Shown here: positions 1-64,000 of the stretch, one piece after another
Layout of the letters: every line of letters starts with the position of its first letter
How positions within the stretch are numbered: the first letter of the stretch is position 1
Assembly: GCA_020833025.1 (NCBI GenBank)
Contig: JAJHRB010000002.1
Coordinates: 1 to 64,000 of the forward strand
Direction: 5' to 3'
DNA length: 64,000 nt
Source: Thermoproteaceae archaeon
GTDB lineage: Archaea; Thermoproteota; Thermoprotei; Thermoproteales; Thermoproteaceae
Notes under the pieces: model-generated
Seen by the model: only the letters and a program-made list of their open reading frames with translations
Databases searched by the model: none
What the model was told of the DNA's origin: nothing
Made by a program: the position numbers and the translations under genes

Positions 1-310
1 CTCCACGCCGTGAACGCACACTCCCTCTACGAGACTCTTAGGCAATACGGCAGACTCGACGGGGAGCGTCTAAAGGCGGCCGCGCCTCACTGTTCCCTCG
101 ACTCCGGTATCACGACCGCAACTCGACCGCCTCGCGCCGCTCGTCGAGAAAACTTCGCGGACGCATAGTCGCCCACTATGACTTTGATCTCTCAAGTGCC
201 TCGGCGTCGACAAAGGCAGTGGCGGCGTGAAGGGTCTCCGCGCCTGCCTCCCCGAGGCATTTGATTAGGGGTCCGCAGAGGCGGAGCCCGAGCTCCGCGC
301 TGACCATTTA
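1..310 (-). pseudogene. Degenerate ORF remnant, weakly PLD/restriction-endonuclease-like
   Basis: Minus strand reads MVSAELGLRLCGPLIKCLGEAGAETLHAATAFVDAEAL, then frameshift to IKVIVGDY; stops follow; runs off the window edge. Confidence 0.25.
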
Positions 311-370
311 CGCTCTCTGGCGCGGCTTATAGCGCATTGGAGCAGTCGGGGAGCGGGCCCGGGAGTAAGG

Positions 371-378
371 CTTAAAAA
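371..378 (+). promoter_or_regulatory. TATA box for tRNA-Gln fragment
   Basis: CTTAAAAA about 24 nt upstream of 402, the same motif and spacing as before intact tRNA-Arg at 18215. Confidence 0.75.
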
Positions 379-401
379 GGCAGCGGCCGGGAGTAAACGG
401 C

Positions 402-493
402 CGCCCGGGCACGACCCGGCCATGGATGCGGGGCTCTGGAGCCGGCGGCGGGGAGACCCCGTGGCCCGGGTTCGAATCCCGGCCGGGCTACCA
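402..493 (+). tRNA. tRNA-Gln(CTG) 3' fragment (positions 22-76) with 37/38 intron 440-455 and a non-tRNA leader; probable split-tRNA half
   Basis: GGATG-CGGGG-CT-CTG-G, 16-nt BHB intron, A-CCCCG, T-arm CCGGGTTCGAATCCCGG, CCGGGCT-A-CCA; positions 8-15 read GCACGACC instead of a TAGTCTAG-like motif. Confidence 0.8.
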
Positions 494-648
494 GTCTCCT
501 TCCCTTCATGCGGCTACACCACCGCGCCGTGCCCCCGGCCCCCAGCAGCGCCTCCTGCAAGTCTCCCTGCCTCAGGCGCGCCCGGCCTCCCCGGCGCCTG
601 CAGGGACCCCCGTGTGCCCTTCGCGGCGCGAGCGGGAGCGCGCCGCGC

Positions 649-1380
649 TCACATTGCTGTCCTGTACCGCCGCGGGCGTACCACAACGAGGCCTGCCCTC
701 ATTGCCCTAATGTAGCCCCGGGGCGTCCACGACGCGAGCAGCGCGAGCGCCACCAGAATTAAGGCGGCGGGGGCTGCCCACTGCATGTAGAGCGCGAGGG
801 CAAGCGCGCCTGCGAGCGAAGCGCCGAGACCCCACTTCGCTGCCTTGGCCCTCCTGTACTCCCTCAGCGCTTCCCTCGGGTCAGCTGGCGGCTCGCTGAG
901 GAAGCGCATTAAGAGCCTCGCTGTCTCGCGGAATCCGGCGCAGAGCGCCTCTGCGGGATCCGTCGAGCGCCTCGGCCTCACCCTGCTGCAGAGCTCCGGC
1001 AGCTCGCTTGCCAGTCGGCTCATCTCCCGCTCTGCTCTGTCGTGGACTCTGGGGTTTCTCGCGTCCAGAGACCAGTCTTGCAGGTAGTGCACGGCCCTGC
1101 CGAGCGCCCTCCCGGCGTTGTACAAATCGCCAACTGCCCTGTAGTAACATGCCAGATTGTAGTAATACTCAATGAGATCTCTCGGCAGCGTCTGGTGGTG
1201 GCGCACCCTCCTCTCGCGCGCGTAGGGCCCGCCTCTCCGCGTCACGACGACGACCTCTCTGTCCTCCACCTCGTCAGGCTCGACGACACCGCGCAGGAGC
1301 CCCTGTGCGCACTCGCGGGGCAGGCCAACGGCGGCGGCAGCCGCGCTGGCAATCGCTACGTGAGCGCGCGCCGGCGGCAT
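649..1380 (-). CDS. Zinc-dependent phospholipase C-like protein with C-terminal membrane segments
   Basis: H..IA, EPD, RHH, HYLQD and HD..E motif order; start moved to MPPARAH. Confidence 0.6.
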   Translation of the reverse strand: MPPARAHVAIASAAAAAVGLPRECAQGLLRGVVEPDEVEDREVVVVTRRGGPYARERRVRHHQTLPRDLIEYYYNLACYYRAVGDLYNAGRALGRAVHYLQDWSLDARNPRVHDRAEREMSRLASELPELCSRVRPRRSTDPAEALCAGFRETARLLMRFLSEPPADPREALREYRRAKAAKWGLGASLAGALALALYMQWAAPAALILVALALLASWTPRGYIRAMRAGLVVVRPRRYRTAM

Positions 1381-1599
1381 GCCGGCCGGGCCCGGCGGCA
1401 CTCTCTGTCCCCCTCCTGGCGCGCGCCTCTCACGCAGCACCCCGCGCGCGGGCCGCGCCTCCAGCCCGCCTCCCGCCTCGCGGCAGCCGCAGCGCTAGCA
1501 CTTAACACGGCGTGCCGCGCTATTGAAAATTAAAGTTGCGCGGCCAGGCTCTGAGGCCTCCGCGGCCGCCATTTTGTATAGAGGCAGTGCCTACTCTGT

Positions 1600-1990
1600 A
1601 GCCCGGCGCTCGCCCTTCTCGCAGGGCTGAACGAGGAGCTAGAGCGGCGCCGGCCGGGCCGCGTGATAGTCGTGGGCGAGCTTGCCGTGGAGCTCTACAG
1701 CGGCGGCGCCTACCGCACGGGCGACGTTGATTTCATTAATCCGCACTCCAAGGCCCGGGGAGGCGCGCCGGCTCTTCGAGGAGCTCGCCGCGGCGGCCGG
1801 CTGGCACAGAGTGTCCAGAGCCTGCGGGGGCCCGGCGCCCTCTTTCTGGACCTGGCCGGCTACCTCTACACCGGGCGCGCGAAGGAGCTCCGCGCGTGCG
1901 TCTACTGGGACTTGCCGGCAGGGGCCGCCAAGTGGGACTGAGGAGCTGGCGGCGAGAGACGGAGTGCTGAGCAGGCTAGACGAGCTCGCA
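1600..1990 (+). pseudogene. Frameshifted nucleotidyltransferase-like gene
   Basis: IVVGELAVELYSGGAYRTGDVDFI motif; continuation (EARRLFEELAAAAGW) is in another frame. Confidence 0.5.
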
Positions 1991-2006
1991 GCAATAGTAG
2001 AGAGCG

Positions 2007-3365
2007 TCAGGCGCCGCGCGGCTCGAGGCCTATCTTCCTGCGGTACTCCTCGTACGCACTCGCCACCCGCGCGTGCCACGGCTCGAGGCCGGCGCTGCTC
2101 TCGGGGTACTCCATATAGAGCTCGCCTATCCTGCTGGCGTACTGCGCCGCCGCGAGCAGCTTGAGCAGCAGCGAGGGCCTCCCCAGGAGCTGCAGCGCCG
2201 CTCTGAGCTTCTCCACTAGCGACGGGCTGACGCCCCGGGACGACACGTCGAGAATATCGCCCTCACCGAGCACCCTGCGCGAGAGGCCGTAATTCAGGTC
2301 GTCGTTGCTCAGAGTCTGCAGCATTAGCCTCATCACGTCGAGCTGCGCCTGCCTGTGCCCCCACTCTCTCATGTACAGGACGTTATACTCCCAGAGCGCT
2401 CTCTCCGAGAAGTCGCCGGTCTCGAACGCCCTGATTATAACCCTGGACGACAGCTCGGCGGAGAGCAGGGCCTGCCCGATCCCGCCGCCGTGGAGCGGGT
2501 TCGCGGCAGCCGCCGCGTCTCCCACGGCAACAAAGCCGCCGCCGACGAGAGATTTCAGCGGCCTTCTAGTCGGCACGACGCCCCCGCCCGCGTGAATTCT
2601 GGCGCGCACCCTGAGCCGGGGCAGGACGCGCTGCCTGAACCGCTCCACGGGGTTCACGCCGGAGATGCCCCACACGCCGAGGCCGACGTTCACCGTGCTC
2701 GAGTCGTACGGGAACAGCCACCAGTAGCCCCCGGGCGCCACCTCTGCGTTCAGGAATATCTTTATGTACTCGGGCCTCTCCACAGGCCCGTCAACGCTCA
2801 GGATCTCTCTGTAGGCGTGGGAGACGTCCTCCGGGCTGAGGGGCTCTGACACCGGCCAGCCCGCCAGCTTCGTCCTCAGGGCTCCGCCGAGGCCCGTCGC
2901 GTCCACGACAACTCTGGCCCGCAGCTCCACGCGGGTTCCCTCCCGCTTTTTAACCGCCTCGACTCCCGCCACGCTGCTGCCGCTGACGGTGGGCGCGGCT
3001 GCAATATAGCCCTCGTAAAGCTCGGCCCCCGCCCTGACCGCCTCGCCGACGAGCCAGCTGCCCCACGCGGCTCTGTCCAGCATGTACCCCTCGCCCCGGA
3101 TTACAAGCCTGGCAGACTCGTCGGGGCTCACGAGCTCCACGCCGGCGATCTTGCTCTTGAACGCCCTGGGGTTGGGAGTCAGGTACCTTGACATTCTCTC
3201 CACGTGGTGAGCCCCGAGCGCGTCCCCGCAGACCTTAACGCCTATCTGGTCCCCGGCCCTCGCCTCCAGCAGCGCGACCCTCAGCCCAGCTCTCGCGAGG
3301 AGGTACGAGGCGTAGGCGCCCGCCGTCCCGGCGCCGGCGACCACCACGTCGAATTTCAGGGACAC
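2007..3365 (-). CDS. Digeranylgeranylglycerophospholipid reductase (geranylgeranyl reductase family)
   Basis: GAGTAG FAD site, PGGYWWLFP, VGDAA...PLHGGGI. Confidence 0.9.
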   Translation of the reverse strand: MSLKFDVVVAGAGTAGAYASYLLARAGLRVALLEARAGDQIGVKVCGDALGAHHVERMSRYLTPNPRAFKSKIAGVELVSPDESARLVIRGEGYMLDRAAWGSWLVGEAVRAGAELYEGYIAAAPTVSGSSVAGVEAVKKREGTRVELRARVVVDATGLGGALRTKLAGWPVSEPLSPEDVSHAYREILSVDGPVERPEYIKIFLNAEVAPGGYWWLFPYDSSTVNVGLGVWGISGVNPVERFRQRVLPRLRVRARIHAGGGVVPTRRPLKSLVGGGFVAVGDAAAAANPLHGGGIGQALLSAELSSRVIIRAFETGDFSERALWEYNVLYMREWGHRQAQLDVMRLMLQTLSNDDLNYGLSRRVLGEGDILDVSSRGVSPSLVEKLRAALQLLGRPSLLLKLLAAAQYASRIGELYMEYPESSAGLEPWHARVASAYEEYRRKIGLEPRGA

Positions 3366-3430
3366 GGGCCCCGCAGGGGCGGGCCGTGTATAAAAATTGC
3401 GCGCGCCGTTTTGCGGCGGCGCGGCCGGCG

Positions 3431-4108
3431 TCAGATCTTTAGCGCCTCGCCGGGTCTCATTACGTAAACTTTCGCGCGCGATATTGCCTCGACGCGCGCC
3501 TTGAAATCCTCGGGGTCCTGCCTTATTGCCGGGAAGGTATTGTAGTGCATCGGCACGACTCTCCTGGGCTTGAGCAGCTGCGTTGCTATTGCCGCCTCCC
3601 GCGGGCCCATTGTGAACACGCCGCCTATGGGCAGCAGGGCAATGTCAATGTCGTACAGCCCGCCTATTAGCTCCATGTCTCTGAAGAGGCCCGTGTCCCC
3701 CGCGTGATACACCGTGCCCTCCGGCGTCGAGACCACAAAGCCGGCAGGGGCGCCCCTGTTCGCAGTGTGGAGCGCGGGGGTCATGTAGATCTCAATGCCG
3801 TTGCCGAGCTTCAGCACCCCGCCTATGTTCATGGCCATCGTCTGGGCCTCGGGAACCCCCCTCTCTGCCAGCTCGAGCGTGAGCTCGTAAGTGCCGATGA
3901 TCACGGCGCCCGTGGCCTTTGCTATGTCAACGGCCTCGCCGAGGTGGTCATGGTGGTCGTGCGTTATGAGTATGTACGCGGGCTTCTCGGCAACTATGTC
4001 ATTCAGCGAGCTGGGAGACAGCGGGTTTGAAATCCACGGGTCCACGAGCATTCTCGCGGCGAAGAGTTCTATCATGAACGCCGCGTGGCCGAGCCACTTG
4101 ACCAGCAT
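3431..4108 (-). CDS. Metal-dependent hydrolase, MBL fold (UPF0173-like)
   Basis: WLGHA, THDHHDH, YHAGDT, PMHYNTF. Confidence 0.9.
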   Translation of the reverse strand: MLVKWLGHAAFMIELFAARMLVDPWISNPLSPSSLNDIVAEKPAYILITHDHHDHLGEAVDIAKATGAVIIGTYELTLELAERGVPEAQTMAMNIGGVLKLGNGIEIYMTPALHTANRGAPAGFVVSTPEGTVYHAGDTGLFRDMELIGGLYDIDIALLPIGGVFTMGPREAAIATQLLKPRRVVPMHYNTFPAIRQDPEDFKARVEAISRAKVYVMRPGEALKI

Positions 4109-4161
4109 GGTCCCGCGCCGCGCGCGATAAATAAATTATGCCCTCCCCGGCCCTGACGCCG

Positions 4162-4398
4162 TCACTTCCTCCTCAAGTCGAGTCTTATGGCATTTGCGTG
4201 AGGCGCGTACACCGCGACGCGGAACTCGCGCTCTAGCTCCCTAACGATCTTGGCCAGCGCGTCCCACTCGAGGGGCTTCATGAGGTATATTTTCAGGTGG
4301 TAGGCGCCAGTCGCTGGCGAGTAGCTACACTTCGCGTACTTCACAGAGCCGGCCCCCACCCTCTTGATGGCTTCCACCACCCTCTCCAGCTCCTTCAC
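4162..4398 (-). CDS. Small hypothetical protein
   Basis: 78-aa ORF with host-like codon use, co-oriented in an operon. Confidence 0.7.
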   Translation of the reverse strand: MKELERVVEAIKRVGAGSVKYAKCSYSPATGAYHLKIYLMKPLEWDALAKIVRELEREFRVAVYAPHANAIRLDLRRK

Positions 4399-4419
4399 GC
4401 GCTGCAGCGCGCCGCGATT

Positions 4420-4812
4420 TTAAACAAGTCTCTGCGACGCTATCGACTCCAAAAACGCCCTCAATTCTGGCGCGGTCTCGTAATCATCCCGCCTCACGAC
4501 CTCCGCAGGGCTTAGGACCCTCCACGGCCCCCTGCTGTACTTTACCAGCAGGTACGCCTCGCCGCCGGCGCGCCTGGCGAACTCGAGCAGTTTTTCCAGC
4601 CTCTCGCGCTCTACGTGAAGCGCCGCGTGCCTGGACCTGTACTTCACCTCGAAGACCAGCACGCGGCCGCGGCATATGGCAATAAGGTCTGGAACGAATC
4701 TCCTGCGCACGCCGCCGCCCGAGGAGCAGCCGCGCAGCACGGCGCAGCCGCGCTCCCAGAAGTAATTCGCGAGCTTTCTCTCCCTCTCCACTCCCTTTCG
4801 CCTAGTGTTCAT
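4420..4812 (-). CDS. hjc: Holliday junction resolvase Hjc
   Basis: KG...ERKL, RG.SSGGG, PDLIA, FEVK (PD-D/ExK). Confidence 0.9.
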   Translation of the reverse strand: MNTRRKGVERERKLANYFWERGCAVLRGCSSGGGVRRRFVPDLIAICRGRVLVFEVKYRSRHAALHVERERLEKLLEFARRAGGEAYLLVKYSRGPWRVLSPAEVVRRDDYETAPELRAFLESIASQRLV

Positions 4813-5303
4813 AAAACGTCGACCTCCAAGTGGGCGTCGCACAGGAGCATCTCGACGAGCGAGCTGCGGCCCCCATTGCACTTGAGCTTGCCGCTCAGCA
4901 CCAGCTCGACGTGGCGCGCGTTAAAGCCCCTCGCGTCCAGCAGCAGGCCCTCGACCCGCCTTCCCCGGAGGGCCACGAGCTCGCGCCTCTCCCGGACGTA
5001 GTACACGCCAGGACCCCTGTACTCGCCCGCGGGGTATATTGGAGCGAGCCCGCGCCCCCGCAGCGGGGCGCCCCACACGTAAATCTCCACGTCGTGCCTT
5101 ATCTCTCTGGCGAGCGCCGCCCAGAGCCTGCCGCCGGTTTTCAGAACTACTGCGCGGCTGGCACTGTGGAGCGCTGAGTGGAGGCACTGCAAGTCGCCCT
5201 CTCCCACCAGCGGCACGACTCTCGGGCCTCTGGCCTCGCACGTGGGGATGACTTGCTCCAGCCCCACGTCTGGGAGCTCCCTCTCGCTGTAAATGAGAAT
5301 CAC
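4809..5303 (-). CDS. Hypothetical protein
   Basis: GTG start overlaps TBP stop; stop overlaps hjc start. Confidence 0.7.
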   Translation of the reverse strand: MILIYSERELPDVGLEQVIPTCEARGPRVVPLVGEGDLQCLHSALHSASRAVVLKTGGRLWAALAREIRHDVEIYVWGAPLRGRGLAPIYPAGEYRGPGVYYVRERRELVALRGRRVEGLLLDARGFNARHVELVLSGKLKCNGGRSSLVEMLLCDAHLEVDVL

Positions 5304-5905
5304 AGCCCTTCCCCGGCCGCGCGCTCCTCGGCAACGTATAGGACTCCCAGCTCCCTCAGCTGGCTGTAGAGCTTGTTCACCGCCCTCCCCACGTCCGTCT
5401 CGGACTTGGCCCCCGTGCATACGATCTTTCCCGAGCCGAAGATAAGCATGACGACCTTCGGCGATGACATCCTGTATATCAGCCCGGGAAACTGCTCGGG
5501 CTCGTACATCGCATTGTCGAGCATTAGCACTGCCTGCTCCAGGTCGACCTCGACATGCAGATTGCCGCTGGCAACTATGTTCTGGACCTGGACCTCGGGC
5601 TCCGACGGCACGTCAGCGCCGTGCTCCCTAAGCAGCTGAGTCAGAGCCCTGACCGCGTTTTTGAGGTCCTCCTCGTTCTTGGCGCCGGTGCACACAATCT
5701 TTCCTGTCCTGAATATCAGCGCGGACACTCTGGGCTTGGTAAGCCGCAGGATTAGGCCAGGGAACTGGTCAGGGTTATACTCTGCCGTTAGGAGACGCTC
5801 CGCCAGTCTCTCGAGATTGAGCTCGACGCCGAGGTTGATTGTCGCAACGATGTTCTCAATGCGGTAGGAGGGCCCCCTGTCATAGCGTTGAGGCGCGCCG
5901 GCCAC
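5300..5905 (-). CDS. tbp: TATA-box-binding protein
   Basis: Two repeats IENIVAT...YNPDQFPGLI / VQNIVAS...YEPEQFPGLI. Confidence 0.97.
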   Translation of the reverse strand: MAGAPQRYDRGPSYRIENIVATINLGVELNLERLAERLLTAEYNPDQFPGLILRLTKPRVSALIFRTGKIVCTGAKNEEDLKNAVRALTQLLREHGADVPSEPEVQVQNIVASGNLHVEVDLEQAVLMLDNAMYEPEQFPGLIYRMSSPKVVMLIFGSGKIVCTGAKSETDVGRAVNKLYSQLRELGVLYVAEERAAGEGL

Positions 5906-6030
5906 AAAACGCCTTGCGTCCTCTTTAAAAATATTTTTAAGCCAAAAAGCCGCGTGCCGCTGCTGGCGGCCCAGCATTGGCCGGCGGGGCCGCGCCTCTA
6001 AGCTTTTTTAAGGGGGCCGTGGCTAGAGGC

Positions 6031-6399
6031 ATGGGCGGCAAGAAGAAGCCAACGCTGAGCCAAGTCGTAAAGCGCCTGGAGAGAGAGCAGCAAGCGCAAA
6101 AGGCTAGGAAGGAGATCGCAAAGAAGGAGGAGGCTAAGCAGAAGAGATCCCTACTGCTAATTGACGAGAAACTGCTCGAGGCAGTCGCCAAGGAAGTCCA
6201 GAGCGCAAGGGCCGTCACTACGTACGAGGTGGCGTCAAAATTCGGCACAAAGATGACAACGGCAGCGAAGATACTGAGAGCCCTCAGCGAGCGGGGCGAG
6301 CTCGTGCTGGTGTCCAGGGGCCATAGGACGGAAATTTACGCGCCCGCGAGGGTCGCTAGAGGAGCAGGCCCTCCGGCCTCACCGGCCTCTTCAAGTTAA
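6031..6399 (+). CDS. rps25e: 30S ribosomal protein S25e
   Basis: MGGKKKPTLSQ start, winged-helix C-terminus. Confidence 0.92.
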   Translation: MGGKKKPTLSQVVKRLEREQQAQKARKEIAKKEEAKQKRSLLLIDEKLLEAVAKEVQSARAVTTYEVASKFGTKMTTAAKILRALSERGELVLVSRGHRTEIYAPARVARGAGPPASPASSS

Positions 6400-7039
6400 C
6401 AACGCCCTCCTCTCTGATCTCAACAATATCTCTGGAACAGAGTATTTCCAGCGCTGTTCTCACGACTCTCGCGTCTGCCCTCGCGAGACGTGACACGTCC
6501 TCCACGAATCTTATAATGCCGACGCTCGGGTACGCGGCCAGGTAGTTCAGCACGGTGCTCAGGAGAGACTTGGCGCTACTCTCGTCAACTCTCGCCTCGC
6601 TGGCGAGGAGAGAGACCAGCACGCCCCGCCCGTCCCGCGCTGCCGCGCCGGCGTCCGGCCTCTGCTCCTGCCGCCCGGCAGGGCTGGCCGCCACCTCTCC
6701 CGCCCGCTCCTGGGGCGCGCGCTGGGTCTGCACCGCCGGGCCCTCCCGCGCGGTCTCCGGCCTGGCCCCTGCCGCCGGCTCCGGCCTCTGCCGCTCCTGC
6801 CCGCCGCCCGCGCCGATGAACTCGCTGAGCCTTCGCGCCTTGGCGCGCGCCCTCCTCGCAGCCGCAGGCCTCCTCTCGATATTGCCTGCAATTGTCTCCG
6901 CCAGCTGCAGCACGACGCTGCCGAAGACGGCCTCAGGTCCCGAGGCTGCGCAGCCCTGCCTAATGCACACGATGGTTCTCGCGAGAACGCCGAGAGCGTC
7001 CTGCTTTATCCTGCCCGACAAGTACAGCTTGTAGAGCAC
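6356..7039 (-). CDS. Hypothetical protein with C-terminal winged-helix-like domain
   Basis: Two helical domains joined by a low-complexity linker. Confidence 0.65.
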   Translation of the reverse strand: MLYKLYLSGRIKQDALGVLARTIVCIRQGCAASGPEAVFGSVVLQLAETIAGNIERRPAAARRARAKARRLSEFIGAGGGQERQRPEPAAGARPETAREGPAVQTQRAPQERAGEVAASPAGRQEQRPDAGAAARDGRGVLVSLLASEARVDESSAKSLLSTVLNYLAAYPSVGIIRFVEDVSRLARADARVVRTALEILCSRDIVEIREEGVVNLKRPVRPEGLLL

Positions 7040-7068
7040 TGGCGCTCCCGCCGCGCCGGATTAAAAGC

Positions 7069-7302
7069 CTACGCGGTCTCGGTTTTTTGCAGCTCGGCCA
7101 GCTTCCAGTATGCAATCTTCCCGCGCTTAATCTCCCTCACTATGTTCTCGTGCTCGAGAATTTTTAGCACGTAGAACACCTGCGAGTGGCTAAGCCCCGT
7201 GAGCTCGATCAGCTTCCCAGTTGTCAGCTCGCCGTACTTTCTCAAGTACTCCACTACCAGTCTCTTCCGCTCGTACACCCTCTCCGTCTGTCTCTTCGGC
7301 AC
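7069..7302 (-). CDS. Small winged-helix DNA-binding protein
   Basis: LTTGKLIELTGLSHSQVFYVLKILE HTH. Confidence 0.8.
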   Translation of the reverse strand: MPKRQTERVYERKRLVVEYLRKYGELTTGKLIELTGLSHSQVFYVLKILEHENIVREIKRGKIAYWKLAELQKTETA

Positions 7303-7350
7303 GTCTGTGGCACCCGCTAGTGCTTTTTACGGAGCTCGACCACCAGGGTA

Positions 7351-8403
7351 TCACTCAAGTAACTTTATCATCTTACGCATCTTGAGGTACTGCGCGTAGT
7401 CTACATACACCTTATTGCGCAGCATGTGCTCGACCGCGGGCGCGGGCGCCCTCTGCCTTTCTGTTATCACGTCGGTGACCCTGAATACAAATGCATCAGA
7501 CCCGGCCCCGCTCCCGTAAGTGACGAGCAGTATTCTGTCGCCGGGCTTCGCCATCTCGAGCACCCTGGCAAACCCTATCAGCGCCGACGCGTTGTACGTA
7601 TTGCCTATGTGCGTGACCACAATGCCCGGCTTGACCCTGTCCATCGGTATTCCCAGTGCCGACGCAACGCGGAGCGGGAACCTGCCATTTGGCTGGTGGA
7701 ACACTGCATACGTGAAGTCTGCCGGCTTGTAGCCGTACTTGCTCACCAGCCCCCTCACGGCCTCGATTATGTGGCGGAAGTACGCCGGCTCGCCGGTAAA
7801 GCCCTCGCCGTGCATTGGATACGGCGACCCGTCTCTCCTCCAGAAGTCGGGCGTGTCCGACGCGTAGGCATACATCGCCTCTAGCTCGGCGGCGACGCCA
7901 TCCCTGCCGACCACCAGCGCGGCGCCGCCGCTGCTCGCGGAGTAGTCCAAGTGCTCCCCGGGCTCGCCCTGCGACGTGTCGACGCCGACGGCAATGCCGT
8001 ACTCCACGCGCCCGGCCTCGACGAGGCCGGCAATCGCGGCGAGGCCGTCGCCGCCGGCCTTGCAGGCAAACTCCATGTCCACCGCAAGGATGTCGTTCCT
8101 GAGGCCGAGCGCGTCAATGAGAATAGACGCTATTGGCTTGACGGCATAGGGCTTTGACTCCGTGCCGACGTAGACCGCGCCCACCCTCTCCCTGCTCACG
8201 CCGGCTCTCCTCAGCGCAATTCTGGCCGCCTCGACAGCTATTGTCACCGCGTCCTCGTCAAGCGCCTCCACGCTCTTCTCGTTTACCAAGTAGACGTCTG
8301 CAATTCTCTGGGGGTCGTCGCCCCACAGCCTGGCCACCTCCTCGGTCCTGATCCTGTACCTCGGTATGTAGACGCCCCAGCCCACAACGCCCACTCTCGT
8401 CAT
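7351..8403 (-). CDS. Hydroxymethylglutaryl-CoA synthase
   Basis: [28 protein letters not shown]. Confidence 0.95.
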
Positions 8404-8804
8404 GGCTGCACCGGCCTGAATTTGTAGCCGTACATTATCAGCCCGTGCCTCCCGTCTACAGCCACTCTCCTAAACACAAGCTCTACCCTCGTGCCCGGCG
8501 CCAGCCTGTCCGGCTGTGCGTCGACTATCTGGCCGACGGCCCTCACGCCGCCGTTGAGCTCCACGAGGCCCACAATCAGCGGCTTCTGCTTCAGGAAGTC
8601 CGTGCCGACCTGGTACAGCACGGTGTACTCGACCAGCCTGCCCTCGTGGGGCAGCTCGTCGTAGTCCTCCAGCTCTGCGGAGCCGCACCTGCACCGGAGC
8701 GCGGGGGGGAAGTAAACAGCGCCGCACTGCCTGCACCTCTTTGCGACCAGCCGGTAGTACTGGGGTATGTTGCGCCAGTACATCGGCACGGACTCGTGCC
8801 TCAC
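8400..8804 (-). CDS. DUF35 Zn-ribbon/OB-fold scaffold protein
   Basis: CRQCG...CRCG plus OB fold; lies between thiolase and HMGCS. Confidence 0.9.
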
Positions 8805-8856
8805 GACTGCTCCCTGCCGCGAGAATATAATCTTGCGCTCTGCGGGGCTGCCGGCG

Positions 8857-9963
8857 TCAGAGGCCCACGACGATAACCGCCGACGTTCTATCAACGCCGC
8901 CCATGCTGTGCACCACGCCGTACCTGCCGTCCGCGCGCTTGAACTCCCTGCCGACGAGCTGCCACGCGACCTCAACGAGCTGGTACACGCCGGTTGCCCC
9001 GAGCGCGTTGCCCCGCGCCTTGAGCCCCCCGCTCATGTTAACCCGCAGCCCGCCGCGCTTGAGGGCCGCGAGCGCGCCGCCTCTCTCCGCCAGGCCGAGG
9101 CCCTCGACTGCGAGGACTCCAAATATCGAGAGAGAGTCGTGGACCTCCGCCGCGGCTACGTCCCTCGGCGAGATTCCCGCTGCCTTGTACGCCCGCGCCG
9201 CGGCCTCGCGCAGGCTGTAAAGCGTGTCGTACTCGCTCCTCATGTTGAACGGCACTGCGTTGGTCGCGACGGCGACTGACATAATGCGGGGCCCGTCTCT
9301 CCTGTCCCTGCAGAGGACGGCGGCGGCCGCGCCGTCCACTAGCGGCGCGACGTCATAAAGCCTCAGGGGCTCGCTCGTGTACTCGCTGCTCAGCACGTCC
9401 TCGAGCTTGACTCGCCGCCTGAAGTAAGCGTAGGGGTTCTCCGCTCCGCGCTCGTGCATTAGCACGGCCCAGGCCGCGAGGTCCTCGTACTTGTAGCCGT
9501 GGCGCTTGAGGTACATCTTTGCCATCAGCGCCGCGTGAGAGAGCGGCGTGAAGCCAAAGTATCTCTCGAAGTAAGTATCCATTACTGCTGCGTAGACGTC
9601 CACCTGCTGGTTGCTCAACACGTCGTTAGGCTTGTCAACGCCAACGACGGCAACGCAACCGTACTCCCCGGACGCGAGAGCGTAGTACGCAGCCGTCACG
9701 GCGGCGCCGCCGGACCCATCGCCGCACTCGACGCGGAATGCGGGTATCTTGTCAATGCCCAGGGACTCTAGGATGTATGCGCCGAGTATTTGCTGCCTGT
9801 TAACAAGCTCCGTGGTGGAGGAGGCAACGAACAGCGCCTCGATGTCAACTCCAGCATCCGCGAGCGCCTTGCCGAGGACCTCGGCCGCCATGTCGTCTAT
9901 GTTCTCGCCGTAGTGCCTCCCGGCGGGGCGGAGCGCCGCGCCGACAACGTACACGCCGGTCAC
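8857..9963 (-). CDS. Acetyl-CoA acetyltransferase (archaeal thiolase)
   Basis: RVECGDGSG, AEVHD, NMSGGLKARG. Confidence 0.9.
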   Translation of the reverse strand: MTGVYVVGAALRPAGRHYGENIDDMAAEVLGKALADAGVDIEALFVASSTTELVNRQQILGAYILESLGIDKIPAFRVECGDGSGGAAVTAAYYALASGEYGCVAVVGVDKPNDVLSNQQVDVYAAVMDTYFERYFGFTPLSHAALMAKMYLKRHGYKYEDLAAWAVLMHERGAENPYAYFRRRVKLEDVLSSEYTSEPLRLYDVAPLVDGAAAAVLCRDRRDGPRIMSVAVATNAVPFNMRSEYDTLYSLREAAARAYKAAGISPRDVAAAEVHDSLSIFGVLAVEGLGLAERGGALAALKRGGLRVNMSGGLKARGNALGATGVYQLVEVAWQLVGREFKRADGRYGVVHSMGGVDRTSAVIVVGL

Positions 9964-10077
9964 AGAAAACGCTTGCGGCTGGCGGTTAAATCTGTCGCGC
10001 GCAATGCATCAGTGCCGGGCGCGCCGGGCGGGGCCGCGCGGCGGTGAGCTAATTAAGGCAGCCGCGCCGCTAACGGC

Positions 10078-11286
10078 GTGACCGCCGACGCTGGCGTCAA
10101 GCTGCACGAGCTCGACAGGATATACGGCGATGCCAATAAAGCTGCCGAGATCAGGCGCCAGTACCTGGAGAGAATTACGGGCGCCAGGCTGGAGAACATC
10201 GGAAAGACCGCGCTCGACTTCAACGCGCTGGTGGGCAGGAATATAGAAAACCCAATCGGCGCGGTTCAGGTGCCGCTGGGCGTCGCAGGCCCGCTGCTTG
10301 TGAGGGGGGACTACGCCAGCGGCTATTACTACATACCGCTCGCCACCACTGAGGGGGCGCTGGTCGCCTCGGTGAACAGGGGGGCAAAGCTCGTGACGGA
10401 GTCCGGCGGGGCGCGCGTCAAGGTGCTGAGGGACGGCATGACGAGAGCCCCGCTCTTCAAACTGCCGTCTGTGGCCGACGCGGTTGAGTTCGTCGAGTGG
10501 ACGCTGAGGAATTTCGAGGAGATAAAACGCGCCGCGGAGTCGACGACGAGATTCGGAAAGCTGAGGGAGATCCAGCCGTTCATCGTCGGGTGCTACGTGT
10601 GGCTGCGCTTCGTCTTCACGACGGGCGACGCAATGGGAATGAACATGGTCACGATAGCAACCGACGCGGCGGTGAGGTACGTGCAGGAGAAGTACCCGGA
10701 GGCAAAGCTCGTCGCGCTGAGCGGCAATGTATGCGTGGACAAGAAGCCCAACGCGATAAATTTCATTCTGGGGAGGGGCAAGACCGTGGTGGCGGAGGCC
10801 GTGGTGAGGAGGGACTCCCTCGGGAGGCTCGGCGTGACTCCCGAGGGCGTCCACAGCGTCAACGTCGGCAAGAATCTGCTGGGCTCGGCGCTGGCACACT
10901 CTTACGGGTTTAACGCGCACTTCGCGAACATAATAGCTGCAATCTTCATCGCGACGGGACAGGACGTCGCACAAGTGGTGGAGTCCAGCATGGGCATTAC
11001 AGTCACGGAGCCCAGGGATGAGGGGCTGTACATCTCAGTGTTCTTGCCCAGCCTTGAGGTCGGCACCGTCGGCGGCGGCACGTCACTCCCAACTCAGAGA
11101 GAGGCTCTAGAGCTTCTCGGCGTTGCCGGCCCCGGGAGCCCGCCGGGCGTTAACGCGCTTAAACTTGCAGAGATCGTCGCCGCGGCGGTACTGGCAGGGG
11201 AGTTGAACCTACTCGTGGCGCTTGCAAGAAACGAGCTGGCGCAGGCACACATCAAATTTGCCAGGGCTAGGGGAGGCTCTGGCTAA
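10078..11286 (+). CDS. hmgA: HMG-CoA reductase (NADPH, class I)
   Basis: ENPIG, PLATTEGALVAS, DAMGMNM, GTVGGGT. Confidence 0.97.
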   Translation: MTADAGVKLHELDRIYGDANKAAEIRRQYLERITGARLENIGKTALDFNALVGRNIENPIGAVQVPLGVAGPLLVRGDYASGYYYIPLATTEGALVASVNRGAKLVTESGGARVKVLRDGMTRAPLFKLPSVADAVEFVEWTLRNFEEIKRAAESTTRFGKLREIQPFIVGCYVWLRFVFTTGDAMGMNMVTIATDAAVRYVQEKYPEAKLVALSGNVCVDKKPNAINFILGRGKTVVAEAVVRRDSLGRLGVTPEGVHSVNVGKNLLGSALAHSYGFNAHFANIIAAIFIATGQDVAQVVESSMGITVTEPRDEGLYISVFLPSLEVGTVGGGTSLPTQREALELLGVAGPGSPPGVNALKLAEIVAAAVLAGELNLLVALARNELAQAHIKFARARGGSG

Positions 11287-11683
11287 TCTTGTGCGCAAAC
11301 TGCCTTATTTTGGGCAGCAGGCTCTCCATCTGTCCCTGCCACAGCGGGCTTATGAAGGCTATCAGCCAGCCCTTCCCGCCCGGCAGCTCGAAGATCCCCA
11401 CCTTGTAATTCACGTACTTTATGTAAATGTACTGCAAGTCGCCGAGACTCTCGTCGTGATTCTGCCTGACTACATTTATCACCTCCACGAGGTTTGCAAC
11501 ATGTCTTAGCGTTTTTGCCGTGAGAGTGTTTGGCAAGTGGTGTATTACAGGAACGCCACTGCTGTCTAGTATGGTCACTCCGTGTATGGCGCTGTCTATA
11601 ATCTCGCTTATTATCAATCGCTTGAGATCCGTTGCCTCTGACACCTTTCTCTCCGGCTTCTGCGGCGAGACGTAAATCACCAC
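11267..11683 (-). CDS. Hypothetical protein, possibly roadblock/profilin-like fold
   Basis: 138 aa; GVTILDSSGVPV pattern; fold is inference. Confidence 0.6.
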   Translation of the reverse strand: MVIYVSPQKPERKVSEATDLKRLIISEIIDSAIHGVTILDSSGVPVIHHLPNTLTAKTLRHVANLVEVINVVRQNHDESLGDLQYIYIKYVNYKVGIFELPGGKGWLIAFISPLWQGQMESLLPKIRQFAHKISQSLP

Positions 11684-11774
11684 GGAAAGTTTATTTACTC
11701 CGGGCTAATAAAGGTTTCCTGGCTCCCCGCGGTACTACGCGACAACAATTAATATCCGCGGCCGGCGGGCGTGC

Positions 11775-14354
11775 GTGAGCCGGCGCGACTTTGAGCCCGA
11801 CGAGCTCGAGCTGGAGGAGGAAGAGTTTGAGGTGGAGGAGCAGGAAGAGGAGGCAGTAGAGCGCGGGAGAATAAAGGGAGTTGTCTCCGGCGCCGTACCC
11901 CCGTCAATTGTGCTGGCGGTAGCATACGACGGGGACGAGGGGAGGGCGCTGGTGAAGCTGTACGACCCTGTTGGCAACACGCTGTATTACTGGTACGACA
12001 ACACCGGGCACAAGCCGTACCTGATAGCGGCCGAGATGCCGGAGAAGATCATTGAGAGACATGCAGAGGTCCTGCAGCACCCCGGATTCAGTCACTTCGA
12101 GGTCGTGGAAAGGTACGACGCGCTTCACAACAGGAGAGTCCTGGTGACTAGGGTTTACGCCAAGGACCCGCTATCGATAGGCGGGGGTAAGAAATCCATC
12201 AGGGACATCCTAGGCGAGACGTGGGAGTCGCGGATAAAGTACCACCACTGTTACCTGTTTGATAGGAATATAATTCCATCAATGTGGTACAGGGTAGAGA
12301 ATGGAAAGCTGGTACCGGTTGAGGTCTCCGTGCCGCCCGAAGTTATAGCCGCGCTGAAGAGCGTCTTCAGCCCCGAGCGCGCCGGGGTGGCCGAGGAGTT
12401 CATCCCGCTATTCCAGGCGCCTGTGCCTCACATAAGGAGGGTCGCGATAGACATCGAGGTCTACACGCCGCAGGAGAACAAGGTCCCGGACCCGAAGTCC
12501 GCGGAGCACGAGATTATCTCGGCTGCCCTCGTCGGCACCGACGGCTTGAGGCGAGTGCTGCTACTGCGGAGGCCAAGCCTTGAGGCCGAGCTCAAGTACA
12601 GGCCGGACTACGAGGTATTACTCTTTGACAGCGAGCATGACCTCATCATGGAAGTCTTCAAGACGCTAGTGCAGTACCCTGTCATAGTAAGCTTTAACGG
12701 CGACAATTTCGACCTCCCCTACCTCTACAACAGGGCGAGGGCGCTCGGCGTGCCGGAGGAGGAGATACCGGTGGTCGTGAAGAGGGATTGCGCGGGCGTG
12801 ATTCCCGGCGCGCACATTGACCTCTTCAAATTCTTCGCCGTCAAGGCCATTGAGGCCTACGCATTCGGCGGAATCTACAGGGGCGAGAGGAGCCTAGACG
12901 GAATTGCGTACGCCATACTCGGCATCGGCAAGCTGGCGCGCGATAAGGGGGTCTCGAGGATGAGCTACTGGGAGCTCGCCGAGTACAACTACAGAGACGC
13001 GCTCATAACGCTGTACCTCACGCTCTACAACGGCGAGCTTGTAATGAAGCTTGTCATGCTGCTCTCCAGAGTGGCCAAGATGCCGGTGGAGGACATAACC
13101 AGGTCTCAGGTCTCGGCGTGGATACGCAACATGCTGTACTACGAGCACAGAAAGAGGGGGTGGCTGATACCGAACAAGGAGGACATAATCAAGGAGAGGG
13201 GAACGGCGCACACGAAGGCAATTATCAAGGGCAAGAAGTACGCCGGCGCGATAGTGCTCGACCCGCCCCCCGGCGTGTTCTTCAACGTCCACGTCCTGGA
13301 TTTCGCGTCGCTGTACCCCTCCATAATCAGCAGGTGGAATCTCTCATACGAGACTGTCAACTGCGGGCCTGACGCCGAGAGGCCCATACCGGAGCTCCCG
13401 CACGCCGTGTGTCGCGACAGGCCCGGCCTCACCAGTACGATAGTCGGCGTGCTGAGAGACTTGAGAGTGCACGTGTACAAGAGGCTCGCAAAGTCGGCGT
13501 CCACGCCCGCAGAGAGGCACTTCTACGACGCGGTCCAGAGCGCAATGAAGGTGCTCATAAACGCGTCTTACGGGGTCTTCGGCGCCGAGACGTTCCCGCT
13601 GTACTGCCCGCCCGTTGCCGAGCTGACAGCAGCTCTGGCCAGGTACATAATGGCGGGCACCGTGCTGAAGGCAATCGAGCTCGGGATGATACCGATATAC
13701 GGGGACACGGACTCGCTATTCTTGCTCAACGCGGACGAGGAGAAGATAAAACAGCTGATGAAGTGTGCAGAGGAGCTCAACATTGACATAGAGCTGGACA
13801 GGGTGTACAAGTTCGTCATGTTCAGCGGCCGCAAGAAGAACTATCTCGGCGTCTCGGCGGACGGGGGCGTAGTCATGAAGGGCATACTGGCAAAGAAGCG
13901 GAACGCGCCGCCGCTCGCCAAGGAGCTCACGGAGGAAATAATACGCACAATCAAGGACATTAATACAACAGATGACATACTGAAGGTGAAGGATGCAGTA
14001 ATTGCAATGGTCAAGGAGGTGGAGACCAGGCTGCGGGAGAAAAAAATCACGCTCGACAAGCTCGGCATCAGAGTCACGCTCAACAAGGACCTCGGCGAGT
14101 ACACGAAGAACAAGCCGCAGCACGTCAAGGCTGCGGAGCAGCTTCTGAAGTACGGGATCAAGGTAGGCAGGGGCGACGTAGTGGTGATCGTGAGGACGCG
14201 GGACCCGGTGGGTGTGAGGCCGATCCAGCTGGCGAGAATAGATGAAGTAGACGAGAGGAAGTACCTCGAGTATATCAGCACGTCGCTCGAGCAGATACTC
14301 GAGGCAATGGGCGTGACTCTCGAGGAGCTGAGGGGAACCGCGCGCCTGCTCTAG
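11775..14354 (+). CDS. polB1: Family B DNA polymerase (PolB1 type)
   Basis: DIE exonuclease, FNGDNFD, DFASLYPS, YGDTDS. Confidence 0.97.
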   Translation: MSRRDFEPDELELEEEEFEVEEQEEEAVERGRIKGVVSGAVPPSIVLAVAYDGDEGRALVKLYDPVGNTLYYWYDNTGHKPYLIAAEMPEKIIERHAEVLQHPGFSHFEVVERYDALHNRRVLVTRVYAKDPLSIGGGKKSIRDILGETWESRIKYHHCYLFDRNIIPSMWYRVENGKLVPVEVSVPPEVIAALKSVFSPERAGVAEEFIPLFQAPVPHIRRVAIDIEVYTPQENKVPDPKSAEHEIISAALVGTDGLRRVLLLRRPSLEAELKYRPDYEVLLFDSEHDLIMEVFKTLVQYPVIVSFNGDNFDLPYLYNRARALGVPEEEIPVVVKRDCAGVIPGAHIDLFKFFAVKAIEAYAFGGIYRGERSLDGIAYAILGIGKLARDKGVSRMSYWELAEYNYRDALITLYLTLYNGELVMKLVMLLSRVAKMPVEDITRSQVSAWIRNMLYYEHRKRGWLIPNKEDIIKERGTAHTKAIIKGKKYAGAIVLDPPPGVFFNVHVLDFASLYPSIISRWNLSYETVNCGPDAERPIPELPHAVCRDRPGLTSTIVGVLRDLRVHVYKRLAKSASTPAERHFYDAVQSAMKVLINASYGVFGAETFPLYCPPVAELTAALARYIMAGTVLKAIELGMIPIYGDTDSLFLLNADEEKIKQLMKCAEELNIDIELDRVYKFVMFSGRKKNYLGVSADGGVVMKGILAKKRNAPPLAKELTEEIIRTIKDINTTDDILKVKDAVIAMVKEVETRLREKKITLDKLGIRVTLNKDLGEYTKNKPQHVKAAEQLLKYGIKVGRGDVVVIVRTRDPVGVRPIQLARIDEVDERKYLEYISTSLEQILEAMGVTLEELRGTARLL

Positions 14355-14920
14355 TCGCGGTCGAGCCTTCTGAGTCTTGCGAACGCGACCGCGCAGCGGT
14401 GGGCGGCGGCCGCGTTGACCAAGACCGCGTACGCGAGAATCGCGGCGTTGAGGGCAGGCGGCACGAGCTCCTGCACGATACTAGCCGCGACGAGCAGCGC
14501 CACTCTCTCGCCGCGCTCCATGAGGCCGACCCCCCTCATGCTGAGGCCGAGCGACTCCCCGCGGCACCTGGCGTAGCTGACAATGAAGGTCCCAATGAGG
14601 GCAACGTAGAGACTTAGGTGATCTGCACGCGGCCAGAAATATAGCAAGTACAGCGCGTCGGCGTACCTGTCAACCGCCGAGTCGAGAAATGCGCCGCGCC
14701 TGGTCGCGAGGCCCCTGCTCCTCGCCACTGCGCCGTCCAGTGCGTCAAGTGCCGACGCCGCCAGTATGAAAATCCACGCGGGCAGGTGATAGAGCCATGC
14801 CAGAGGGATCCCGCAGGCAGCGACAGCAAGAGACGCGAGAGTCAGAGTGTTAGGGCTCAGCGGAATTTTCCGTCCGACGGCGTCGAGCGACACAAGCCCT
14901 CTCAGCCGCTCGATCACCAT
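14351..14920 (-). CDS. CDP-alcohol phosphatidyltransferase (archaetidylinositol phosphate synthase-like)
   Basis: DALDGAVAR...GAFLDSAVDR. Confidence 0.9.
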   Translation of the reverse strand: MVIERLRGLVSLDAVGRKIPLSPNTLTLASLAVAACGIPLAWLYHLPAWIFILAASALDALDGAVARSRGLATRRGAFLDSAVDRYADALYLLYFWPRADHLSLYVALIGTFIVSYARCRGESLGLSMRGVGLMERGERVALLVAASIVQELVPPALNAAILAYAVLVNAAAAHRCAVAFARLRRLDRD

Positions 14921-14945
14921 GAAATTCCGGGCCCGGGCGCGTTTT

Positions 14946-15452
14946 CTAGTCTACCTCCCGGCTCTGCCTGCGGCCGCGCCCCTGCCTCCTGACTAGGTAG
15001 GCAACGTACGCAGCTGCGTGCCACGAGATGTAAGAAAGAGGGCCTAGGGAGACCCACACGGCGCGCTCACGCAAGATTCTCTCGTCGTCCGCAGAGAGCC
15101 CGTCCTGATCGCCGAATACGTACAGCCCCTCCGCGTCCAGCACGACTCCTGATACGTCCCTCCCCCTCTCGTGCATGTAGTACACGCGCCTGTACTTGCT
15201 GATTAGTGAAGCGAGGTCCGCCTTAAACGGCGTCATGGATAGGAGCCACGACGCGACGTCTCTCGCGCGGTCTGACGGTATTGACGAGACGCGGTACGTG
15301 GTCCCGTCGCAGAGCATTATGTAAACCTCCCTCGCGCCCCCCCTGACCGACTCTATAAGGAAGTCTATCAGCACGTCAAACCTCCCTCTCACTGGAAGGT
15401 CCGCGTCAATGGACCAGGGGCAGGCAGTGTCGCTCTTTATTAGGAAGCTCAA
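14946..15452 (-). CDS. SPOUT methyltransferase, TrmY-like
   Basis: RFDV, FGDQDGL, VSLGPLSY; TTG start overlaps rps26e stop. Confidence 0.65.
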   Translation of the reverse strand: MSFLIKSDTACPWSIDADLPVRGRFDVLIDFLIESVRGGAREVYIMLCDGTTYRVSSIPSDRARDVASWLLSMTPFKADLASLISKYRRVYYMHERGRDVSGVVLDAEGLYVFGDQDGLSADDERILRERAVWVSLGPLSYISWHAAAYVAYLVRRQGRGRRQSREVD

Positions 15453-15745
15453 AGAAGCTGCTGGAGCGGTACTCTCCTCTTCCTCTCCTCCCTCGCCCTC
15501 ACTTTTATGATGCCGAAGAACACGGCGCAATTTATGCAGTAGGTCTTTGTGACGAGGTAGCGGTGAATTATTGTACCCTGCTTCTCTAGCTCCTTAGCCA
15601 GATCGGGCGGGACGGGCGAGTGCGGCACCGTAATTCTTATCGCCTTGGAGCGCGGCATGAGCTTGCCGCAGTTGTCGCAGTGCACGACAGGCTCTTTCCC
15701 CTTGTCGCCCTTCTTGCGCCCTCTATTCTTCCGCTTTTTGGGCAC
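15449..15745 (-). CDS. rps26e: 30S ribosomal protein S26e
   Basis: MPKKRKNRGR, CDNCG, CINCA. Confidence 0.97.
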   Translation of the reverse strand: MPKKRKNRGRKKGDKGKEPVVHCDNCGKLMPRSKAIRITVPHSPVPPDLAKELEKQGTIIHRYLVTKTYCINCAVFFGIIKVRAREERKRRVPLQQLL

Positions 15746-15857
15746 GAGAGCCCCTTGGAATCTTCATTAATTTAAGTCTTCCTGGATACTTCCCGAGAGT
15801 GCCAAAGTGCCGTCTGGCTGGCCGTTTGCGCCGCCTTCACCGCGCCTCGCGGCCTGG

Positions 15858-17324
15858 CTAGTAGCGCTCGGCCACTCTGAGCCAGATCTCCGCGCGCCTC
15901 TCTGGGCACGCGATGTCGCGGAGGTCGTGGCCGCCGACTGACGCATCCGCGTCCAGCGGCACGCCGAGCACGTCCGCGCCGAGCATCTGCTGTATCTTAA
16001 GCCCGCACTCGCTGTCGCCGCTCCACGGCACTTCCGCGACTTTCCCCTCCCCCAGCGCCCTCGCGGCATCCGCGGCGCTCTCGGCCCTGACAATTCTGCT
16101 CCTCAGCTCCTCCCACGCTCTCCTGCGGAGGCTCTCCTCGACGGCCTCCATTAAGGCCCTGATGCTATCAACAAGCTCCTCGAGCCTCACGGCGTACTTC
16201 TCTAGCGTGTCCCTCCGCGTCACCACGACCTGCTTCCTCTCAACGTCCCTCCTCCCGATCTCGACGCGCAGGGGCACGCCCTTCAGCTCCCAGTGGTAGA
16301 ACTTCCATCCCGGGGTTCTGTCCCTCCTGTCGTCAACGCGGACTCTGATGCCGGCCTCCCTCAGCGCGCGGGCTGCCCCGTAAACCGCGGGCATCACGAG
16401 CGGGAGCTCTCCCTCGCCGTAATATATCGGCACTATGACGGCTTGCACCGGCGCCAGTGCCGGCGGCAGTGTCGTGCCCGCGTCATCGCCGTGTGCTATC
16501 AGCATTGCGGCGATGCACCTCTCCGATATCCCGTAAGACGTGCTGTGGGCCAGCTTTCTGGTCCCGTCGGCGTCAAGGTAATACACGTCGAAGACTCTCG
16601 TGAAGTTCGTGCCGAGGTAGTGCACCGTCCCTATCTGCAGTGTCCTGCCGTCTGGCAGCAGCGTGTCAAACGCAATAGTGTACTCGGCCCCTGCAAATTT
16701 GTCCCAGTCCGGCCTTCTGTTTATCATGTATGCCAGGCACATTGTGTCGAAGATTTTCTTGTACAGCTCAACTGCCTCCCGCACCTGCCTCTCGGCGTCC
16801 TCCCTGTTCGCGTGCACCGTGTGGGCCTCCTTGAACATGCTGATCTCGCGCAGCCTGATCATCGGGTGCGTCGCCTTGGTCTCCGCCCGGAACACGCTGA
16901 CTACTTGAAAGATCTTGAGCGGCAGGTCCTTGTAGTCGTGCACCCACAGTCTCACGACCGGCATTATCGCCGTCTCTGACGTCGGCCTCAGGACCAGCCT
17001 CTCGCCGCTCTCGCCGCCCTTTGACGTCCAGAAGACCTCTCTCTCGAAGCCGCGTATGTGCTGGGACTCTTTGCTGAAGAACTCGTAGGGTATGAACGTG
17101 GGGAACAGCGCCTCCTCGTGGCCTGTCTCCTCGTGGAGCCTCCTTATGAGCTCCTCGACGTTCCGCCTCAGCTTCATGCCGTAGGGGCGCCACACGTAAG
17201 CCCCCTTGACTGGGTACCTCACGTCGTATATCTCTGCCTCCCTCAGCAGCCAGTGGAACCACTCCATTAAGTTTGCCTTAAGTCTCTCGCGCCCGTGAGG
17301 CCTTGCCTTCCTGACGAGCTCCAT
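15858..17324 (-). CDS. proS: Proline--tRNA ligase (archaeal/eukaryotic type)
   Basis: LRPTSET, FRAETK, DKFAGA, TPGWKF. Confidence 0.97.
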
Positions 17325-17395
17325 CGCGGCGGTATCCGAGCCGTTATTAAGGAATTAAAACAGCGCGCCGTCTAGCCCGCGCTCCCGGGCGCGCC

Positions 17396-18163
17396 TCAAG
17401 GCCGCCGGGCTGCCACTATCCACCCAGTGTGAACCACATCGAAGGTCTCGGGCCTGAGCTCGCCGACTGTGGGCTTCCAGCGCCTCACAATTACCTCCTC
17501 GACGGAGAGATCGCAGAAGCCGTGCCTCCTCAGCGCCTCCAGGCTCCTCGACATGTGCTCAACAGTCGTCGAGAAGACCACGACGAGGCCCCCCGGCCTG
17601 ATGATCTCGAGCGCGTGCCCCAGCGCGTTCCACGGGTCCCCCATGTCAAGGACCGCCGCGTCCACCTCCAGGGGCCCGAATCCGTGCGCCACGACGTCTC
17701 TCAGCTGCAGCTCGACGTACTGCTCCAGCCCGGCGCTCTTGATGTTCCTCGCAGCGACCCTCGCGTGATCCTCGCGCCTCTCAAAGCTATAAACAACCCC
17801 CCACGGCCTGACGTACCACGCGAGGACTGCCGTCAGGAACCCCGAGCCGGTGCCCGCCTCCGCCACCCTCGAGCCGGGACCCACGGCCGCCGCCTTGACT
17901 ATGTGCACGGCGTCCTTCGGGTATATTGCCTGCGTCTTGAGCTTGAACTTGTGCTCTATCACGTCAAATATCGTGGCCGGCAGCGCCCTGAATCTCACGC
18001 CGAGCGACGACTCCACGACCGCCCCGTGCGGCGCGCCCACGAGGGCGTCCGTGTCTATAAAGCCCCTCACAGTCTGGACAGTCCCGCCGCCCGCTCTCGC
18101 CACGGTCTTGAAGCTGCCGCGCTCCTCCACCAGGAGCGCCCAGTCGCCGCGAGCGAACGGCAC
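17396..18163 (-). CDS. trmI: tRNA (adenine-N1)-methyltransferase TrmI
   Basis: TQAIYPKD, EAGTGSG, LDMGDPW. Confidence 0.93.
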   Translation of the reverse strand: MPFARGDWALLVEERGSFKTVARAGGGTVQTVRGFIDTDALVGAPHGAVVESSLGVRFRALPATIFDVIEHKFKLKTQAIYPKDAVHIVKAAAVGPGSRVAEAGTGSGFLTAVLAWYVRPWGVVYSFERREDHARVAARNIKSAGLEQYVELQLRDVVAHGFGPLEVDAAVLDMGDPWNALGHALEIIRPGGLVVVFSTTVEHMSRSLEALRRHGFCDLSVEEVIVRRWKPTVGELRPETFDVVHTGWIVAARRP

Positions 18164-18214
18164 CCGCCCCGCCCCGCGGAAATCTTAAAAAGCGCTCCCG
18201 GCAAGTGAGGGGCA

Positions 18215-18308
18215 GGGCCCGTAGCTCAGCCCGGACAGAGCGGCGGCCTCCTACGGCGACGCCGGGGAGAGCCGTAGGTCGTGGGTTCGAATCCCACCGG
18301 GCCCGCCA
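18215..18308 (+). tRNA. tRNA-Arg(CCT) with 37/38 intron (18254-18269)
   Basis: Full cloverleaf, A20, encoded CCA, TATA at 18184-18191. Confidence 0.95.
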
Positions 18309-18553
18309 CTCATGCTTCGCCGCGTCGCTGGAAAAGAGCGTATTGCCGATAGCGATATACAGCTCTCGGCTGCACAGCACCAAGAATTATTGCCTAGATG
18401 CCCGGCGCCGCCTAGGTAACAAATCGTTCTCGCGGACTATACTCACAGCACGATGCACCACGGCTTAATGCGTTACACAGGCAGCTGGCTTGAGGACGCG
18501 CTGCGGGAGGCCTGCGCAATCGTAATATGTTGTAATACAGTAATTATCACACA

Positions 18554-18864
18554 TTAACACAGCGAGCGCCAGGCCGTCGGGCCCGAACCTCGGCGGCCCG
18601 CCTCGACCTCCGCCCCGCAGACCGGGCACCTGACTCTCATAGGACCGCGGCCCTGAGGGAGCGCGTCTTCGTCGCAGCTCCCACCGGCTTGCGCGGAAGC
18701 GCCATGCCGAGGGCCCTCAGGACGGGGTTCGCGAAGGCGGCCATGTCGCGCCTGTCTATTTCGGCATGTATTGCTCTCTCGGCGATAGCTTCCATCATCT
18801 CAAGGTCGACGTCTCTGTGACGCACGACAGCCTCCTCAAATATGCCGTACCTCTCTCCCAGCAT
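18554..18864 (-). pseudogene. Two small coupled ORF remnants (75 aa; 28 aa starting with CPVC Zn-knuckle)
   Basis: 18637-18864 ORF whose stop overlaps the ATG of MRVRCPVCGAEVEAG (18554-18640). Confidence 0.35.
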
Positions 18865-18985
18865 CCGCCGCTAAGAGAAGCTCTTGCGCTCGCGGTGCAG
18901 CCGCGTTGATCGTGGAGTTCGTAAGCGAATGCAGGCGGCGGGCGTAGGGGTTCTGAGGCGGAAGTCTTGCGTGCTGCCCTCGATA

Positions 18986-19009
18986 CTTTCAATCCTTCTT
19001 TTGAGATTC
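18986..19009 (-). CRISPR. Solitary CRISPR-like repeat GAATCTCAAAAGAAGGATTGAAAG
   Basis: 24 nt matching the Thermoproteaceae repeat pattern as I recall it (GAATCTC...ATTGAAAG); CTTAAAAG TATA at 19039-19046; no second repeat seen. Confidence 0.7.
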
Positions 19010-19234
19010 CGGGCCCTCTCGGCGGGCCTCCCCGCACTCTTTTAAGCGTTTCCGCCGCGGTCAAGAGCTCTACCGCGGCGCGCCCCGACAATTGCGGTAG
19101 TGCATCTCGGCAGGCTAGCGCTGGCGCCGCGCGGCCTTGACCCGCGCACGCGCGGAGGCGCGCGCCGGAATCCCGCCAGCGCGGGGCGCTGGGAGCGCCT
19201 TAGAGGGCGGCGCGCGGAGTCTGGGCTGCACGGC

Positions 19235-19287
19235 TCAGTCAATGCTAGCGCCCGCGTCACCAGCTCCGGCCGGTCCACCGTCATCAC
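19235..19287 (-). ncRNA. C/D-box sRNA candidate
   Basis: GTGATGA ... CTGA over 53 nt, weak internal D'/C', own TATA-like run near 19313-19321. Confidence 0.7.
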
Positions 19288-19407
19288 GGCTCCCAGCGAA
19301 TGCGGGCACGCTTTTTTTAACCTCGCCGCCTGCAGCCGCGCGCTAGCCCGCCACGGCCTGATTGCCGATGCCCCGAGAGTGGGGCCGCCCCGCGGGGCTT
19401 ACCAGTG

Positions 19408-20064
19408 CTAAGAGCCGCCGGAATGCGGAGTGGCAGGGCGCCTCTCAGCATAGCGCCCGGAGGCCCGTATCCTCGCGACCTCCCTCTCCACGTCGCGTGC
19501 CCTCTCGCCCATCTCCTCGCGGTAGCCCGACCAGAAGATCTCTTTCAGCTCCTCTGACCTCTCGCCGTAGAGGTCGAGATTTCTCAGCAGCACGTTGACG
19601 TCCCTTGCCATCAGCACGGCGGTCCTGCGCGACCACCCGGCTCTCATCTCGCCGAGACCGAAGTCTATGAAGCAGAGCGAGCCGCGCGATAGGATGATAT
19701 TAGTGGGCGCGAGATCGCCGTGTATCAGGCCCGCCCTGTGCATTACGCCGACGAGCGCGCCGGCGTCCCTCAAGTGCTGGCACTCCCCCCGGCTGAGCAG
19801 CTCCCGCAGGCTCTCGCCCTCGACGTACTCCATTATTATTTTCGCCTCAGCCGGGTCGAAGAAGTAAACGGCGGGAACGCAGACGCCTACCGAGTGCGCT
19901 ATGTACATATTCCGCACCTCGTTAATGGTCCTCCTCCTCCTTATCTGGTAGTCCAGCGAGGGATCCCTGTACGCCTTCGGCCTGCGCCACTTGAGCACCG
20001 CCCTCAGCCCGAACCAGTCAACTAGGTAGATCTCCGCCTCGGCCCCTCTGGCCAGCAGCACCAC
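19408..20064 (-). CDS. bud32: KEOPS kinase Bud32
   Basis: GAEA, K.R.PK.YR, HGDLAPTN, IDFGL. Confidence 0.93.
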   Translation of the reverse strand: MVLLARGAEAEIYLVDWFGLRAVLKWRRPKAYRDPSLDYQIRRRRTINEVRNMYIAHSVGVCVPAVYFFDPAEAKIIMEYVEGESLRELLSRGECQHLRDAGALVGVMHRAGLIHGDLAPTNIILSRGSLCFIDFGLGEMRAGWSRRTAVLMARDVNVLLRNLDLYGERSEELKEIFWSGYREEMGERARDVEREVARIRASGRYAERRPATPHSGGS

Positions 20065-20113
20065 GCGGCCCCCGCGGCGCTCGAGCTTTAATTGTGCAGG
20101 CGCGCGCAGCGCC

Positions 20114-21241
20114 GTGGCGCTCTACTGGGAGTCCTACAGGCCGGACGCGCTGACGGTGTGGGAGAGCCAGGTCGTGAGGGAGAGGCTGGGCTGGTACCGC
20201 GCGGTGATGCGCGACGAGGCCCCCGCTAAGTTTCACATAGCCGCGAGAATAGAGGCACCTGCGGACTACGCGTCCATGGAAGACTCGGAGCTCTGGAGGC
20301 TGCACGAGAGCCTCTCGCGCGAGTTCGACGAGGAGTGGGCCGCGCAGAGGGAGAGACACGACGTGTCGCTCGTGAGGAGGAAGCTCCCGGGGGCCTCGCT
20401 TCTTGACGTCAAGATAGAGCTCGCGCGGAGACAGCTGGGGCGCTGCATGTTATGCGAGAGGAGGTGCGGCGTAAACAGGGCGCAGAGAGTCGGCGCGTGC
20501 CTGCTGAACGGCAAGGCGCGCGTCGCCAGCTTCTTCCACCACCTCGGCGAGGAGTCGCCGCTCGTGCCCTCCGGCACTATATTCTTTTCTGGGTGTAACT
20601 TCCGCTGCGTTTACTGCCAGAACTGGGACATATCGCAGCACCCCGAGGCCGGCGTTGAGGCCACTGCAGAGACCCTCGCCGCGATTCAGGTAAAGCTGAG
20701 GCGCGAGGGGGCCCGCAACATCAACTGGGTCGGCGGCGAGCCCACCCCGAACATGCCGCACATACTGGAGTCCATGAGAGTCCTCGCCGAGAGGGGAGTT
20801 AACGTGCCGCAATTGTGGAACTCGAACATGTACATGACGCCGGAGGGCACGTCGCTGGTACTTCACGTCATTGACATATGGCTGCCTGACTTCAAGTACG
20901 GCAACAACAAGTGTGCCGCGCGCTACTCTGTAGCCCCGCGGTACTGGGAGGTCGTGACCCGGAACTTCCTCTCCATCTGCAGCAGGGGGGAGGACGTGAT
21001 AGTGAGGCACCTAGTACTGCCGGGGCATCTCGAGTGCTGCACGAAGCCGGTGCTCAAGTGGCTTGCGGAGAATTGCAAGCGTGCCCTCGTGAACATAATG
21101 GACCAGTACAGGCCGGAGTACCTCGTGCTGAGACTGGAGAGGTACAGGGAGATCAGGAGGAGGGTCGCGGACGCCGAGATGAAGGCGGCTTACGAGTATG
21201 CAGACGCGTTAGGGCTGGCGTGGCGCGAGGTGACAAGATAG
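20114..21241 (+). CDS. Radical SAM protein (PflX-like)
   Basis: CNFRCVYCQN, GGEPTP, VRHLVLPGHLECC. Confidence 0.9.
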   Translation: MALYWESYRPDALTVWESQVVRERLGWYRAVMRDEAPAKFHIAARIEAPADYASMEDSELWRLHESLSREFDEEWAAQRERHDVSLVRRKLPGASLLDVKIELARRQLGRCMLCERRCGVNRAQRVGACLLNGKARVASFFHHLGEESPLVPSGTIFFSGCNFRCVYCQNWDISQHPEAGVEATAETLAAIQVKLRREGARNINWVGGEPTPNMPHILESMRVLAERGVNVPQLWNSNMYMTPEGTSLVLHVIDIWLPDFKYGNNKCAARYSVAPRYWEVVTRNFLSICSRGEDVIVRHLVLPGHLECCTKPVLKWLAENCKRALVNIMDQYRPEYLVLRLERYREIRRRVADAEMKAAYEYADALGLAWREVTR

Positions 21242-21308
21242 CGGGGAGCTCGTGTATTACAGAAGAATTACCGAAGCTGGCTTTTAAACCCTGTTTTCTC
21301 AGGGCGCC

Positions 21309-21482
21309 GTGGCGGCGCAGCGGAAGCTCAAGTTCTACGACATAAAGGCAAGGCAGTCCTTCGAGACAGAGCAGTACGAGATAGTCGAGAAGCAGACGGC
21401 GAGGGGGCCAATGCTCTTTGCCGTTGCCGCGTCGCCGTACACGGGAATCAAGGTCTGGAGGCTGCTGGGGAAGAAGAAGTAG
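21309..21482 (+). CDS. cc1: Chromatin protein Cc1 (57 aa; absent from the ORF track)
   Basis: MAAQRKLKFYDIKARQSFETEQYEIVEKQTARGPMLFAVAASPYTGIKVWRLLGKKK. Confidence 0.93.
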   Translation: MAAQRKLKFYDIKARQSFETEQYEIVEKQTARGPMLFAVAASPYTGIKVWRLLGKKK

Positions 21483-21512
21483 GCCGTCAAAAATACCCCC
21501 TTTTTTGTTACC

Positions 21513-21833
21513 ATGATCGACACTGTTCTGGGGTCCCCCACCAGAATAAGCATAATCCTCGCCCTGTGGCGCCGCGGCGAGATGAATCTGGCTGAGCTGG
21601 CGAGGCTCGTGAACTCAGACCAGAGGTCGGTGGCGCGCCACCTCAGACAGCTCGCGTGTCACGGCATCGTCGAGACGAAGCTCGTGGGCCGCACGAAGCT
21701 CTACAGGCTGTCCGGGAATCCCGCCGTGCGGCAGCTTGCTGAGGCCCTGGCGGCCGCGGACAGGCAGCTCTCGGCGCTGGTGAGGGAGAGCGGGCTCGCT
21801 GGGGGCGGGAGACAGGAGGCCGCTCGCGCCTAG
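21513..21833 (+). CDS. ArsR-family transcriptional regulator
   Basis: SPTRISII...SVARHLRQL HTH. Confidence 0.8.
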   Translation: MIDTVLGSPTRISIILALWRRGEMNLAELARLVNSDQRSVARHLRQLACHGIVETKLVGRTKLYRLSGNPAVRQLAEALAAADRQLSALVRESGLAGGGRQEAARA

Positions 21834-21905
21834 TGCGGCGTCTTTTCTCCAGCGCGCCACTGCGCCCGCCCGGCCGGAGCGGGCTGGCGGCTGGGCGAGC
21901 GTGAG

Positions 21906-22026
21906 TGGCGGGCCCGGTGGGATTTGAACCCACGACGTCCGCCCGCGTGGCGGCCTACGGCTCCGAAGGCTCGGCGGGCTCCCGCAGGAGTCCACCGCCG
22001 CTCCGACCGGGCTGAGCTACGGGCCC
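21906..22026 (-). tRNA. tRNA-Arg(TCG) with introns at 30/31 (21970-21994) and 45/46 (21937-21954)
   Basis: Removing both gives a cloverleaf; 30/31 BHB helix CGGC/GCCG is perfect; CCA encoded. Confidence 0.9.
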
Positions 22027-22091
22027 CGGCACTCCCTGCGGCGGCCTTATTAAACTTTCGCCAGCCGCCACGCTCTTAACCCGCCCGGGCA

Positions 22092-23432
22092 GTGCGCTTC
22101 GTGAGCCTCGCGGAGCTCAGGAGGCTGTTCGGCGACAGGCTTATAGAGGATCCCGTCATAGTCGCGCTCTACTCCCGCGACGCCTCTCTGGAACCGCGGC
22201 CGGCGGGGGCCATCGGCGTCGTGCTCCCCGAGAGCGAGGAGGAGGTGGTCGAGCTCGTGAGGTGGGCAGTCAGGAACAGGGCCCCGCTGTACCCTCAGGG
22301 CAGCGCCACGAGCCTCTCCGGCAGTGCCGCCGCGACGTCTCCGGGCGTTGTCGTGAGCTTCGAGAGGATGGCGAGGATGGAGCTGCGCCCCGAGGACGGG
22401 ATTGCAGTGGTCGAGCCGGGCGTCAGGCTGGAGGAGCTAAACGCCGAGCTTGCCCGCCACGGCCTCTTCTTTCCCGTGGACCCCGGCTCCGCCATGAGCG
22501 CCACGGTGGGCGGCCTCGTGGCAAGCGGCGGCGGCGGCATGTGCGGCGTGAGGTACGGGACTGTCAGGGACTGGGTGCTCGGGCTCAGGGTCGTCACGGG
22601 CCGCGGCGACGTGCTCAAGATCGGCTGCAGGACTCTCAAGTGCAGGAGCGGGTACGACCTGGTTAGGCTCTTCGTAGGCAGCGAGGGGACTCTCGGCCTC
22701 ATAACCGAGGCCGCGCTGAGGCTCGCGCCGCTGCCCGAGTCGGCAGCCGCCCTGCTAGTGTACTACGACGACGTTGAGGCCCTCGCCGGCGACGTGGCCC
22801 GCGTCAGGGCAGGCCGCGTCTGGCCTCTCTTCGCCGAGTACATGGATGCCGAGGCCTCGGCGCTGGTGGGGCTCGAGAGGAGGCACGCGCTCTTCATAGG
22901 CGTGGAGTCGCCCGCCGGGGCCGAGGGGGCAGCGCTGGAGAGGCTCGAGTCGCTGCTCAGGGGGGAGGTGGCACGGAGGGCCGCCGGCTGGGCCGCGGCG
23001 GCGGGGCTCCTCGAGCCTAGGAGGAGGCTATTCGCCGCGCAGGCGGCAAGGGCGCGGGAGGGAGGCGGGGTGCTGGTCGTTGAGGACGTGGCGGTCCCGC
23101 CGTCTAGGCTCGCCGAGGCGGTGAGGGTGCTGAGGGCGCTCGCCGAGAGGCACGGGCTGCCGCTAATTATCGGCGGCCACGTCGGCGAGGGGAACCTCCA
23201 CCCGGCCACGTGGTGCGGGGCTGACGGGGGGCAGAGGCTGCGGGAATTTCTGCGCGACGTGGCGGCGCTGGTGGCGGGTCTCGGCGGGACCGTCTCGGCG
23301 GAGCACGGCGTTGGGGCCCTCAAGAGGGAGCTAGTCGCGCTGGAGCTCGGCGAGAGGGCCCTCGCCTACATGAGAGAGCTGAAGCGCGTCTTCGACCCCC
23401 ACGGCATTCTTAACCCGGGCAAGGTAGTGTAG
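22092..23432 (+). CDS. FAD-linked oxidase, GlcD/D-lactate dehydrogenase family
   Basis: GSATSLSG, FPVDP, GSEGTLG, GHVGEGNLH, AEHGVG, LNPGK. Confidence 0.9.
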   Translation: MRFVSLAELRRLFGDRLIEDPVIVALYSRDASLEPRPAGAIGVVLPESEEEVVELVRWAVRNRAPLYPQGSATSLSGSAAATSPGVVVSFERMARMELRPEDGIAVVEPGVRLEELNAELARHGLFFPVDPGSAMSATVGGLVASGGGGMCGVRYGTVRDWVLGLRVVTGRGDVLKIGCRTLKCRSGYDLVRLFVGSEGTLGLITEAALRLAPLPESAAALLVYYDDVEALAGDVARVRAGRVWPLFAEYMDAEASALVGLERRHALFIGVESPAGAEGAALERLESLLRGEVARRAAGWAAAAGLLEPRRRLFAAQAARAREGGGVLVVEDVAVPPSRLAEAVRVLRALAERHGLPLIIGGHVGEGNLHPATWCGADGGQRLREFLRDVAALVAGLGGTVSAEHGVGALKRELVALELGERALAYMRELKRVFDPHGILNPGKVV

Positions 23433-23472
23433 CGGCTGAAGGCCCCGCCCCGAGGGGCAGGAGTGGTCGTCG

Positions 23473-23841
23473 TCAGTAGCGCCCCTCGAGGATCCTGCGC
23501 ACGAGGTGCGCGATGTGGGGGGCCTTCCTCTCCAGCAGCGCGAGAGCGTCGCGGAGGGACGCGCCCGGATCGCCCCCCAGCGCCCTGAATGTCAGGGCCA
23601 GCTCCTCAAACACGTCGGCAACTCTGATGCTGTTCATCCACTCGTCGGTGTTAAGCGCGACGTAGCGCCTCCTGCCGATTTTGAACGTCCTCACGACGCC
23701 ACCCCGCTCCAGCGTGAAGACATGCCACTGTACGGCGCCGTAAGACATGCCAGTGATCTTGGCAAGCCTGTACATCGGCACCGCGCCGAATTTCTTAAGC
23801 GCCTCAATTATTGCCTCCCTCGGGCTCCTGCGCTCGCTCAC
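23473..23841 (-). CDS. Winged-helix transcriptional regulator
   Basis: MYRLAKITGMSYGAVQWHVFTLE. Confidence 0.8.
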   Translation of the reverse strand: MSERRSPREAIIEALKKFGAVPMYRLAKITGMSYGAVQWHVFTLERGGVVRTFKIGRRRYVALNTDEWMNSIRVADVFEELALTFRALGGDPGASLRDALALLERKAPHIAHLVRRILEGRY

Positions 23842-23896
23842 GCTATGCACTTGTAGTGATATTTTTAACCTATACTTACTGTGCACACCAACCGGA

Positions 23897-23946
23897 ATGA
23901 TGAGGCCAGGCGCTGTCGAGCGGTGAGATGAGCTCGAGAGGGCTGA
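23897..23946 (+). ncRNA. C/D-box sRNA candidate
   Basis: ATGATGA ... CTGA over 50 nt, downstream of TTTTTAA; internal boxes degenerate. Confidence 0.55.
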
Positions 23947-23990
23947 GCCTCCGCGACGGAGAGTTTATCTAGAGCCGCGCGCTCCATACA

Positions 23991-24992
23991 GTGCAAGAGA
24001 TAGTCGAGGCGATAAGGCGCGGCATGACGCTGGTGTACGGGCCGCCGGGCTCGGGAAAGACCTCGCTGGCGATGACACTCGCCGACAGGGTGGCGAGCCG
24101 CGCGCTCTGGGTGTCAACAGTGGAGGGGCCGGAGCTGCTGAGGGAGGCCGCGAGAAGGCTGGCGGTGGACGCCGGGAAGTTCGACTTCTACGACTTCCCG
24201 CGCGCGTTCGGCAGGAGCATCATGCTGTTCGTCCTCGAGCGCGCGAGGGACTACGATGCCATTGTCGTGGACTCGGTCAGCGGCATTGCACCGCGGCGCG
24301 AGATCGGAACGCTGACACACTCGGTCCTCTACCAGCTGGCAAGGGAGAGGCCAGTGATTCTCGTCGCCGAGAGAGAGACGCCGAGAGTTGCCTACATTGC
24401 GGACAACGTGGTGCGGGTATGGTACAGAAGGACGAGCTTGGGGCACATCGTGAGGTTCGTGCAGCTCGAAAAGTCGCGGGTCCTGCCGCCGGGACCGCGG
24501 CGCGTATTCGAGATAGTCGAGGGCCGGGGAGTTATGTGCCTGGACGTCACAAGGACTGGAGGGCGTGCAGGGGTAATTTACGACAAGAGGCTGGGCGTGG
24601 AGGCCGCGCGCCGCGGCGTGATATGCGCGCTCTCTGAGAGCGCGAGAAGGCTCGCAGACTTCCTGGAAAAAATAAAGGATGGCGCGCTCTTCGTGCAAAT
24701 AGGGCCCTGGACAGTATTTCAAGGCCTTGACGTGAGCGAGAAGAGAGTTTACGTCATCAGGGCCTTTCACGACCTTTTCAGGCTGGCGGCCGAGTTGGAG
24801 TCAGGAGGGGCAAGGCCTCAGTACATCGTGGCGGGGGGTCTCGCGAACTTGAGAGCGGGGGAGCAAATGATATATCTTGCTGCGCTTTGCGCCTGCGCTG
24901 AATTTGCCGGTCACCTAGTCCTGGCGGATGTCTGCTCGGCTGACAGATCGAAAGAGCTTGCCTCGCTCTGCGGCGAGATTATTACCGTCTAG
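23991..24992 (+). CDS. RecA-superfamily (KaiC/RAD55-like) ATPase
   Basis: GPPGSGKT, IVVDS, LEKSR; degenerate second domain. Confidence 0.8.
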   Translation: MQEIVEAIRRGMTLVYGPPGSGKTSLAMTLADRVASRALWVSTVEGPELLREAARRLAVDAGKFDFYDFPRAFGRSIMLFVLERARDYDAIVVDSVSGIAPRREIGTLTHSVLYQLARERPVILVAERETPRVAYIADNVVRVWYRRTSLGHIVRFVQLEKSRVLPPGPRRVFEIVEGRGVMCLDVTRTGGRAGVIYDKRLGVEAARRGVICALSESARRLADFLEKIKDGALFVQIGPWTVFQGLDVSEKRVYVIRAFHDLFRLAAELESGGARPQYIVAGGLANLRAGEQMIYLAALCACAEFAGHLVLADVCSADRSKELASLCGEIITV

Positions 24993-25205
24993 GGCGCAGC
25001 CCCTCTAGGGGCCGCCCCAGTCTAGAGTATTGCGCGCACGACACCCGCGCTTGCTAACAGCAGCGCCCCCGCGAGCGCCAGAGGCGCCAGTACTGCTGCC
25101 ACGGCAGACCGCGCATACCTGACGGCAGCCCTCGCGACCTGGACCGTTCTTACAGCCATGCGGCGGGGCGGGACGCAGGGGAGTATCTACGGCCTCCTTA
25201 CAGCC

Positions 25206-25236
25206 GAAAGCCCCGCCCCTCAGGGCGGGGGGTCAG
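25206..25236 (+). mobile_element. Solo IS200/IS605-type end hairpin
   Basis: GAAAGCCCCGCCCCTCAGGGCGGGGGGTCAG; recurs three more times in the window. Confidence 0.6.
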
Positions 25237-25285
25237 AGCCCGCGTGCAGCGCCACGCTTTTTTTTACCCCCGCGCGACGCGCTCC

Positions 25286-26146
25286 GTGCCGGTGCCGATA
25301 TTTGACAACCACGCCCACGCCAACGAGCGAACGGGCCTCGGCGCCGCCGAGGTTGCCAGGAAGTTCAAGGCCGCCGGTGGCACCGGCATAGTGCTCGTCT
25401 CGCTGACCACGTGGTCGGTCGGCGGGAGGCCGGGAGACAGAGACTCCGTCGTGAGGCTGTACGAGCACACTGCAAGGGGTGCCGAGGCCGCAAGGGCTCA
25501 GGGACTCGCCGCCGGGGCCGTCATCGGCGTGCACCCGGCCGAGTGCGCGAGGCTCCTCGAGGCAGGCTGGGACGGGGGCGACGTCGAGGAGTTCATGCTG
25601 TGGGCGGTCGACCTGGCCGCGAGATACGTCGAGGAGGGGCGCGCCGTGGGCCTCGGGGAGTTCGGCAGGCCCCACTGGCCCGCGGGCCCCCGCGTCGTTG
25701 AGCTCTGCAACAGGGTGGCGCTCTACGCGCTCGAGAGGGCCAGAGACGTCGACGCCGCCGTTCACCTGCACCTGGAGAGGGGCGGGCGGGCGACTGTAGA
25801 CTCGGTAGCCGAGCTCGCCCGCAGGGCTGGCGTGAGGCCGGAGCGCGTCGTGATACACCACGCCGAGGGCGCCCTCGCGGGATACGCGCGGGAGAGGGGG
25901 CTCTCGCCGTCAGTGCCCGTGGGGCGCAGGGGAGAGCTCGACGCCGCGCTTAAGGCGGGGCCTGTGTTCGTCGTCGAGAGCGACTACCTCGACGACAGAT
26001 CGAGGCCAGGCGCCGTCATCCCCCCGTGGTCTCTCGCGGGCAAGCTCAAGCAGTACCTGGCGAGGGGCGCCATTACAGAGGACTACCTCCGCGAGATTTG
26101 CGCCGCCAACGTCAGGCGCATTTACGGCTGGCGCCTGCAGCTGTGA
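25286..26146 (+). CDS. TatD-related amidohydrolase
   Basis: DNHAH, GVHP, GEFGRPH, HLHLE, IHH, ESD. Confidence 0.85.
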   Translation: MPVPIFDNHAHANERTGLGAAEVARKFKAAGGTGIVLVSLTTWSVGGRPGDRDSVVRLYEHTARGAEAARAQGLAAGAVIGVHPAECARLLEAGWDGGDVEEFMLWAVDLAARYVEEGRAVGLGEFGRPHWPAGPRVVELCNRVALYALERARDVDAAVHLHLERGGRATVDSVAELARRAGVRPERVVIHHAEGALAGYARERGLSPSVPVGRRGELDAALKAGPVFVVESDYLDDRSRPGAVIPPWSLAGKLKQYLARGAITEDYLREICAANVRRIYGWRLQL

Positions 26147-26148
26147 GG

Positions 26149-27363
26149 CTACCTCCTCAGCGCGCCGAGAACCTTCTTTATCGCCGCAGCCGTGTCCACC
26201 GCGTCCTGCTCCGTCAAGTTCGGCGTGACGAGAAGCGACATAACCCTCTCGGCGGCCCACTCGGCGTTTGGCAGCGGCGCGTACTTAACCCTGCCGCGGT
26301 AGTGCGGGCACGACCACGGGCAGCCCCGCCCGTGCCCCTCCCTCCTCTGGAACAGCGGGGTCCTGTAGAGAGGCGCCGGGTAGGCCACGAAGGCATTGAG
26401 CACGCCCTCGGCCCTGACCGCCCTGACGACATAGTCTCTGGGCTTGCTGAGCCTCTCGACGAGCAAGAGGGCCTGGACGAGGTGCCACGCGTGCCTCATG
26501 TAGGGCCTGGGTCTCGGTATGAGCAGGAGGTCCCCCTCCAGCGGCGCGAGCTCGTCGAGGAGCGCCTTCACGTAAGCCTCCCTCCTCCTGAGGGCCTCGG
26601 GGAGCTGCCGGAGCTGGTAGTAGGCCAGCACTCCCTGCAGCTCCGTCATCCTGTAGTTGTAGCCGAGCAGCTCGTACCAGTACTTCTCCGTCTCGCCGTG
26701 AGACCTCAGCAGCCTTGCCCTCTCGGCATACGCCGTCACGTCGGTGGCCACCGCGCCTCCCTCGCCGGCGGCCACGTGCTTCGTTGCATAGAAGCTGAAG
26801 GCCGACACGTGGCCTATTGACCCGACCCTCCTGCCCCTGTACTCTGCCCCGAGGGCCTGCGCCGCGTCCTCCACTACCTTGACGCCGTGCCTCTCCGCGA
26901 TCTTCACGAGCTCGTCCATCTCGGCAGGCATGCCGGCGAGGTGCACGACGACAATAGCCCTCGTCCTCTCGGTTATTCTCTCCTCGACCGACGCCGGGTC
27001 GAGGTTCAGCGTTTCCTTGTCAATGTCGGCAAACACCGGCACGGCGTTTGCGTGGAGGGCTGCCGTCGCGCTGGAGGCAAACGTCAGCGGCGACGTCACG
27101 ACCTCGTCGCCGGGCCCCACGCCGATTGCCTTGAGCGCAATGTGCAGAGCCGCCGTGCCGCTGGACGTGGCAATTGCGTGCCTGACGCCGGCGTACCTGG
27201 CCAGCTCCTCCTCGAGCGCCCTGACCCACCTGCCGTGGTGCGCCGCCAGCGCGCCGGCTCTCAGCACCTCTGCAATGGCGCTGAGAACCTCGTCGCTGTA
27301 GACGTCGGGCCGTGGCACTATTGGCGTCTCCCTGACGGGCCTGCCCCCCTCTAGCGCCAGCAT
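26149..27363 (-). CDS. DegT/DnrJ/EryC1/StrS aminotransferase
   Basis: SSGTAALH, EDAAQ, SFYATK, GEGG, GYNYR. Confidence 0.93.
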   Translation of the reverse strand: MLALEGGRPVRETPIVPRPDVYSDEVLSAIAEVLRAGALAAHHGRWVRALEEELARYAGVRHAIATSSGTAALHIALKAIGVGPGDEVVTSPLTFASSATAALHANAVPVFADIDKETLNLDPASVEERITERTRAIVVVHLAGMPAEMDELVKIAERHGVKVVEDAAQALGAEYRGRRVGSIGHVSAFSFYATKHVAAGEGGAVATDVTAYAERARLLRSHGETEKYWYELLGYNYRMTELQGVLAYYQLRQLPEALRRREAYVKALLDELAPLEGDLLLIPRPRPYMRHAWHLVQALLLVERLSKPRDYVVRAVRAEGVLNAFVAYPAPLYRTPLFQRREGHGRGCPWSCPHYRGRVKYAPLPNAEWAAERVMSLLVTPNLTEQDAVDTAAAIKKVLGALRR

Positions 27364-27391
27364 AGAGGCGCGGGGCCGCCGCGGTTATAAG

Positions 27392-27871
27392 ATGCTCGCT
27401 GCAAAGGCCTTAAAGGGGAATTTCGCGCCGCGCGTGAGGTGGCTCTGCATCGCGTATGCCGCGTACTGGGCGTCAGTCGCGCTGACGGCAGCCCTCGCGC
27501 TCCTGGGGCACCCCATCGTGAGCCCGGACGCAGCTGCCGAGAGCGTTAGAAGGGCCGCCTCGATGCCCTACGAGCAGCGCCTCGCCGGCGCGCTTGCAGA
27601 CGCAATTCTGGTCTCTGCGGCCTCCTACCCAGCGCTGCTCTACCTCGCCGCGGTTTACGGGGCCTTCACGACCGCGCTCGCCGGCGCCTTCGGCGTGCTC
27701 CGCGCGCTGCTCTACGCCGCAGCCATTCAGGCCCTGCTGTTCGTGATGGCCCAGGTCTCTGCGTGGCACCCGCTCGTCCAGCACTTCACCAAGCGCGGCG
27801 CGATTAACTGGAGGAGGTACCTGGCGTGGGTGGCCGCGCTATTCTCGCTGGCTGGAATCCTCGTTATCTAG
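27392..27871 (+). CDS. Integral membrane protein
   Basis: Several hydrophobic segments. Confidence 0.7.
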   Translation: MLAAKALKGNFAPRVRWLCIAYAAYWASVALTAALALLGHPIVSPDAAAESVRRAASMPYEQRLAGALADAILVSAASYPALLYLAAVYGAFTTALAGAFGVLRALLYAAAIQALLFVMAQVSAWHPLVQHFTKRGAINWRRYLAWVAALFSLAGILVI

Positions 27872-27907
27872 CGCGGGCGCGGGTGCAGGGCGGTGCCGCC
27901 GTTCCCT

Positions 27908-28306
27908 CTATGCTGGCGCGTCGCCGCGCCTGGCCGCGGCGTATTGCTCGGCTATGTCGTAGCCGTACATCAGCCTGAAGAGCGTCCTGCCCTCCTCGGT
28001 CATCTGAGTCGGGTCCCACGGCCTGCTCAAGTCTATCACGACCTCGACCTCCTCCGCCTCGGGCACCGCCGACCTCAGCGCGCGCTCGACCTCCTCAACA
28101 ATAATGCCCGCCAGCGGGCACCCGAGCGCCGTGAGCGTCATGACGACTCTCAGCGCCTTGCCGTCGAGCACCACCTGCCTGACGAGGCCGAGGTCGTAAA
28201 TGTTAATCGGTATCTCGGGGTCGTAGATCCTCCTCAGCGCGTTAACCACCTCCCTCACCCGCTCCGGGGGCAAGTTTGTCTCGAACGCCGGCCTCTCCCC
28301 GCTCAC
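27908..28306 (-). CDS. DUF59 / SufT-like Fe-S assembly protein
   Basis: IYDPEIPINIYDLGLV, MTLTALGCP, PWDP. Confidence 0.9.
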   Translation of the reverse strand: MSGERPAFETNLPPERVREVVNALRRIYDPEIPINIYDLGLVRQVVLDGKALRVVMTLTALGCPLAGIIVEEVERALRSAVPEAEEVEVVIDLSRPWDPTQMTEEGRTLFRLMYGYDIAEQYAAARRGDAPA

Positions 28307-28387
28307 GCGTGCCTCGCGCCGCGCCCATAAAAAGCATACCGGCCTCGGGCCGGCGGCACGCGTATTAAGCCAGGCACGCGCAGGGGC

Positions 28388-28927
28388 GTGAGCGAGAGGC
28401 CGCTAAGACTGCTCCACCCCCGCCCGGTCGTCGTGATAGCAACCAAGTGCCCGGGCGGCCGCGTGAATCTCATGCCGGCCTCGTGGAACACGCCGGTCTC
28501 TGAGGAGCCGCCGACCGTCGCAGTGGCAATAGACAGGGAGAGCTACACCCACCAGTGCCTCCAGCACCACAAGCGCGCCACTATAAACATCCTGCCGGTC
28601 GAGGCCGTGGACCTGATATACCGCCTCGGCACTGTCAGCGGGCGCGATGTCGACAAGGTGTCGCGGTTCGGCGTTAGGCTGGAGCCCTCGCAGACTGTCG
28701 ACGTGCCGCGGATTTCCGGCGCGCTCGCGGCGTACGAGGTTGAGGTGTTCAGGGAGGTCGAGGTCGGCGAGGTCACGCTCTATGTATTCCGCGTGCTGTC
28801 GGCGTGGGTGGCGCCGGGAGTTGCAGACCAGTGGGGCTTCGACTTCAGGAAGGTCAGCGTGCCGCTCCACGGTGCCGGGCGCGCGTTTTACAGAGTCGAG
28901 CCGCGCCCGATCTTTGCCAAGAAGTAG
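28388..28927 (+). CDS. Flavin reductase family protein
   Basis: PRPVVVIAT, NLMPASW, SGRDVDK. Confidence 0.9.
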   Translation: MSERPLRLLHPRPVVVIATKCPGGRVNLMPASWNTPVSEEPPTVAVAIDRESYTHQCLQHHKRATINILPVEAVDLIYRLGTVSGRDVDKVSRFGVRLEPSQTVDVPRISGALAAYEVEVFREVEVGEVTLYVFRVLSAWVAPGVADQWGFDFRKVSVPLHGAGRAFYRVEPRPIFAKK

Positions 28928-28928
28928 C

Positions 28929-28993
28929 TGGAGGGGCCGGGGGTCCCGCGGGCGCGCTCCCCCGCCGCTCTATCCAGGCTGAGCTACGGGCCC
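28929..28993 (-). tRNA. tRNA-Arg-like 5' fragment (positions 1-30) plus 33-nt trailer ending CCA; probable split-tRNA half
   Basis: GGGCCCGTAGCTCAGCCTGGATAGAGCGGCGG then non-tRNA sequence; no anticodon or T-arm; TATA CTTAATAA at 29014-29021. Confidence 0.8.
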
Positions 28994-29083
28994 CGGGCAC
29001 GCGTGGGCGGGGCTTATTAAGCTTTGCCGCGCCTGCAGGCCCGCCGGCCTGAGCATTTTTTAGCTGCCGGCGCGTGGGGGTGC

Positions 29084-29707
29084 GTGGGCGCTGCCGAGCG
29101 CGTGCTGCGGGCGTTCAGAGAGGGGGGAGAGCTGTGGGGTGCTTACGTTGCGGCCAGAACGGCAATAGAGCTGGCCGTCAGGGCCGCGATCGAGAGGGGC
29201 ATTGCAAGACCCAGGAGATGCGCCGAGCTGCCCGGCGCGCTCGTCGAGGCGGGAATTCTCGAGACAGGCGAGGGGCTCGCGCTCGCAGAGATAATCCGCG
29301 CGTCTAAGCGCCTCCACAGGCTGGAGAGGCGCGAGATAGCCAGAATTGCAGAGGGCGCGATGAAGATCGTGGACAGGCTCGCCGCGGGGAGCCCGCCGCG
29401 CGCCGCGGCGCGCGTGGGCGAGGGCGTCGTTCACGCGCTGAGGGCGGCCGGCGTGAGGGCCGCATATTTGGTAGGCCCGAACGCTCTGGCCGTCAAGCTG
29501 GGCTCGCGCGGGCTTGAGGACGTTCTCAAGCTCGCCGCAGAGCTGTCCGCCGAGCTCGGAGTGCCGCCGGAGAGGCTACTCGTGCTCGACGCGGAGAGCC
29601 CGGGTAATCTCGAGAGAGTCGCGCTTTACGGCAGGCTGGTCTACGCGGAGGACCCGAGCGCCGAGGTGAGCTGGCTCGTTGACAGCTACATAGAGCTGTT
29701 CTGCTGA
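29084..29707 (+). CDS. HEPN-like plus minimal nucleotidyltransferase-like fusion (degenerate)
   Basis: N-half resembles DUF86/HepT (P...AELP..L...GIL); C-half resembles MNT (AAYLVG, LSAELGV, GRLVYAED). Confidence 0.5.
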   Translation: MGAAERVLRAFREGGELWGAYVAARTAIELAVRAAIERGIARPRRCAELPGALVEAGILETGEGLALAEIIRASKRLHRLERREIARIAEGAMKIVDRLAAGSPPRAAARVGEGVVHALRAAGVRAAYLVGPNALAVKLGSRGLEDVLKLAAELSAELGVPPERLLVLDAESPGNLERVALYGRLVYAEDPSAEVSWLVDSYIELFC

Positions 29708-29720
29708 GCCACAAACGGCT

Positions 29721-30600
29721 GGGAGCTTTCGCCCCTCAGGGCGGGGAGGCGTTTTATTGCCCGGCGTAGTGGGGCGCTGTCTCTCCTCTCTGAAGCCACA
29801 GTTTGTGCGCTTCACGATTCTAGCCCTGCTAGTCCTCTCCGAGTATTAGCTTGCTTCTGCAGATCGGGCATACAGTGCTGTAGAGCTTCTCCTCCTCCCA
29901 GTAGACGCCGTGCCGCGAAAGCAAGTTCTCCAAGTACCCTTGCAAAGCCGTACAGCGTCCTCTGGAGAGGCGTTCCACGCAGCGAGTCGCACTCCGGTTT
30001 ATCGACTAAGACAAAGGGGTTCCCTCCCGTGCCTCCCGGCCATTCTCCTAACCCTCTTAACAACCTTTGCTGCCGTCTGCCGCATCCGCCCCCTCGCTGA
30101 GCCTTTCGTCGTGAGTCCGGCCAACGCGCTGTACACGTTAATCTGTTTTTGCGACAGGCAACCCTGGTTATAAGGCAAGTCTCTACGAGACACCAGCTCT
30201 CTTGCGCGACTCCACTCATTCCCTCCCATTCGGAGGCCTGAACTTCACGGTCTTGATCAGCCTTCCGTCCCAGAAGCGCGCAACTATTCCGTAGAAGCCG
30301 TTTATATCCACGACAACCAGTAGCGGGTCTCTGGGCATCTCGACCCTGCCGATTTTTATGGAGGATGACCTGAACAAATAGCCTGTTTATCTTTTTATCT
30401 TTCTCAACATCGGCGGCGTCACGGCGTCTCTCACCACCTCCACGGCGCCTAGCTCGGCGAAGAGGTCGACGCTCGCTTTAGGGATAATTAATATTTCTAC
30501 CCGGCAACACAACACAGACGTTGAACATCGTCACCACGCCGTAATGCTGGCCTAGGTATTGAGGCGTAGTCGCGTAATTGGGCAATCTAGCTGGAGTACC
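29721..30600 (-). pseudogene. tnpB-like pseudogene with adjoining IS-end hairpin (29721-29749)
   Basis: VVVDINGFYG (RuvC-I), LYSTVCPICRSKL and CTNCG Zn-ribbon, broken by stops and frameshifts. Confidence 0.75.
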
Positions 30601-30642
30601 CCTGCTAAACTACTCTGCGTGTAAACTTGCATAACTTACCAA

Positions 30643-31005
30643 TTACGTCGAGCCTGGACCTAAAAGGCCGCGTTCTCTCAGCCGCCTTCTCACCTCCTCC
30701 ACCTCCCGGCAGGCCGCCTCGCTGCCGGCCCTGCACAGCATGTAGAGCCTGAGGCCCCGCCAGAAGGACTCCGAGGCGAGGAGCGCCGAGATGAACGGTA
30801 TCAGGGAGAGAGCCGGCAGCGCCCACAGCGTGACGAGCGCCAGGGGGCCCAGGAGGGCAAGCATCGCCAGGCTGCAGAGAAGGAAGCGGGCGGGGAAGCC
30901 TCCGCGGCCCCTCGCGACGAGCACGGCCAGCAGGGTGAGGAGCAGCACGCAGGCAGGGCCCACCACGGCGATGAGCTCCGGGACGGTCACCAGACTCAAC
31001 CGCAC
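30643..31005 (-). CDS. Membrane protein
   Basis: Three hydrophobic segments and a charged tail. Confidence 0.65.
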   Translation of the reverse strand: MRLSLVTVPELIAVVGPACVLLLTLLAVLVARGRGGFPARFLLCSLAMLALLGPLALVTLWALPALSLIPFISALLASESFWRGLRLYMLCRAGSEAACREVEEVRRRLRERGLLGPGST

Positions 31006-31178
31006 GGAAGAATAAAAACGTGACGTTCAATCCTCGCGTGACGTTAACCTCCGCCGCCGGCCCCCAGCATTTTGCCTAGCTCCGGCGACGGCGGTCTCGC
31101 TTCCACGTCGCCTAAACGCATCGGCGGAGCACACGCCAGAAGTCTCTGCCGCTAGTCGTTTTTAAAGAGACAAAAGAC

Positions 31179-31971
31179 GTGAACGCGCGTCTCGTCCTCA
31201 GGAACGTCGGGCCGGTTAGCGAGGCGGAGCTCCACCTTTCCGGCGTTGTGCTTCTCTACGGCCCTCACGGCGCTGGGAGGGCCACGGTGGCTAGGGCCGT
31301 CTCTGTGGCGTCAAGGCTTCTGGGGAGGGCTCGGTGGAGGCGAGGAGGCCACCTCGCTTATAAACCGCGGCGCAGAGGGCCGTAATAGAGCTGGGGGAAC
31401 GCGCCATGGAGTTGGCATGGGGCACGTAACTGTGAAGACGGGACAGTACGAGAAGAGGATAGATAGCAACGTCTACGCGGGGGTGGGCGCCGCGTAGATC
31501 CCGTTGATATGGATTAAAGACGGCATGAGGCTCTACGGCACGGAGACAGACGGCGTCTACGCCTTCTCCCGCTTCGTGGAGGAGGTCCTGCCCAACTACG
31601 ACGCGCTGGACGCGGCCTTCGACGCGGTAAACGGCGCGCTGGGGCCGACGGGCTTCCAGCTGGAGCTGTGGGGCGACCCCCACACGCAACAGACCGCCGC
31701 TATCTTCCGCGGGGAAGGCGGCGGGGAATACGGGGGATGCCGTCTCCGAGGCCGTCCTCAAGCTGGCGCAGGCCGCAACCGCCGCCAAGCACATAGGCGC
31801 CATCCTCTTCATAAACGGCGTGGACTTGCTACAAGAGAATACGCCGAACGTCTATTCGTCACGTTGACCAAGCTGGGAGTTCCCACATTGGTGGAAATAC
31901 ATCACGGCGATCTGCTGAAATACGGCGGGCAGTGCTACCTGCTGAAAAACAGTGAAGCCGCATCTTGTTAA
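31179..31971 (+). pseudogene. Frameshifted ABC/AAA-type ATPase
   Basis: LRNVGPVSEAEL...LLYGPHGAGRAT (decayed Walker A); remainder split across frames. Confidence 0.6.
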
Positions 31972-32149
31972 CTCGAATTTCTAACTTAACACAAGGCAAA
32001 AACTCCTCTGCTCGCCCACATAGCGGTTTAAATAGTCGCAATATTTTCCGGACGCGTATTTGCATCACCGCCATCTTCGGCATGACTTAATTCAATGTCT
32101 GAGGAGCTGCATTGTGCTTATTTGGGAAATATGTGTCTGAAAAGCGTAT

Positions 32150-33000
32150 TTACGATCTCGTCCTCACCGGCGGCATCACACGCCAGCCAGAAGAGGGGCA
32201 AGGCGTGATCCTCTTCTCGACACGTTGCTTGTATTCCTCAAAAAGCGGTTTCCCGCCCTCTCCAGGAGGGCTATGGCGTATGCTCTCCTCGTCAATTTTG
32301 TCTATAATCACAGGCCTTACTTTATTAGATAGCGCCTCGTACAAATCCGGCGTGATAGCTCTGCTGCCTGCCGCCATTAAAACACCAAGCCTGCCATATA
32401 GCTCAGTCCTAGCCGCCGACACAAGAGTCGTGGAAACTTCAACAAGAATAAAAAGTAAGTATCGACACGTCATCAAAACCTACGTTTATGGATTCATTCA
32501 GATTTATATTTTTGAAATAAAGTCGCGCTGTGCTGTCGTCTTTGTCTCTGTTGGCGCTTCGGGTATTTTGTGGGGTTGGAAAGACCGCTACATACATACA
32601 ATTAGTCGCGTTCCTAAAAGAGGCTAAGAAGTAGGGGACCTTAGCCTCGGCGTCAAATATCAGCAGGGCGCCGTTGATTGTGGCGTTGATCAACTCGCCG
32701 TGTCCCTCAATCACCAGCCTGGAGTAATTGAAGCCCGTCTCGATGCGCAGAGGAGAGCGGGCCGCGAGCGGCGAGTCCGCGAGGTTCATGGGCTTCGTGG
32801 CGTCTGTGGACGGCGCCGCCCAGCGGCCTCACCGTCCTGCTGCCTACCTTTCGACCTTGTCTAGATCCAGGAAGCTCCCCCGCGTAGTTGTAGCGGGTAC
32901 TTAAACGCGGCCAGATCTCACGACCGTCCAGCGCGGCCGATATGTCGTCGACTACACCTTTGTCCAGGTCTTCTGGCGGGCGCAGCCGAGCACGCAAAGG
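32150..33000 (-). pseudogene. Fragmented hypothetical gene, AT-richer than flanks
   Basis: Protein-like pieces (32150-32476, 32439-32789) in successive frames. Confidence 0.35.
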
Positions 33001-33062
33001 CCTGCGCAGTCCCGGCGCGCATCTTCGCTGCAGTCCAACGACCGCCGCCCGGGGCGGGGGCG

Positions 33063-33602
33063 TCAGTACCGGTGCGGCTCGGCCTCCCCCAGCGCCGCCA
33101 CGCGGAGCCTCTCAATCCCGCCAACGCTCTTTATTATCTCAGCGACAGATCTCGGCACTAGCTCCTCCCACCGCGGGTCTCCCCTGAGCATCAGCTCTCT
33201 CACCCGCGTCGAGCTGTACCTCTCGCGCTGCAGCATTGGCGGCTGCCTGACCTCGTAGCCCGCCTCCTTGAAGAGAAGCGCCACGAAGGGATTGCCGGTG
33301 TAAACCACGCTGAACGGCGGGGCGTAAGACCTCACCCTGCCGATCCACTCTAAGTTGTTCTCAACGTTAGGGACTGGAATCAGCAGCACGCGCGAGAGGT
33401 CAACGCCGCCCTCCCGCAGCGCCTCTCTCAGCATCCAGGTTCTCTCGCCGGCGGTGAACGGGTCCCTGACTATGTAGTTGAACTGCGCCGAGCCCACGAC
33501 CACTACAAGTTCGTCAACCTCGCGCAGGATCTCGCGAATTGCGTGGACGTGTCCCCAGTGGGGCGGCTGGAAGCGCCCCGGGAAGAGCCCGCGCAGCGTC
33601 AC
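33063..33602 (-). CDS. nadM: Nicotinamide-nucleotide adenylyltransferase
   Basis: GRFQPPHWGH, GSAQ, PFTAGER, SSTRVR. Confidence 0.93.
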   Translation of the reverse strand: MTLRGLFPGRFQPPHWGHVHAIREILREVDELVVVVGSAQFNYIVRDPFTAGERTWMLREALREGGVDLSRVLLIPVPNVENNLEWIGRVRSYAPPFSVVYTGNPFVALLFKEAGYEVRQPPMLQRERYSSTRVRELMLRGDPRWEELVPRSVAEIIKSVGGIERLRVAALGEAEPHRY

Positions 33603-33609
33603 GCTGCCC

Positions 33610-35085
33610 TCACATCGTGAATCTCCCGCCGGGGGGGCCGGCGAGCCGCCTGAGCCTCGCCCACCTCCCGTAATACTCTACCAGCCTCCCCGGGTCCTTC
33701 GTGAACAGCTCCCTTATGTCGCCTATGCCTAGGAGTATCATGGCTACTCTGTCGAGGCCCCACCCCCACGCGAGCACCCTGCACTTCCCCACGCCGAGGG
33801 GCTCGGTGACCTCCGGCCTGAAAATGCCCGCGCCGCCGAACTCAACCCACCCCAGCTCCGGGTGCTTGGCGTAAACCTCGACCGAGGGAGACGTGAAGGG
33901 GAAGTAGGCGGGCCTGAACTTCACCTCGCCCATCCCGAGCGCCCTGGCTATCTGCTCGAGCTGTCCGAGTAAGTGCTTGAGCGAGAGGCCGGGTCCGACG
34001 ACTATTCCGTCAAGCTGGTGGAACTCCACGCTGTGCTTCGGGTCCAGCCTCTCCGGGCGGAACACGCGGCCTATCGTGAAGACCTTGTACTCGCCCTCTC
34101 CCCTTTCGGCGAGGGCCCTTATGGTCGTGGCTGTAGTCTGGGTCCTGAGCACTAAGTTCAGGGACTTCTTAGAGTCCCAGGCGTACTTCCACTTCTCCTC
34201 GTGAGCTCTCTTCACCGCCAGCATTATGTCTTCAGGCGGCGCGCTCACGGCGCCGTCCCACTCCACGTAAAATGTGTCGTGAATCTCGCGCGCGGGGTGA
34301 TCTTGCGCCTGGAACAGCGCGTCGAAGTTCCAGAACTCCAGCTCGAGCGCGGGGCCCCTGACCTCCTCGAATCCCAAGCCCACCATGACCTCTCTCACGT
34401 AGTTAAGGAACTCGTGGAAGAAGTGGGGCACGGGCGCCGGGCACTCCGGCGGCTCTGCGGCCAGGTCGAACGGCTTGAGCGCGTACTCGCGCCACCTGCC
34501 CGTGATTATGTCCTCGCTCGTCAGCGCGGTTTTCATCTCCGCCGGCACTACCAGATCTGCAGGCACGGCAGACTTCACGAAAAGCAGCACGCGCTCCCTC
34601 CTCCTCACGAGCTTCCTCCTGATAAACTCCTGAAGGGCCTCCCGCGGCGCCCTCTCTGGCGATTTCAGGTACGCCTGCCTCTCCTCCACCAGCGCCAGCA
34701 GCCTCCTGAGGGTTTCCTCGTCCAGCTCTACGATCCCGCCAGCAGGCCTCACGCCCAGTCTTGCCAGATTAGCCAGGGCGAGCTCCGCCTCGGGGTGCGA
34801 GAGGCCTATAACGCACCTGCCCCCGTTGCACACGGCGCTCTTGAGCAGCTTGTACTCAGGAAGCCCCTCCTCTGCCCTCCTCTTGCCCTCCTCTGTGAGC
34901 TCGTAACTCTCCACCGCCCGCCTCTCCACGCGCAGCAGGCCGCGGGCCCTCCCCTCCTCAACGTATCTCATCAAGCTCTCGCTGCTGGCGCCGACCTCTC
35001 TGGCTATCTCGTCGAGCGGCCTCCACTCCTGGGCCCTCCGCAAGATCTCGTAGAGCGGTCTCGCCACTGCAATGGTGCCGGACAC
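33610..35085 (-). CDS. pheS: Phenylalanine--tRNA ligase alpha subunit
   Basis: FWNFDALFQAQDHPARE, LRTQTT, EFHQLDG, FPFTSPS, WGWGLDR; start trimmed to GTG at 35085. Confidence 0.95.
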   Translation of the reverse strand: MSGTIAVARPLYEILRRAQEWRPLDEIAREVGASSESLMRYVEEGRARGLLRVERRAVESYELTEEGKRRAEEGLPEYKLLKSAVCNGGRCVIGLSHPEAELALANLARLGVRPAGGIVELDEETLRRLLALVEERQAYLKSPERAPREALQEFIRRKLVRRRERVLLFVKSAVPADLVVPAEMKTALTSEDIITGRWREYALKPFDLAAEPPECPAPVPHFFHEFLNYVREVMVGLGFEEVRGPALELEFWNFDALFQAQDHPAREIHDTFYVEWDGAVSAPPEDIMLAVKRAHEEKWKYAWDSKKSLNLVLRTQTTATTIRALAERGEGEYKVFTIGRVFRPERLDPKHSVEFHQLDGIVVGPGLSLKHLLGQLEQIARALGMGEVKFRPAYFPFTSPSVEVYAKHPELGWVEFGGAGIFRPEVTEPLGVGKCRVLAWGWGLDRVAMILLGIGDIRELFTKDPGRLVEYYGRWARLRRLAGPPGGRFTM

Positions 35086-35177
35086 GAGAGGCCGGCACGC
35101 ACTGAAATTTTTAGCATGACCGGCGCGCGGGAGGGTCCCGAAAATTAGTGCGCCCGGCCCGCGCTGTGGCTGGCGCG

Positions 35178-35399
35178 CTACCTGCCGCGCACCAGCGGTA
35201 CGGGGAGCTCCTCCTCTCTCTGGGGCCTGCTCACGATGAATGCCTGCTTGTAAAGCAGGTCGCGGAGCGCGGCCCTTATTGCCTCGCTCCTGTTGGGGAA
35301 GATCCCGCGCCTCACGAGCTCGTCGAGCTCCTCCAGCATTTTCCTGGGCACGTGGACCGATATGAGTGCCATTCTCTCCTTGCTCTTGCTCCTCGGCAT
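35178..35399 (-). CDS. Ribbon-helix-helix (CopG-like) protein
   Basis: LISVHVP...LDELV...NRSEAIRAAL. Confidence 0.88.
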   Translation of the reverse strand: MPRSKSKERMALISVHVPRKMLEELDELVRRGIFPNRSEAIRAALRDLLYKQAFIVSRPQREEELPVPLVRGR

Positions 35400-35455
35400 G
35401 CCCCCGTGGGGACACGGCTAATAAAACATTTCCCGGAATTTGCGAGATTACACCT

Positions 35456-35717
35456 AAAGCCCCGCCGCTCACGGCGGGGTTAGGCCCCTGACGGGGCGGG
35501 TGACCCGCGATGCTGGCCCGGGTAGCCCCGTGACTCCCGCCGGACGGGCGGGCGAAGGCGGCCAGGGGGTGTTGGTGGAATGCTGGGGGAGCTTCCGCCC
35601 CTCAGGGCGGGGAGGAGGCTGTACGGCACTGCGTGCCCGAAGTGCGGGGACAAGATGGAGGAGCTCTCCGGCATGGTCGTGAAGTGCGGGAGCTGCGGCT
35701 TCAGCGCGCCCCACTAG
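35456..35717 (+). mobile_element. About 160-bp hairpin-bounded IS200/605-derived element abutting a tnpB Zn-ribbon fragment
   Basis: Hairpins CCCCGCCGCTCACGGCGGGG and CCGCCCCTCAGGGCGG; 35616-35717 encodes RLYGTACPKCGDKMEEL...VKCGSCG. Confidence 0.65.
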
Positions 35718-36880
35718 GCGCAATTATTAGTACCCAGCGCGCCAGCTTGCTGGCTCTCCTGCCGGGGCCCTCTCTGCGGCTGCCCCACCCCTACTGTATT
35801 TCCTACCCCTATCAGCAGCACGGCGGTGCCCGCCCCGCTGCTGGCGACGAACTCAAGCACCCGCTTTGTTACCTGCTGGACGGCATCGTAAATCTCGCTG
35901 GTCATTGCCGTCATGGCCTCAGACTGCCGCATCTTAACCAAGAAGGCGTAGAGGGGCACCTTATATTTTGTCGCGTGCGTCTCCACGTTGAACTTCTCAA
36001 CCCCGATGCCCCCTATTGCCGCCCCCACGCCTTCTGCTATCTCGCCGGTTTTCTCGCCCTCGAACCTGACGGCCGCGTCGACTGTTACTATGCAGTCCGG
36101 CCTCACCTTAAGCGTTTCGAAAATGTAATGAACGGCCTCGTCGAGCCTCCCGACAGTGCTCCCGGGGCCCTCCGGCTTTATTACAAACAGCCTCCTGCCC
36201 TGATACTCGCACTCCGCTACTACGGTGTCCTTGACGGCTGCGTGATACTTTATGTTAGTGCATTGCAGCAGGATGTTGTAAGCTACAAGCGGCCCGGCGC
36301 TATCGCCTATTGGAACTCCCTTGATAAATGAGCTGACGGCCTCGTTCACAGTATCAGTGAGCTCCTTCAGCAGCGGCAGCAGCATTGTTAGCTGCATGAC
36401 CAGGTAAAATGCCTTGTACTTCTTGGCCAGCCTGTAGTAGTGATCCACGACCTTGTATATCAAGTTCATGTACCTCAGTGCCTCAATTGCCGTTGCGAGG
36501 TTCTTGACGGCAACGCTGCCCTCGACGTACTTGCAGACCTCGCGCTCGTAAGTCTCGAGGTACGTCGTTATTATGTGCTTATACTTTGGGACTACTCCAC
36601 CCGGGTCAAGCGACGTTGGCTCTATGACCGCAAAGTCGATCATCCTCTTGAGCATGTTCTCCAGATCCGGCCTCTGAACTCCCTGCCTCTTCACCCTATC
36701 GAGTGCCGCGAGCACGTTAGTCGACGCGGTATTCAGGAGCTGGCCGAGGTACGTCAGGAATCCGCTGATCTGGTTGAGATACCTCCAGATTTGGAGGTCC
36801 TGGAACATGAATATCAGCGCAAACCATATCAGCGCCGTGATTATATACCACACCGGGTCGTATCCTGCCTGAGCTATCAT
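35714..36880 (-). CDS. DUF1512 family protein
   Basis: PIGDSAGPL, KPEGPGSTVG, TVDAA...EGEKTG, GVGNTVGV. Confidence 0.8.
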   Translation of the reverse strand: MIAQAGYDPVWYIITALIWFALIFMFQDLQIWRYLNQISGFLTYLGQLLNTASTNVLAALDRVKRQGVQRPDLENMLKRMIDFAVIEPTSLDPGGVVPKYKHIITTYLETYEREVCKYVEGSVAVKNLATAIEALRYMNLIYKVVDHYYRLAKKYKAFYLVMQLTMLLPLLKELTDTVNEAVSSFIKGVPIGDSAGPLVAYNILLQCTNIKYHAAVKDTVVAECEYQGRRLFVIKPEGPGSTVGRLDEAVHYIFETLKVRPDCIVTVDAAVRFEGEKTGEIAEGVGAAIGGIGVEKFNVETHATKYKVPLYAFLVKMRQSEAMTAMTSEIYDAVQQVTKRVLEFVASSGAGTAVLLIGVGNTVGVGQPQRGPRQESQQAGALGTNNCA

Positions 36881-37032
36881 TTTATGCCGCGTGCCCTCTA
36901 CATTATAAAGTTTTTGAAGCTCGAAATGTTGCGAGAGCGCCCTCCATAAACTTAAAGTGCAGATATTCCGCACAGAGCGACCGCGCGCGGCGAAGGTCAA
37001 GTTTAGCTGGCGCGCCGCAACGCGGCTATAGA

Positions 37033-37081
37033 TCAGTGATCGAAGGCCCGATCACTGGCTCAGCCGCAATCCCGTCATCAC
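37033..37081 (-). ncRNA. C/D-box sRNA
   Basis: GTGATGA-CGGGATTGCGG-CTGA-GCCA-GTGATCG-GGCCTTCGATCA-CTGA; TATA near 37103-37110. Confidence 0.85.
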
Positions 37082-37111
37082 GCGCCCTCCCGCGCTCCGC
37101 GGAATTTAAGC

Positions 37112-38626
37112 CTAGACCTCGACCACGTCCCGACCGCCAGCCCTCGCCGCCTGCCTACTCCCTCGCTGCAAGAGTGCCGCGGCGAGCGCGCCGAGAGACA
37201 GCGCTGCGAGAAATACCCTCACGAAGCTGGCGCGCGTCATCACCGGCACTCTCACCTCGCTCCCGAGCGCGACGTAAAACCTCGCGCCGTCTATTTCCAC
37301 GACGGCGCTGTTGCCCGCCCTGAGAACTCTCGCGATGCCGCCCTCCCCGCGGAATTTAAGGCTGCCGACGTGAATCCTGAATTCAGGAATCGGGGAGCCC
37401 AGAATATCCGCGACTCTGACCTCAAAGAATAGCGCCGACGTGGATATGTTAATAACAGGGCGCGCCGCGACCGTGTACTCGGCGACCGCCACGCCGTTGT
37501 AGTAGAGCCTCACGTCAACTGGGCTCCCGAGCTGCGTGATATTGGGCTTGACGAGCGCGGCAAACCCGGGCGCGTCTGCGACAACTCTGGGGATCACTAG
37601 GTCGGTGTGCGCGTAAGCAATGCCGTTGCTGAGCAGCGCTGGGTAGCTGTAAGTGCGATTCGCGACCCTCACGTTAATGTAATACGTGACGCCACTAATA
37701 ATGCATGCCCTGACGGGCGTTCCGTCGCTGGCAGTGAGATAGCACCGGTTGACCTCGCGGCCGTCCGCCGTCACTGCAAGCACGCGCCTCACGGCGCTGG
37801 ATGTAATATTGCCGGGAATGCTGTAAGAGAAGAGCGTGTACTCGTCGCCGCTCGCGAGCCTCACTAGAATGCGGAGCGGTCTCTCCAGCGGGTTCAGAAC
37901 AGTGGCGGATCCCTCGCAGTCGCCAACAACCGGCACGCTGATCTGCTCGACTGAAAGACGCGGCCTGCCGGTCACTGTGAGCTGGTCCGGCGCAAACTTG
38001 AGCTCGACGTCTGGAGTCCAGCGCCTGCCGCCCTCGAGCCTGGTGCCCCTCGCGGGAGTGTAAACGTAGTAATCCGGTCTCTCCGAGTCTGCCAGCCTGA
38101 AGTACACTACGTCGACAATCCCGTGCGCGTGCACCTCTGCCCTCTCGTACACAGCGTACTCCTCTAAGTACGCCCCGCGCACGACCTCCGAGCTTACTCT
38201 GTAGGCGTAGCTGCCCCTAACGCTCGGCGGAACTAGAGACCTCACCCTCACAATGGCGCTGCCGTTTATCACGAGCGGGACTCCCCAGTGGGCGTACATG
38301 GACTCCTCCCCCGCGATTGTCACGGGAATTAGCGGGCCCAGACTCCTCCACCTGTCCACCACCAAGTGGAGGAACTCGCCGCACGCAGTACCGCTCACGT
38401 ACTTGGGCGTTGGGTAGCGATCGAGCTCCGGCAGGGATGCCGTCCCGTTGCCATGTATGGCGTAAACCGACGCGACGCCCCACGGCAAGAGCGGGTCGAG
38501 CTGCACGGCGAATTTCGCGCAGCCTCCCAGGTGCACGCTATACGCAAAGGGAATTGAGGCTATTTGAATTGACATTGCAGTTGCATTTACTATCAAAATT
38601 AAAAGCCCCAGCACATGAATGTGCAC
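37112..38626 (-). CDS. Secreted, C-terminally anchored beta-rich protein
   Basis: N-terminal hydrophobic signal and C-terminal TM with basic tail. Confidence 0.75.
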   Translation of the reverse strand: MHIHVLGLLILIVNATAMSIQIASIPFAYSVHLGGCAKFAVQLDPLLPWGVASVYAIHGNGTASLPELDRYPTPKYVSGTACGEFLHLVVDRWRSLGPLIPVTIAGEESMYAHWGVPLVINGSAIVRVRSLVPPSVRGSYAYRVSSEVVRGAYLEEYAVYERAEVHAHGIVDVVYFRLADSERPDYYVYTPARGTRLEGGRRWTPDVELKFAPDQLTVTGRPRLSVEQISVPVVGDCEGSATVLNPLERPLRILVRLASGDEYTLFSYSIPGNITSSAVRRVLAVTADGREVNRCYLTASDGTPVRACIISGVTYYINVRVANRTYSYPALLSNGIAYAHTDLVIPRVVADAPGFAALVKPNITQLGSPVDVRLYYNGVAVAEYTVAARPVINISTSALFFEVRVADILGSPIPEFRIHVGSLKFRGEGGIARVLRAGNSAVVEIDGARFYVALGSEVRVPVMTRASFVRVFLAALSLGALAAALLQRGSRQAARAGGRDVVEV

Positions 38627-38697
38627 GCTGCAGAGGTTAAATATCCATTAGAGAATTTGCTGCGTCACTCCTTAAATTCCCGGGAGCGCTGTCTCGC

Positions 38698-38988
38698 ATG
38701 AGGTGGGCGCTTGCCGCCACCCTGTACTTCATTGGCGTGCTGACGCTGGGACTCTTACTGATGGGGCTAAAGTCGGCGCTTGCGGCCTCGCTAGACTTTG
38801 TGTTCCTGCTCCTCGCCATCATGCTGTTCAGGCTCGCGCTCCGGGATGTGTCACTCGCGCTTGACATCGCCATGGAGGATAAAGAGAGAGCCGAGCTGAG
38901 AATGGTGCAGGTGCTGCTCGTGACGACATTCTGCGTTGCGGCGTGCGTGCTAGCGTACGGCGCCTTGAGCTCGCTTATGGCGCGCTGA
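38698..38988 (+). CDS. Small membrane protein
   Basis: Three TM-like segments. Confidence 0.7.
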   Translation: MRWALAATLYFIGVLTLGLLLMGLKSALAASLDFVFLLLAIMLFRLALRDVSLALDIAMEDKERAELRMVQVLLVTTFCVAACVLAYGALSSLMAR

Positions 38989-38999
38989 CGCTCCCGCGC

Positions 39000-40247
39000 T
39001 CACGCCCTGCCGGCGCCCGGCTTCTCCAGCTTGCTCCGGCACTCCTCGAGCTGCGCCTTTAACTGGGCCAGCATGGCCTCCCTCAGGAGCAGGCTCCGGT
39101 AAAACGCCAGCGTCTCACGCTCCTGCTCCAGCAGTCTCTTGGCCCACTCGTTGAGTTTCTGCTCCTCCTCTATCAGTCTCCGCGCGAATTTCACGAGGTT
39201 GTCCACCAGCTCCACCTCTCTCGTCCTCACGGCCTCCTCCAGCTTCTTCAGCTCCTCCTCCTTCCTCGCAACCGCGCTCTCAAGCGCCTTGTACCTCGCC
39301 TCCAGCTCCTCAAGCTCCCTCTTCCTTCTCTCCGCGCGCTCCTGGAGCTCGGCCAGCTGTCTCTCCCTCTCGCCGAGCTCGGCCAGCTTCCTCTCGGCCT
39401 CCTCCGCCCGCGCCAGCAGCGCCTTGACGCGCTCCTCCTGCTCGCTCAGCTGGCGCTGCTTCACGAGGAGCTCTTGCTCTGTCCTCTTCAGCTCCATCTC
39501 CTTGCGCAAGAGCTCCTCTCTAAGCCTTCTCAGCTCCTCCTCTCTCTGCGCCAGCTCTTGAGTCCTCGCGGCGAGAATTGCCGAGGCGTTTCTGACTTCA
39601 TCAAGCGCGCCCTTGACGGGATCTGCCATCTCGCCGACCTTTCTAATGCTCTCGAGGACGTACGCGAGCTCCCCCTCTCTCTTCTTAACAGCCTCCTCCC
39701 TGCTCCTCAGCTCTGCCTCCTTGTACGCGAGCTCCCTCATCCTCCCCTCGTAGCTCTGGAGTCTTGAGCCCAGGTCCTTGAGCAGCTCCAGCATTGCCGA
39801 GGCGACGGCCCTCAGCTGGTCGCCCTGCTCCTTAATTGCGGACAGCTGTCCGGCCAGGCCCTCGACCTTGCCCACTATTGCGTCGAGTCTCCCGGCAATC
39901 GAGACTACGTTATTCGCCGCGTCTGCAAGCGCCTTTGCCGACAGTACTATTTTCTCTATTGCTGCCGTTGCGTCTATAATCCTCCCGGCCGATGCGTTCA
40001 GCTGCTCGACGAGGCTGCTGAGTCTCGACGCGCCCTCAATGAGATCTCTGGACACTCTGTTAAGCGCCGAGGCGAGCCCCTCCACGGCCCTCTTCACATC
40101 AAGAGAGCCCGACTTGACCTCGGCCAGAACCTGGTTCTTGATCTCGTCCACCCGCGCGGTCAGCGCGGCGAGGCTTGAGGATAGCGCAGACAGCTCCCCG
40201 CTGAGCTTCTTGCCGACGTCCCCGCGCAAGGGCACAAGACGTCTCAC
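39000..40247 (-). CDS. Long coiled-coil protein
   Basis: Continuous heptads; Ala/Ser-rich N-half, Glu/Arg/Lys-rich C-half. Confidence 0.85.
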   Translation of the reverse strand: MRRLVPLRGDVGKKLSGELSALSSSLAALTARVDEIKNQVLAEVKSGSLDVKRAVEGLASALNRVSRDLIEGASRLSSLVEQLNASAGRIIDATAAIEKIVLSAKALADAANNVVSIAGRLDAIVGKVEGLAGQLSAIKEQGDQLRAVASAMLELLKDLGSRLQSYEGRMRELAYKEAELRSREEAVKKREGELAYVLESIRKVGEMADPVKGALDEVRNASAILAARTQELAQREEELRRLREELLRKEMELKRTEQELLVKQRQLSEQEERVKALLARAEEAERKLAELGERERQLAELQERAERRKRELEELEARYKALESAVARKEEELKKLEEAVRTREVELVDNLVKFARRLIEEEQKLNEWAKRLLEQERETLAFYRSLLLREAMLAQLKAQLEECRSKLEKPGAGRA

Positions 40248-40585
40248 TCCGCACTTAAAATTCTCTTAGCCAACAGCTCCTGGAGCGCTGCAAGCCTCTC
40301 GCCGATTGCCGCGCACAGCTCGCCAAGCGCGCTTCTATTCTCCTCCAGCACTGTCCTGAGCGCTGCAATGCCCTCCAGCAGCGCGCTCGCCACGGCGTTA
40401 ATTCTCTCGACAGCCTCGCGCAGCAGAGACGAAAGCGCCTCCGCGTCCGTCGCCTGCGCGGGGCGCTCCGCCAGTCTCCTGCCGAGCTCGGCGATCTCCT
40501 CGCGTGTCCTTGCGACGTCGCTCCTCAGCCTCCTAACCTCTTCGATGAGCTCGGCCAGGTAGTCGTAGTCGAGCCCGCCGGACAT
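40244..40585 (-). CDS. Coiled-coil protein
   Basis: Heptads; stop overlaps start of the next gene. Confidence 0.75.
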
Positions 40586-40631
40586 GCCCCGCGTGGCGCC
40601 TAGTTTATTAAATATCGTGCGGGCGGCGCTC

Positions 40632-41315
40632 GTGGGCTTCATATCGCCGAGGGCCAGAATCGCGGCCAAGTACATCTCGCCGGACGCCTACGTGTACGGC
40701 CCCACGACCGTCGGAGGGGATAGCTTCGTCGACGCGTCAATCATAGGCTATCCCTCACGCCAGAAGCTGCTCGGGGCCTTCTCGTTGCTCGATGAGCTGA
40801 GCGACGGCGCGAGAATAGGCGAGCGCGTGATAGTGAGGAGCGGCGCGGTGGTGTATGAAAACGTCGAAATAGGCGATGGCTGCGAGCTCGGCCACAGCGT
40901 GCTCGTGAGAGAGCAGAGCAGGATCGGGAGGTGGACGTTAATAGGCAGCGGGACGGTCATAGAGCGCGGCGTTGTTATCGGCAGCAGGGCCCGGATACAG
41001 TCAATGGCATACATTCCCAATAATACGGTAATAGAGGATGATGTCTTCATAGGGCCCAACGCTGTCATAACGAACGATAAATACCCTCCCAGCGGGCGGA
41101 TAGCCCCTGTCGTGATCAGGAGGGGCGCAATCATAGGCGCGAACTCAACGCTGATAGCCGGCATAGAAATCGGCGAGGGCGCTGTCGTTGCCGCCGGCGC
41201 CGTCGTCACGAGGAGCGTGCCGCCAGGAGTCGTGGTTGCCGGCGTTCCTGCCAGGGTGGTGGGTAGCGCAGAGGATTACGCGCGGAAACGCGCCATGTAC
41301 GAGCGCGGTCTCTGA
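40632..41315 (+). CDS. Hexapeptide-repeat acetyltransferase (sugar-nucleotide type)
   Basis: Left-handed beta-helix repeats, [18 protein letters not shown]. Confidence 0.88.
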
Positions 41316-41333
41316 GTCCGAGCAGCGCGGCTC

Positions 41334-42284
41334 TCAGCGTATCTCCTCTGCGAGCGCGACGAGGAGCTCCACGGCGTGCCGCACGTCGTCCTTGTGCACC
41401 ATCTCGACGGGAGAGTGCGAGTACTTGGTCAGTATTCCGATGGACACGGCGGGAACTCCAGCCATCAAAAACGCGGCGGCGTCCGTCCCGCCGCCGCCCG
41501 AGCCAACCTGCACCGGCACTCCCCGCCTCCTGGCTATCTCGAGGACTCTCCTCGCGAGCTTGTTGCTGTAGGCCGCGTAGCTGTCAAACAGCCTCAGCAC
41601 GGGCCCCTGCCCTGGCTTGGCGTTTCCAGTGTAGCCCGGGTGGCAGCAGGCCATGGTGTCCACCACGACGACGTACTTGCCCTCAATGCCTCTGGAGAGC
41701 GCGCGGGCGCCCAGGAGCCCCATCTCCTCCTGCACCGTCCAGACGTACGTCGCCGGCGCGCCGCGCCTGTAGGCCTCGAGCAGAATCCAGCAGCCGACTC
41801 TGTCGTCAAGCGCAGATGCCGACACGAACCTCCCCATCTCGGCGTACCGCCGCGCGAACGCCGCGGGAGTCACGGGAGAGATGCCGAGCGACAGGGCCTC
41901 GTCCCTGCTGCTCGCCCCAATGTCGATGAAGAGATCCTGCCATGTTATCTGCTCCTGCCTCTGGTGGAAGTGAGGCGGGGCGATCCCAATGACGCCCTCG
42001 ACCCTGAAGCCCTCTCCATACAGGACTACAGTGGTGCCTGGCAGGATTCTGTCGTCCACGCTTCCGACCTTCCTAAACCGCAACCTGCCGTCGTCCTCAA
42101 TCGACGTGACGAGGAGGCCCACCTCGTCCATGTGCGCCGCGAAGACGAGCCTCGCCCTGCCGCGCGCGTACACGTTTCCCAGCTCGTCCGCCTCGGCCTC
42201 TGGCACAGCCTCGGCGAGTCTCTGCCTCACCTCCTCCTCAAAGCCAGAGACCCCCAGCGCGCCCGTGAGCGTCTTGAGGTCCAT
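41334..42284 (-). CDS. M42 family aminopeptidase
   Basis: AAHMDEVG, LDDRVG, VQEEMG, GGTDA, YSHSP. Confidence 0.92.
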   Translation of the reverse strand: MDLKTLTGALGVSGFEEEVRQRLAEAVPEAEADELGNVYARGRARLVFAAHMDEVGLLVTSIEDDGRLRFRKVGSVDDRILPGTTVVLYGEGFRVEGVIGIAPPHFHQRQEQITWQDLFIDIGASSRDEALSLGISPVTPAAFARRYAEMGRFVSASALDDRVGCWILLEAYRRGAPATYVWTVQEEMGLLGARALSRGIEGKYVVVVDTMACCHPGYTGNAKPGQGPVLRLFDSYAAYSNKLARRVLEIARRRGVPVQVGSGGGGTDAAAFLMAGVPAVSIGILTKYSHSPVEMVHKDDVRHAVELLVALAEEIR

Positions 42285-42335
42285 TGAGTGCAGCGGGCGT
42301 GGCAGCGTTAAAAAGGCCAGACACCGGCAGCGGTC

Positions 42336-43004
42336 GTGCCCTATCACGTCCGCGCCGGGCGCGAGGATATAGCGCCCGCGGTGGTGGGAGTTGGCGACCC
42401 CGCTAGGGCAGAGCTCTACGCCTCGCTAATGGAGGGGGCCAGGCCGGTGAGCGCGGGCCGCTATCTCGTTTACACCGGGCGCGTGAGGGGCAAGCGCGTT
42501 ACCGTGGCCGCGCACGGCATCGGCGGGCCGTCTATTGCAATACTGCTCGAGGAGCTGAGACAGCTCGGCATGGAGGTGTTCATCCGGATAGGCACGGCGG
42601 GCTCCCTCGGGCAGCTGCGTGCCGGCGACGTGCTGGTGGCGGCGGCGGCCGCGGCCCCCGCCGGCGGGCTCTTCGGCGCGTACTTCCCGGGATACAACCC
42701 GCCCCTCTCGGCAGATCCCGTCCTCACGGCGAGACTGGCAGAGGCGCTCAAGGCGCCGGTAGGTTACGTCGTGTCCAGCGACGCATTTTACGTCGAGGAC
42801 GAGGGATTTGCGAGGCTGTGGCGCGAGCGCGGCGCTGCGGCCGTCGAGATGGAGTGCGCCGCGGCGATGGCGCTGGGATGGCTCAGGGGATTCAGGGTGG
42901 GCTGCGTGCTGGTAATATCAAACGTCGTCGGGAGGCGCGAGACAGCGGCAGACCTGCGGGATAGGCTCGCCGAGGTGTTCATGAGGGTGGTGGATGTTAT
43001 TTAG
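42336..43004 (+). CDS. Purine-nucleoside phosphorylase (PNP/UDP family)
   Basis: GDPARA, HGIGGPS, IRIGTAG, SSDAFY, VEMECA. Confidence 0.9.
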   Translation: MPYHVRAGREDIAPAVVGVGDPARAELYASLMEGARPVSAGRYLVYTGRVRGKRVTVAAHGIGGPSIAILLEELRQLGMEVFIRIGTAGSLGQLRAGDVLVAAAAAAPAGGLFGAYFPGYNPPLSADPVLTARLAEALKAPVGYVVSSDAFYVEDEGFARLWRERGAAAVEMECAAAMALGWLRGFRVGCVLVISNVVGRRETAADLRDRLAEVFMRVVDVI

Positions 43005-43010
43005 TGGCGC

Positions 43011-43616
43011 TTAAAAAGGCGCGGAGCTGGCTGGCCGGCCCGGGCCCGGCCGGGCGGAGCCGCCCTCCCAGCGCGGGGCGAGCTCGTGCCTTATGCCGAG
43101 GGCGTCGAGCACGCGCCCGGCGAATGCCGTCACGAGCTCCTCGATCGTCCTGGGCTTGGTGTAGAAGCCGGGAGACGCCGGCATTACCACTGCTCCTGCG
43201 AGGATCGCGCGCTCTATGTTCCTAGCGTGCACAAGAGAGAGCGGGCTCTCCCGGATAACCAGCACGACGCGCCTCCTCTCCTTGAGCGCGACCTCGGCAG
43301 CCCTGACGATTAAGTTGAGCGTAATTCCATTGGCGACGGCGGCCAGGGTCTTCGTCGAGCAAGGCACTATCGCGACGGCGTCTATGCCGAAGCTCCCCGA
43401 GGCGGGCGGCGCCGTCAAGTCGCTCTCGTCCCACACATAGTCGGCGAGCGACTTGACGTGAGACGCGCTGTAGTCAGTCTCGAGCTGTATTATCTTCTCT
43501 GCAGTCTTTGATATGGACAGGTGCACCTCGGCGCCAACTCTCCTGAGGAGCTCCAGCACCTTAATGCCGTATATCACGCCGGACGCTCCGGTGATCCCGA
43601 CGAAGACCCGCATCAT
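43011..43616 (-). CDS. ubiX: Flavin prenyltransferase UbiX
   Basis: GITGASG, PPASGS, PCSTKTL, RESPL, PGFY. Confidence 0.93.
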   Translation of the reverse strand: MMRVFVGITGASGVIYGIKVLELLRRVGAEVHLSISKTAEKIIQLETDYSASHVKSLADYVWDESDLTAPPASGSFGIDAVAIVPCSTKTLAAVANGITLNLIVRAAEVALKERRRVVLVIRESPLSLVHARNIERAILAGAVVMPASPGFYTKPRTIEELVTAFAGRVLDALGIRHELAPRWEGGSARPGPGRPASSAPF

Positions 43617-43637
43617 CCCGAGCGTCCGGAGCCTGCC

Positions 43638-43790
43638 TTATTGAACGGACGCTGCTGCCGTCGCGACGGCAGCAGCGTCCGTTGGGTACTGCTCCAGCCT
43701 CAGCTTAGGCCTCCTGAATGCCGGCAGCGACTCTACGAAGATCTCCAGCTCGCGCCTGCTTCTGAGCCGCCCGGGGCGCGGCTCGGGCAT
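43638..43790 (-). pseudogene. Truncated N-terminus of a METTL5-like RNA methyltransferase (50 aa)
   Basis: RRELEIFVESLPAFRRPKLRLEQYPTD, then stop; no SAM-binding motif. Confidence 0.65.
43644..43683. repeat. Perfect 40-bp palindrome
   Basis: AACGGACGCTGCTGCCGTCG-CGACGGCAGCAGCGTCCGTT. Confidence 0.95.
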
Positions 43791-44320
43791 CTGCCTGCCC
43801 GGGGCCGGGTCCTTATATGGCTGGGCGGCCGGCAGATCTTGAGGTCGGTCGTGCAGGGCGCTGCCGATCCCGGCAGGCAGTGGGGGCGAGACCGGCCTCC
43901 CGCGACCGCGGGCATTGAGATGGGTCTCGAGCCGGTTGGCGGCAGGAGCGGCGGGGCTCGGGCCGAGCGGCGCGCCCCGGCCCGACCTGCTGAGGCTGGC
44001 CGAGGGAGGCGCGGCTGTCTAGCAGGGAGGGCGAGAGGCGGAAGGGCGTGGAGGGCAGCCCGTGAAAAGTCTAGAGACGTGACGGCGGCTGAGAGGAGGT
44101 GCAAAAAAGATCTTAGAGGCGCAATTCGGGACGTGCTTAAGATGCACGGCATCAAGCCGTTGTCTAGAGACTTGCGGCACATTGAGCTCGAAGAGGGCAA
44201 AGGCGGCGGGGAACCTGGCGGTGCAGCCCTCAGGCGAGAGCTCCGTCGCGCTGCCAAATTGTCTGTTCTGCCAGGGGCGCGGCTCCGCAGGACCTCGCCG
44301 AGCTCCCTAGCCGCTACACG

Positions 44321-44328
44321 CTTTTAAG
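44321..44328 (+). promoter_or_regulatory. TATA box of tRNA-Leu 5' half
   Basis: CTTTTAAG 22 nt before G1 at 44350. Confidence 0.7.
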
Positions 44329-44349
44329 CACGCCGCGCCACTTAAAGTG

Positions 44350-44407
44350 GCGGGGGTGCCCGAGCCAGGTCAAAGGGGCGGGCGGGTGGTTAATGGGCGC
44401 CTCCCGC
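44350..44407 (+). tRNA. Split tRNA-Leu 5' half (positions 1-21, 44350-44373) with trailer
   Basis: GCGGGGGTGCCCGAGCCAGGTCAA then AGGGGCGGGCGGGTGGTTAATGGGCGC; no anticodon or T-arm follows. Confidence 0.9.
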
Positions 44408-45010
44408 TACTCTCCACTTACTATATTATCTCCCGGGTTTCAAAGCGCTTGTACATATCCCCTGGCCGCCGCGGTAAACGCCAGTAGCCCCCTGGAGCGG
44501 CATACCCGTCTTATCTCGCGCCGCCACGAGAGTCCCCTCGTAGGGGCATCCGGGGGTGCACCACTCGGGCGGCGGCGTGTATTCGACCCTCTGCACACGC
44601 CGAGCCTCTGCGGAAGCTCGAAGACTAAGGCGGCCCTGAGCCACTTCGGCTCATGCCTCTATCCGCCGCGCTCATACCCTCATCCGCCTCGCCGCGTTCT
44701 CGACTCTCTCGACGACCGCTCCGGCCGCCTCCGCCAGGCAGATAAGCATTCCGTAACTCCCTGCTAGGTAGCAAGCCAGAGGGACGCTGCGGCCAGAACC
44801 CAAGGGCTCCCACCCGCGACAACCCTCCTGTTCCCCTCAAGGGATATCCAAAGCCCTCCTCGCCGCGGAGGCCGGGATAAGCGCCGTGTTTGTGATGGAC
44901 GCATGGCATGAAAATTACCTGTCGTTGGCGAAACGTTATCCTGTAAGTACGCGGGCGTCTCGACGGGTTACAGCGCTAGCATCTTCACCATAACGCTGAG
45001 GGAGCAGAAG

Positions 45011-45613
45011 GTGTATCTAGACGTGGGAGGGGATCCCGGCTACCCCTCTGGGCCGGTGGTGTTTGCCGCCGGCTTCTACGGCGATTACGCCGTGGCGAGG
45101 TATAAGGAGATGGAGATGAGCCCCATGTGTCCGCTCGGTTGCGAAACCGGCTACACAGCCGATGTGTATCTGGCGAGGCCCGTCTTTCAGAGCGACAGCA
45201 CAATCAAGCCGTTGTCGGCGCCGACTACACGCCAAACGACGCCGACGGGCTGAGCAGATTCTTCATAACAGCCAAACACATACTGGAGCTACTTAACCGC
45301 TAGACATGACTACTTGCTGTACCTAGACTCTTTCTACGTCGAGAAGAGCGTTAGCGGGATCGACATTTTCTCGGTGGGGATGCCGTGGCCTTTCGAGAGC
45401 TCCATAGCCGCAGACGGCAAGCTGACGGTGGGCATAGGGCAGGTACAACAGACGGTGTTGCTTGCCGTAGCCGAGGCCACATTGGATCCGGCCTATAAAT
45501 CTACAGACGACGTGGTGGGCCGGTACTATACGCCCGGCGTTGAGTTCAACGTGGAGAGCTACGACTCGCAAATCGCCTCGCCTCTCGTAGATGTGTATAC
45601 TGTGCCGCAGTAA
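45011..45613 (+). pseudogene. Interrupted gene for a probable secreted protein
   Basis: Protein-like ORFs 45011-45253 and 45314-45613 in the same frame, separated by stops. Confidence 0.5.
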
Positions 45614-45663
45614 TAAATCTATTTTTTCGCACTGACTTCCCCTGAGCGCAACATGGTTTTGCT

Positions 45664-47139
45664 ATGAGATTTCTCGCGAATGCGGCAGTGGTTGCTGTGT
45701 TTGCGGCTGTAGCGTTTGTCGCCGCGGCTGGGAGGGGGCCTGAGGGGGATGCCTACAGCTACGCGGCTCTGCACGTGACTCTTCATGGGAAGATCGCGGC
45801 GCTCTCTCATTACGACGTGCTGAAGACCACCGAGCCGCTGACCTGCTCGGACGGCGCCCGCAACTTCACGTGCCTCCTCATGAAGACAGACGTAAACCCC
45901 GTCTTAAACGAGCTGGGGAAAATAGGCGTGAGGCCTACAGCAACGCCCACTGCGCATAGGTGGGTCTTGGTGCTTGAATACAACTTTACAGAAGACGCCT
46001 GGCGCTGGCGCAACGTCACGGTGCTAAAAAGCTGGGAGCTCAGGTGGAACAACGAGACAGTATACCTCCTCCAGGCGCAAATTAAGAGGTCGCTGGGCGA
46101 AATGGTGAGGATAAACAGGGAGCTCTCAGAGACGTTTTTCGGGCGGCGGGAGCTGAAGAATATAACCGCCGTGGCTGTACACGCAGATAAAATTGCCGTA
46201 GGAACCTCTAACGGCACGGTAACCAACGGCAGAGGCAAGCCGGACCACAGGACAGTAGGGAGAATAAGGGAGCATATTAAGAGAAAATACGGCGACATGG
46301 TCGTTGAAGTATACTACACAACTGGAGCAAAGCCTCTAGTAGAAATGGCTGGAGATTACCCGGTCCTTACGGACTTTAACTCATTCGGGCAGTACAAGTA
46401 CGAGGGCGGCGCTGCGTGCACTCTCGGCTATCTTGGCTATCTCTACGGCGATCCTAACCTGCCGGCAGTAATCACCGCGTGGCACTGCTTCGGCTTCGTG
46501 GGTACGGACAGAACATCGCCTTACACGGCACGTATTTCCTTCATGACGCCAAAGTGCGTACTGTGCAGTATTACGGCTCCAAGCGATGGCTTCCTCAACC
46601 CAGGCCCATACTATTGGTGGGAATGGTACATTAAGCCCATGCTTTTTGTACAGTCCGACTCTGCGTTAATAGGAAAGGCTAATGATCCAAGCTATTTTGA
46701 GAGGCTGGGCCTGAAGTTCGGCTACATAAGGGGGGCTGACGGTAGTAGTGACCTGCCGATCATGTTACAACTGTCGAAGTACGATGTGAAAGAGGGGGAT
46801 TCCTTATGGATAAGACTGGGCCGTTCGGGCGTGGTGAGCAAAAATGTGGTAAACTCGCTTTGTGCCAGCTTTCTACCTCTACCTGATTTTATCCGGAGCA
46901 TCTTTGATCCTTCCGTGTATTACATACCCGCGTTGAGTTGCCACACCAGGCTGTCAGCCGGCACTTATGAACCCGTGCCAGGCGACTCCGGCTCGCCAGT
47001 CTATAGGCTCCGCATAGGTTCAGATTACAGGTATGCAGTAGTAGATGCCTACGGCGTTCTCTCTGCTGAGGAGTGGACTAAGGAGGTATACGTGGCTGAC
47101 ATAAGTTGGATTTACGTAAAGGTGTCATGGCTGGGTTAG
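45664..47139 (+). CDS. Secreted chymotrypsin-like (S1) serine protease with N-terminal pro-region
   Basis: Signal peptide; CTLG, ITAWHC (His), SDSALI (Asp), PGDSGSP (Ser). Confidence 0.85.
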   Translation: MRFLANAAVVAVFAAVAFVAAAGRGPEGDAYSYAALHVTLHGKIAALSHYDVLKTTEPLTCSDGARNFTCLLMKTDVNPVLNELGKIGVRPTATPTAHRWVLVLEYNFTEDAWRWRNVTVLKSWELRWNNETVYLLQAQIKRSLGEMVRINRELSETFFGRRELKNITAVAVHADKIAVGTSNGTVTNGRGKPDHRTVGRIREHIKRKYGDMVVEVYYTTGAKPLVEMAGDYPVLTDFNSFGQYKYEGGAACTLGYLGYLYGDPNLPAVITAWHCFGFVGTDRTSPYTARISFMTPKCVLCSITAPSDGFLNPGPYYWWEWYIKPMLFVQSDSALIGKANDPSYFERLGLKFGYIRGADGSSDLPIMLQLSKYDVKEGDSLWIRLGRSGVVSKNVVNSLCASFLPLPDFIRSIFDPSVYYIPALSCHTRLSAGTYEPVPGDSGSPVYRLRIGSDYRYAVVDAYGVLSAEEWTKEVYVADISWIYVKVSWLG

Positions 47140-47603
47140 TACGTGATTATAATACAAATATCTTTTTAAAATATTTTATCATTTCTTTAATATTATTTTA
47201 TGTAATAAATTTAATTTACATAAGGCATGCAACCACCAGCCCCCGCGTAATGGCGTGGTGTCTGTCTGCCACAATCTTTCTCCTACCTCCGTTGCTTTCG
47301 TTGCTTTTATTACGGCAACCTACTGCAGCCAGAGTTTACTTTCACCTTGCTGTAAATATTTCTGTACTTCTTCTCATGTCCAAAGTTTATTCATCATCTG
47401 GCATTTTTCTTATGAAATGCATAGAAGGTTATTGCGAGGAATTTCTAATAAAATGCATAGATATTAGAGTGGCGCCAGCATTAAGCACAGGCCTAGGCCT
47501 TCTGCTCGGCGCAGCTGCCATGCATAATTACGAGAGGAAAACCAGATATGCGTACTATGTAGCAATTATGCTGTGGATTGTTATTGTCGTTCTAACTTTC
47601 TAG
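47106..47603 (+). CDS. AT-rich multi-TM membrane protein
   Basis: About four hydrophobic segments; overlaps protease stop; strongly atypical composition. Confidence 0.65.
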   Translation: MDLRKGVMAGLVRDYNTNIFLKYFIISLILFYVINLIYIRHATTSPRVMAWCLSATIFLLPPLLSLLLLRQPTAARVYFHLAVNISVLLLMSKVYSSSGIFLMKCIEGYCEEFLIKCIDIRVAPALSTGLGLLLGAAAMHNYERKTRYAYYVAIMLWIVIVVLTF

Positions 47604-48449
47604 CTTTGTAGTTGCAATGGCTCTCTACAGAGGATATGTCAATCATCAACAAGCTCGCTGAGGCCGTGGAACGTGGGTCAATGCCTAAAGGTACGCAGTT
47701 TAGGCCTATAGATTTTTGACCTTCATAACATTATTTTGTTGATTCGGAGCAGGAAACGGAGTTTAAGACGGCGCCTCGTTGATTTGACATATTTGTTTAG
47801 CTGGGCTGTGGGCTGAGAAGCCACTTATAGCCGTGACGTCTATTTGGGTGCTTCTATGTGCATTTGGAGGGTTAGGTCTCTCGGGATCTGGGCTTGGTGG
47901 GTAGCAGTAAGGCAGCTTGCGGCAGGTTCCTCCGCCGCCGCGGCTATTATTCGCCGATCTGAAACCGGCGTCCAGAGCCGCTGTATACCGCCTCGCTGTT
48001 GATATGTACTGTCTCCACGGCATATGTAAGCTACTTAAGGAGATACTTGAAACATAGGGGAATCACAGTTAAAAAAATGCCAAGTCCCCCGCCGTCTTCA
48101 TCCCGTTGCTGCTTTTAAATTGTTACCCATAGAAGTTTTTGTGGTCCTTGCCATGATGCGGGTTCCCCGGCGTGGGCGGCCACGGCTCAGCTGGGCAGCC
48201 TAGCCATCTGCCGAGCTTATTCTCTGGACAGCCATGTACGACTTAGGCATTAATCGCGCTAATTGATTCGGCGGCCTTTATGATGCTTGTGAGGGGAAGT
48301 GCTGATGTTGTCAGAACGCCTGTTGATACAAGCCGCCAAAAAAGACGAGAGAATACGCAAAACTCTCACCCAATTCCTCGAAGAAAAACTAAAGACGGCG
48401 GAAGGCAAAAGAAAAGAAAGAATCATACACGCCCTGAACCAACTAAAAA

Positions 48450-48457
48450 CTTAAAAA
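48450..48457 (+). promoter_or_regulatory. TATA box of tRNA-Leu(TAG) 3' half
   Basis: CTTAAAAA about 24 nt before the leader. Confidence 0.75.
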
Positions 48458-48482
48458 CGTCACACTAGAAGAAAAACGCCCC

Positions 48483-48568
48483 AACCACCCGCCTGCCCGC
48501 CCAGAGGGGCAGGGTTTAGGTCCCTGTGGCGTAGGCCTGCGTGGGTTCAAATCCCACCCCCCGCACCA
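48483..48568 (+). tRNA. Split tRNA-Leu(TAG) 3' half (positions 22-76 from 48505) with leader
   Basis: AGGGG-CAGGG-TT-TAG-GT-CCCTG, long variable arm, T-arm, CCCCCGC-A-CCA; leader AACCACCCGCCTGCCC complements 44376-44391. Confidence 0.9.
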
Positions 48569-48691
48569 CCCTCCTCCGGGCACTCCCTCCGCGGGTGGCA
48601 GCCCGGCACGTGAGGCGAAGTAGAGTGCCTTCAATTCTAGTGCCTCTCCGTGCGCGTGAAAGATTTTAAAAGCTGCCGCCACGTCTTAACG

Positions 48692-48842
48692 GCGGCGGTA
48701 GCTCAGCCTGGTTAGAGCACCCAGGGGCGCCGCCCCGTGTAGGAGTCTGGCCGCGGAGGCCGCGCGGCCGGGCGGTGCGGCTCATAACCGGGGGGACCCG
48801 GGTTCGGGGAGTGCCCGCCCAGAAATCCCGGCCGCCGCACCA
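48692..48842 (+). tRNA. tRNA with CAT anticodon (probably elongator Met), introns at 29/30 (48723-48742), 30/31 (48744-48779) and 56/57 (48806-48822)
   Basis: Each intron forms a BHB; mature stem CCCGG/CCGGG; lacks initiator features; Ile2 not excluded. Confidence 0.85.
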
Positions 48843-49856
48843 CTCTCTCAGAGCATGGGTTACGCACAGCGTGCGGCAACTCCCCCTGTCTCGGCATTCC
48901 GCCTCTTGCCCTCCCTGTTAGACAGCCTCTCCTCCTCCCTGCGCCCCTTCTCCAGCTTCTCCATCTCCCTCCTCTGCCTCTCCAAGTGTTGTAGTACGGG
49001 TATCTGCGGGCCCGCCTCATCGCCTCGCCTCCTTCTTCACCAGCTTCTCCAGCTCCTTCACAGCTTTCAAAAGATCCGCAGCGGGGCCTGGGCCCTGCAT
49101 GGCGCGAGGGCTGCGTCCTTCACAACTTTCAAAAGATCCGCTGTTCGTGTAGTCGGGGCGCAGGTAAGCGCCGCCTTGTGGCGGGATTGCGTTTTAAAAG
49201 AATTCGTTACTGCGAGACTAGGATACTGCAGAAATCAGTCTTCTGTCTGTAGACAGAGAGAGTGAGCTTGTGCTTTTCCAGACGCCTTACGAGTCGGGGC
49301 GGCCTCACCCTGTGTTGATATACGGCAGGAGGAGAGTGGACAGGACATGGCTGGTTAAGAAGCTTCTGAGGGGGGGTCTTTACTTTTACGCCCAGAGGAG
49401 GTCTCTGCACGACGAGCTTTCTCGGGCCCTCCCGACCCGAGGGTAATTGCTGTTGTTACGTATTGAGAGAGTATTCCGAGAGCCGCCCCTGGCAGCCAAC
49501 GGCGGCACGGCAGATGCACGTACAAGGGAGCACTGCGGCTAGGAAGGGCGCGGTCCTCTAATGTAGTATCGAAAGTTATTAAGTCTAGGCTTACCTAACC
49601 CTTACCAGTACCATGCAGAGGGCGGCAGAGATTTCTCTTTACTAAGTTCAACATGGTGCTCCGTGCACGGCGGTGGTGTACAAGGCGCTCTCCGTGGCGT
49701 TTAAGGCGTAGGACGGGGGCTGGCGACGGGCACAACGCCGTGAGGGGCAGGCCCGAGGTGCTTGAGCGGCAGACATGGCTGAATACGCTGGGGAGCTCTC
49801 CTACGCGCCAGGCGGCATCGCCGTAATCCCAGGCACAGTTTAAACTGCCGGATCCG

Positions 49857-50141
49857 GTGGAGGGGTTGTTGAGGGAGCGGCCTGAATTAGGCGTCTTCGG
49901 CGTGGAGTGGGTTAGGGCGTGGATTCACGTGGGGGAGAGGCTGGTGGAGGTCGCTCGTGTGTCGCGGAGGCTCCCGCGGGCGGTCGGGGTAATCAAAAGC
50001 AAGCCCGTGGACTGCATCCACCCCTACACGCTGGGAGTGTTACGTGGCCGGGAGCGGATACGTGGGAATCCTCTAGTCTGCGCCCTCATGCTAGTCCGGG
50101 CTGTGCTACCGGGGCTCTCTGGCGGCGTTAATGCAGATTGA
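49857..50141 (+). pseudogene. Probable fragment of a hypothetical gene
   Basis: N-part protein-like, C-part looks out of frame. Confidence 0.3.
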
Positions 50142-50148
50142 TTTTTCT

Positions 50149-50370
50149 TCACGTGACCCAGACGTTGGCCCTCCTCAGGTGCTCTACGAATTCCTCCAGC
50201 CCGAGCCCCGAGACTTTCTGGGAGAGACGGAGGTTTCCCGTCTCTATGAAGAGCTTGATTGCGGCTCTCACCCTCGGCGGCAGCGAGTTTATATAGTTCC
50301 AGTCTGCCTCCCTCCTTCTGAGCTCCCTGGCCTCCCTCTCGCGGTCGATCAGCTCCTGCAGTCTCTCCAC
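50149..50370 (-). CDS. UPF0175-like antitoxin, copy 2
   Basis: HTH-like tail (LSQKVSGLGLEEF); overlaps PIN gene end. Confidence 0.75.
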   Translation of the reverse strand: MERLQELIDREREARELRRREADWNYINSLPPRVRAAIKLFIETGNLRLSQKVSGLGLEEFVEHLRRANVWVT

Positions 50371-50852
50371 CTCTGGATATCTCTCTGTGGGAATTTATGT
50401 TTTGTCTCCTCCTGATACGTAAAAATCGCGTCGTCGGGAACCAGACCCCTGCTCCTAAGCTCCCATAACACTTCGTATGCCCTCCAAACCCTCGCGGTGG
50501 TGTAGAGGAACTGCGCGGCATACGCCGCGCCGTTTTCAGACAGCGCAATGTATCCTCTGTCCTCAGCCACCGCAATGCAGTAGGCTTCGGGAAAGTCGAG
50601 CCCGCGAGTGGGCCCGCGGCGGCTCAGCTCCACCAGCCTCAGGGCGCGGTCGCGGTACTCGGGCAGGAGGGGAAATAGGGACATGTCCCCGGAGGCTAGG
50701 CGGTCGGCTATCCACATGAGGGTCCTCTCGCTCTGCACCTCATTTAGCACGTCCTCCGGAATCCACACGACGCGGAACACGCGGAAGAGGAGATCCCTGT
50801 GCGAGAACCTCGCCCAGTCTACCAGGAACGAGGTGTCCGCGATGGCCTCCAT
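50349..50852 (-). CDS. PIN-domain (VapC-like) ribonuclease
   Basis: IADTSFL, VLNE, LDFPEAYCIAVA. Confidence 0.85.
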   Translation of the reverse strand: MEAIADTSFLVDWARFSHRDLLFRVFRVVWIPEDVLNEVQSERTLMWIADRLASGDMSLFPLLPEYRDRALRLVELSRRGPTRGLDFPEAYCIAVAEDRGYIALSENGAAYAAQFLYTTARVWRAYEVLWELRSRGLVPDDAIFTYQEETKHKFPQRDIQRWRDCRS

Positions 50853-51070
50853 TAATTCACGTGGGGTATTCCCGCCCTGATGCGCAGCTCGTTAAACTCC
50901 TCCACTCTAAGCCCCGCGATTTTGGCAGCCACGTAGAGGTCCCCGGTCTCTATGTAAAATACTAGTGCCGCCCTGAGCCTTGGCGGCAGCGAGTTTATAT
51001 AGTTCCAGTCTGCCTCCCTCCTTCTGAGCTCCCTGGCCTCCCTCTCGCGGTCTTTGAGGTGCTCCTCCAC
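50852..51070 (-). CDS. UPF0175-like antitoxin, copy 1
   Basis: AAKIAGLRVEEF...RAGIP; stop overlaps PIN start. Confidence 0.75.
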   Translation of the reverse strand: MEEHLKDREREARELRRREADWNYINSLPPRLRAALVFYIETGDLYVAAKIAGLRVEEFNELRIRAGIPHVN

Positions 51071-51301
51071 GGGAGTGTGCGGCCGCGTAAATAAGTGGAT
51101 GCGGAGCCATGGAGGGCCTCGGGGCGGCTGCCAATATCTTGAAAGCGCAATAATCGAGTGCGGATTGATGCGCGGGCTGCCGCATTTCGCGCAGCGGTGC
51201 TAGTGTGCGCTATGAGAGGCGGCACTCACTATACAAAATTAAAAATAATTAAAAATAATGATATTATGACATTTATATTGTCGCGGGCAAGCCGCCTTGA
51301 G

Positions 51302-52123
51302 ATGCAAAAAGTTCGCATTATTACAAAATCCCTGGGGGGAGAGCCTCTCATTACAGTTTACGCGCTGGAGGCGGGCGGCGCCGCCATTGTCATCGATCCC
51401 GGGCCCGCGTCGCTCCACTCGCCGCTGGAGGCAGACGCCGTGCTGTGCACGCACCTGCACCTCGATCACTGCGGGTCTGCCGGCTACTTCGGCGCGCCGG
51501 TTTACGCCCACGAGAGGTACGCGGCGCACCTGCTCGACCCGTCGAGACTGTATGAAGCCGCCAGGGCCGTGCTGGGGCGGTATGCAGAGGCGTGGGGTGC
51601 CCCGCCGCCGTGCAAGAACGCCGTCGGCGTGAGCGACGGCGCCAGGCTCTTCGGCGCGATCGACGTGCTGCACGCGCCCGGCCACGCCCCGCACCACGTC
51701 GCGTACTACTGGAGGGACGGCGGGGTCTTGTTTGTCGGCGACGGCGCCGGCGGGTACATCCCGGAGCTGGGCGCGGTAATTCCCGTGACGCCGCCGCCGT
51801 TCCGCTTAGACCTCTACCTGCAGTCCCTCGAGAGGATGAGGGCGGTCGGCGCTGGCGCCATCTGCTACTCGCACTATTCCTGTACGCGCGACGTCGAGCT
51901 CCTCGAGGCGCACCGGCAGCAGGTGAGGGCGTGGGCCGAGGTCCTGGGAGAGAGCCCTGACATATCGCTAGACGAGGCGTTCAAGCTCCTCGCGAGGGAG
52001 GATGAGAACGCCGCCAGAGTACTTGCAGCCGGCGGCATTTACGCCGACCTCTACCTGCGGGTCAGCGTGCTGGGGTTTCTTGACTACTTGCGGAGGGCCA
52101 AGCCGCCGCACGACTGCCTTTGA
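51302..52123 (+). CDS. MBL-fold metallo-hydrolase
   Basis: THLHLDHCG, APGHAPHH, VGDGAG, YSHY. Confidence 0.9.
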   Translation: MQKVRIITKSLGGEPLITVYALEAGGAAIVIDPGPASLHSPLEADAVLCTHLHLDHCGSAGYFGAPVYAHERYAAHLLDPSRLYEAARAVLGRYAEAWGAPPPCKNAVGVSDGARLFGAIDVLHAPGHAPHHVAYYWRDGGVLFVGDGAGGYIPELGAVIPVTPPPFRLDLYLQSLERMRAVGAGAICYSHYSCTRDVELLEAHRQQVRAWAEVLGESPDISLDEAFKLLAREDENAARVLAAGGIYADLYLRVSVLGFLDYLRRAKPPHDCL

Positions 52124-52491
52124 GATCTCGCGCGCTCGCGTTTGGGAGGAAAAAGAATGGAGTCTTGCCTCGCCGCCCGCGCTTATCGGCGAGAATCACG
52201 AGCGCCGCCGCGGGCCGCCACCGCCACAGCCCACGCGATTGCGTGCAGGGCGTGGCCCGGCATTTCGTGTCTTCTGGCGCAGAGCCCCCTGATGCAGGAA
52301 TCCTGAAGGGGGCGTCAGTCCCCCGCCCCGCGCCCGCGGCGTTCCGTGTCTGCACCGAGGACGGGGCGCGGAGGCTCCTCCACTTCAGCGACGCGCTGAC
52401 GCGACTGCTGCAGGCTGACGGCCGCGCCTTGCAGCCTCCTCAGCGTTGAACTAAATGCCGGCCGGGCCTGGCGGAAGCCAGAAGTACGGAC

Positions 52492-52603
52492 TGGAGCCCC
52501 GGCCGGGATTTCTGGGCGGGCACTCCCCGAACCCGGGACCTCCGCCCGCGAGGCGGCCTACGGGTCTGCAGCCCGCCGCTCTACCGGACTGAGCTACCGG
52601 GGC
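52492..52603 (-). tRNA. tRNA-Cys(GCA) with introns at 45/46 (52540-52557) and 56/57 (52512-52528)
   Basis: Cloverleaf after removal, U73 discriminator, CCA. Confidence 0.92.
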
Positions 52604-52627
52604 TTGCGCGCCCTTGCGCGGCATCTT

Positions 52628-53407
52628 TTAAGCTTTGTCCCCGGCCTCCCAGTGCCCGGCGCACTGCGCCTTGCAGCGCCCGCGCGCCTCCGGCTGCCTG
52701 CCCGCGCGCTCGCTGACAGGTTCCAGAGCTGTTTTGGGCCTGGCGCGGGCGCGCCTTATCATGTAGTAGCCCCAGCCGCTCGGGTGCCAGTGCGCCTCGC
52801 CCTCGAGGACCTCCACGGACACCAGCGGGCTCTCGACGACAAAGCTTTCATACTCGCCCCCCTCGCCGACAGGCGAGAAGCCGTAACGCCTGCTGAGCGC
52901 GATTATCTCCTCGGCGACCTCCGGCGTCACGACCCTGCCGAGGTGGGAGGGGCCCAGCCCCAGCGCCATCACGGCCACTACCATGAAGCGCATGGCGCTC
53001 GCCTCCTCCCTCAGCAGCCTCTCGGGGTCGCGGCCCCACAGCGGCGCGACGTGCTTGAGACCCAGCCTCTCGGCAACTGCGTCGACGCGGCTCTTCTGGT
53101 ACCTCGAGGCAACGGCTCCTGACACGAGACCCTCGATCCCGCGCCCGCGCTTGATTCCCCTCAAGGCCTCCGCCAGCTCCTCCACCTCAGCCTCCTTGAC
53201 CCCGCTCACCTCGACGAAGTGGTGAGGCATCCCCACGGCCTCCCCGTGAAGGGCGCTCCACCTCACGTTGATCGAGTGGAACATGTAGGAGTCGGGCCTT
53301 CCCGGCACGGCCGTTATGAGGCACGCCACCTCGAGACCCGCCTCGAGCGCCCTCATCAGCGCGTAGTGGCTGTCCTTGCCGCCGGTGTACAACACGGCGA
53401 CTCTCAC
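52628..53407 (-). CDS. Diphthine--ammonia ligase (Dph6 family)
   Basis: YTGGKDS, SYMFH, GAVASRYQ, GEGGEYES. Confidence 0.92.
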   Translation of the reverse strand: MRVAVLYTGGKDSHYALMRALEAGLEVACLITAVPGRPDSYMFHSINVRWSALHGEAVGMPHHFVEVSGVKEAEVEELAEALRGIKRGRGIEGLVSGAVASRYQKSRVDAVAERLGLKHVAPLWGRDPERLLREEASAMRFMVVAVMALGLGPSHLGRVVTPEVAEEIIALSRRYGFSPVGEGGEYESFVVESPLVSVEVLEGEAHWHPSGWGYYMIRRARARPKTALEPVSERAGRQPEARGRCKAQCAGHWEAGDKA

Positions 53408-53494
53408 GCGCGAGTCTCGCCCTGCCGATAAATGCTGCACGCCGGGCAAGCGCCGGCGCGACTCGGTAGCCGGAGGGAGTGCCCGGCAGGAAGG

Positions 53495-53580
53495 TGGTGC
53501 GGGGGGTGGGATTTGAACCCACGCAGGCCTACGCCACAGGGACCTGAACCCTGCCCCTCTGGGCGGGTGGTGGCGGGCGC
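53495..53580 (-). tRNA. Split tRNA-Leu(CAG) 3' half (positions 22-76 from 53558) with leader
   Basis: Identical to the TAG half except anticodon; leader GCGCCCGCCACCACCCGCCCAG; TATA CTTAAAAA at 53605-53612. Confidence 0.9.
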
Positions 53581-53847
53581 TGTCGTGCCCTCGACGGGCT
53601 TGTATTTTTAAGCTTTCACATGACCGCCAGCGCCATCCCTCCCCCACCTTGCCGCGCTTCAGAGTGTCTGTGCCAGGTGGCAGGCGCGGGCTGGCCGGGC
53701 TGCCCTCCCGCCAGCGACGGCATTTGCGCGCACAGCGGCACAGCACAAAAACAGCAGAAAGGCGCGGGGCGCGCCTCTGCGCGGGGATTGCGGTCAGTGA
53801 GCGACCCTGCCGCCTCCGCGGTACCTAACGCAGCTTACCGCGTCGCT

Positions 53848-53874
53848 CTGACCCCCGCCCTGAGGGGCAGGACT
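53848..53874 (-). mobile_element. Solo IS200/IS605-type end hairpin
   Basis: CTGCCCCTCAGGGCGGGGGTCAG. Confidence 0.55.
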
Positions 53875-53994
53875 CTAAGCCGCGCGCTCCCAGAGTTCCG
53901 GAGACTCTGGAGAGGTGGGCACCCAAGAGGCTCAGGAAAGAGAATGAGATATATGTGGAGGTGGTATGGAAAAAAATTTGTGAGTTGGTTTTAG

Positions 53995-54640
53995 GCCTTT
54001 ACAATAAGTTCGTACTTCTTGGTGCAGAACCACAAGTACTTGCACTCAATGCCGGGCTCCTTGAGCCTCATCTCGGCGTCCTCAACAGTGGCCGGCGGCG
54101 GCACGACGGCCGGTCGCCGGCTTCCAGTCGGCGGGCGTGGCGTAGCCGCACTTGCAGCTTAACTGATCGCGCCTACTACGCGGAGGATCTCGTCGATGTT
54201 CCTGCCGTTGTTGTAGGACACGCGCGAGCCAGGCAAGCTTTAGGTCTGGGTCGATCAAAGCTACTACCTAACCGTCGCGTGCTGCTTTGGCGGTATCGCG
54301 TTGAAGAGAGACGCGACCTTCATGCCTATGTCTGCAATTATGGAAACGGCACCTCGACTCTAAATGCCGCTCGATATGCCTCTTCCACTCGATGCGGCAG
54401 TATACCGTGTCTACGCTGAGGCCGAGAAGCTCGATGCCTCTCTTTCTGAACTCCTCATACTTCCTCGAGAACGCGACGAACTCGGTGGTACACACTGGCG
54501 TGAAGTCGCCTGGGCGGCTGAACAGCAGCCACTCCCTGTAGTCGCGGAAGCGCCTCTCGCCCCATGTCCGTCTTGAGGCATAGATCTTCCAGTATTTTCA
54601 TCCCTAGGAACATTTCTACCCGAAATTACCTCAAACGTCG
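53995..54640 (-). pseudogene. Peroxiredoxin pseudogene
   Basis: [40 protein letters not shown] across several frames with stops. Confidence 0.85.
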
Positions 54641-55103
54641 TTTCTTTCAGCCTACGTCACCCCGGCATGCTGTGTGAGACCTCTCATCGTACACCGTATT
54701 CTCAATCGCTATTACTGAGCCATGCGGTCCTCACCGTCATTGCGCTCGGGAGTAACGCCGATGGGCGGCACCTCTCAATATTTTGCGGCCAACAAACAGG
54801 CAGGGGAATTACTACGCGTGGATAGAGACGCCACACCATCGTGGCTGGTGCTATCTCCCTGCCAGGGTCCGCCCCCGGCGATTCTCTAAACAAAAGACGA
54901 GAAATCAAGCTCCCGAGTCAGCACCTGGTGTACGCGGTGTCGGCAACTGAAATTGCAGGCAGGAGGCACTCTCAAGCCCTGGAGGGCAAGAATAGGGGCA
55001 GCAGGCAGCACCCGCCACCCGCCCCTTTGACCTGGCTCGGGCACCCCCGCCTTGCCTTCACTGCAGCACTTGCACATAAACTTTTCGCCCCTGTTGTGCG
55101 GTC

Positions 55104-55280
55104 TCACGCAGGGGGGGTGAGCATGCTCAGCGCCATTAAGGCAGCCGCGATTGCGACCGAGATTATGACGGCGGCTCTCGGCGTTAGCCTAATCCTCTCG
55201 AGCTCTCCCTCCTCGCTGAACTTTATGAGCCCTGCCGCCACGAAGGGGTTGAGGCCCTCGTACCTTCTCCTCCGCGCCAC
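55104..55280 (-). CDS. Preprotein translocase subunit Sec61beta/SecG (58 aa; absent from the ORF track)
   Basis: RRRRYEGLNPFVAAGLIKFSEEGELERIRLTPRAAVIIS plus TM. Confidence 0.88.
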   Translation of the reverse strand: MARRRRYEGLNPFVAAGLIKFSEEGELERIRLTPRAAVIISVAIAAALMALSMLTPPA

Positions 55281-55311
55281 GGGTATGCCCCGGGGCAGCT
55301 AAAAAAATACT

Positions 55312-55362
55312 TCAGCCCATGCGAGTGTCTTCAACGCTCCGGCCATCGGGGTTTCTCATCAC
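55312..55362 (-). ncRNA. C/D-box sRNA, probable 16S 5'-domain guide
   Basis: GTGATGA...TTGAAGA...CTGA; guides complement CCAUGCGAGU and (C/U)AUCGGGGU, adjacent in archaeal 16S as I recall it. Confidence 0.8.
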
Positions 55363-55542
55363 CGCGGCGGGCCCCGCCGCGCGGATAAATGAGTTACGGG
55401 GCGGCCCTCCCCTGCCCGCGCCCCCTTTCATCTCCCCGCCGCACTCCGGGGGCCGGAGGCCCCGCTCACTAATCGCGGGGAGGGGCCGCGGCGGGGCGGG
55501 AGGCGCTGCCCCCCTCGGCCTGCCTGAACGCGCCAGCGCAGC

Positions 55543-56826
55543 TTAGGAGGCGGCTAGGCGGCTGGTCGGCGGCGCTGGGCGGGACCCCTCGCCCGGCGGG
55601 GGGCGCCCCTCCATGAGAGGGCAAAGCAATGGGGCAATATAAGCATCCGGGGAGGAAAAAGAGGGAGGATTTGCGAGTCTCATCAGCTCGTCAAACCTCC
55701 TCTGCGCCCACATTGCCGGCACCCCGTCCCTGTGCACCTCTAGGCCGCACTGCGCGCATTTAACGCGCCTCTCTGGCAGCTCCTGCATTTTCGCCCCGCA
55801 CCTCGGGCACACTGTGCTGAACAGCCTCGCCTCAACATAGGGAACGCCGTGCCACTCCGCCAGCCCCTCGATCAGCCTCCTCAGCCTACCGAAATTTAGC
55901 AGCGCCTTTCTCTCTGCTGGGTACTTGTTGTCTTGCTTGAGCTCTCTCATAGAGCTGTCGTCGGGGACGTCAACGACAATCGCCGCCTTGCGCTTTCTCG
56001 CGAGCCAGACGAGCTCCCTGGCGGCGCCCACCTCCCACTCCCTCAGCAGCCGCCAGAGCCTGCTCTTCGCGCTTCTTGCCATCTTGCAGTATGGATCCCC
56101 CCTCTTTGCACAGAGCGAGTCGAGCTCCGCGGCCCTCCTCTGCATGTGCACGATCTTCGAGACGTCGGGCCTCAGCGCGCCGCGCCTCAGCACCCTGTTA
56201 CGCTCTACAACAGCGTAGGTAATGCCGTTGTGCAGCGCGTTGAGGTCTATCGCGAGCACGCGCTTGGGCTCGACGGGCTCCACTTCGCGCCTGAAGACTA
56301 GAGCGATATAGAGCTTTGCAGCGCGGCTCCCGCGGCTCCGGCCGACCCACACCGCCGCCAGAACAAGCTTCGCGCCCTCTCTCACACGCTCTAAAATCTG
56401 CTTTGTGGCGTCCTCGCCCAGTGGCAGCGCTATCGTGCCGGTGCCGAGCTTCCTCACGCGGACCTTGCGTTTAGGCACGTCGGCGAGAACGCCTCTGCTG
56501 ACGTCTCTCTCATCGCTAAGTCTTAACTGGGCATCGAGAATTAGCGGCACCTTCATCCCGCGCTTAACAGCGTGTGCTCTTAGCCACTCGAGCATGTTCC
56601 ACGCGTGCACGAACTTTTGCGCGAGATATCTCAGCGGGTTTTCCTCCGGCATCGGTACTTTGCCGCCGCTTTTAGCCCACTCCGCCGCCCACCTCCTGAA
56701 CTCCTCCTGCGCCCTCAGAAGCGCGGGGATCTTCTGCTGCACCTCCGGCGGCAGCCCGAGGATGTCGTACTTGAGCAGCAGCGCCCTGTACGCCCTCCCT
56801 CTCATGCCGGGCGGCCGCCCGCGCAT
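55543..56826 (-). CDS. Stand-alone TnpB-like protein (RuvC plus Zn ribbon)
   Basis: VLAIDLN, AIVVDVP, CPRCG...CAQCG, HRD; no tnpA nearby. Confidence 0.85.
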   Translation of the reverse strand: MRGRPPGMRGRAYRALLLKYDILGLPPEVQQKIPALLRAQEEFRRWAAEWAKSGGKVPMPEENPLRYLAQKFVHAWNMLEWLRAHAVKRGMKVPLILDAQLRLSDERDVSRGVLADVPKRKVRVRKLGTGTIALPLGEDATKQILERVREGAKLVLAAVWVGRSRGSRAAKLYIALVFRREVEPVEPKRVLAIDLNALHNGITYAVVERNRVLRRGALRPDVSKIVHMQRRAAELDSLCAKRGDPYCKMARSAKSRLWRLLREWEVGAARELVWLARKRKAAIVVDVPDDSSMRELKQDNKYPAERKALLNFGRLRRLIEGLAEWHGVPYVEARLFSTVCPRCGAKMQELPERRVKCAQCGLEVHRDGVPAMWAQRRFDELMRLANPPSFSSPDAYIAPLLCPLMEGRPPPGEGSRPAPPTSRLAAS

Positions 56827-57121
56827 ATCGGGGAACCGGCCACGTAAAAAAGGGGGCTTACCTCCCGCTCAGCTCCCTCCAGAGCGCCCGGATGCCGCTG
56901 AGAAGCAGCCCGGCCGCGGCGCCGGCAAGCGCCGCGATGACTGCCAGCGCCGTCAGCGTTCAGCCACATTACAATCAGCGCCGCCCCGGGCGCCACCGCC
57001 GCGCACAGCAGCGCCGCGGGCAACTCCATGTCGGCCGTGCTGTGCGCGCGCATTTATGACCTCGGGGCCGCCCGCGCCCCTTCAGGGGCCTGCCGTAGGG
57101 CCCTGACAGGGGGCCGTCCCG

Positions 57122-57976
57122 TTGGCCTTAACCCCGGCGCCCGCCCGGGGCCGTGCTCCTGGAGGCGTACGCGGGGAGGGCCCTCAGGCTCTACGGGAGG
57201 GGAGGGCGCTCGCGCGCGCCGCGGCCGGCTTCAGGAGGGGCAGGCTCGCCGCGGTCTACCTGCCGCCCGCATATCCCCTTGATGGGTTTGAATACGCGAT
57301 AGCCCCCCTGATCGGCGGCGGCCCCGAGGAGGCCTACGCCAGGCTCGCCGCGCTGCTGGGAGAGCTCGCAAGCTGGGCGCGCTACGCGCGCTGGCGCTGG
57401 CGCGAGGCGGCAGAGAGGTGCGCGGGGAGTGACGGGGCCGCCCCGGCCCTGCTGTCGGTGGGCAGGGAGTCGCTGCTGGGCCTCGCCGAGATGGTGGCAC
57501 ACCCGGCGCGCATGGGAGTTAGCAGCCCCGCCGCCGCCCTCTACGAGCTCGCCGCCCTCCGCGCCCCGCGGCTGCTTGAGTGCCGGGACGCCCGCAGGGC
57601 TCTCCGCGAGGCGGCCGCCGTGCTCGGCGGCCTCCTGGTCGCGCTCGGAGCCGCGCTCCACTGGGACCCGTCGAGGCCGCTGAGGCTCCGCGCCGGGATT
57701 CCCGCGCCCCGCGCGCTGAGGCCGACCGCGCTCACGGGGATGCTCGCCCGCGCGCTGCAGGGCGCCGCCAGGCCGGGGGACTACATTGGCGCGTGGAGGG
57801 GGCTCGTCGAGTGCGTCGCGCGGCTCGCAGACAGGCCAGCGGAGGTCGCCGCCGCCCGCTGCGCGGGGGTGCTGGAGGGGTGGAGGGAAATGGGCGCGGC
57901 GGCGGAGGACCTCTTCGTCCGCGCCACCGTCTACACCCTGTACGACCTGATAGCAGCGCTGGAGCGCCGGCCGTGA
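57122..57976 (+). CDS. Ala-rich hypothetical protein; possible frameshift near 57195
   Basis: Coding-like from GRALARAAAGF; a better N-terminus (VLLEAYAGRALRLYG) lies in another frame. Confidence 0.55.
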   Translation: MALTPAPARGRAPGGVRGEGPQALREGRALARAAAGFRRGRLAAVYLPPAYPLDGFEYAIAPLIGGGPEEAYARLAALLGELASWARYARWRWREAAERCAGSDGAAPALLSVGRESLLGLAEMVAHPARMGVSSPAAALYELAALRAPRLLECRDARRALREAAAVLGGLLVALGAALHWDPSRPLRLRAGIPAPRALRPTALTGMLARALQGAARPGDYIGAWRGLVECVARLADRPAEVAAARCAGVLEGWREMGAAAEDLFVRATVYTLYDLIAALERRP

Positions 57977-58103
57977 GCGCGGCGCGGTAGCGCGCCGGCC
58001 ATTTAACAAAGGGCGGGAGCTTAACACGCGGCAAGAATTTATCAGCCGGCGAGGATTTATTACGCAGCAGACCCCTAACGTGCAGGCTATATGCCAGGAG
58101 CGC

Positions 58104-58754
58104 TTATTCTATACAACGCCGCAGATTCTCAAGGGCATTCCTAACCCACCCGAGCCAGTCGCGGAACGTCCTGTCCCTGCCGGGAGTGAAGGGCTCGTAG
58201 ACTACGTAGGACGTGTCGTTGCGGAACACGGCAGCGTAAATCGGCGGGATTCTGACCGCCGGACCGCCGCCGAGCGGGCGGTAAAGGCCGTAAGTCTCGG
58301 CCACCCTCCTCGCGAGCGACAGCGCCTGCTCGACTCTCGGCGACGGCGCCGCGGTCCTGTTCGCGGCACTCCCGGCGAGGTAATCGCCCGGCGAGATCCC
58401 GCCATTGTAGAGGAGCGAGAGATAGCCCTTCGTCTCGTTGTCCTCGGCCCAGGGGGCCAGGTACACGGTGTATCCCCTGGCCGTCTCCAGGAGCCCGCGG
58501 AGCGCCGCGAGGAGCTCCGCGCGGTTCGGCGCGTTGAGCTGGTCGCGGTAGCCGACCAGCACGACGCCCTCGGTCCCGCGCGCTGCCAGCACGCCGACTC
58601 TGGAGGCCGCGGCGAGGATCTCCTCCCTGGCCCGCTCGTCCTCCCAGTAAGGCTTATACACAGGCCCCCGCTCGTAGGCGCCGGTGGCTAGCGTCGCGAA
58701 AAGCGCGCACGCGGTGATCGCGAGCGCCGCCGCGAAGACAGCCCAGTTATTCAC
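58104..58754 (-). CDS. Exported or membrane-anchored hypothetical protein
   Basis: N-terminal hydrophobic segment. Confidence 0.7.
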   Translation of the reverse strand: MNNWAVFAAALAITACALFATLATGAYERGPVYKPYWEDERAREEILAAASRVGVLAARGTEGVVLVGYRDQLNAPNRAELLAALRGLLETARGYTVYLAPWAEDNETKGYLSLLYNGGISPGDYLAGSAANRTAAPSPRVEQALSLARRVAETYGLYRPLGGGPAVRIPPIYAAVFRNDTSYVVYEPFTPGRDRTFRDWLGWVRNALENLRRCIE

Positions 58755-58823
58755 GGCGCGCGCCGCGCGGGCGCGTTATAAGCATTAGCCGGGTCTATCA
58801 CCCTGCCTTACCTCCCGGCGTAC

Positions 58824-59621
58824 ATGAGAGTGCTGGGCGTGCCTGACGTCGAGATAGGCGCCGTGAGGTCTCTCGGCGTGCTCGTTACACCGCTCGCAGT
58901 AGTTCCGGGCGGCGCGCTGACTGCCGCCGCGCAGTTTGCATACGCGCCGGCGCAGGACTGCAGGCAGTTCGCGGCGATTTGTGTGATAGAGCCGGCTTCG
59001 CTTCTACGAGCCGGCCCTAGTCGCCCAGGCTTGGCGTCCGCCCTCGCGAAGGCCCTCCTCTCCTACTGCCAGCTGTGGCCGGGCGCGGAGTGCCAGCGGC
59101 CCGTCGCTCACGCCCTCGTTGCCGGCTTCGTGGTCTCGCCCGGCTCCACAGCCATGCAGACACTCAGGGTGCTCTACGGAGCTGGGGTCGTGAGCGTCAG
59201 CAGCACCACGTGGGGTGCCCTCCAGCGCGCCGCCACGGCGGCGAGCCTGGCCTTGAGCCCCGCGCTTTACCCCCCGCCGACAGGGCGCGCTGCGCGCAGC
59301 TGCCGCTCGCAGGCCTCCTGACTGCCGCGGCCAGGAGCCTCGCCGCGGCTGTTGCCGAGTCCCGCTGCCCTCGCGCTCGCCGCGATTGCCGTGGACGCCG
59401 TCACGACCCTCGCGGCCTCGATTCGCAGGGCGCTAGCGGGCGCCGTGAGTCCCGAGAGCGGGAGAGCGTGCTCGGCGCCATGCTGGCGCACGAGTACCTC
59501 GGCGGCACTGCCGGCAGTATTGTCGCAGGGTGGCTCTACTCGCCGTCCTACAGTGCTCCTCGCCTGCGCGGCGGCGCTGGCCGCAGTCCCCTCAGAGCTG
59601 CGAGAGCTCGACCAGCTTTAG
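58824..59621 (+). pseudogene. Frameshifted hypothetical gene
   Basis: Protein-like segments pass across three frames. Confidence 0.4.
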
Positions 59622-59990
59622 GAGCGCGGATCTCTCGGCTATCAAGTCCCTTATTGAGATAACGCCGTAGAGGGACCCGGCCCGCGTGACCACCACGTGG
59701 CGCACCCCGCGCTCGCGCATTAACTGCGCCACGCGCCACACCGGCTCCTCGGCGTCCACGGTCACAGCGGGAGAGCTCATGATTTTGCTGGCGGGAGAGC
59801 TCAAATCAAGCCCCGAGGCGACGGCTCTGACCACGTCGCGCTCCGACACTACCCCGACCACGCGCTGCATCTCGTCGGCTATAACCACGAGGCCGACGGC
59901 GTTCTGCGCCATCAGTCTTGCGACGTCTCTCACGCTGGCATTGAGTCCGGCGACGACGGGAGGCCTCCTCGCCAGATCTCCGGCCCTCAC
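59592..59990 (-). CDS. CBS-domain pair protein
   Basis: VVGVVSERDVV, LYGVISIRDL. Confidence 0.9.
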   Translation of the reverse strand: MRAGDLARRPPVVAGLNASVRDVARLMAQNAVGLVVIADEMQRVVGVVSERDVVRAVASGLDLSSPASKIMSSPAVTVDAEEPVWRVAQLMRERGVRHVVVTRAGSLYGVISIRDLIAERSALLKLVELSQL

Positions 59991-60042
59991 GGTCCGGGGC
60001 CCGGGCGCGCTTAAAAGTCTCGCCAACAGAGCAGTGTGAACA

Positions 60043-64000: not shown

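Follow-up and report, generated by a model that had tools for sequence, protein, structure and literature searches.

Positions 364-493 of the window, the whole 64,000-nt stretch of DNA that was analysed, carry a predicted promoter, a short leader and most of a tRNA-Gln(CUG) gene that is itself interrupted by a cis intron. The features at this end of the window are as follows.

1-399 (+), downstream portion of the 1,147-nt spacer that separates the tRNA halves, from the L058 alignment described below; the remainder of the spacer and the 5′ half with its promoter lie beyond window position 1
364-379 (+), predicted BRE/TATA-type archaeal promoter of the 3′ half, with TTAAAAA at 372-378
400-423 (+), 24-nt leader of the 3′ half, GCCGCCCGGGCACGACCCGGCCAT, assigned as intron-derived from its pairing and its homology to introns of relatives
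424-439 (+), tRNA-Gln positions 22-37, with G22 at base 424
440-455 (+; 441-456 is equivalent), 16-nt cis intron at the canonical 37/38 site, whose removal restores the mature arm
456-493 (+), tRNA-Gln positions 38-76 including the encoded CCA, from the sequence and the joined product

The first exon segment holds the 3′ strand of the D-stem, G26 and the 5′ strand of the anticodon stem, with the anticodon CUG at 436-438. The second holds the 3′ strand of the anticodon stem, a 4-nt variable loop and the T arm, and it closes at 493 with the acceptor strand CCGGGCU, the discriminator A and the encoded CCA. From position 22 through CCA the exons are flawless, and removal of the 37/38 intron gives the exact mature anticodon arm of relatives. 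A possible bulge-helix-bulge (BHB) register for this intron has a CUCU:GGGG central helix, bulges GG↓A and AG↓A (arrows mark splice sites) and an inner stem GCC/GGC; a constrained fold gives a 3-nt 5′ bulge and an inner hairpin, with a slipped register preferred on the 3′ side. The 22 nt that precede G22 (CGCCCGGGCACGACCCGGCCAT) lack U8, A14 and G15 and cannot form a D-stem, so that no cloverleaf can form in cis. An earlier sequence-only reading had described 371-493 in just these terms, as the 3′ part of a tRNA-Gln(CUG) broken at 21/22, with positions 22-76, a 37/38 intron, a TATA at 371 and an upstream segment devoid of the conserved D-arm bases, and the sequence bears it out. Neither ARAGORN nor the Rfam tRNA model (at the gathering threshold and at E<=10) reports a tRNA at 371-493, as expected for half a gene.

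The window corresponds to contig C89 of a 1.56-Mb assembly (G000; 126 contigs, 62.6% GC, 94% complete). The host genome belongs to the same GTDB genus as 17 Pyrobaculum-like genomes, with Pyrobaculum spp. as its closest named matches, and the family B DNA polymerase (PolB) encoded in the window is ~75% identical to Pyrobaculum PolB. The organism is present in the hot-spring metagenomes of three studies.

The box cTTAAAAAgg at 371-380 is followed by a spacer of ~20 nt and then by the leader, which ends ...CCC-GGCC-AT (415-423). Both the motif and its spacing of 21-23 nt match the promoters predicted from sequence at the intact tRNA genes of this genome, and transcription of the 3′ half would be expected to start at ~400-402, the first base of the segment that pairs with the partner RNA. 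The promoter, GAGTAAGGCTTAAAAAGGCAGCG, is nearly identical to that of an intact tRNA-Leu on C100; the matching segments are window 364-386 and G000:C100:10812-10850, GAGTAA(A)GGCTTAAAAAG(G)CAGCG. This likeness hints at promoter copying among tRNA loci. An imperfect 20-nt direct repeat surrounds the TATA box (352-371, AGCGGGCCCGGGAGTAAGGC; 382-401, AGCGGCCGGGAGTAAACGGC), and since its second copy varies in a related strain, the repeat is probably not a functional RNA. In a divergent strain, 397-485 is free of changes, as against 14 substitutions and 2 indels in 125-396 (~5% flank divergence). No RNA run is listed among the public sequencing runs that contain the locus, and contigs assembled from the DNA runs end within the T arm and neither link nor separate the two halves.

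A whole-genome scan with the pattern AGCCCGG...GG[C/T]CAA found two promoter-bearing Gln-type 5′ halves. The first, at C14:10839(+), reads AGCCCGGTCGTCTAGCGGTCAA and continues into the trailer GGGGCCAGTAGGCGGCCCGGGCGGC..., and the second, at C28:34809(-), reads AGCCCGGTCGTCTAGCGGCCAA and continues into the trailer GGGGCCACGGTGAGCGGTCTGGGCGGCT...; their exons are a single D-loop base apart. A TATA box lies 21-23 nt before the C14 exon, as at intact tRNA genes. The C14 copy is the half that had been foreseen from the window alone, of the type AGCCCGG...GGCCAA with a complementary trailer, and it lies beyond window position 1, in keeping with its reported absence from the window. It had been placed "elsewhere" in the genome, which is right in that it is off the window, but the distance is just 1.15 kb, upstream and on the same strand, across a 332-nt assembly gap that hid it. 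A 119-kb JGI metagenome contig (L058), identical in sequence, bridges C14 and C89; read in the direction of the window, this contig has A1 at 5825, the end of C14 at 6238, window base 1 at 6571 and G22 at 6994. The 5′ half therefore begins 1,169 nt 5′ of G22, and A21 and G22 are 1,147 nt apart, colinear and on one strand, with 332 nt of the spacer absent from the MAG between C14 and C89. Two scans of metagenomes were also made: with exact 40-mers there were no matches, and with degenerate 22-mers there was a single match, in a protein-coding region, which was judged to be due to chance.

The spacer contains one further feature.

Between the halves (-, antisense and convergent), ORF for a 122-aa coiled-coil protein, a member of a repeated family, with a separate AT-rich promoter

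This ORF matches no Pfam or PHROG family above threshold. C14 stops ~330 nt past its 5′ half, within this repeated-family gene, which accounts for the contig break. Members of the small coiled-coil gene family, at 66-99% DNA identity, lie at C14:11020-11252, C47:22394-22781, C19:39476-39870, C61:72861-73279 and C102:1-225, and such repeats interrupt the assembly, as in the C14/C89 gap behind which the 5′ half was hidden. The ORF was considered as the mark of a mobile element that splits tRNA genes, and this idea was dropped because its paralogues are not consistently found beside other tRNA halves. At the end of both Gln 5′-half trailers there is a conserved hairpin and, after it, CCGGGCU (C14:10885-10920, C28:34723-34760), which could pair with the 5′ end of the same half as a 7-bp acceptor-like stem. 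This might shield the half, or it might be what is left of a T arm and acceptor strand.

The second 5′ half has its own counterpart. A genome scan for 3′ ends (T arm plus acceptor) found only two of Gln type in the assembly, that of the window and one on C19(-), which is the 3′ half of tRNA-Gln(UUG) with two further cis introns. The C19 half shares with the window half its promoter box, the distance of that box and the leader design, and the C28 trailer CGGTCTGGGCGGCT is the exact complement of its leader (a 14-nt zipper). The sequence is free of a partner for 34.7 kb after the C28 5′ half and for 39 kb before the C19 3′ half, which puts the UUG halves at least 73 kb apart if they are colinear. 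Because no partner lies within these distances, the UUG halves must work in trans, with the same architecture as the CUG pair. Their joined product is recognized by ARAGORN as a 76-nt tRNA-Gln(ttg), and it is letter-identical to the intact gene of a relative. The sequence-only reading had raised the question of another Gln-CTG gene, and the answer is that the 94%-complete assembly has no intact Gln gene of any kind, only two Gln-type 5′ ends and two 3′ ends, none of them contiguous; an intact copy could still lie in the missing part.

Evidence that the C14 and window halves belong together comes from the complementarity of their flanks. The C14 trailer GCCCGGGCGGC is the exact complement of window 400-410 (GCCGCCCGGGC), an 11-nt Watson-Crick run; the pairing had been predicted at 403-417 and actually lies further upstream. 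A run of this length was reached by 41 of 5000 shuffles of the leader, and the 14-nt run between C28 and C19 by none of 5000. Crossed, non-cognate pairs give runs of 7-8 nt, as against 11 and 14 nt in the cognate pairs. Moreover, the CUG and UUG pairs differ by two compensatory changes, in which C>U in the trailer is accompanied by G>A in the leader. The trailer-leader duplex was present in every cofold and in the cloverleaf-constrained fold.

Next to this duplex, the ends of the two RNAs can be arranged as a splice junction. Leader bases 415-417 (CCC) form an outer helix, h′, with GGG; 418-421 (GGCC) form a 4-bp central helix with GGUC in the D-loop of the 5′ half; and A422 and U423 sit in the 3′ splice bulge, so that the junction is flanked by AA↓G and AU↓G. 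A fold in which the cloverleaf was enforced and the two RNAs were joined by a 4-A linker contained the 11-bp zipper, GGG:CCC and GGUC:GGCC, with both splice sites in small bulges. In this model, four D-loop and stem bases, U13-C16, lie opposite the 3′ bulge, and the register is one base off the textbook 3-nt bulges. The predicted 21/22 junction is thus a relaxed motif rather than a strict one; of the perfect BHB that had been proposed for it, the 4-bp helix GGUC:GGCC is retained, but the motif is relaxed and the register slips by one base. Unconstrained minimum-free-energy folds always contained the trailer-leader duplex and the acceptor stem, with the GC-rich body misfolded and neither cloverleaf nor motif formed. 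The cis gene of a relative, G041, was equally misfolded under these conditions, and unconstrained folds are therefore unfit to judge the junction motif. Given that the 21/22 cis introns of relatives share the same local junction geometry, the splicing enzymes of this clade presumably cope with relaxed geometry.

When the C14 5′ exon is joined in silico to 424-439 and 456-493, the product is a 76-nt tRNA-Gln(ctg) that ARAGORN accepts, and a single D-loop base sets it apart from the mature Gln(CUG) of relatives. The CUG pair has several features of split archaeal tRNA genes, namely a predicted promoter for each half, complementary flanks, a relaxed BHB and a canonical joined tRNA. Taken together, these data suggest that window 364-493 is probably an independently promoted 3′-half gene of a split tRNA-Gln(CUG).

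The likely origin of the split gene is seen in its relatives. Intact tRNA-Gln genes were found at the best match in all 12 of the same-genus genomes that were inspected, out of 17, and in most Pyrobaculum and Thermoproteus relatives (loci L020-L050) the gene has a 16-50-nt cis intron at exactly 21/22, in the frame ...GGCC AA↓N GGG ... CCC GGCY NN↓GGAUG. In G041 this intron is 50 nt and forms a long hairpin. The trailers of the split genes align to its 5′ arm and the leaders to its 3′ arm, such that the two halves together cover the G041 gene, with the break in the apical loop of its intron (alignment A1). The insertion site, the junction frame and the arms are the same or homologous; the difference is that the intron of relatives is contained within one gene, whereas here the hairpin is open at its tip, with a promoter and 1.1 kb of other DNA inside. 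This led to the proposal that the split gene arose from an ordinary gene whose long 21/22 hairpin intron was broken at the apical loop. The leader had alternatively been suspected to be a decayed 5′ exon of a once intact gene (13 of 22 bases match), a view that was rejected because of its homology to the 3′ arm of the relatives' 21/22 intron; the same alignment indicates that the leader is intron-derived. Within 1.5 kb of the relatives' Gln genes there is no counterpart of the genes that flank the CUG locus, and the only syntenic flanking gene is one upstream of the C28 5′ half.

The enzymes for such a pathway are encoded in the genome, with EndA alpha on C61 (TIGR00324, 103 bits), the EndA beta subunit on C29 (PDB 2zyz, P. 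aerophilum PAE0789, E 2e-44) and RtcB on C60. RtcB lies in a 961-aa open frame (C60:4614-7331) in which the Pfam match is interrupted by ~455 aa, probably an intein. In the proposed pathway, transcription from ~400-402 would give an RNA with the 24-nt leader and tRNA positions 22-76, and a 5′-half RNA with positions 1-21 and a ~60-nt trailer would come from a separate TATA box on the same strand, 1.17 kb further upstream (C14:10839). The two RNAs would anneal through the acceptor stem, the D-stem and the 11-bp trailer-leader duplex. This would rebuild the junction, with D-loop GGUC on leader GGCC, flanks AA↓G and AU↓G and an outer GGG:CCC. The crenarchaeal (alpha-beta)2 splicing endonuclease could then cleave after A21 and before G22, RtcB would ligate the exons, and the 16-nt 37/38 intron would be excised in cis by the same enzymes.

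With the partner on the same strand and just 1.15 kb upstream, the CUG copy could conceivably contain a long cis intron. Both halves and the 1,147-nt spacer would then be co-transcribed as one gene, the TATA box at 372-378 would be unused or secondary, and long-range pairing of trailer and leader would form the same motif for removal of a giant intron in cis. The colinearity of the halves is consistent with this model, as is the absence of a clear oligo-T terminator past the 5′-half trailer, which would permit read-through into a long precursor. The pairing and the junction would be identical under either reading. Inside the spacer, however, lies a convergent protein gene that has an AT-rich promoter of its own, and the 3′ half carries a consensus tRNA-type promoter at a distance that would place the start at the first paired base. 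Conservation in the divergent strain starts at 397 and not upstream, and the paralogous UUG 3′ half, which has the same promoter and leader design, cannot be spliced in cis. In addition, the adjacent halves of Aeropyrum pernix tRNA-Asp have been described as separate transcripts (PMC3218864). A giant cis intron is therefore an unlikely explanation, and separate transcription of the two halves is probable, as suggested by the tRNA-like promoter, the conservation from 397 and the UUG 3′ half of like design that is not cis.

A very improbable variant of split-gene expression holds that the C14 5′ half is a decaying relic and that the C28 5′ half serves both 3′ halves. Shared tRNA halves occur in Caldivirga and Nanoarchaeum, the two 5′ exons are nearly the same, and with two G-U pairs tolerated, 11 bp can form between the C28 trailer and the window leader. 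Against this, the C14 half has a perfect 5′ exon preceded by a well-placed TATA box, and its match to the leader is the better one, all of it Watson-Crick; the compensatory differences also argue for selection on each pair in its own right. That the locus is a pseudogene, a dead and functionless fragment of a tRNA-Gln gene, would fit the missing cis cloverleaf and the silence of the tRNA finders but is scarcely credible for a sequence with a flawless exon, an encoded CCA, an intact promoter, a matching partner, no second Gln(CUG) gene in the assembly and no change in 397-485 in a strain with ~5% flank divergence, where degenerate exons, a missing partner or a loss of constraint would mark a pseudogene and none is seen.

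The split Gln(CUG) gene, with its halves probably expressed apart, has company in this genome, where at least 11 tRNAs appear from their sequences to be split: Gln (two), Leu (four), Asn, Trp, Arg-UCU and Lys (two). The halves are spread over C13, C20, C28, C31, C34, C46, C74, C81, C100 and C102 as well as the window. Trailer-leader runs are 13 nt for Asn, 14 nt for Trp and 13 nt for Arg-UCU, with matched acceptor strands; the two Lys pairs have runs of only 9 nt, which are not the top-ranked match, and rest mainly on the adjacency of the halves. For Leu there are four 3′ halves and two 5′ halves, broken at the same 21/22 site as Gln, and several of them lie in the window, together with a candidate for Arg(UCU).

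44350-44410 (+), 55036-55050 (-), 48494-48565 (+) and 53498-53590 (-), Leu halves, two 5′ and two 3′
28993 (-), promoter-bearing 5′ half, GGGCCCGTAGCTCAGCCTGGATAGAGCGGCGG↓..., candidate partner of Arg(UCU)

The Leu 5′ halves of the window read GCGGGGGTGCCCGAGCCAGGTCAAA↓ followed by the trailer GGGGCGGGCGGGTGG, and the leaders of the Leu 3′ halves (UAG and CAG), ...CCACCCGCC...CCCAGA↓GGGG, are complementary to this trailer. Over 13 nt, the trailer at 28993 is complementary to the leader of the Arg(UCU) 3′ half, at G000:C13:7280-7388. Extra 3′ portions of tRNA-Ser also lie beside unrelated sequence (C12:11340-11396, C17:72-130, C78:4326-4381); these look like attachment-site duplications from integrated elements rather than split genes.

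A broader reading, narrowly favoured, is that the CUG locus is a tRNA gene caught in the act of splitting. A 1.1-kb stretch of DNA would have opened the tip of its 21/22 hairpin, within which a tRNA-type promoter would have arisen, with cis- and trans-splicing perhaps both operating, while the UUG copy would be fully dispersed and the host would have the largest set of split tRNAs, at least 11 compared with a published maximum of six. Split tRNA genes are rare and are central to the debate over whether halves are the original form of tRNAs or the outcome of later breakage. Here, three states of one gene can be lined up, namely a short 21/22 cis intron in sister species, a colinear pair 1.15 kb apart and a dispersed pair. 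This series supports late splitting inside an existing intron, by steps that can be tested. There is also a practical consequence, in that standard tRNA finders miss both Gln tRNAs, which affects the annotation and the completeness scores of such MAGs.

A 2014 review counted 29 split-tRNA pieces with 12 anticodons in seven genomes (PMC4033280), and Chan et al. found no split tRNA in five Pyrobaculum genomes and a maximum of six per genome (2011, PMC3218864), a maximum that at least 11 split tRNAs would exceed. A full-text literature search found no report of split tRNAs in Pyrobaculum-like genomes. Within the same order, Thermoproteales, Fujishima et al. in 2009 reportedly described split and tri-split tRNAs in Caldivirga maquilingensis. 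The leaders and trailers of that species resemble introns at the same positions in related species, in line with the general observation of a likeness between split-tRNA flanks and introns in relatives (PMC4033280, PMC4390854); its split tRNAs are Gly, Glu and Ala, whereas the present case is Gln. Nanoarchaeum equitans does have a split tRNA-Gln(UUG), with a break at 32/33 and halves far apart (PMC3218864). The two systems are alike in that tRNA-Gln is made from two gene pieces with complementary flanks, but N. equitans is a DPANN symbiont with the break at 32/33, and the organism studied here is a Pyrobaculum-like archaeon in which both Gln isoacceptors are split at 21/22. A parallel in adjacency and junction is the split tRNA-Asp(GUC) of Aeropyrum pernix and Thermosphaera aggregans, reported by Chan, Cozen and Lowe (2011, PMC3218864), where adjacent halves are taken to give separate transcripts that are joined at a BHB. 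In those Desulfurococcales the break is at 37/38 and the halves are ~160 nt apart; in the Gln(CUG) gene of this member of the Thermoproteaceae, the break is in the D-loop at 21/22, the halves are separated by 1,147 nt with an antisense protein gene between them, and there is an extra cis intron. The Gln(CUG) locus thus adds a previously unreported case to a rare but known archaeal split-tRNA architecture.

Follow-up and report, generated by a model that had tools for sequence, protein, structure and literature searches.

Split tRNA genes are rare, having been described from Nanoarchaeum, Caldivirga and a few Desulfurococcales at no more than six per genome (PMC3218864, PMC4390854), six being the published per-genome maximum (PMC3218864). 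Five Pyrobaculum genomes contained zero trans-spliced tRNAs (Chan et al. 2011, PMC3218864), and a full-text search returned no newer literature on split tRNAs in Pyrobaculum. [quoted passage not shown] Both systems have two halves with promoters of their own and a 30/31 joint, a junctional bulge-helix-bulge (BHB) next to which trailer and leader pair perfectly over 13 nt, and orthologues that carry an intron at the same position (PMC3218864); in contrast to tRNA-Lys(CUU), the isoacceptor here is Arg(UCU) and the 3′ half contains an additional cis intron at 45/46. The split and tri-split tRNAs of Caldivirga maquilingensis offer a second comparison (Fujishima et al. 2009, summarized in PMC4390854): C. 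maquilingensis is likewise a free-living member of the order Thermoproteales, its split tRNAs have GC-rich leader/trailer helices and BHB junctions, and some of its 5′ pieces are common to several isoacceptors, whereas the split tRNAs given there are those for Gly, Glu and Ala. In genome G025, which we used for the C. maquilingensis comparison, Arg(TCT) is contiguous, and the examples named by Kanai 2015 (PMC4390854) include no split Arg tRNA, nor is one described by Chan et al. 2011 (PMC3218864).

Here we describe a tRNA fragment in a 64,000-nt stretch of archaeal DNA, which we call the window (contig C89). The metagenome-assembled genome (MAG) to which it belongs amounts to 1.56 Mb spread over 126 contigs (62.6% GC, 93.9% complete). 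A protein encoded next to the fragment has its closest homologues in Pyrobaculum records, including P. oguniense TE7 (CP003316.1), and the metagenome runs that contain this DNA come from hot springs and sediment.

A 5′ tRNA-Arg fragment with its own promoter

All features of the fragment lie on the minus strand of the window. A TATA box, TTAATAA (29014–29020), preceded by a BRE-like aaagc, belongs to the RAAAGCTTAAWA-type motif also present at the Arg(TCG) gene, and other tRNA pieces in the genome have similar TATA motifs. The 20-nt spacer from the TATA box to G1 equals that at Arg(TCG), which starts at 22026. Exon 1 (28962–28993) reads GGGCCCG-TA-GCTC-AGCCTGGATA-GAGC-G-GCGG and provides positions 1–30 of tRNA-Arg(UCU), namely the acceptor 5′ strand, the D-arm with A20, G26 and G27–G30; it is 32 nt long because D-loop positions 17a and 20a are present. 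All 32 nt are the same as the start of the intact tRNA-Arg(TCT) in four genomes of the same genus (L065, L066, L067 and L070), which excludes chance and marks the fragment as a genuine tRNA piece. After G30 (28962) the sequence leaves the tRNA and continues as a GC-rich trailer, GGGAGCGCGCCCGCGGGACCCCCGGCCCCTCCAGC (28961 to approximately 28929), its far end overlapping the stop codon of a flavin-reductase gene in convergent orientation (28388–28927, plus strand). A sequence-only reading of the window had already recognized canonical tRNA positions 1–30 including A20, a TATA box at tRNA spacing, a departure at 30/31 (the site at which it also placed the cis intron of Arg(TCG), 21970–21994) and a GC-rich trailer, and our analysis bears it out on each point; the span that it gave, 28929–29021, encloses the feature, although its upper end is one base too far since the TATA box ends at 29020.

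The same reading had noted that no anticodon or T-arm follows the fragment. In agreement, neither ARAGORN nor Rfam, permissive E-values included, called a tRNA at this locus, no anticodon, T-arm or acceptor 3′ part was found downstream of G30, and CGGGCCC acceptor 3′ strands occur in the window only within the complete Arg(CCT) and Arg(TCG) genes. The locus is situated 29 kb into a 67-kb contig. A 5′ tRNA fragment with a promoter and no 3′ part in cis is thereby confirmed. Two cis arrangements were considered and set aside: a circularly permuted tRNA gene, given that there is no 3′ half near 28993 and that the partner resides on another contig, and cis-splicing to the 3′ part of Arg(TCG) 7 kb downstream, given that Arg(TCG) is complete and that genes on the opposite strand lie between.

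The fragment might also be an assembly artefact, a chimeric join within repeated tRNA sequence, as several tRNA genes contain the 32-nt exon, and three of four runs yield de Bruijn contigs that break at it. Against this stands a 4,864-nt contig from an independent study (run X3) that spans 28300–29700, with both flanks, at 99% identity, and a chimera would not give rise to complementarity between the trailer and a leader located on a different contig; we give this explanation practically no credence. Strain variants in other metagenomes affect the distal trailer at 28934, 28939 and 28943, and the variant in run X4, 28943 G>A, would lengthen the trans helix by a U:A pair, to 14 bp, provided that the leader is unchanged.

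The partner 3′ half and the trailer–leader junction

We searched the whole MAG for CGGGCCC 3′ strands preceded by a T-arm, and recovered one orphan with the anticodon TCT, on contig C13. This orphan has its own TATA box, TTAAATAA (C13:7277–7284), followed by a leader of approximately 24 nt, AATCCCGCGGGCGCGAGCCGCCGAG, with a predicted start near 7304, approximately 20 nt past the TATA box, and an end at GCCG-AG|C31. The exon extends from C31 at 7328 to the encoded CCA at 7389–7391, begins with CCTTCTAAGCCGT and includes CGGGCCCGCCA; in full it reads CCTTCTAAGCCGT AG [GCCGGGGCGCGGGCGGAC] GTC GTGGG TTCGAAT CCCAC CGGGCCC G CCA, the outer brackets enclosing an 18-nt intron at 45/46, where near-identical introns are found in many tRNAs of this genome. 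The sequence-only reading had placed the partner outside the window and predicted that its leader would be complementary to GGAGCGCGCCCGCGGGACC and then run GCCG-AG|C-CT-NNN; the C13 sequence, ...AATCCCGCGGGCGCGAGCCGCCGAG|CCTTCTAAGCCGT..., is of this form. Like the window fragment, the 3′ half goes unrecognized as tRNA by Rfam at permissive E-values. It is placed mid-contig, and because both loci are well inside their contigs, a single gene interrupted by a modest intron does not account for them.

On the opposite strand of C13, arranged back-to-back with the Arg(TCT) 3′ half, is the promoter-bearing 3′ half of a CAU tRNA, Ile2 or Met (7260–7125, minus strand; L002), with a T-loop intron and the acceptor CGGGCCC-A-CCA. 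It was rejected as a partner of the window fragment, as its positions 40–43 (CGGG) cannot pair with G27–G30 and its duplex with the trailer reaches −28.2 kcal/mol.

The trailer and the C13 leader are complementary. Trailer positions i6–i18, CGCGCCCGCGGGA (28956–28944), form 13 uninterrupted base pairs with TCCCGCGGGCGCG (C13:7305–7317), and beyond this helix follow a tandem A-G/G-A mismatch and the pairs GG (28960–28959):CC, so that the pairing segment of the trailer as a whole, GG-AG-CGCGCCCGCGGGA (28944–28960, minus strand), faces CC and TCCCGCGGGCGCG of the leader (C13:7305–7321); the distal trailer, CCCCCGGCCCCTCCA (28929–28943, minus strand), is unpaired in the model. In a manually drawn register, C25-G26-G27-C28 (28964–28967, minus strand) is the exon strand of a central 4-bp BHB helix and pairs with GCCG in the C13 leader. 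The register and the exon boundary of the orthologues together place a 3-nt bulge, G29-G30|G (28961–28963, minus strand), with the predicted 5′ cleavage site at 28962/28961; the second 3-nt bulge is A-G|C31, beyond which lies a weak outer helix h (G24:C32, A23:U33, G22-U34). The same register is found at the cis 30/31 introns in Arg(TCG) and Arg(GCG) of this genome and in Arg(TCT) of relatives. The hand-drawn hBHBh′ structure has −42.3 kcal/mol; the minimum-free-energy cofold has −50.4 kcal/mol and retains the 13-bp helix and GG:CC with the junction slipped, as it also is at the cis intron of Arg(GCG). A BHB at the Arg(UCU) junction is therefore compatible with, rather than predicted by, energy minimization.

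The cis 30/31 tRNA-Arg introns of this genome and its relatives resemble the split pair in their splice site and in a central helix CGGC:GCCG, and their 3′ end is GCCGAG|C in all but that of G007 (GCCGAA|C). The difference is that the two arms of a cis intron are linked by a hairpin loop in one transcript, whereas those of the split pair are encoded on two contigs behind two promoters.

The specificity of the pairing was assessed in two ways. In a duplex matrix of the trailers and leaders of the five pairs broken at 30/31 (Arg TCT, Trp, Lys TTT, Lys CTT and Asn), the diagonal was the best in all rows and columns, the Arg trailer forming a duplex of −45.8 kcal/mol with the Arg(TCT) leader and of −28.8 to −39.1 kcal/mol with the others. 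When all 3.1 million 17-mers of the genome were scanned for complementarity with a cut-off of at least 15/17, nine sites were obtained besides the trailer's own complement, and the C13 site was the only one to adjoin a tRNA 3′ half.

A copy of the trailer core, GGGAGCGCGCCCGCGGGA, matches at 18 of 18 nt on a 2.6-kb contig (C52:590–607, plus strand) with no tRNA beside it, and may represent a shared GC-rich palindromic or intron-derived motif. This copy lends some weight to an alternative in which the fragment is a small RNA acting by itself and never spliced, for instance as a regulatory or decoy transcript resembling a tRNA half; its own promoter and structured GC-rich tail would suit that role as well. 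This explanation leaves unaccounted for the orphan 3′ half with a complementary leader, the BHB register of the cis introns and the missing isoacceptor, and we consider it very unlikely.

The joined tRNA-Arg(UCU) and its proposed splicing

Exon 1 and the C13 exons together amount to 78 nt, which ARAGORN recognizes as a tRNA-Arg(tct) with a perfect cloverleaf, and the joined tRNA is identical at 74 of 76 positions to the intact Arg(UCU) of three Pyrobaculum genomes (G012, G005 and G002). The other four Arg isoacceptors are contiguous: Arg(CCG) at C46:10973, Arg(GCG) at C66:7856, Arg(CCT) at 18215–18308 of the window, and Arg(TCG) at 22026–21909 of the window (minus strand), with its cis 30/31 intron at 21970–21994. 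Arg(TCT) is represented by the two halves, and no other gene for it was found in the MAG assembly (93.9% complete). The sequence-only reading had proposed the 5′ half of a split tRNA-Arg for TCT, CCG or GCG, and had named intact genes for all Arg isoacceptors and the lack of a complementary 3′ half as what would speak against it; since CCG and GCG are contiguous, the proposal narrows to TCT, and the complementary 3′ half exists. AGA constitutes 17% of Arg codons, or 16 per 1,000 codons, in long open frames. Both of the enzymes that splicing would call for are encoded: EndA is represented by a PF01974 match of 100 bits (C61:40360–40611) and RtcB by a PF01139 match of 501 bits on C60. The RtcB open frame is 961 aa long (C60:4614–7331, plus strand; L092/L093), and its Pfam match is broken by approximately 455 aa between profile positions 55 and 46, possibly an intein.

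The fragment could instead be a dead relic of a rearrangement or of mobile-element integration, with a working Arg(UCU) gene in unassembled DNA, given that the MAG, in 126 contigs, is 93.9% complete and that an intact Arg(UCU) could lie in the missing approximately 6%. Archaeal integrative elements do leave partial tRNA copies, and two cases, both of Ser tRNAs, occur in this genome. These are exact duplicates of a 3′ part, for Ser(GCT) at C12:576 and 11396 (plus strand) and for Ser(CGA) at C17:10497 and 72 (minus strand); each duplicate is approximately 10.5 kb from the intact gene, on the same strand, with GCGCCGAA and an AT-rich flank before it, and they look like the att repeats of two related integrated elements. 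The Arg fragment differs from them: each Ser copy has AT-rich flanks and exactly repeats an intact gene close by, whereas the Arg fragment is an exact copy of no intact gene in the genome, the most similar one, Arg(GCG), deviating in both exon and trailer. Its promoter, moreover, is complete, and its dedicated partner possesses a matching leader and a separate promoter. No integrase or viral gene is present in 22026–29700, where the genes encode an FAD oxidase, an HTH protein, an AAA ATPase, TatD, a DegT aminotransferase, a flavin reductase and hypothetical proteins. Finally, the exon and the 13-bp helix are free of the differences listed for four metagenome strains, in which the flanks differ by up to approximately 4%. 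A relic is thus improbable, if less so than a stand-alone RNA.

We conclude that the element is very probably the 5′-half gene of a trans-spliced, or split, tRNA-Arg(UCU), a reading built on sequence comparison. We infer the following course of transcription, annealing, cleavage and ligation. The promoter at 29014–29020 would give rise to a short minus-strand RNA consisting of tRNA positions 1–30 and the GC-rich trailer, and the C13 gene to an RNA with a leader of approximately 24 nt, positions 31–76 with the encoded CCA, and the 18-nt 45/46 intron. Trailer and leader would anneal through the 13 bp, the tandem A-G/G-A mismatch and GG:CC, which would place C25–C28 on the GCCG of the leader and, with GG|G and AG|C left over as 3-nt bulges, form a bulge-helix-bulge. 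The crenarchaeal splicing endonuclease would then cut both bulges, RtcB would ligate G30 to C31, and the 45/46 intron would be excised by the same route.

Proposed origin of the split, and other fragmented tRNA genes

An Arg(TCT) gene with a cis 30/31 intron is present in five relatives, the 3′ end of the intron being CCGCCGAG|CC in G016, G021, G022 and G023 and CCGCCGAA|CC in G007. With this site occupied by a cis intron in several relatives, the split is probably of recent date. In the present genome, the cis 30/31 intron of Arg(GCG) is a 40-nt hairpin with arms that align to the trailer and leader of the split pair, and the changes between the two occur in concert: where the trailer has one more C, the leader has one more G opposite it, and a G:C pair is replaced by A:U. 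Parts of an ancestral neighbourhood can be followed on both sides. The window at 33.07–38.98 kb is collinear with DNA located 1.1 kb from Arg(TCT) in G016 and G007, and genes lying 0.8–3.5 kb beyond the C13 half, on its downstream side, have their counterparts downstream of Arg(TCT) in G005. When 40 relatives were searched with the 5′ half extended by its trailer, and with the 3′ half preceded by its leader, no orthologous split emerged, the matches being confined to tRNA exon parts. Likewise, 37 loci with orthologues of the adjacent flavin reductase had no tRNA 5′ part within 1.5 kb, which indicates that this adjacency is not ancestral. At the level of sequence and synteny, the data are consistent with an ancestral gene with a cis 30/31 intron that would have been broken in the intron hairpin loop by genome rearrangement. 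In a MAG from another Thermoproteales family (G039), the 5′ and 3′ parts of Arg(TCT) are approximately 170 nt apart (L090; G039:C2, 9750–10017, plus strand), with a TATA-like box between them and complementary flanks (CCGCGGGGA / TCCCCGCGG); this looks like either an independent split or a long intron at 30/31.

Arg(UCU) is one of at least 11 tRNAs of this genome with a 3′ piece that has its own promoter and no 5′ strand in cis (Arg UCU, Trp, Lys UUU, Asn, four Leu, two Gln and one CAU tRNA), and which are thus candidate split tRNAs, as against the published maximum of six per genome (PMC3218864). ARAGORN, when run with introns, produces spurious long-intron calls in this genome, and standard finders report only about 19 tRNAs above threshold in a 94%-complete genome, a figure that genes in pieces would account for. 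Besides Arg(UCU), four of the fragmented tRNAs are broken at 30/31. The halves of Trp(CCA) (C46:7391, minus strand, with C28:19259, minus strand) and of Asn(GTT) (C20:13302, minus strand, with C74:5842, plus strand) are on different contigs, those of Lys(TTT) (C81:627, plus strand, with C81:449, minus strand) are divergent and approximately 100 nt apart, and those of Lys(CTT) (C31:372..69, minus strand) are in tandem with an internal promoter. For each of these four trailers, the best-pairing leader is its own.

Additional promoter-bearing pieces were observed within the window. Two Leu 5′ pieces (44350–44379, plus strand, and 55050–55021, minus strand) share GCGGGGGTGCCCGAGCCAGGTCAAAGGGGC and continue into differing trailers, and two Leu 3′ pieces (approximately 48470–48568, plus strand, and approximately 53590–53495, minus strand) have the anticodons TAG and CAG and leaders (..AACCACCCGCC.. 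and ..CCACCACCCGCCC..) complementary to the Leu 5′ trailers. Further Leu 3′ pieces are found at C102:3231 (GAG, with a leader nearly that of CAG) and C34:22785 (CAA). By analogy with C. maquilingensis, the Leu 5′ pieces of this genome may be shared between isoacceptors. A Gln(CTG) 3′ piece broken in the D-loop lies at approximately 400–493 (plus strand) and has a sister, Gln(TTG), at C19:687 (minus strand), and a 5′ piece, GCGGCGGTAGCTCAGCCTGGTTAGAGCACCCAG, at 48692–48724 (plus strand) is followed by a GC-rich trailer. We think it likely, with less assurance than for the identity of the 5′ half itself, that this genome of a hot-spring archaeon of the Pyrobaculum lineage, with at least 11 candidate split tRNAs in a genus reported to lack them, holds the most fragmented tRNA gene set yet seen, and that Arg(UCU) was split recently at the hairpin loop of a 30/31 intron, each half staying near an ancestral flank.

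Split tRNAs are central to the debate that sets an origin of tRNAs from two halves against a later splitting, and the present locus would add a new isoacceptor, Arg(UCU), to those known to be split. The signs of a late origin are unusually clear in this case, comprising the cis intron of relatives, a paralogous intron that resembles trailer plus leader, and an ancestral neighbourhood that is partly kept. If this account is true, tRNA-Arg(UCU) would provide a natural snapshot of the ‘intron first, split later’ route.

Follow-up and report, generated by a model that had tools for sequence, protein, structure and literature searches.

In Nanoarchaeum equitans (Randau et al. 2005; PMC4390854, PMC4090602), the halves of split tRNAs are described as being transcribed separately, annealed via GC-rich complementary extensions, cut by an (alpha-beta)2 endonuclease and then ligated, with one 3' half being common to two Glu isoacceptors. 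Split tRNAs of a free-living member of the Thermoproteales were reported in 2009 and are cited here as summarised in PMC4033280, PMC4390854 and PMC4090602. In Caldiarchaeum, a 5' fragment of tRNA-Thr lies 1.8 kb upstream of the gene (PMC3218864; PMC3293823). In class II, no split tRNA was known according to PMC4390854, and the literature searched holds no report of either a split class II tRNA or a split in the D-loop; the statement in the original prediction for this DNA that a D-loop-split tRNA-Leu is not known to have been described agrees with the reviews PMC4390854 and PMC4090602.

Here, we are discussing the leucine tRNAs of a hot-spring archaeal metagenome-assembled genome (MAG) of the Pyrobaculum lineage (126 contigs, 1.56 Mb, 93.9% complete, contamination 0), covering a stretch of 64,000 nucleotides (“the window”) as well as the whole assembly. 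Four of the five leucine tRNAs are present as separate pieces, with the break in the D-loop: two on the 5' side, 5A and 5B, and four on the 3' side. Based on the observed sequences, their complementarity, promoter motifs, the gene inventory and homologous cis introns, we assign a probability of about 0.75 to the reading that tRNA-Leu is encoded here by a set of split, trans-spliced genes, which would be derived from a cis intron and in which 5A and 5B would each have their own 3' partners. This would be the first split tRNA with a long variable arm, and related genomes show the derivation of the split genes from an ordinary intron. The relevant features (window coordinates, unless a contig is given) are:

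44321–44328, forward: putative TATA of 5A, A/T box CTTTTAAG, about 22–29 nt upstream of base 1
44350–44373, forward: 5' half A (5A), positions 1–21 (acceptor 5' strand, U8, D-stem 5' strand, D-loop)
44374–44408, forward: G-rich trailer of 5A; 44376–44391 pairs over 16 bp with the TAG leader, and 44395–44399 adds 5 bp
44410–48440: low-GC cassette between 5A and TAG, 42–58% GC vs 63–70% in the background
45664–47139, forward: 491-aa gene in the cassette, a real gene; of its 80 homologues, the more distant are annotated as S1 peptidase
47106–47603: conserved ORF downstream of the 491-aa gene
48445–48457, forward: BRE/TATA preceding the TAG 3' half (-58 to -60 relative to A22)
48480–48504, forward: C-rich leader of the TAG 3' half, with the end GCCC-AG
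48505–48568, forward: 3' half Leu(TAG), positions 22–76, CCA encoded
53558–53495, reverse: 3' half Leu(CAG), positions 22–76, CCA encoded
53559–53580, reverse: CAG leader, 22 nt, with the same sequence as that of the GAG 3' half on contig C102
53603–53613, reverse: BRE/TATA of the CAG 3' half, at -58
53620–54990: 1.4-kb spacer between 5B and CAG, GC moderately lower (56–62%)
54990–55026, reverse: G-rich trailer of 5B, pairing with the CAG/GAG leader
55050–55027, reverse: 5' half B (5B), a second copy of positions 1–21
55075–55086, reverse: putative TATA of 5B, A/T box AAAAGTTTATG, upstream of 5B at about -30
55104–55280, reverse: Sec61-beta gene, 58 aa (PF03911, E 1.2e-8), just upstream of 5B
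55543–56826, reverse: gene of a TnpB-like RNA-guided nuclease, IS200/605-type accessory (PF07282; NF040570 below its curated cut-off)
C102, 3171–3234: 3' half Leu(GAG)
C34, 22705–22788: 3' half Leu(CAA), with a 20-nt anticodon-loop intron inside
C100, 10812–10706: intact Leu(TAA) gene

A BLAST search of the whole assembly recovered Leu 5' starts at three places and 3' ends at five, the latter with one per anticodon. The only contiguous gene among the five Leu loci, which cover five anticodons, is Leu(TAA), and BLAST found no intact Leu gene for TAG, CAG, GAG or CAA in the 94%-complete assembly; each complete relative has exactly five Leu genes in cis. Most likely, the four split leucine tRNAs have to be joined as RNA. 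The original prediction had captured a real phenomenon in 5A and the TAG and CAG 3' halves, yet only a part of it, having missed 5B, the GAG and CAA 3' halves and the intact TAA gene. As it had stated, 5A comprises positions 1–21 only (24 nt), after which the tRNA sequence ends; 5A matches the intact Leu(TAA) gene and the relatives' Leu genes at 100%, and 5B shares the identical exon but has a different trailer. The TAG and CAG 3' halves hold positions 22–76 plus CCA and differ solely in anticodon position 34 (T vs C; 66/67 identical). Together with the downstream flank CCGGGCACTCCCTCCG, which is common to both and 100% identical, this upholds the view that the 3' pieces arose by duplication from each other.

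Given that the MAG is 94% complete, intact genes or extra 5' halves could sit in the missing part. The pieces could then be debris of recently broken Leu genes, with functional intact ones located in the unassembled 6% of an incomplete, fragmented genome, and all exons are identical, hence uninformative on selection since the split. We regard this as quite unlikely, considering that there is exactly one locus per anticodon, as in the five genes of the relatives, that all four 3' pieces retain strong promoters, encoded CCA and complementary leaders, and that they pair over more bases than the ancestral introns do. Furthermore, a 3'-half unit duplicated together with its promoter and flank, carrying new anticodons, is hard to explain for dead DNA, and the same pattern is present in other tRNA families of this genome.

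The assertion that each piece has its own TATA holds in strict form for the 3' pieces and in weaker form for the 5' pieces. All four 3' pieces carry a strict BRE/TATA motif (AAA-N1-3-TTWAWWW; 165 occurrences on both strands of the 1.56-Mb genome) at a distance of 54–60 nt before A22, and the intact Leu(TAA) gene carries it at -36 from base 1; the A/T boxes of 5A and 5B are weaker than this motif. Each 3' piece carries a C-rich leader of about 22 nt, those of TAG and CAG both ending in GCCC-AG before A22, as originally read, and the identity of the CAG and GAG leaders extends over exactly the 22 nt following the predicted transcription start.

These promoters also bear on the reading that 5A-to-TAG (4.1 kb) and 5B-to-CAG (1.5 kb) are each transcribed as one long precursor and spliced in cis, i.e., that the gaps are giant introns. 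Within each pair, the two pieces share a strand and follow in the correct order, 5B preceding the CAG 3' half by 1.47 kb; the 491-aa gene has the orientation of 5A and TAG, between which it lies, and no clear oligo-T terminator was seen after the 5A or 5B trailer. Nevertheless, this reading is unlikely: the consensus BRE/TATA elements of the TAG and CAG 3' pieces sit at the distance that a 22-nt leader would require, and no 5' piece is found upstream of GAG (3.1 kb to the C102 contig end) or CAA (22 kb on C34), so that at least CAA must be joined in trans. Kilobase-scale tRNA introns are not known from archaea. In eukaryotes, tRNA introns range from 6 to 133 nt in length (PMC4090602).

The complementarity of trailers and leaders is extensive. 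The originally proposed pairing of trailer 44376–44391 with leader 48483–48498 over 16 nt, including one G-U, is correct, and the 11+6 bp pairing of the 5A trailer with the CAG leader is, by reading, present. The 5A-TAG duplex reaches -47.9 kcal/mol (0/300 shuffles as good), and the cognate duplexes range from -47.1 to -51.7 kcal/mol vs shuffled means of -30 to -33 (0–1 of 300 shuffles as good). With the CAG/GAG leader, the 5B trailer can form 14 bp, one of them G-U, and a further 3 bp; in the alternative register, it forms 10+9 bp. Cofolding of the halves, which had been proposed as a check, separates the partners when the cloverleaf and the bulge-helix-bulge (BHB) are imposed: for TAG, -88.7 kcal/mol with 5A vs -74.6 with 5B; for CAG, -83.7 with 5B vs -72.4 with 5A; for GAG, -83.0 with 5B vs -74.2 with 5A; and for CAA, -100.4 with 5A vs -96.4 with 5B. 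Unconstrained cofolds, being 6–10 kcal/mol better for the cognate pairs, come without the cloverleaf. Since TAG (and CAA) fit 5A best and CAG and GAG fit 5B best, the claim of one 5' half common to TAG and CAG is not the best reading and had to be revised in favour of 5B for the CAG leader. Sharing of 5' halves probably does occur, albeit in a different pattern, in which 5A is, in the modelled folds, clearly best for TAG and probably serves CAA also, while 5B would most likely serve CAG and GAG, their 22-nt leaders being identical. Cross-use is possible because the two 5' exons are identical.

At the junction, the original prediction of a split at D-loop position 21/22, with complementary trailers and leaders and a relaxed BHB, is consistent with the predicted geometry. 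In the predicted central helix, G18-G19-U20-C20a face the four leader bases that come before the last two; these four are GCCC in TAG, CAG and GAG, leaving one U-C mismatch, and GACU in CAA (4/4 pairs). The helix is perfect also in the relatives' cis introns. The bulge of the 5' piece reads AA|AG and that of the 3' piece AG|A, or CA|A in CAA, the bar marking the predicted cut. The motif is relaxed in that TAG, CAG and GAG have this U-C mismatch and the 5' bulge has 4 nt instead of 3. When 5B is paired with the CAG/GAG leader, the register of greatest stability ties GCCC to the trailer, not to the exon. Cuts at AA|AG and AG|A are predicted to place the exons for the correct product. In-silico joining at 21/22 yields 88-nt tRNA-Leu (tag), (cag) and (gag) according to ARAGORN, with the long variable arm and canonical cloverleaf of class II and with exons identical to the relatives' Leu genes; in CAA and TAA, ARAGORN misplaces the intron, and the anticodons were set by comparison with relatives (L025, L034). 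In one relative (G004), the intron flanks GGTCAA|T... and ...CAG|AGGGGC permit the junction 21/22 only.

On this basis, we infer the transcription of each piece, its cleavage and ligation, and the choice of partner as follows. Each from its own promoter, 5A and 5B would give RNAs comprising positions 1–21 and a G-rich trailer, and the four promoter-bearing 3' genes would give RNAs with a C-rich leader of ~22 nt followed by positions 22–76-CCA. Annealing of trailer and leader over 16–21 bp would be accompanied by formation in trans of the acceptor stem (7 bp) and the D-stem (3 bp), the junction then representing a relaxed BHB. The splicing endonuclease would cut at the bars, and RtcB would ligate A21 to A22, resulting in 88-nt class II tRNAs with the expected joined sequence GGUCAA|AGGGGCAGGG at 21/22. 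The assembly encodes an EndA catalytic domain (catalytic subunit; C61, 40360–40611) and, on C60, an RtcB gene; the (alpha-beta)2 type of splicing endonuclease is expected in Crenarchaeota (PMC5829648).

The relatives point to the origin of this arrangement. A short cis intron is found at the same D-loop site in five genomes (G004, G010, G014, G015, G021), with arms of 6–10 bp and sequences as in the trailers and leaders (GGGGCGGG... / ...CCCGCC...GGCU-AG); that of G014 shares 14 identical bases with the TAG leader. The split pieces pair over 16–21 bp, which is longer than the arms of the cis introns. The ancestor most likely was a short cis intron at 21/22, still present in relatives, the arms of which would have been driven apart by foreign or rearranged DNA; subsequently, the 3'-half gene would have been copied whole, from the promoter through leader and exon to the 3' flank, to yield the other anticodons.

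The 5A-to-TAG gap is, judging from its composition, a foreign low-GC cassette; in the flanks of homologues of its 491-aa gene elsewhere, Leu pieces are absent. On the other strand, at 53854–53871, the 5B-to-CAG spacer repeats 18 nt of the leader/exon junction with a single mismatch. According to tblastx, Sec61-beta adjoins the intact Leu(TAG) gene in relatives (L006, L008, L009, L018, L019), which places 5B at an ancestral Leu locus. The TnpB-like gene, 0.5 kb upstream of 5B, is a possible agent of local rearrangement.

The cassette raises the question of whether tRNA-targeting integrases left partial copies at element ends, and such copies do seem to exist, namely for Ser in this genome (C12:11372; C17:96 / C78:4350) and for Leu in one relative (G017, C1:328718). 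However, the Ser-like orphan 3' copies, which look like integration-site repeats, repeat a portion of an intact gene that has their anticodon and lack both promoter and leader, whereas the Leu pieces show the opposite pattern: they lack an intact partner, differ in anticodon, include 5' pieces and are interrupted where an intron site with features of a BHB lies. A search of 44.4–48.4 kb for an integrase found none. An origin as att-site duplications was, thus, rejected as very unlikely. An assembly or binning artefact, in which strain-mixed contigs or a chimeric join would yield apparent halves, is likewise highly improbable. This MAG was built from short reads, contigs do break at tRNA repeats, several tRNAs lie at contig ends, and an independent assembly with the same junctions was searched for and not found; yet all six pieces are well inside contigs of 16–67 kb with unique flanks, contig GC (60–63%) matches the genome, contamination is 0, and promoters with matched leaders are not creatable by misassembly.

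Returning to split, trans-spliced genes as the preferred reading, a close parallel is the 2009 Thermoproteales system. The two have in common a free-living host within the Thermoproteales; own promoters, complementary leaders and trailers and a relaxed BHB at the junction, the latter predicted in the present case; one constitutive half common, here probably, to synonymous isoacceptors (there the 5' half of Ala CGC/UGC and the 3' half of three Gly tRNAs); and leaders resembling same-site introns of related species. In contrast to that system, the tRNA here is class II (Leu), the break is at D-loop 21/22 instead of 25/26, 29/30 or 37/38, two redundant 5' halves with different trailers face four 3' halves, one of which contains a cis intron in addition, and two pairs are still colinear with foreign DNA in between. 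From N. equitans, the Leu pieces differ in that the splits there are at 37/38 or 30/31 of class I tRNAs in a reduced symbiont genome, with joining demonstrated by RT-PCR and RNA-seq. With the Desulfurococcales splits and the Caldiarchaeum tRNA-Thr (PMC3218864; PMC3293823), the present case shares a recent, lineage-specific appearance, a location beside foreign or rearranged DNA, and relatives in which the gene is intact or has an intron; there, one tRNA per genome is affected, while here it is a whole isoacceptor family. The non-canonical cis introns of Thermoproteales (Sugahara 2008, Fujishima 2010; cited in PMC4090602, PMC8450103) are of the type of the ancestral state, as found in the D-loop of the above five relatives, where the H helix reads GGUC/GGCU or GGCC; unlike in these introns, the arms here reside on different predicted transcription units, kilobases or contigs apart.

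Split tRNA-Leu genes whose transcripts would be joined by trans-splicing are probably genuine in this Pyrobaculum-lineage archaeon (assembly of 1.56 Mb in 126 contigs, 93.9% complete, 0% contamination), a reading to which we assign a probability of roughly three in four and whose mechanism is deduced from sequence only. A BLAST search of the whole assembly yielded five Leu anticodons at five loci, but only three 5' starts; every complete genome of the genus likewise carries five Leu genes. The pieces are listed below, with locations on other contigs (C) of the same assembly prefixed accordingly.

44350-44373 (+): 5' half 5A, tRNA-Leu positions 1-21, with a G-rich trailer directly after
55050-55027 (-): 5' half 5B, exon identical to 5A, other trailer (BLAST of whole assembly)
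48505-48568 (+): 3' half Leu(TAG), positions 22-76 plus encoded CCA
53558-53495 (-): 3' half Leu(CAG), positions 22-76 plus encoded CCA
C102:3171-3234: 3' half Leu(GAG), 22-nt leader identical to the CAG leader (BLAST of whole assembly)
C34:22705-22788: 3' half Leu(CAA), own leader and an extra 20-nt anticodon-loop intron (BLAST of whole assembly)
C100:10812-10706: Leu(TAA), one anticodon-loop intron (BLAST of assembly)

The original prediction had named 5A and the TAG and CAG 3' halves, whose positions proved exact by reading and BLAST, while 5B and the GAG and CAA 3' halves had been overlooked. As it had proposed, the TAG and CAG halves differ solely at anticodon position 34 and have a 3' flank in common, and the 5A trailer (44376-44391) pairs with the TAG leader (48483-48498) over 16 bp with one G-U. 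Intact Leu(TAG) or Leu(CAG) genes were sought by BLAST in the assembly, and Leu(TAA) alone was found to be contiguous. ARAGORN and Rfam recognised none of the Leu pieces in the window, and a whole-genome Rfam tRNA search returned, among the Leu pieces, the TAG piece only, below threshold. Standard tRNA finders thus miss all six pieces, and such a genome would score as being without four Leu tRNAs.

Each of the four 3' pieces carries a strict BRE/TATA motif (AAA-N1-3-TTWAWWW; 165 occurrences genome-wide on both strands) at -54 to -60 from A22, the first exon base, and the same motif lies at -36 from base 1 of the intact Leu(TAA) gene; the spacing upstream of A22 therefore predicts leaders of about 20-24 nt. 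Weaker A/T boxes precede 5A and 5B at about -30. From the predicted transcription start onward, the CAG unit matches the GAG unit completely; over 25 nt of the 3' flank are common to TAG, CAG and GAG, and GAG has promoter-proximal sequence in common with CAA. The 3'-half gene was therefore copied in its entirety, with the anticodon altered by single-base changes, which supports the duplication suspected earlier for the TAG and CAG halves. It is possible that the 6% of the genome not assembled contains intact Leu genes, or that the apparent halves stem from misassembly; under either explanation, however, the promoters, the matched leaders and the unit duplications are left unexplained. In reverse complement, the shared 3' flank (CCGGGCACTCCC) corresponds to part of a T-loop intron, GGGGAGTGCCCGCCCAG, which is near-identical in the intron-rich Met(CAT) (48692-48845, +) and Cys(GCA) (52495-52603, -) genes.

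Partial tRNA copies of another kind are present in the assembly. Ser-like 3' copies extending from the anticodon stem to CCA (C12:11372, C17:96 and C78:4350; paired positions C12:552 / C12:11372 and C17:10521 / C17:96) repeat an intact Ser gene with the same anticodon, lack promoter and leader, and include one pair 10.8 kb apart; they are probably integration-site (att) repeats of integrated elements, and a 35-nt Leu fragment in a relative (G017) resembles them. The Leu pieces differ from these copies in every respect, and their interpretation as integration-site repeats is very unlikely.

Because AGGGGC is present in both halves, any joint between 21/22 and 27/28 is formally compatible with the sequence. 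A splice motif with correct cuts would form when G18-G19-U20-C20a pairs with the four leader bases preceding the last two, giving bulges AA|AG on the 5' piece and AG|A on the 3' piece (CA|A in CAA); homologous cis introns of relatives have the same layout, in which GGUC pairs with GGCU or GGCC; and the intron flanks in one relative (G004; …GGTCAA|T and …CAG|AGGGGC) allow 21/22 as the sole joint. Taken together, these features place the joint at 21/22, where the predicted joined sequence reads GGUCAA-AGGGGCAGGG and where ARAGORN calls the halves joined in silico as 88-nt tRNA-Leu(tag), (cag) and (gag). The relaxed bulge-helix-bulge (BHB) motif predicted here has a geometry that would place the cuts correctly, but a U-C mismatch interrupts its central helix for TAG, CAG and GAG, the helix being perfect in CAA only (GACU), the 5' bulge comprises four bases, and by duplex energies the most stable register of 5B pairs the leader GCCC with the trailer, not the exon. 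All alternatives to the 21/22 junction were discarded, as were BHB models with the D-stem or AGCC as central helix, as the 5' cut would fall inside the exon.

An EndA catalytic subunit and RtcB are encoded in the genome; the RtcB match (C60:4614-7331, +) is divided in two inside a single open frame of 961 aa, pointing to a putative intein. The window also holds a C/D-box sRNA (61688-61740, -; CUGAUGA … CCGA … GUGAGGA … CUGA) whose guides, by reading, complement CAAAGGGGCA, spanning the 21/22 joint of tRNA-Leu, and CUGUGGCGUA, in the anticodon stem/variable arm; only the joined tRNA-Leu and the intact TAA gene contain a perfect copy of the first target.

As for partner choice, duplex energies and folds with cloverleaf and splice motif enforced were compared for each 3' half.

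Predicted trailer/leader duplex energies of the favoured pairs and enforced-fold energies with either 5' half
TAG: duplex with 5A, -47.9 kcal/mol; fold, 5A -88.7, 5B -74.6
CAA: duplex with 5A, -47.1 kcal/mol; fold, 5A -100.4, 5B -96.4
CAG: duplex with 5B, -51.7 kcal/mol; fold, 5A -72.4, 5B -83.7
GAG: duplex with 5B, -49.1 kcal/mol; fold, 5A -74.2, 5B -83.0

Non-favoured cross pairs gave duplexes of -38.5 to -46.2 kcal/mol, with a shuffled-leader mean of about -30 to -33, and the preferences are clearer in the enforced folds than in the plain duplex energies; cofolding without constraints did not recover the cloverleaf. The enforced folds therefore speak against the 5' half 5A being common to TAG and CAG, as originally predicted, since CAG folds better with 5B (-83.7) than with 5A (-72.4); a scheme in which two 5' halves serve four 3' halves would fit the modelled energies better. 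Any cross-use of 5A and 5B would yield the same product because both 5' exons are identical.

Within the window, 5A and TAG are colinear on the + strand with 4.1 kb between them, as are 5B and CAG on the - strand with 1.47 kb between them. For these two pairs, a giant cis intron is possible, yet it is impossible for CAA and probably excluded for GAG. The 5A-TAG gap has 42-58% GC against a background of 63-70% and carries a real, widely distributed 491-aa gene, none of whose homologues on metagenome contigs (L035-L038) adjoins Leu pieces. Its ORFs had no Pfam, NCBIfam or PHROGs matches, no integrase was found, and tblastn against phage records returned nothing. Sec61-beta adjoins 5B, as it adjoins intact Leu(TAG) genes in relatives; no other synteny was seen between the flanks of the Leu pieces and the Leu loci of relatives. 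Upstream of 5B, at a distance of 0.5 kb, there is also a TnpB-like gene. Between these two genes there is a probable C/D-box sRNA (55312-55365, -; UGAUGA … CUGA then T7) with weak sR28/sR43 matches only in Rfam. The leader/exon junction CCCGCCCAGAGGGGCAGG is copied inside both spacers, at 53854-53871 (+) with 17/18 and at 45040-45056 (-) with 15/17 matches, and these copies may be scars of rearrangement. Exact-pattern scans (two patterns in metagenome contigs, two in genome contigs) found no independent junction copies, the sole match being a chance one in a gammaproteobacterial MAG.

Leu D-loops are uninterrupted in most relatives; in five genomes (G004, G010, G014, G015 and G021, the last from a sister genus) the exact split site is occupied by an intron of 28-35 nt, which in the complete genome G015 affects four of five Leu genes. 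The hairpin arms of these introns read GGGGCGGG… and …CCCGCC…GGCU-AG, and 14 consecutive bases are common to the G014 intron and the TAG leader. Pairing extends over 16-21 bp in the split pieces versus 6-10 bp in the cis introns, as expected if separate RNAs needed stronger annealing. A T-loop intron also occurs in relatives' Leu genes (L031, L032, L030, L024 and L025, from G015, G010 and G013), with identical sequence in two different Leu genes of G013; this pattern is consistent with introns spreading among class II tRNA paralogues, or with gene conversion between them, neither of which had previously been seen (PMC4390854).

In the simplest history, an insertion or rearrangement within the intron loop would have come first, and the 3'-half unit would then have duplicated and dispersed. 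In a further reading, to us an evenly balanced question, half-genes were units of tRNA evolution: once inserted DNA had opened the D-loop intron, repeated copying of the 3'-half gene, promoter, leader and flank included, would have been accompanied by re-targeting via single anticodon changes, and the copies would be served by two 5' halves that are interchangeable but whose "address" trailers have diverged. The data suggest that isoacceptors can arise by half-gene duplication.

The tRNA set of this genome as a whole appears, from T-arm/acceptor scans, unusually fragmented, with many more candidate orphan 5' and 3' pieces that have TATA boxes and a GC-rich trailer or leader. These candidates, which resemble Arg, Gln, Thr, Asn and Trp tRNAs, lie at the following positions.

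C31:372/93, C46:7391, C81:627/473, C89:28993, C13:7364, C19:711
C89:466, C74:5818, C28:19283, C20:13302, C34:9003, C74:17519

A tRNA-like 5' fragment in the window (50076-50115, -; GCCCCGG-TA-GCAC-AGCCCGG…) is similar to the Cys gene at 52604 in its 5' part and could be a further orphan 5' piece or a decayed copy. If the half-gene reading is true, the Leu genes and these orphans together would make this tRNA gene set more fragmented than that of any other free-living organism known, and Leu would be the first class II tRNA family depending almost entirely on trans-splicing.

Whether tRNAs consisted of two pieces from the start or were broken later is a debate in which split tRNA genes play a central part. 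The genus offers three stages, i.e., an intact gene, a short D-loop intron, and colinear halves with foreign DNA between the arms together with fully dispersed halves, and this series is direct comparative evidence for the intron-to-split route. According to reviews, split tRNAs are known from N. equitans, C. maquilingensis and four Desulfurococcales, with shared halves for Glu, Ala and Gly and with split sites at 37/38, 30/31, 29/30 and 25/26 (PMC4090602, PMC4033280). Class II tRNAs have been stated never to be split (PMC4390854), an exception that would fall, with a split position added, if our reading is true. A D-loop-split tRNA-Leu is not known to have been described, as the original prediction also held, and a search of a literature library found no later report of a split class II or D-loop-split tRNA. 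The "hybrid tRNA-Leu" proposed in 2019, in which parts of Asn and Asp/Ser genes were joined in silico (PMC7080975), is not comparable with the split Leu genes discussed here, in which the tRNA class, the split position and the layout of two 5' and four 3' halves are new.
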